Counted from the stretch's first letter, positions 1 through 14,256 are shown. The stretch: 14,256 nucleotides of DNA from Candidatus Hydrothermarchaeales archaeon (GCA_036444275.1 JAZGAD010000058.1:1-14256); one strand, 5' to 3'. Numbers and translations are program-made. Notes: generated from the sequence alone by a model not told the origin.

Positions 1-259
1 ACATTTCGAATTTCTTCTTAACGAATATTACTCCTTTCTCCGTAAGAACATAGACTTTTTTATCCCGGTCTCCAGTCTCGTCTATCTTGATCAAGCCGTT
101 TTCTTTGAGTTTCATGAGGAAGGGGTATATCTGACTTGTACTCGGTTTTTTATGTGTATGCTCCTCTATCTCTTTGATTAATTCGTATCCATGTTTGGGG
201 CCCTGGTATAGTAAAAGCAGGCTGTAAAACTTCGTTAGATTCGTAACATCGATCTCCAT
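1..259 (-). CDS. PadR family winged-helix transcriptional regulator (3' end runs off the window)
   Basis: Not in the ORF track. Manual translation from ATG at 259: MEIDVTNLTKFYSLLLLYQGPKHGYELIKEIEEHTHKKPSTSQIYPFLMKLKENGLIKIDETGDRDKKVYVLTEKG..., containing the PadR hallmarks HGYEL, IYPxLxxL and KKVYxLTEKG. Divergent from the 346 operon. Confidence 0.9.
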   Translation of the reverse strand, partial: MEIDVTNLTKFYSLLLLYQGPKHGYELIKEIEEHTHKKPSTSQIYPFLMKLKENGLIKIDETGDRDKKVYVLTEKGVIFVKKKFEM

Positions 260-282
260 TAAACGATAATTGAACCGTAACA

Positions 283-324
283 TTTATATATTTTTTCTTA
301 GATATATCCAAATTAGATATATCT
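283..324. promoter_or_regulatory. Divergent promoter region: TATA-like box and candidate operator
   Basis: TTTATATA at 283-290. Direct repeat TTAGATATATC at 298-308 and 313-323, each containing the palindrome GATATATC. Confidence 0.6.
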
Positions 325-345
325 TTAACTGAAGAAGGAAGACCT

Positions 346-1464
346 ATGGTCGAGTTAACTGAATCCGAGAAGAAGCTTAGAATCTATCTGGTGGGAGCAT
401 TCTTTATCTTATTCACTATATTCCTCATCGGAATACTCTGGCTGACCCGCAACCCCATGGAGACGGTAACCTATACCCTTTCATATGCCGCTGGCCTCTC
501 GATGATAGTCCTTCCATGCACTTTCCCCTTGGTATTCATAATAGTACCTTTGAGTATGGGAGAAGGATACAAAAAAGGGCTTTCCATGGCCCTGCTCTTC
601 AGTCTAGGGCTCATAATAACGCTCGCCCTATACGGCGTTTTTGTTGCTTGGGGAGGGCAGATTTTTGGCCTGAAGCGAATAACCACGATAATGTACCTCA
701 TAGCTGGCAGTCTCGCGTGGGTCTTCGGGCTGGCGGAGTTGGGACTGATCAGCTTGAAGATACCCACGTATGGGGGGGCTACACCCCAGTTCATCACGAG
801 ACAGGGGGATTACTTGAAAGCCTTGTTCCTAGGGTTATTCTTGGGTAATGCAGGCCTGGCCTGTCCAAACCCTGCGACCTACGTTATACTAACGTACATA
901 GCGGCTTCGGAGAGCCTGGTATATGGCGCAGCCATGCAGGCCGTAAATGGAATAGGGAGGACGGTGCCGCTCATTGCCCTCTCGATCTTGGGGATTCTCG
1001 GTGTAAACGCGACCAACGCCCTCGTTAGGAGAAAGGATATGATTGAAAAGTGGATGGGTTGGGGGCTTGTTTTCGTTGGAGCATTCATCATTGTGTTCGG
1101 CCTTTTCGGGCACCTTTGGTTCCTCAATACGCCGGTTCACGCGGGTTGGACTAGGTGGTTTGGAAGGACAGTAGGTACTGGTGCAGCGGAATATGAGTGC
1201 TGCGTTGAACCTCCCTGCATGGAGTGCCTCAGAACCGATCACTGCGGCGAGGTGGGCAAATGCATCTGCAGGGCCCACGTAGAGGAGGGGGAACTTGAGA
1301 AAGTTTGTAATGAATGTAAAATAGGCCTAGCGCAAGGCAAGGGGATAATCGAAATGGTAGAAAAGACCCAAAATCCTGCCTTTGCCACCCTCGTGGGTTT
1401 GATTGTTCTCCCCATTGGTTGGTACTATCTCAAGAATAGGGGATCAGAAGAGGAGGATAATTAA
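346..1464 (+). CDS. CcdA/DsbD-beta-type transmembrane thiol-disulfide electron transporter with an extra Cys-rich loop and C-terminal TM helix
   Basis: Multi-TM protein with the two CcdA-type Cys motifs (LPCTFPL and GLACPNP), followed by a 9-Cys segment and a final hydrophobic helix. Confidence 0.8.
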   Translation: MVELTESEKKLRIYLVGAFFILFTIFLIGILWLTRNPMETVTYTLSYAAGLSMIVLPCTFPLVFIIVPLSMGEGYKKGLSMALLFSLGLIITLALYGVFVAWGGQIFGLKRITTIMYLIAGSLAWVFGLAELGLISLKIPTYGGATPQFITRQGDYLKALFLGLFLGNAGLACPNPATYVILTYIAASESLVYGAAMQAVNGIGRTVPLIALSILGILGVNATNALVRRKDMIEKWMGWGLVFVGAFIIVFGLFGHLWFLNTPVHAGWTRWFGRTVGTGAAEYECCVEPPCMECLRTDHCGEVGKCICRAHVEEGELEKVCNECKIGLAQGKGIIEMVEKTQNPAFATLVGLIVLPIGWYYLKNRGSEEEDN

Positions 1465-1467
1465 AAA

Positions 1468-2031
1468 ATGAGTAGGAAATCGATAGGCACATTCTTTTTA
1501 GCATTAATGATATCCTTTTCGAGTTTGATTTATGCTGCAAGCTCAGATAAAGAACAAGTAGAATTGGTGGCTTCGGAAGAATTCGATGTAATGGCTGTCA
1601 ATCCAGTTCCCAGAAATCAGCAGTCCATTGGTGTCGGGAAGGAAATCTACGTGAAGAAATGCCTCTCCTGCCATGGGGAGACCGGTACTGGCGATGGGCC
1701 ATTGGCAGAAAGCCTTCCGGAAAAGCTTCCAGACCTGAGAGACATAGAGAGGGTGGGTGGACAGAGGGATGGCGAACTCTTCTTGAAGATCAGTGATGGC
1801 ATGGGCGAAAATATGCCTGCCTACAAAGATGTACTAGAGGAGGAGCAGATATGGCATGCTGTAAATTACATAAGGGCGCTGCCAGAGGAGAAGACCATTG
1901 AATTGACACAAGAGGCAACGGCCGAACCAGAACTAGAAAAAGAGGGGAAATTGAAGTATGTTTTCATTGCATTGGCCTTAATAGTGTTTGCCATAGCTGG
2001 ATATGCGATAAGAAAGAAGTATATGAAGTGA
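1468..2031 (+). CDS. Membrane-anchored monoheme class I cytochrome c
   Basis: N-terminal signal peptide, CLSCH heme motif followed by GETGTGDGP, distal Met in NMPAY, IWHAVNYIR C-terminal helix and a C-terminal TM anchor. Confidence 0.93.
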   Translation: MSRKSIGTFFLALMISFSSLIYAASSDKEQVELVASEEFDVMAVNPVPRNQQSIGVGKEIYVKKCLSCHGETGTGDGPLAESLPEKLPDLRDIERVGGQRDGELFLKISDGMGENMPAYKDVLEEEQIWHAVNYIRALPEEKTIELTQEATAEPELEKEGKLKYVFIALALIVFAIAGYAIRKKYMK

Positions 2032-2035
2032 GAAG

Positions 2036-2149
2036 ATGCTCGACGATAGGATAGTGCTAACAAAACGGAAGCTCATCCTTGGGATGACGTTTATATTCAT
2101 AGCTGGGTACTTGATAGGCCTCTTCATTCATTCCATTCAACGAGTTTGA
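2036..2149 (+). CDS. 37-aa single-pass membrane peptide
   Basis: MLDDRIVLTKRKLILGMTFIFIAGYLIGLFIHSIQRV*. It fills the gap between the cytochrome c and thioredoxin genes, with basic residues followed by one hydrophobic helix. Confidence 0.6.
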   Translation: MLDDRIVLTKRKLILGMTFIFIAGYLIGLFIHSIQRV

Positions 2150-2159
2150 GGTGAGAAAA

Positions 2160-2414
2160 ATGGTTAATGTGAAGGTCCTGACGATGCCTGGGTGTGCTCA
2201 TTGCCCCGAGGCAAAAGAGCTCGTAAACCGGATAAAAAAGGATATGCCTGACCTGGAGGTCGAGATAATAGACGTCTCCGAGCACCCAGAGGTTGCTTTG
2301 AAGTACTCTCTAATGTCTGCCCCGGGGATCGTGATCAACGAGGAACTGGTGTATATTGGGGGGGTCCCCAAGGAGGAAGAACTGCGAGCGCGATTAAAAA
2401 AGGAGGCTGAATAA
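2160..2414 (+). CDS. Small cytoplasmic thioredoxin/glutaredoxin-like protein
   Basis: PGCAHCP active site and cis-Pro segment SAPGIVIN; no signal peptide. GAGGTGA at 2148-2154 favours ATG 2160 over GTG 2151. Confidence 0.88.
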   Translation: MVNVKVLTMPGCAHCPEAKELVNRIKKDMPDLEVEIIDVSEHPEVALKYSLMSAPGIVINEELVYIGGVPKEEELRARLKKEAE

Positions 2415-2415
2415 A

Positions 2416-2637
2416 ATGGAGAAGGTTACACTCAAAATAGAAGGCATGCACTGCGGCGCGTGTGCAAACGGCATCCAGATGATGCTGAGTTACAAGGATG
2501 GCGTTTCAAATGCAGAAGTGAGCTATGAGAAAAAGAAAGGATTAGTGGAATACGACCCGGCGGAGATAAGCATCAATGAGATTGTGAAAACAGTTGCATC
2601 TACTGGTGAATACAGCGCAACGGTAAGTGAAGATTAA
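2416..2637 (+). CDS. copZ: HMA-domain metal chaperone (CopZ/Atx1-like)
   Basis: 73 aa with the IEGMHCGAC metal-binding motif and a typical HMA pattern; GGAGG RBS upstream. Metal specificity is inferred. Confidence 0.85.
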   Translation: MEKVTLKIEGMHCGACANGIQMMLSYKDGVSNAEVSYEKKKGLVEYDPAEISINEIVKTVASTGEYSATVSED

Positions 2638-2660
2638 GAGGATAACAAGGAGGTGAATAA

Positions 2661-2729
2661 ATGAGGATAAAAAAATTAAAGAAGGCGTTGCGCTACGGAG
2701 CCTGCAAGTGCCATAATAGCTGTATGTAG
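2661..2729 (+). other. 22-codon Cys/His-containing ORF or remnant gene start behind a strong RBS
   Basis: GGAGGTGA a few bases upstream of ATG 2661; translation MRIKKLKKALRYGACKCHNSCM*. Confidence 0.3.
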
Positions 2730-2793
2730 ACGGCATTAAGCCCGGCTATCCTCTCTTAATACTTTACTAGTTCGTTCTGGAGGGTACTAGACA

Positions 2794-3933
2794 ATGAAAA
2801 AGGGCACCAACACAGAACACGATGTGGTAATAATCGGAGCGAGCTTCGCTGGCCTCGCCACAGCGTATTTCATAAAAGAAGGGAGAAAGCTTATACTTGA
2901 GAAGCAAGAGGAGCTCGGTAAGGTCCAGCGCTCAACTTGTGGCACAAGTGCCGCATGGGTGGAGAAGCTCGGCTGTGGGAACTCTATCCTCGCAACTTTT
3001 GATCACGTAACTATGCACTCGAGCAGTGGGCACCGAGTAAAAGCGCAGCTTCCAGAGACTTTTTGCACCGTGGACTATAAGGAGTTCTGCAGTTCACTTG
3101 CCAGCGGTCTGAAAGATACAAAGATATCCACCGGCGAGAAGGTATTAGAAGTTAGAGGGGAGGGCCCAAGTGAAGTCATTACAACGAATGATAAATACTT
3201 TGCAAATATCCTGGTGGACTGCAGCGGCTGGAGTGCGATTTCTCAGGCTGATGGTGGACATGTTGGCCTTGTGGAAAGGATGGCACAGGGTATGGAAGCA
3301 GAGACAGGATTTGATGATGATTACGACTCCTTTCACATTTACTATGGCAAGAGGTTTATACCTCATGGATATGGCTGGGCATTCCCGATAGGCGGCGGCA
3401 AGGCCAGAGTGGGTGTCGGAAGTTTCCATGGCAATGAAACGGCTGCGTTTTTCAAGGGATTTATCGAGACATTGGGGCTGCAAGTGAACGGACTCAAACC
3501 CCACGGAGGGCCACTCCCTCTCTTTGGACTGAAACAACCACAGGATAACGGTGTGTTCTATGTCGGTGATTCTCTCTGGCAGGTGTTGCCACTTTCGGGG
3601 GAGGGCATAAGAAAGACCTTTCAATACGCAGAGACATGCGGTAAGTTAATAACAGAGGTTCAAAAGGGGGACTTGAGAAAAAAGGAGGCTCTGGAACGGT
3701 ACAATGGGGAGGTGTTTAAAGCCAGAACATTTTATGATAACATGTATTTCCTCCAGAAGCTTGCGATACGCACTCCAGACTTTGTACGAAATATTATAAT
3801 AAAAGCTCTTTCAAGGTCCGATGGCGCTAGGCTAAAGGGGTTTCTGGAGCTCTATTTAAACGATGGCATTACGCATTCCAGATCAACTATAACCAAGGCG
3901 ATGTTTAAAGCGGTGGTTGCGGGACTTATTTAA
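2794..3933 (+). CDS. FAD-dependent oxidoreductase, geranylgeranyl reductase family
   Basis: DVVIIGASFAG dinucleotide-binding motif, LVDCSG, GYGWAFP, ARVGVG and VGD...PLSGEGI; GGAGG RBS. Confidence 0.85.
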   Translation: MKKGTNTEHDVVIIGASFAGLATAYFIKEGRKLILEKQEELGKVQRSTCGTSAAWVEKLGCGNSILATFDHVTMHSSSGHRVKAQLPETFCTVDYKEFCSSLASGLKDTKISTGEKVLEVRGEGPSEVITTNDKYFANILVDCSGWSAISQADGGHVGLVERMAQGMEAETGFDDDYDSFHIYYGKRFIPHGYGWAFPIGGGKARVGVGSFHGNETAAFFKGFIETLGLQVNGLKPHGGPLPLFGLKQPQDNGVFYVGDSLWQVLPLSGEGIRKTFQYAETCGKLITEVQKGDLRKKEALERYNGEVFKARTFYDNMYFLQKLAIRTPDFVRNIIIKALSRSDGARLKGFLELYLNDGITHSRSTITKAMFKAVVAGLI

Positions 3934-4201
3934 AGAAATGCGCCCTACTGCCTAGCTACAGCGTTATACAAGCGGGTATTTGGAAGCGCAAAGTATCCAA
4001 AAAAGCCCTGAAGCAGATGGCGGGCTACAAGGTCTTCTTCGCCAACGATCTCTCAAGGGCGATTAGCGGGACCATAGATAGACACGAGCTATTTGCTCTC
4101 AGGACGAAAAAGGCAAGCGTTGCCAGGGCATACGCTCATGGAAATCCTGAGCACCAACCCGAATATATTAAGAGAGGCCAGCACCTATCCCTCGCGGAGG
4201 C

Positions 4202-4726
4202 CTAGTATAGTATCCCCATAGTAAGGGACATATACTCCTCCACGATCCTCCTCGAATCCTTATCATCTGTAGCGATCCACGTTACTCTATTTCCATGCCG
4301 ATAATAATAGTTATCCATGTTCATCCCATCAACGTGATATACCGTTTCATCTGCAATCTTTTCTTCCCTAAAATTGTAGAACATCTCAGATTTTTTAATA
4401 TTGAGGTTCATTAAATCGAGCAATTCTTGCGCCCTTTCATTCGAGCCTGATACAGAAACCCAAATATATATTCTTGATCCATCAGAATAGACTGCCGTAT
4501 ACGCGTCTTCGATCTCAAAATCTTGGGGATGGAGACGTTTGACGCTAAACATAGCCGCGTCTCCAGTCTGCATCTGGATTAATTCGAAGTCCAATATTCT
4601 CTCGGGCAAGACCTGATAAGTTTCTGAGGTTTTATCTATGTCTAAATTTTTTGTTTTGTATGTGAAGACTAAAACTAGAGATACGAGTAAGATCGCCGCA
4701 ACGATCACTAGATTAATTTTTTTCAT
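4202..4726 (-). CDS. Exported or N-terminally anchored hypothetical protein
   Basis: Start refined to ATG 4726 (MKKINLVIVAAILLVSLVLVF, a signal anchor), followed by a soluble domain. The 4786 start in the track overlaps an AT-rich promoter-like region. Confidence 0.75.
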   Translation of the reverse strand: MKKINLVIVAAILLVSLVLVFTYKTKNLDIDKTSETYQVLPERILDFELIQMQTGDAAMFSVKRLHPQDFEIEDAYTAVYSDGSRIYIWVSVSGSNERAQELLDLMNLNIKKSEMFYNFREEKIADETVYHVDGMNMDNYYYRHGNRVTWIATDDKDSRRIVEEYMSLTMGILY

Positions 4727-4788
4727 CCTTTTATCCACAGTATATATTTTTAATACACACTTATTTGGTTTTTTCCGCAATCCCACTC

Positions 4789-4834
4789 AATTTGAGATCA
4801 ATTTGGGAATAATTCTGGAAAAAGGCATATAAAT
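4789..4834 (+). promoter_or_regulatory. Triple 11-bp-period repeat followed by BRE/TATA-like element
   Basis: AATTTGAGA (4789), AATTTGGGA (4800), AATTCTGGA (4811), then AAAAG GCATATAAAT. Confidence 0.55.
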
Positions 4835-5040
4835 GATCATAGGGAGCATTGGATATTCCATGAAGGAAAACCTTTCAGACCATGGCCTACTCCAAAAAAG
4901 AAGACTAGGGGATCGGATTGAGAGAATCGAGGGTAGGTGTAAAAAGCTGGGAGAAACTTCCTGAAATTAACTCGTCGGCGTAAGCAACAAAAAGGGACTA
5001 AGTAAGAAAAACCCTAGAACTGATTTGAAGAGTGATAACC

Positions 5041-5253
5041 ATGGATGAACATAAATCGACAAAAGAAGGACACCAGATGGGCCATGACCATAACCACATG
5101 CAGCACATGCTGTTGATGCTAGGGATATTCGTAGTGGTTGATCTCTTGAGTCGAGGGGGTCAAGAGAGAACTTTTGGATATACAATTATTGTTCTAGCAC
5201 CTCTTGTATACATATTGATGAGAGGCATGTTCAAGGAAGGCGGGAAGCATTAA
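5041..5253 (+). CDS. Small His/Met-rich 2-TM membrane protein, DUF2933-like
   Basis: MDEHKSTKEGHQMGHDHNHMQHMLLML..., two hydrophobic segments, and VLAPLVYILMRGM resembling the DUF2933 LxCPLMHxFM motif. GAGTGA RBS before ATG 5041. Confidence 0.6.
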   Translation: MDEHKSTKEGHQMGHDHNHMQHMLLMLGIFVVVDLLSRGGQERTFGYTIIVLAPLVYILMRGMFKEGGKH

Positions 5254-5333
5254 ATACCACGGAAAAGAAGTCCAAGAACACCCAAAAACAAGAGTACTTT
5301 ACATACTGAAATTTAATGACCCCTTAGTTTTGC

Positions 5334-6419
5334 CTATGGTTTGTGATATGCTACGGCTATTTGATGAGGTTCTGAACCGAGATTGATTGTAGCAGACAAA
5401 ATATTGGTGGAGGTATCGAGCACCAAGGTCTTGTTTGAAACCCCCATTAAGTTGACATAGATATACTCCCTACTGGGACTGATAGCCATATAGCCGGGTT
5501 TCTCACCCACCTTGATTGTGTCGATGACCTCGTTGGTAGAGGTATCCAGCACTGAGAGGGTGTTAGACCCTCGGTTAGCCACATAGACCAATCCACCATC
5601 ACGAGTGACTACTATACCATGGGGATCTTCACCCACGTATACCGCCGCCGTCTCCTCATCCGTAGAGGCATCTATAATCGATACGGTTCGAGACCCCGAG
5701 TTTGTCACATAGACATATCTATTGTCAGGGGAGACAGCAACATGGCTGGGCTCAAAACCCACACGTATAGTCGTCACTACCTCATTGGACGATGAATCGA
5801 TAACCGAGATAGAGCGCGATAATTTGTTTGCCACATAGACATACCTGCCGTTGGGGGCGGCTTCCACGTGATAGGGAACTTCGCCAACGTCTATCGTTGT
5901 AGTTACTTCATTGTCGGCTGTACTAATCACAGCTATCTTATTAGAAGACATCACGGTTGCATAGACGTATTCACCATCAGGAGAAACTGCCAAATGATGG
6001 GAATCCATTCCCACGGGTATCTGGGCGACCACCCTCTTGGTAGAGGTATCAACCACTGAAACATTTCCGGATTTTGTACTGCCTACATAGAGATACCTGC
6101 CATCAGGGGTAACAGCTACACCATGGGGATTTCCCCCGACAACTATTGTATCGATTAATTCGTTAGTAGATAAGTTGATCACCGAAACACTGTTAGAGGG
6201 GCCCATTGCAACGTAGGCGATTCCCCCTTGCTTTATCTTATCTATATCTACTTTTGACTTCTCTACCAGTCGATCTTTTCCATCATCTATTACCCCAACC
6301 TCTGGTTGAATGCATCCAGCAAGCACTGCCAGCATAACCAGAGCAACGAGCGATAAAACAAATGCTGTCCCGATTTTATGCGCTAAATCCTCGATCACTT
6401 CGCCAATCTCCTTACGCAT
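5334..6419 (-). CDS. YVTN/YncE-type seven-bladed beta-propeller lipoprotein
   Basis: Lipobox LAGC after a hydrophobic stretch; seven repeats of IxVGxxPxxxAVSPDGxxVYVxN; GGTGA RBS. Confidence 0.9.
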   Translation of the reverse strand: MRKEIGEVIEDLAHKIGTAFVLSLVALVMLAVLAGCIQPEVGVIDDGKDRLVEKSKVDIDKIKQGGIAYVAMGPSNSVSVINLSTNELIDTIVVGGNPHGVAVTPDGRYLYVGSTKSGNVSVVDTSTKRVVAQIPVGMDSHHLAVSPDGEYVYATVMSSNKIAVISTADNEVTTTIDVGEVPYHVEAAPNGRYVYVANKLSRSISVIDSSSNEVVTTIRVGFEPSHVAVSPDNRYVYVTNSGSRTVSIIDASTDEETAAVYVGEDPHGIVVTRDGGLVYVANRGSNTLSVLDTSTNEVIDTIKVGEKPGYMAISPSREYIYVNLMGVSNKTLVLDTSTNILSATINLGSEPHQIAVAYHKP

Positions 6420-6542
6420 CGCTATTCACCTAACTGAGTCATAATGAGGTTTACTAAATTAGACGTTATATCACCTTTTTAGGCTTCTGTCCCCAAATTT
6501 CTTACAGCTCTAAAGTTTCTAACCACATTTGGAAAGCCTCTG

Positions 6543-7328
6543 TTAGTATCCCCTACTTTCCATGGGATTGAATATCGGTCTACGGGACGGTATAAACATC
6601 GGCACCTTGTCTTTGTACACTCGATAAGCGTATCCAAATCTTTCCTCCATTTCCTCTTCTTCCTTTTTCGCCAAGTAGTAATAGGCGGCTATTAATAGGG
6701 GTACCATGGCGATTGTAATGATGGTAGGCCACTGGATCAAGAAGCCGAAGATGATCGTTATTAGGCCCAGGTACTGCGGATGGCGGACATAGCTGTAAAC
6801 GCCCTCTGTAACCAGGCTACCCCCAGAGTAGTATACCTTCCGCCAGCCCTTATCCATAAGCAGCAAGCCCGCCAGTATCACAATAGAACTAGCTACCATT
6901 ACCAAAAACCATGCAACCCCCAAGTCTAGTATGCCCAGCTTCGTCAGGAAGACTGCAAAGAGATGCCCTGCCTCGTGTCCATAGGAGAGCTTCGTCCCAG
7001 AAACCGAGGAGATGAGGTAGATAGTCAGGGGAAAGCCATACATCTCGGTGAAGAGCGCGACGAGATATGCCTCGTACAACCCTAGGGAGCGCCACTCCCG
7101 CTTTTTCACCGGCATGAAAAAGCTGAGAACGAAGTAGGAGAACAGTAATATGCTGAAAATGCTCATGCCCCAGTGTCCATAAGCATAGTCCTGTGAGGGC
7201 GTCAGCTCCTCAAGTTCCTCTAGGAGCCCGGGTTTCAATAAGGAGGCCATAGAAGAGAGGATGACAAGGACTAGACCCGTTGCAAAGATAACTGTCACCA
7301 TATTTTGAATAGCCAGTCTGCGTTTCAT
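6543..7328 (-). CDS. Isoprenylcysteine carboxyl methyltransferase (ICMT/PEMT) family membrane protein
   Basis: LVTEGVYSYVRHPQYLG, EEEEMEERFG and YRVYKDKVPMFIP motifs. ALFTEMYGFPLTIY is characteristic of the subfamily often found in copper-resistance clusters. Confidence 0.88.
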   Translation of the reverse strand: MKRRLAIQNMVTVIFATGLVLVILSSMASLLKPGLLEELEELTPSQDYAYGHWGMSIFSILLFSYFVLSFFMPVKKREWRSLGLYEAYLVALFTEMYGFPLTIYLISSVSGTKLSYGHEAGHLFAVFLTKLGILDLGVAWFLVMVASSIVILAGLLLMDKGWRKVYYSGGSLVTEGVYSYVRHPQYLGLITIIFGFLIQWPTIITIAMVPLLIAAYYYLAKKEEEEMEERFGYAYRVYKDKVPMFIPSRRPIFNPMESRGY

Positions 7329-7345
7329 TTTCTCAGACCCAAGAT

Positions 7346-7361
7346 AGGGTCATATGACCCT
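7346..7361. promoter_or_regulatory. Perfect 16-bp palindrome, candidate operator
   Basis: AGGGTCATATGACCCT is its own reverse complement and lies about 18 bp upstream of the ICMT gene start. Confidence 0.45.
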
Positions 7362-7473
7362 CTACCTTTTTACCGGTACTGTTCTTCTCCCGTTTTCTCG
7401 GATTCTTTGATCGTCTCCACATATTTGTCTCACCGCGTATTCCGGCAGCCCGGTGAAAGAAGGCTATCAATAA

Positions 7474-8319
7474 TCACACGCCCATCAAAATTGCTATGGA
7501 GTTGTGTATACCGTGGGGCAAACCGAGGACGAGGATGGCGAACTTGCCCAGCCAGTACCAGTTTGTCTCTCTGTCGTCTTCAAGAGAGTATAGCACCACG
7601 AGCACAAGAGCAACGTTAAAGATAAGGTAGAGATATGGCGAGGAGCTGAGCATCGCCTCTGTAAGCATCTGCTCTCCCCTATAGCCAAGGAGCGTTGCGC
7701 CGAGAGTAGCAGAGCTTGCCATGAGCATGATGCCGAAGATTATCAGGGCGTTTTCCGCGGTGTAAAGTCCCTTTATCCTTTTGGTGCCCAGGAGGATAAT
7801 GCCCGAGAGGATGACAGCGAAGACCCAGACCAAGGCGAATACCTCTGCATTTAGTGCGAGAGGCTGTCCCATGAAAATATTCCTTGCACCGCCTGATAAA
7901 ACCTCCGCAACCTTGGAAAGCACCAGGACTAAGCCCAATGCTGCGAGGGCACTCCCCATGCGAAATAGGGGACGGTCGTATTCCTTCCCGGCCATCCTCC
8001 GGCTGAGCCACAGGCATGCTGCGGCGATGGTGGTTAACATTATGTACAACCCCGGGGTCACGAGGTAGGCATGTACCCCTTGTCCCGTCGCCCGGTAGTA
8101 GGACTCAATCCCCCTAAGTTCGCCGCCCAGCACTAGAAATGGGACCAAGGCACGGAACAGCCTTGCGTCTATTTTTACCTCCAGGCGCTCCAAGAACCTC
8201 TCCACTCCGTACAGGCCGAGTAGCAAGAGCGCAGCATAGACGAGGGTGTTGTATATGTTGTAGCCCTCGCCGGTGTAAATTGGCTTTATGAAGTACTTGT
8301 ATAGGAATTCGCTTACCAT
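7474..8319 (-). CDS. DUF63 family archaeal membrane protein (divergent)
   Basis: N-terminal FLYKYFIKPI...GYNIYNTLVYA, ALVPFLVLGG.LR and LVTPGLY, plus C-terminal K.AILVLGL. Confidence 0.8.
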   Translation of the reverse strand: MVSEFLYKYFIKPIYTGEGYNIYNTLVYAALLLLGLYGVERFLERLEVKIDARLFRALVPFLVLGGELRGIESYYRATGQGVHAYLVTPGLYIMLTTIAAACLWLSRRMAGKEYDRPLFRMGSALAALGLVLVLSKVAEVLSGGARNIFMGQPLALNAEVFALVWVFAVILSGIILLGTKRIKGLYTAENALIIFGIMLMASSATLGATLLGYRGEQMLTEAMLSSSPYLYLIFNVALVLVVLYSLEDDRETNWYWLGKFAILVLGLPHGIHNSIAILMGV

Positions 8320-8389
8320 GCCTATATCGCCTCATCATATCTGAGGGGGATTCACAACCTAGTTACAATAGCTTGCCATCAATACTATT

Positions 8390-8743
8390 TGTACTATGAC
8401 AACACATCTGTCCGCTTTTGTTGTCAGCACATGTGTCCTACTGTAAAACCTCCACCTCCTTGAAATACCTTTCTTTGGGTACGATCCAACCTATTCCGCC
8501 GTGTCTTCTCACCTTGTTGTAGTTTCCCTGGACTCTACTCAACTCCAGCTGGGTATGATCCAGGTCTGACAACACAACCGGGCTTATTAGCTCCCAGTAC
8601 ATGATTTTGAAGAATGCTTCGATTTTCCCCTTGGCCTTGGGATTGTATGGTCCTCTTACGATGAGCTTAATCTCGTTCGCCTCATAGAACTTGTGGAAAG
8701 CTTTAACGATAAACTGCCTACCGTTGTCAACGTACAATGCCAA
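8390..8743 (-). mobile_element. Truncated IS481-like element: right end plus 3' part of transposase
   Basis: Terminal TGT at 8390 followed by subterminal imperfect repeats next to the transposase stop codon; no left end visible. Confidence 0.65.
8438..8743 (-). pseudogene. DDE (rve/integrase core) transposase C-terminal fragment
   Basis: YVDNGRQF, PYNPKAKGKIEAFFK and YNKVRRHGGIG. The N-terminal HTH and first catalytic Asp are absent. Confidence 0.85.
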
Positions 8744-8820
8744 TCTGATTGATAGAGTTCCCCTATCTCGATTATACGAGCATGCAACGTCGCTTAAAAG
8801 AGGTTTTAGTAGATATCCAA

Positions 8821-8866
8821 CATTTTGGAGAGATTTGGGAGGAATTTGGGAAAAAGTAGATTAAAT
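8821..8866 (+). promoter_or_regulatory. Triple 11-bp-period repeat followed by BRE/TATA-like element
   Basis: CATTTTGGA (8821), GATTTGGGA (8832), AATTTGGGA (8843), then AAAAG TAGATTAAAT, 20 bp before ATG 8887. Confidence 0.55.
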
Positions 8867-8886
8867 CCAACCCAGAGCTTTCTGGC

Positions 8887-9168
8887 ATGCTGCACGAAAT
8901 CCATGTAGCCGCGGCCATTGGAAACATCGTCCTTTTATTTGCATTAATCTACGTATTTATTCACAGTTATAGAGAAACAAGATCATGGTTCGCTTTGGGT
9001 CTTGTGACATTTACTTTGGTTTTAGGGTTTAGTGCTGTTATTTCTTGGCCGATATTCATCTCCTTTTTCATTGGGACCCAAAAATGTCCAATCGAGTTCT
9101 TTTACACTGCTGCATCAGTATTCGAGTTCTTTGCCCTTTCCCTGTTATTGATTCTAGTTTGGAGGTAG
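8887..9168 (+). CDS. Small 3-TM archaeal hypothetical membrane protein
   Basis: Three hydrophobic helices; NIVLLFALIYVF..SYRETRS.FALGL pattern. Probably leaderless given the TATA spacing. Confidence 0.7.
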   Translation: MLHEIHVAAAIGNIVLLFALIYVFIHSYRETRSWFALGLVTFTLVLGFSAVISWPIFISFFIGTQKCPIEFFYTAASVFEFFALSLLLILVWR

Positions 9169-9289
9169 GAAACATCTTGGAGACCCTTGGATATATCTTT
9201 ATAAGACATGTCGATATTAAACTATCTGGTGTACGTATGAAAACTAAACAGGCGATTGCAACTATGTGTAATTATCTGGAGATTGGATC

Positions 9290-9757
9290 ATGAAAACGAA
9301 AAAAGTCTTGACGATTATCGCGCTTATCGCGCTTCTCTCCTTTGTGTATTATGCAGTAAATGTCACTCCAGTCATTAGCGATCAAAACTACACTTACCTA
9401 AGTGGATTCACATGGTATAATTCTTACGAGAAAGGTGCAGTGGTAGCTAAAGAACTGAATAAGCCCATGTTCGTCTACTTCTGGACTATCTGGTGTACTT
9501 ACTGCGAGAAGATGCAGGTCGAAGTATTTCCTTATGAGCCGACTGCAAAGATCATGAGGGAGGACTTCGTCCTCATCGCCGTGGATATGGACGTCAATAG
9601 AGAGGATGCAAACAGATTTAAAGTTCAGGCGCCTCCATACGAGCTTTTTCTTACGCCAGAAGGAGAGAGGATAACGGCGATCCCGGGTTATGTGCCCGAG
9701 GAGGAATTTTACAGGGTAATTAAAGAAATTAGAGACTTTTATTATGGTGGTAAATAA
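9290..9757 (+). CDS. Membrane-anchored extracytoplasmic thioredoxin-fold protein (SoxW-like; probable CcmG/ResA functional analogue)
   Basis: N-terminal TM helix, KPMFVYFWTIWCTYCEKM and IPGYVP. Its stop codon overlaps the start of the next gene (TAATG). Confidence 0.88.
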   Translation: MKTKKVLTIIALIALLSFVYYAVNVTPVISDQNYTYLSGFTWYNSYEKGAVVAKELNKPMFVYFWTIWCTYCEKMQVEVFPYEPTAKIMREDFVLIAVDMDVNREDANRFKVQAPPYELFLTPEGERITAIPGYVPEEEFYRVIKEIRDFYYGGK

Positions 9758-12700
9758 TGGTCCTTGGAGACACAGTACTTTATATAAGCGTAGGCCTGGC
9801 GTTGGCCGTATTTCTGGCCTTAATATACGGACAGAAAAAAAAGGTAGATACGTTCGACTGGCATATAAAATGGCTCATTAGGGTGTTTTCGGCCCTGCTT
9901 TTCTTTGATTTTGTTTTACTCTCTTATTACTTCGCAAAAAGCAACTTCACGATCAACTATGTGTGGGCGTTTTCGAGTAAGCATTACCCAATCTATTATA
10001 GGTTATCCGGGGCCCTTGCAGGGCAGCAAGGCACCCTCCTTTTCTGGGCAGCTCTCATTGCCATAGGCAGCCTGTGGCTCAACGAAACCAAAGGGAGCAC
10101 CTCCGATTTCGTAAAGAAGAGCCAGATTATAGTTGTTTTTCTAGTAGCATATTTTGCATTCTTGACTCTGCTTGATTCTCCATTCAAGACGATTTATCAG
10201 GTGGCTTCAGACCTGCCCGCAGGATTCGTACCCCTAGACGGCAATGGTCTAAATCCCCTCCTACTTGACCCCTGGATGGCCCTCCATCCATTCACCACCT
10301 TCTTGGCCTATGCCGGGACCACTATACCCCTCGCAGGCGCTATTGTATATCTTCTCAATACCTTTAGAGGAGTGGGTGAAAAGGTAGAAGATAGGATGTG
10401 GGTGTCCAAGGGCATGCAGTGGCTTCGCGTCTCTTGGCTATTCGCTACGATGTCCATGGCCATGGGGGGTTTGTGGGCCTACAAATCTCTCGGCTGGGGG
10501 GGCTTCTGGGCCTGGGACCCAGTAGAGACAGCAATGTTCCTCCCTTGGTTGATGCTCACCGCTGCTATTCATACAGTCGTGGAGCACAGGAGGGACAGGG
10601 AAAAATACAACATCCTCGCCCCAATCTTGGTCTCCTTCTCCTTCGCCCTTGTGATATATGCCACCATGGTGACAAGGAGCGGGATTTTTGAATCCGTACA
10701 CTCATTTATCGCAGGCGATGTAGGAAAATACATCATAGTGCTGACAGCAGTCTCCTTTGCCATACCTTTAGTATTGGGCGTGATAAAATATCTAAAAACA
10801 GAAACCTTGGAAAGAGAAGAAGAGTCAATAGTGAATAGGACAAATATCTTCTACGCCGCGATACTGGTCTTCTTGATAATGACGTTCATCCCGTTTTTCG
10901 GGGTAACATACCCGCCCATCATCAAGCTGTTGACCACAAAGAAACACGCGGTCACCGCACAGTTCTTCAACATCTGGATTTATCCATTCTTTATCCTGAT
11001 GCTGCTTTTGATAGGCCTCGGCCTCCAGTACAGGCCTTCCAACAGAAAGCGCGCAGTATCCGACTTCCTCCTCTTCTCTGGTCTTACAGTCGTTGTAAGT
11101 TTAATAAAACCCAACGAATATTTCAACATCGTTGATTACACCGCGATAGTCGGTCCTTCAAAGCCTTTGCTCTATCGTATCATAGGCTCTATCTCTGCCC
11201 TCACCGTTGTACCCCCTTCTATATACATCGTTTATGTAGCGGTGGATAGATGGAAATCAAGGATCTCTCCGTTTACCACGCGAAACTCCAAGATCAAGGA
11301 ACTGGGAATCCTCACGATCCACATAGGGGTTGTATTGGTAAGCCTCGGGATAGTATTTGCCAGCCTTTTCGGCTCAAATTTCTCGGTGACTTTAAATGTC
11401 AACGATATAGGGAAGATAACGAACATTGCTCCGGCCCAAGTGCACGAAGGGTTCGGGAGGCTCGGGACATGGGGTGTGCACGAAGGCGAGGGAACGAGCC
11501 CCTACTCCGTCCAGCTGCTGGATTACAAAGAGATTGAAGACTACGGCGCTGGAGAAAAAGAGGAGAGAGCCCCTCCTCCCGGGATCGGTATATCGGAATT
11601 CTACAACGAATTGGCAACCGGCAATTTTAAAGATACATACACCGTTCGAGGCTTCATCGGCGATGCCATAAACGTCGGCAAATATACCTACATCAAGCTC
11701 GTTGAAGGTGAAAAGGAGCTGTGGCTCGCCATTGGTGGACCGGAGGTTCGTAGAAATATCAATATAGTGGCAACTGGTTCGGCTATGTTCAACTTTCTAA
11801 GCCCCTCCCTCAATAGGACCTTTGATGTAATAATCTTCTCAAATCATTTGGAAGAATATCGGCCTGATGCTGGCGGTAGTCCATACAAGACCACTCAGCA
11901 GGTGAAACTCGCTATTTATAAACATAATGGAAAGATAGGGGAAGGCGTCGCAAAGCTTGAAACCTACGAAAATGGTGACGCGAGGAGGGCGCTAATCGAT
12001 ATGAGCCTTGTAAGGGACGTCTTCGTGATATTCGATGGCCTTGGGCCTGGGGGCGCAATACCGTTGACGGTGAAATTAAAACCCCTTATGAATGAGATCT
12101 GGCTTGGTGTAATGCTCTTCATCGCGGGCATTCTCATGACCATCTTTACGGATGCGAAGGGCTTTGCCGACCTCAAACAGGAGATAGTGTTCCAAGACCT
12201 TTGCTGTGGCTGTGGCGGTTGCGCAGCAGTATGCCCGGAGAAGGCAGTGAGGGTGGATGAGTTCCCAAAGCTCATTGGGGAATGCACGGACTGTAGCTAT
12301 TGCCTCCTTCAATGCCCCCGCAGGTCCTTTGATCCAAAAGGAGTGGAGAAAAAGATTCACGGCGAAGTGAGCAAAGACCTGCTCGGCCATACTGAGGTGA
12401 GGGTAGGAGCAAGGGGCACAGATCCAGATATACGAAAAGGTGCTCAGGACGGGGCCTTCGTAACCACCTTATTAAAATATGCATTGGAGAAAGGCATCAT
12501 CGACGGCGCATTAGTTGCGGGTTCTGCAAAGGACTGGAGGCCCATGCCCATGCTCGTTACCTCTCCAGAGCAACTCGCAAAGACGGCTGGATCGAAGTAC
12601 ACCAATAGTTCGAATCTCTCGCCCCTTCTAAAGGCCAAGGAGAAGGGATTGAATAAGTTGGCCTTGGTAGGATTACCCTGCCAGATAGAGGGGCTGAAGA

Positions 12701-13254
12701 AGATGCAGCACTGCCCCATTGAAGACGTGGACCTCAAGGATAGGGTTGAATTCACAGTTGCCCTGTTCTGCAATGGTAGCTTCCTCTACGACGGGCTGAT
12801 GAGGGACCTCATCCAGAAGGAGTACTCCATTAACCTCAAAAAGATCAAGAAGATCAATATAAAGGGGAAAAACGTTATCGTCACCACAGACAAAGGAGAG
12901 GTAAAAATACCCCTGGAAAAGGCCAATGAGCACGAACGAGAAGGATGCAAAGTATGTCACGACTTCACCTCTCGCTTATCCGATTTCTCGGCTGGCTCTG
13001 TGGGTACCCCCGACGGATACACTACCGTCCTCGCCAGGACAAAGAAGGCAGCCGCTTTGTTGTACAAAATGGAGGAGGAAGGGGTGATAGAGACGATTAA
13101 AAATATAGACGCCAGTGCAATAGAGAGACTGCAGAAAGCCAAGGGGAGGAGAGCTGTTGAGATGGTCGAAAAAAGGATGAAGGAAGGAGCCCCCCTAGCC
13201 ATAAAAATACCCCAACTTCTAGAGGAACAGTATGAAATTAAAAATCTTGATTGA
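9757..13254 (+). CDS. ccmF: Cytochrome c heme lyase CcmF fused to a 2x[4Fe-4S] ferredoxin and F420 hydrogenase/dehydrogenase beta (FrhB/FpoF-like) domain
   Basis: aa ~1-800: QQGTLLFW, GNGLNPLL, ALHP, WWD motif WGGFWAWDPVETA, AAIH, TRSG...SVHSF, IHIGV and VKLKPLMNEIWLG. aa ~802-1165: CCGCGGCAAVCP, CTDCSYCLLQCPR, AQDG, GSKY, VGLPCQ, ALFC and CKVCHDF...SAGSVG.PDGY. Confidence 0.92.
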   Translation: MVLGDTVLYISVGLALAVFLALIYGQKKKVDTFDWHIKWLIRVFSALLFFDFVLLSYYFAKSNFTINYVWAFSSKHYPIYYRLSGALAGQQGTLLFWAALIAIGSLWLNETKGSTSDFVKKSQIIVVFLVAYFAFLTLLDSPFKTIYQVASDLPAGFVPLDGNGLNPLLLDPWMALHPFTTFLAYAGTTIPLAGAIVYLLNTFRGVGEKVEDRMWVSKGMQWLRVSWLFATMSMAMGGLWAYKSLGWGGFWAWDPVETAMFLPWLMLTAAIHTVVEHRRDREKYNILAPILVSFSFALVIYATMVTRSGIFESVHSFIAGDVGKYIIVLTAVSFAIPLVLGVIKYLKTETLEREEESIVNRTNIFYAAILVFLIMTFIPFFGVTYPPIIKLLTTKKHAVTAQFFNIWIYPFFILMLLLIGLGLQYRPSNRKRAVSDFLLFSGLTVVVSLIKPNEYFNIVDYTAIVGPSKPLLYRIIGSISALTVVPPSIYIVYVAVDRWKSRISPFTTRNSKIKELGILTIHIGVVLVSLGIVFASLFGSNFSVTLNVNDIGKITNIAPAQVHEGFGRLGTWGVHEGEGTSPYSVQLLDYKEIEDYGAGEKEERAPPPGIGISEFYNELATGNFKDTYTVRGFIGDAINVGKYTYIKLVEGEKELWLAIGGPEVRRNINIVATGSAMFNFLSPSLNRTFDVIIFSNHLEEYRPDAGGSPYKTTQQVKLAIYKHNGKIGEGVAKLETYENGDARRALIDMSLVRDVFVIFDGLGPGGAIPLTVKLKPLMNEIWLGVMLFIAGILMTIFTDAKGFADLKQEIVFQDLCCGCGGCAAVCPEKAVRVDEFPKLIGECTDCSYCLLQCPRRSFDPKGVEKKIHGEVSKDLLGHTEVRVGARGTDPDIRKGAQDGAFVTTLLKYALEKGIIDGALVAGSAKDWRPMPMLVTSPEQLAKTAGSKYTNSSNLSPLLKAKEKGLNKLALVGLPCQIEGLKKMQHCPIEDVDLKDRVEFTVALFCNGSFLYDGLMRDLIQKEYSINLKKIKKINIKGKNVIVTTDKGEVKIPLEKANEHEREGCKVCHDFTSRLSDFSAGSVGTPDGYTTVLARTKKAAALLYKMEEEGVIETIKNIDASAIERLQKAKGRRAVEMVEKRMKEGAPLAIKIPQLLEEQYEIKNLD

Positions 13255-13275
13255 AACTCACGGAGGAAAACATCG

Positions 13276-14001
13276 ATGATAGAACCCACATTGATTTTGG
13301 CATTTTTGTCAGGGGTCTTGACGGTGGCTACACCCTGCATAATCCCCATCCTACCTCCAATGCTCGCAGGCTCTATCGGGCATAGGTTGAGACCTTTGTT
13401 CATAGTTCTGGGTAGCTCTGTCACTTTCACCCTGATGGGTGGTCTCTTCTCCCTTATAGGAATTGCATCCGGAGTGAGTGGTGAGACGCTAAGATTCCTT
13501 TTTATAGCAGCCATCATCGCCTTCGGTGCGGTCATGGTGGACGATGAAATAAACGAGGTCTACGTGAGATACTCCTCAAAACTCACCAACAGGTTGTATC
13601 ACGCTCTGCACAGAAGAGGTAATATCTCAGTGGATGAACATCCTCTACTCAGCGCCTTCATCTTAGGCATGGCCCTAGGCATAGTCTGGATACCCTGTGT
13701 TGGTCCAATACTCGGCTCCGTACTGGCGTACGCCACGATGCAGGGGAATCTTGCCGGTGGTTCATTATTACTCCTCGCATATGCAGTTGGGCTTGGAATC
13801 CCTATGCTTGCAATAGCCTATGGTGGAAAATACACTTCAGAGAAGATCGAATGGACAAAGAGGAATTCATACTTGATAAAAAGGATTGCCGGCTGGGTTT
13901 TGATACTGACTGGAGTTGCCATGATATTCGGAATAGATAAATTTTTGCAGCAGAGTCTTCTCCCTTACTTCCCCGAGTTGGAAACAAGATTGTTACTTTA
14001 G
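13276..14001 (+). CDS. ccdA: Cytochrome c biogenesis protein CcdA
   Basis: AFLSGVLTVATPCIIPILP and GIVWIPCVGPILGSVL motifs, six TM helices, GGAGG RBS. Confidence 0.93.
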   Translation: MIEPTLILAFLSGVLTVATPCIIPILPPMLAGSIGHRLRPLFIVLGSSVTFTLMGGLFSLIGIASGVSGETLRFLFIAAIIAFGAVMVDDEINEVYVRYSSKLTNRLYHALHRRGNISVDEHPLLSAFILGMALGIVWIPCVGPILGSVLAYATMQGNLAGGSLLLLAYAVGLGIPMLAIAYGGKYTSEKIEWTKRNSYLIKRIAGWVLILTGVAMIFGIDKFLQQSLLPYFPELETRLLL

Positions 14002-14099
14002 AAAGGGCTAGTAGTTGAGGAAAACATCAAAATTACTGAGGCATGATAAAGATCAAACCTGGCATCAAACCTAGGTAAACCGTAGCGACCGTTTTGCGT

Positions 14100-14256
14100 A
14101 TATCTGAAGTCGTCGAAGGCAATTTTGGAACTCGGCTGGCAGATAGCGGAAGAATCTGCAAATGTGATAAGGGCATCTACACTAGGACACTATATGGTCG
14201 TGGGGTGAAGATGTGGAGGTTCGCGTTTCTTCCCAAGCTAATAAAATCCATGTTTC
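14100..14256 (+). pseudogene. Possible frameshifted gene remnant
   Basis: One frame reads KAILELGWQIAEESANVIRAST and another continues IWSWGEDVEVRVSSQANKIHV. The sequence is protein-like but has no clean start. Confidence 0.3.

Follow-up and report, generated by a model that had tools for sequence, protein, structure and literature searches.

An uncultured deep-sea archaeon of the Candidatus Hydrothermarchaeales encodes the haem lyase CcmF and an F420/iron-sulfur module as one protein. To our knowledge, the source of CcmF's electrons has never been identified, and this fusion points to where they may come from. The path that we consider probable, with real room for error, would run from F420H2 through FAD and three [4Fe-4S] clusters to the b-haem in the inner leaflet of the membrane, and from there through Trp227/Trp264 to the haem bound to CcmE. 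In coordinates of the window, by which the whole stretch of 14,256 nucleotides that was analysed is meant, the fusion and its parts are:

9757..13254, + strand: CcmF–ferredoxin–FrhB fusion ORF, 1165 aa, ATG start, no internal stops
9757..11376, + strand: CcmF transmembrane core, residues 1-540, TM1-TM14 (phmmer, Foldseek, AF2, conservation)
10495-10521, + strand: periplasmic WWD motif W247-P255, WGGFWAWDP, between TM6 and TM7
10570-10572, + strand: TM-His H272, on TM7
11320-11322, + strand: TM-His H522, on TM14
within the CcmF core, + strand: P-His H177 and H315 and conduit Trp W227 and W264, residues read from the sequence
11374..12084, + strand: beta-rich large periplasmic domain of CcmF, residues 540-776, between TM14 and TM15 (DSSP strands)
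12088..12153, + strand: TM15, residues 778-799 (AF2 helix; hydropathy peak 780-798)
12160..12390, + strand: ferredoxin domain, residues 802-878, with C816/819/822/826 and C843/846/849/853 for two predicted [4Fe-4S] clusters
12391..13188, + strand: FrhB-type F420 oxidoreductase domain, residues 879-1144, with C975, C1005, C1064, C1067, AQDG and GSKY; predicted FAD and [4Fe-4S]

The single uninterrupted reading frame at 9757-13254 that a first-pass annotation of this DNA had described is thus borne out, and every residue named there lies where it was placed: H177, H272, H315, H522 and WGGFWAWDP from W247 in the CcmF part, and, in the module, the CxxCxxCxxxC motifs from C816 and C843, the four cysteines C975, C1005, C1064 and C1067, AQDG at 896 and GSKY at 945. 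Its estimate of the junction, about nt 12160, was also right, since TM15 ends at nt 12153 and homology to stand-alone FrhB-like proteins sets in at G802. In Pfam terms the protein consists of Cytochrom_C_asm (residues 92-308, 93 bits) and CcmF_C (356-554), both scoring above their Pfam cut-offs, followed by Fer4 models at about 811-856, FrhB_FdhB_N (885-956, 85.5 bits) and FrhB_FdhB_C (966-1114, 142.8 bits).

To judge from sequence and model, residues 1-800 form a complete 15-helix haem lyase that has the WWD motif, the pair of conduit tryptophans and all four histidines of the haem sites. The solved Thermus CcmF, 6ZMQ, is matched by phmmer (E 5e-39) and is the top Foldseek match (E 1.4e-17, TMt 0.81), and H177, H272, H315 and H522 align with histidines of that structure. 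In an alignment of 95 CcmF rows, W227, W240, W253 and H272 are invariant, while H177, W264, H315 and H522, together with the WWD residues G248, G249, W251, D254 and P255, are at least 90% conserved. The NCBIfam CcmF/NrfE model TIGR00353, whose cut-off is 569 bits, gives a score of 215, beside which it should be said that archaeal CcmFs are divergent. The AF2 model has 15 long transmembrane helices, with pLDDT mostly above 90 in the CcmF part; the periplasmic domain is also modelled with high pLDDT except at 564-575, and its matches to OB-folds are weak. In this model, loops on the same side of the membrane hold the WWD motif and the two P-His, and TM15 ends on the opposite side, which was assigned as cytoplasmic from the Lys/Arg-rich loops read from the sequence there. 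TM15 thus takes the chain from periplasm to cytoplasm, the fusion junction following directly, and the cytoplasmic C-terminus claimed in the first-pass annotation agrees with the 15 helices and with the periplasmic landmarks on their expected side. Unfused relatives stop a few residues past the helix equivalent to TM15. Measured from the end of the helix opposite the WWD side, H272 is seven residues into TM7 and H522 is 13 residues into TM14; both are predicted b-haem ligands, at the TM7 and TM14 positions published for Thermus. The accessible text of PMC10663686 places the transmembrane haem of CcmF in the inner leaflet, on TM7/TM14, with an Em of -147 mV.

Beyond TM15 there is essentially no linker: homology to stand-alone proteins begins three residues after the helix, so the partner-contacting ferredoxin end of the module would be held at the membrane face. 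The eight ferredoxin cysteines are at least 90% conserved in a 60-row alignment of modules, and C975, C1005, C1064 and C1067, which we take, in line with the first-pass annotation and with FrhB structures, to be the FrhB cluster ligands, are invariant in it. The ferredoxin domain, defined after the accessible text of PMC11493965, is matched in alignments by residues 4-83 of 8RIU_B and by the N-terminal ends of Fsr and 9TN7; its pLDDT in the AF2 model is below 50. The best matches of the module are F420 enzymes throughout, with E-values of 1e-49 to 1e-58, and among solved F420-dependent enzymes they include 9TN7_A (2.4e-58), 3ZFS_C (FrhB, 6e-52), 8RIU_B (2.5e-51, residues 799-1139) and Fsr 7NP8 (2.8e-51). 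Curated NCBIfam models nevertheless score under their FrhB cut-offs (PRK09325, 252.6 vs 269; TIGR03289, 217.4 vs 331.5) and far under that of FpoF (NF040616, 136.6 vs 475). On sequence grounds, the fused module is best described as a relative of FrhB and FpoF rather than as either proper, and the tree groups it with proteins linked to cdhA. Binding of F420 and FAD, and oxidation of F420H2, are predicted from this homology and from the F420 genes of the genome.

The tree also bears on where the module came from. All nine fused modules of CcmF clades A and B (see below) form one clade (SH-aLRT 99) and have a single origin; this clade is sister to stand-alone FrhB-like proteins from the host's own family. 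A CdhA-like gene follows the stand-alone FrhB-like gene in 14 of 19 loci, and the product of this cdhA-adjacent gene is a homologue of the solved zeta subunit of an F420 reductase. The fused module is a duplicate of the gene for an FrhB-like F420-reductase subunit that adjoins the CO dehydrogenase gene cdhA in this phylum.

In the window, the fusion gene sits in an operon with genes of the thiol branch of cytochrome c maturation, a further DsbD-type gene and a cytochrome gene lying upstream:

9290..9757, + strand: membrane-anchored thioredoxin-like protein (CcmG/ResA-like), 155 aa, WCTYC at residue 69 (Pfam Thioredoxin_2/7)
13276..14001, + strand: CcdA (DsbD_TM family), 241 aa, Cys21 and Cys150 in P-C motifs (Pfam DsbD_TM/DsbD_2)
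346-1464, + strand: second DsbD_TM-type protein with a Cys-rich tail (Pfam, motif)
1468-2031, + strand: membrane-anchored monohaem cytochrome c, CLSCH at residue 65

The thioredoxin-like protein carries an N-terminal hydrophobic anchor, and the TAA stop of its gene overlaps the ATG of the fusion by one base (TAATG); in all 13 other loci examined, the gene immediately upstream of CcmF is a homologue of it. The ATG of ccdA stands 21 nt after the fusion stop and is preceded, 8 nt before, by GGAGG, and a ccdA homologue follows every fused gene for which the 3' end is available, four in all (in the window and in L040, L039 and L010). The monohaem cytochrome c may be one of the proteins that the maturation system serves. 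Elsewhere in the genome, CcmE is encoded at 3900-4328 of contig C37, adjoined by CcmC-like, ccmB-sized and ccmA-sized ORFs; the Pfam scan covered CcmE and CcmC, and ccmA and ccmB were assigned as ORFs of matching size. CcmH was not found in this 81%-complete genome, and the accessible text of PMC9012536 describes it as absent in most archaea. There are at least 12 candidate multihaem cytochromes, 12 ORFs having two or more CxxCH motifs and one having 38. The F420 biosynthesis genes that the first-pass annotation had proposed to look for are present, cofH, cofD and cofE scoring over curated cut-offs, and no quinone genes were clearly found in the same 81%-complete genome.

That the fusion might be an artefact, arising from a chimeric assembly, from a stop codon lost in one MAG or from a decaying gene, was suggested by a contig of only 14 kb in a MAG 81% complete and by the stretch being found in no RNA run, yet this explanation deserves almost no credence. 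Contigs from all four runs examined, each from a different study, cross the junction at nt 12157 with substitutions only and no indels (one run, X1, may be the source sample), which supports the junction that the first-pass annotation had wanted checked. CcmF is likewise joined to the module, or at least to its ferredoxin part, in nine other database proteins of 33-78% identity; seven of these contain FrhB, one is cut inside it and one (P0016) ends after the ferredoxin part. The cofactor ligands are all conserved. As far as sequence data go, an artefact is refuted.

Those fused relatives with a named source all come from Hydrothermarchaeota MAGs. Their CcmF parts form two clades, A and B, which unfused CcmFs separate, and the same architecture recurs in a third, distant lineage (P0031, 33-38% identity). 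A single clade of fused CcmFs is rejected by the AU test (p 2.5e-5), and this pattern speaks for the fusion having been maintained. The fusion occurs in only three of the 38 genomes of the phylum, one of which, G029, has two fused paralogues, and the host itself has, besides the fusion, an unfused paralogue of CcmF accompanied by a separate trx and ccdA; a fused donor is thus not required for CcmF in this lineage. Only three CcmF positions (V359, D436 and Y643) are common to both fused clades and rare in eight close unfused relatives, so there is no clear co-adapted docking surface.

Taken together, these features suggest a self-powered cytochrome c synthase whose CcmF part would act as a normal System I haem lyase. 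Its periplasmic WWD/P-His site would take haem from CcmE, while a stable b-haem would be held by H272 on TM7 and H522 on TM14 in the cytoplasmic half of the membrane. F420H2 would hand its electrons to the FAD of the FrhB domain, and they would then pass from the [4Fe-4S] cluster of that domain to the two ferredoxin clusters at the membrane face, on to the b-haem and, by way of Trp227 and Trp264, to the haem that CcmE supplies in the Fe(III) state. Reduction of this haem is thought to free it from CcmE and to permit thioether formation. The thioredoxin-like protein and CcdA would separately keep the CxxCH thiols of the apocytochrome reduced. With H522 13 residues into TM14, helix rise puts the haem iron perhaps 10-19 A below the surface, a depth that would be borderline for one tunnelling step. 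The first-pass annotation had proposed much the same wire, as one that would bypass the quinone pool, and its interpretation stands as regards the architecture, the cofactor motifs, the cytoplasmic C-terminus, the F420 genes and the retention of the fusion in relatives; we infer the wire itself, namely that F420 is the donor, that the module docks beneath the b-haem, and in which direction and to which endpoint the electrons flow. A cytoplasmic donor for CcmF is more plausible than the wording "using quinol" in that annotation implied.

Three other readings accept the fusion as real and differ in what the module does. The wire could be as proposed with a partner other than F420 at the flavin site, candidates being ferredoxin, NAD(P)H and other flavins or deazaflavins; alternatively, the module could serve as an Fe-S entry port only. 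The scores under the curated FrhB and FpoF cut-offs allow for this, as do the ferredoxin-dependent tetrapyrrole enzymes within the FrhB superfamily and P0016, which lacks FrhB and may be truncated. We nevertheless regard it as unlikely, given that one such tetrapyrrole enzyme, HCAR 5DQR, matches at E 2e-06 only, far behind the F420 enzymes, that the module nests in the cdhA-linked clade, whose solved homologue reduces F420, and that the genome has F420 synthesis genes.

It is quite unlikely that the module instead powers the thiol branch, with electrons from F420H2 reducing the CcdA/thioredoxin-like relay in place of cytoplasmic thioredoxin and thioredoxin reductase. This possibility, already raised in the first-pass annotation, draws on the thioredoxin-like gene and ccdA that flank the fusion gene and on the constancy of ccdA after fused genes, but unfused CcmFs are flanked by the same two genes, and the linkage is thus nothing peculiar to the fusion. 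Moreover, the module has no conserved spare Cys pair, since beyond the 12 ligands there are only C817 and C986, both replaced in orthologues such as P0002; Fe-S-to-disulfide chemistry needs an FTR- or Hdr-like site, and Pfam found none; and the fusion partner is CcmF, not CcdA. Very unlikely, finally, is a respiratory conduit, in which F420H2 oxidised inside the cell would send electrons out via the b-haem and a haem held by the WWD motif to cytochromes in the periplasm or outside the cell, the protein being an F420H2:cytochrome c oxidoreductase instead of, or besides, a lyase. The electron path would be identical to that of the lyase model, the genome is rich in multihaem cytochromes, and the unfused CcmF could take care of maturation. 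Against this, all lyase signatures (WWD, both P-His) are kept, the operon is of the maturation type found with unfused CcmF, no cytochrome gene is consistently adjacent, and the two fused paralogues in G029 would be expected of client-specialised lyases.

Neither the CcmF–F420-module fusion nor the proposed wire was described in the literature searched, in agreement with the first-pass annotation, which knew of no description. It may be, although we put this forward only tentatively, that throughout System I a soluble Fe-S or flavin protein of low potential, rather than quinol, charges the stable b-haem from the cytoplasm. The fusion would then be a natural marker of such a donor, and unfused archaeal CcmFs would use a stand-alone FrhB-like or ferredoxin protein in trans. 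On that view, no cytochrome c synthase before the one from Hydrothermarchaeota would have had its complete path, from the diffusible cofactor F420H2 to the substrate haem, in one polypeptide, and the entire route would be open to reconstitution.

When compared with known systems, the CcmF part resembles System I CcmF/NrfE (Thermus thermophilus 6ZMQ, E. coli) in its 15-TM fold, WWD motif, P-His1/2, TM-His1/2 and conduit Trp pair, and in working with ccmABCE, here encoded elsewhere in the genome. It differs in the 365-residue cytoplasmic redox module after TM15, in a periplasmic domain that is, at about 237 residues, much larger, in scoring below the curated NCBIfam CcmF/NrfE cut-offs and in that no CcmH was found in the genome. 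CcmF-CcmH fusions, found as Cytochrom_C_asm, CcmF_C and CcmH together in three of ten proteins scanned (P0061, P0122 and P0131), likewise extend CcmF C-terminally by a functional partner. CcmH, however, is a periplasmic thiol-redox partner and no electron-input module, and is uninformative on the haem reductant.

The closest parallels to the module, as far as the accessible text of PMC11493965 describes them, are the zeta subunit of the F420-reducing CO dehydrogenase (8RIU_B) and the formylmethanofuran dehydrogenase subunit FwdI (8RJA_E) of Ca. Ethanoperedens thermophilum, in which an N-terminal 2x[4Fe-4S] ferredoxin domain also precedes an FrhB-like domain with one [4Fe-4S] and FAD; in 8RIU, this three-cluster and FAD module wires the metal centres of its partner to F420. 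Those proteins are separate subunits that dock on soluble enzymes and reduce F420, whereas the present module is joined covalently to a haem lyase in the membrane and would be expected to oxidise F420H2. The ferredoxin and FrhB layout is shared, too, with FpoF/FqoF and with the N-terminal half of Fsr (7NP8), which oxidise F420H2 and feed the Fe-S chain of a partner, and in Fsr the module and the domain that accepts its electrons also form a single chain; the acceptor here, however, would be a membrane b-haem protein instead of a quinone/phenazine reductase or a sirohaem enzyme.

The fusion gene (window 9757-13254, plus strand) had been read in the first-pass annotation as one uninterrupted ORF joining a CcmF haem lyase to an F420H2-dehydrogenase-like module, and it is indeed a single frame of 1165 codons that opens with ATG and holds no internal stop. 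Pfam recognizes every part of this architecture in the one 1165-aa protein: Cytochrom_C_asm at residues 92-308, CcmF_C at 356-554, 4Fe-4S ferredoxin models at about 811-856, FrhB_FdhB_N at 885-956 and FrhB_FdhB_C at 966-1114. Among the NCBIfam models, those for CcmF/NrfE match residues 4-554, the FrhB model PRK09325 reaches 252.6 bits over residues 875-1144, slightly below its cut-off of 269, and the FpoF models score far below theirs over residues 809-1112. The residues listed in that annotation are also in place, namely H177, H272, H315, H522 and the WWD block from W247 in the CcmF half and, in the module, the CxxCxxCxxxC motifs at 816 and 843, AQDG at 896, GSKY at 945 and the cysteines C975, C1005, C1064 and C1067.

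Judged by its sequence, the CcmF half would be a complete haem lyase. It matches Thermus thermophilus CcmF (6ZMQ) with an E-value of 5e-39, all four histidines being paired, and in a 95-row CcmF alignment W227, W240, W253 and H272 are invariant, with H177, W264, H315 and H522 conserved in at least 90% of the rows. The AF2 model of the full-length protein (overall pLDDT 81.3, residues 1-800 mostly above 90) contains 15 long helices, and a structural search with it returns 6ZMQ as the top match (TMt 0.81). The helix order in this model places the WWD loop (246-254), H177 and H315 on the same side of the membrane; H272 lies 7 residues and H522 13 residues from those ends of TM7 (255-279) and TM14 (509-537), respectively, that are opposite the WWD side, where TM15 (778-799) also leaves the membrane. 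Since the loops opposite the WWD side are rich in Lys/Arg, that side is taken to be the cytoplasm. This topology agrees with the CcmF layout in the consulted sections of PMC10663686 and PMC10746174, in which the protein spans the membrane 15 times and TM7 and TM14 hold a haem within the inner leaflet; the potential of that haem is given as -147 mV (PMC10663686). The equivalents of the conduit tryptophans, assigned by their spacing of 8 and 45 residues upstream of the first TM histidine, are W264 and W227, both conserved. Between TM14 and TM15, residues 540-776 (window 11374-12084) are confidently predicted to form an all-beta periplasmic domain far bigger than its counterpart in Thermus CcmF, part of which gives weak OB-fold matches to anticodon-binding domains of aminoacyl-tRNA synthetases.

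The C-terminal 365 residues are assigned to a putative F420-oxidoreductase module with a ferredoxin-plus-FrhB layout. The best match among solved proteins is 9TN7_A (E 2.4e-58), followed by FrhB 3ZFS_C (6e-52), 8RIU_B (2.5e-51) and Fsr 7NP8 (2.8e-51), with the chlorophyll enzyme HCAR at only 2e-06. The consulted part of PMC11493965 describes 8RIU_B as the zeta subunit of a CO dehydrogenase that reduces F420, with two [4Fe-4S] clusters in residues 1-83 and one [4Fe-4S] cluster plus FAD in residues 84-349, and F420-reductase activity was measured for the complex. Across a 60-row module alignment none of the four FrhB cysteines varies, and each of the eight in the ferredoxin domain is kept in at least 90% of the rows. 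Homology to stand-alone modules starts at G802, three residues past TM15, and so no linker separates the ferredoxin end of the module from the membrane face. The AF2 model is poor here (pLDDT below 50 for the ferredoxin domain, 40-87 for the FrhB part), because only eight fused alignment rows cover the module. A complex prediction with CcmF 1-560, module 801-1165, haem and three 4Fe-4S clusters scored 0.08 against a mark of 0.32 and, run without controls, gives no answer on docking.

The junction at nt 12157, for which read support had been asked, is bridged with substitutions only by contigs of all four runs, from four studies; these are assembled contigs, so that depth carries no meaning, one run is possibly the source sample, and no RNA run is listed among those that contain the stretch. 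A word-indexed protein search with residues 790-1165, restricted to targets 640-2039 aa long, found 11 proteins; eight of them (the query and the database proteins P0002-P0008) have CcmF plus FrhB domains, with 59-68% identity in the module, and the other three are unrelated FrhB fusions. An exhaustive search against 1.84 billion representatives yielded 9894 matches; the best 150 were inspected and ten of these, chosen mainly by length, scanned with Pfam, and both halves were seen in three of the best 150 (P0007, P0016 and P0031). Where source names are given, the fused proteins come from Candidatus Hydrothermarchaeales/Hydrothermarchaeota. P0031 (1132 aa), from a Hydrothermarchaeota MAG, has a CcmF core only 38% identical to that of the window protein and constitutes a third fused lineage. 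Full fusions occur in three of 38 species-level genomes of the phylum (the window's genome, G029 with two genes, and G030), among which no close representatives of the P0016 and P0031 lineages were found. P0016, an 843-aa protein from a 10.6-kb ENA metagenome contig, has a CcmF that ends right after the second ferredoxin motif and lacks the FrhB domain; either the gene call is truncated or this is a form made of CcmF and ferredoxin only. Relatives keep both halves in one gene (P0002-P0008, P0031 and the genes of G029 and G030), and the fusion is real and maintained as far as these sequence records reach.

In a quick IQ-TREE analysis of the CcmF domain (30 rows), the window protein, G029 C17, P0002 and P0007 form clade A (support 100), sister to the unfused CcmF of the phylum genome G014 (support 95), and P0004, P0005, G029 C140, G030 C29 and P0016 form clade B (support 100), with unfused CcmFs falling between the two. 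An AU test rejects a single fused clade (p 2.5e-5), the tested group having been named after the tree was seen. When the modules themselves are compared (tree of 40 rows), the nine fused ones from clades A and B all group together with support 99, nested with stand-alone FrhB-like proteins from the window's own family in an 11-row clade (support 96). There is one module clade yet two CcmF clades, and the module of clades A and B was therefore captured once and then either moved between CcmF paralogues or was repeatedly lost. The P0031 module falls outside the clade A and B group, on a long branch; this is compatible with, without securing, an independent fusion in that lineage.

Three genes make up the unit to which the fusion belongs, with the fusion in second place. 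The first encodes a thioredoxin-like protein that has a membrane anchor and a WCTYC site, and the stop codon of this gene overlaps the fusion start as TAATG; the third encodes CcdA and has GGAGG ahead of its ATG. The thioredoxin-like gene stands ahead of CcmF in 13 of 13 other loci, and ccdA follows CcmF in six of them, including every fused gene with a known 3' end. Elsewhere in the window, positions 346-2031 hold a 372-aa DsbD_TM-type membrane protein whose C-terminal tail is rich in Cys (CMEC, CNEC plus other cysteines), and a monohaem cytochrome c that is anchored to the membrane at its C-terminus starts 4 nt after that gene. Three further neighbours, assigned by Pfam only, are unrelated to the fusion:

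5334-6419, minus strand: YNCE / cytochrome d1-like beta-propeller
6543-7328, minus strand: ICMT/PEMT-type methyltransferase
7474-8319, minus strand: DUF63 membrane protein

At 1.49 Mb in 61 contigs and 81% completeness, the window's genome encodes a second CcmF, an unfused paralogue of 52% identity that has a trx and a ccdA of its own, and a ccmE adjoined by ccmC-, ccmB- and ccmA-like ORFs, beside which lies a divergently oriented gene for a protein with DUF362 and 4Fe-4S domains (G000:C37:2809-3903, L020:368-1462). CcmH was not found in this 81% complete genome. F420 synthesis, on which the proposed donor depended, is represented by cofH, cofD and cofE, all above their cut-offs. A search for quinone genes in the same genome gave no MqnA/D (PF02621), a MenA match of 76 bits against a cut-off of 102 and, for MqnC, only the cofH/cofG genes below cut-off. 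The organism carries a heavy multihaem cytochrome load, with 12 ORFs of at least two CxxCH motifs, one of them with 38; the latter, of at least 2918 aa (G000:C48:1-8755, minus strand), runs past the contig end, and the remaining eleven have 2-8 motifs each. On the same contig lies a Nuo/Fpo-like complex I gene cluster (G000:C48:18915-30771), in which a 558-aa ORF (C48:22662-24338, L007:841-2517) fuses several 4Fe-4S domains to a full FrhB_N/FrhB_C module; it is read as occupying the putative NuoI position and looks like a second F420 input module fused to a membrane partner. A 368-aa ORF (G000:C33:46092-47198, L008:985-2091, minus strand), in which module residues 167-364 precede 1-154, looks like a circularly permuted FrhB-like protein.

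Taken together, the best-supported reading is a built-in electron wire. Electrons would pass from F420H2, with a potential of about -340 mV, through FAD and the FrhB [4Fe-4S] cluster to the two ferredoxin [4Fe-4S] clusters at the membrane face, and from there to the inner-leaflet b-haem and, via W227 and W264, to the Fe(III) haem carried by CcmE at the WWD site. The parts, their order, conservation and sidedness and the availability of F420 are all evident; the ferredoxin domain would have to dock under the b-haem within tunnelling distance, F420H2 would be the donor and the substrate haem the endpoint. The module scores below the curated FrhB and FpoF cut-offs, which limits this reading. Only V359, D436 and Y643 set fused apart from close unfused CcmF proteins, and three such positions are too few to point to a co-adapted docking surface on the cytoplasmic face. 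Since an unfused CcmF is kept and the full fusion was not seen in 35 of the 38 genomes, the fusion is optional here, not required.

Other readings of the protein fit less well. An artefact is excluded as far as sequence can go. The module might feed the CcdA/thioredoxin relay instead of the haem, but unfused CcmF is flanked by genes of the same kind and the module has no conserved additional cysteine pair. A donor other than F420 is disfavoured by the database matches and the module tree, while the lyase signatures and the operon count against the fusion being a respiratory conduit.

Two known families are met here in a new join, with direct bearing on an open mechanistic question. Besides its lyase role, a haem reductase function has been proposed for CcmF. 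A conserved fusion to an F420/Fe-S module argues for electron entry from the cytoplasmic side, names a concrete donor for one lineage and fits an organism so rich in multihaem cytochromes; as a single polypeptide, it would also be open to assays of F420H2-dependent b-haem reduction, of haem release from CcmE and of thioether formation, and to structure determination. According to the consulted part of a 2023 review (PMC10663686), it is unknown where the b-haem gets its electrons. In agreement with the first-pass annotation, which knew of no such architecture, no description of a CcmF-FrhB protein was found in the literature searched, and the fusion goes unmentioned in the consulted parts of PMC9012536, PMC10663686, PMC10746174, PMC11493965, PMC6759336, PMC6775978 and PMC4429474; supplementary gene tables of two Hydrothermarchaeota papers could list the gene. 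Where database records carry a name, P0008 is listed as 'cytochrome c biogenesis protein CcsA' and P0003, P0006 and P0031 as 'Coenzyme F420 hydrogenase/dehydrogenase, beta subunit C-terminal domain'.

As for the origin of the module, in 14 of 19 loci the gene directly downstream of its stand-alone sister is CdhA-like (Prismane/CO-dehydrogenase plus Fer4), which places the sister gene where a zeta-type F420 reductase would be expected. The closest stand-alone paralogue (G000:C33:15145-16791, L003:1450-3096; 372 aa, 63% identical to the fused module) is followed by a CdhB-like gene; such a gene was discarded as the usual neighbour, being found in only two of the loci compared (the window's genome and the phylum genome G021), and the CdhA-like gene is the consistent one. 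The module appears to have been copied from a CO dehydrogenase context onto a membrane haem protein, a case of the FrhB-type module serving anew as a plug-in port for electrons, and its stand-alone relatives suggest an F420-coupled CO dehydrogenase in Hydrothermarchaeota like that of Ca. Ethanoperedens.
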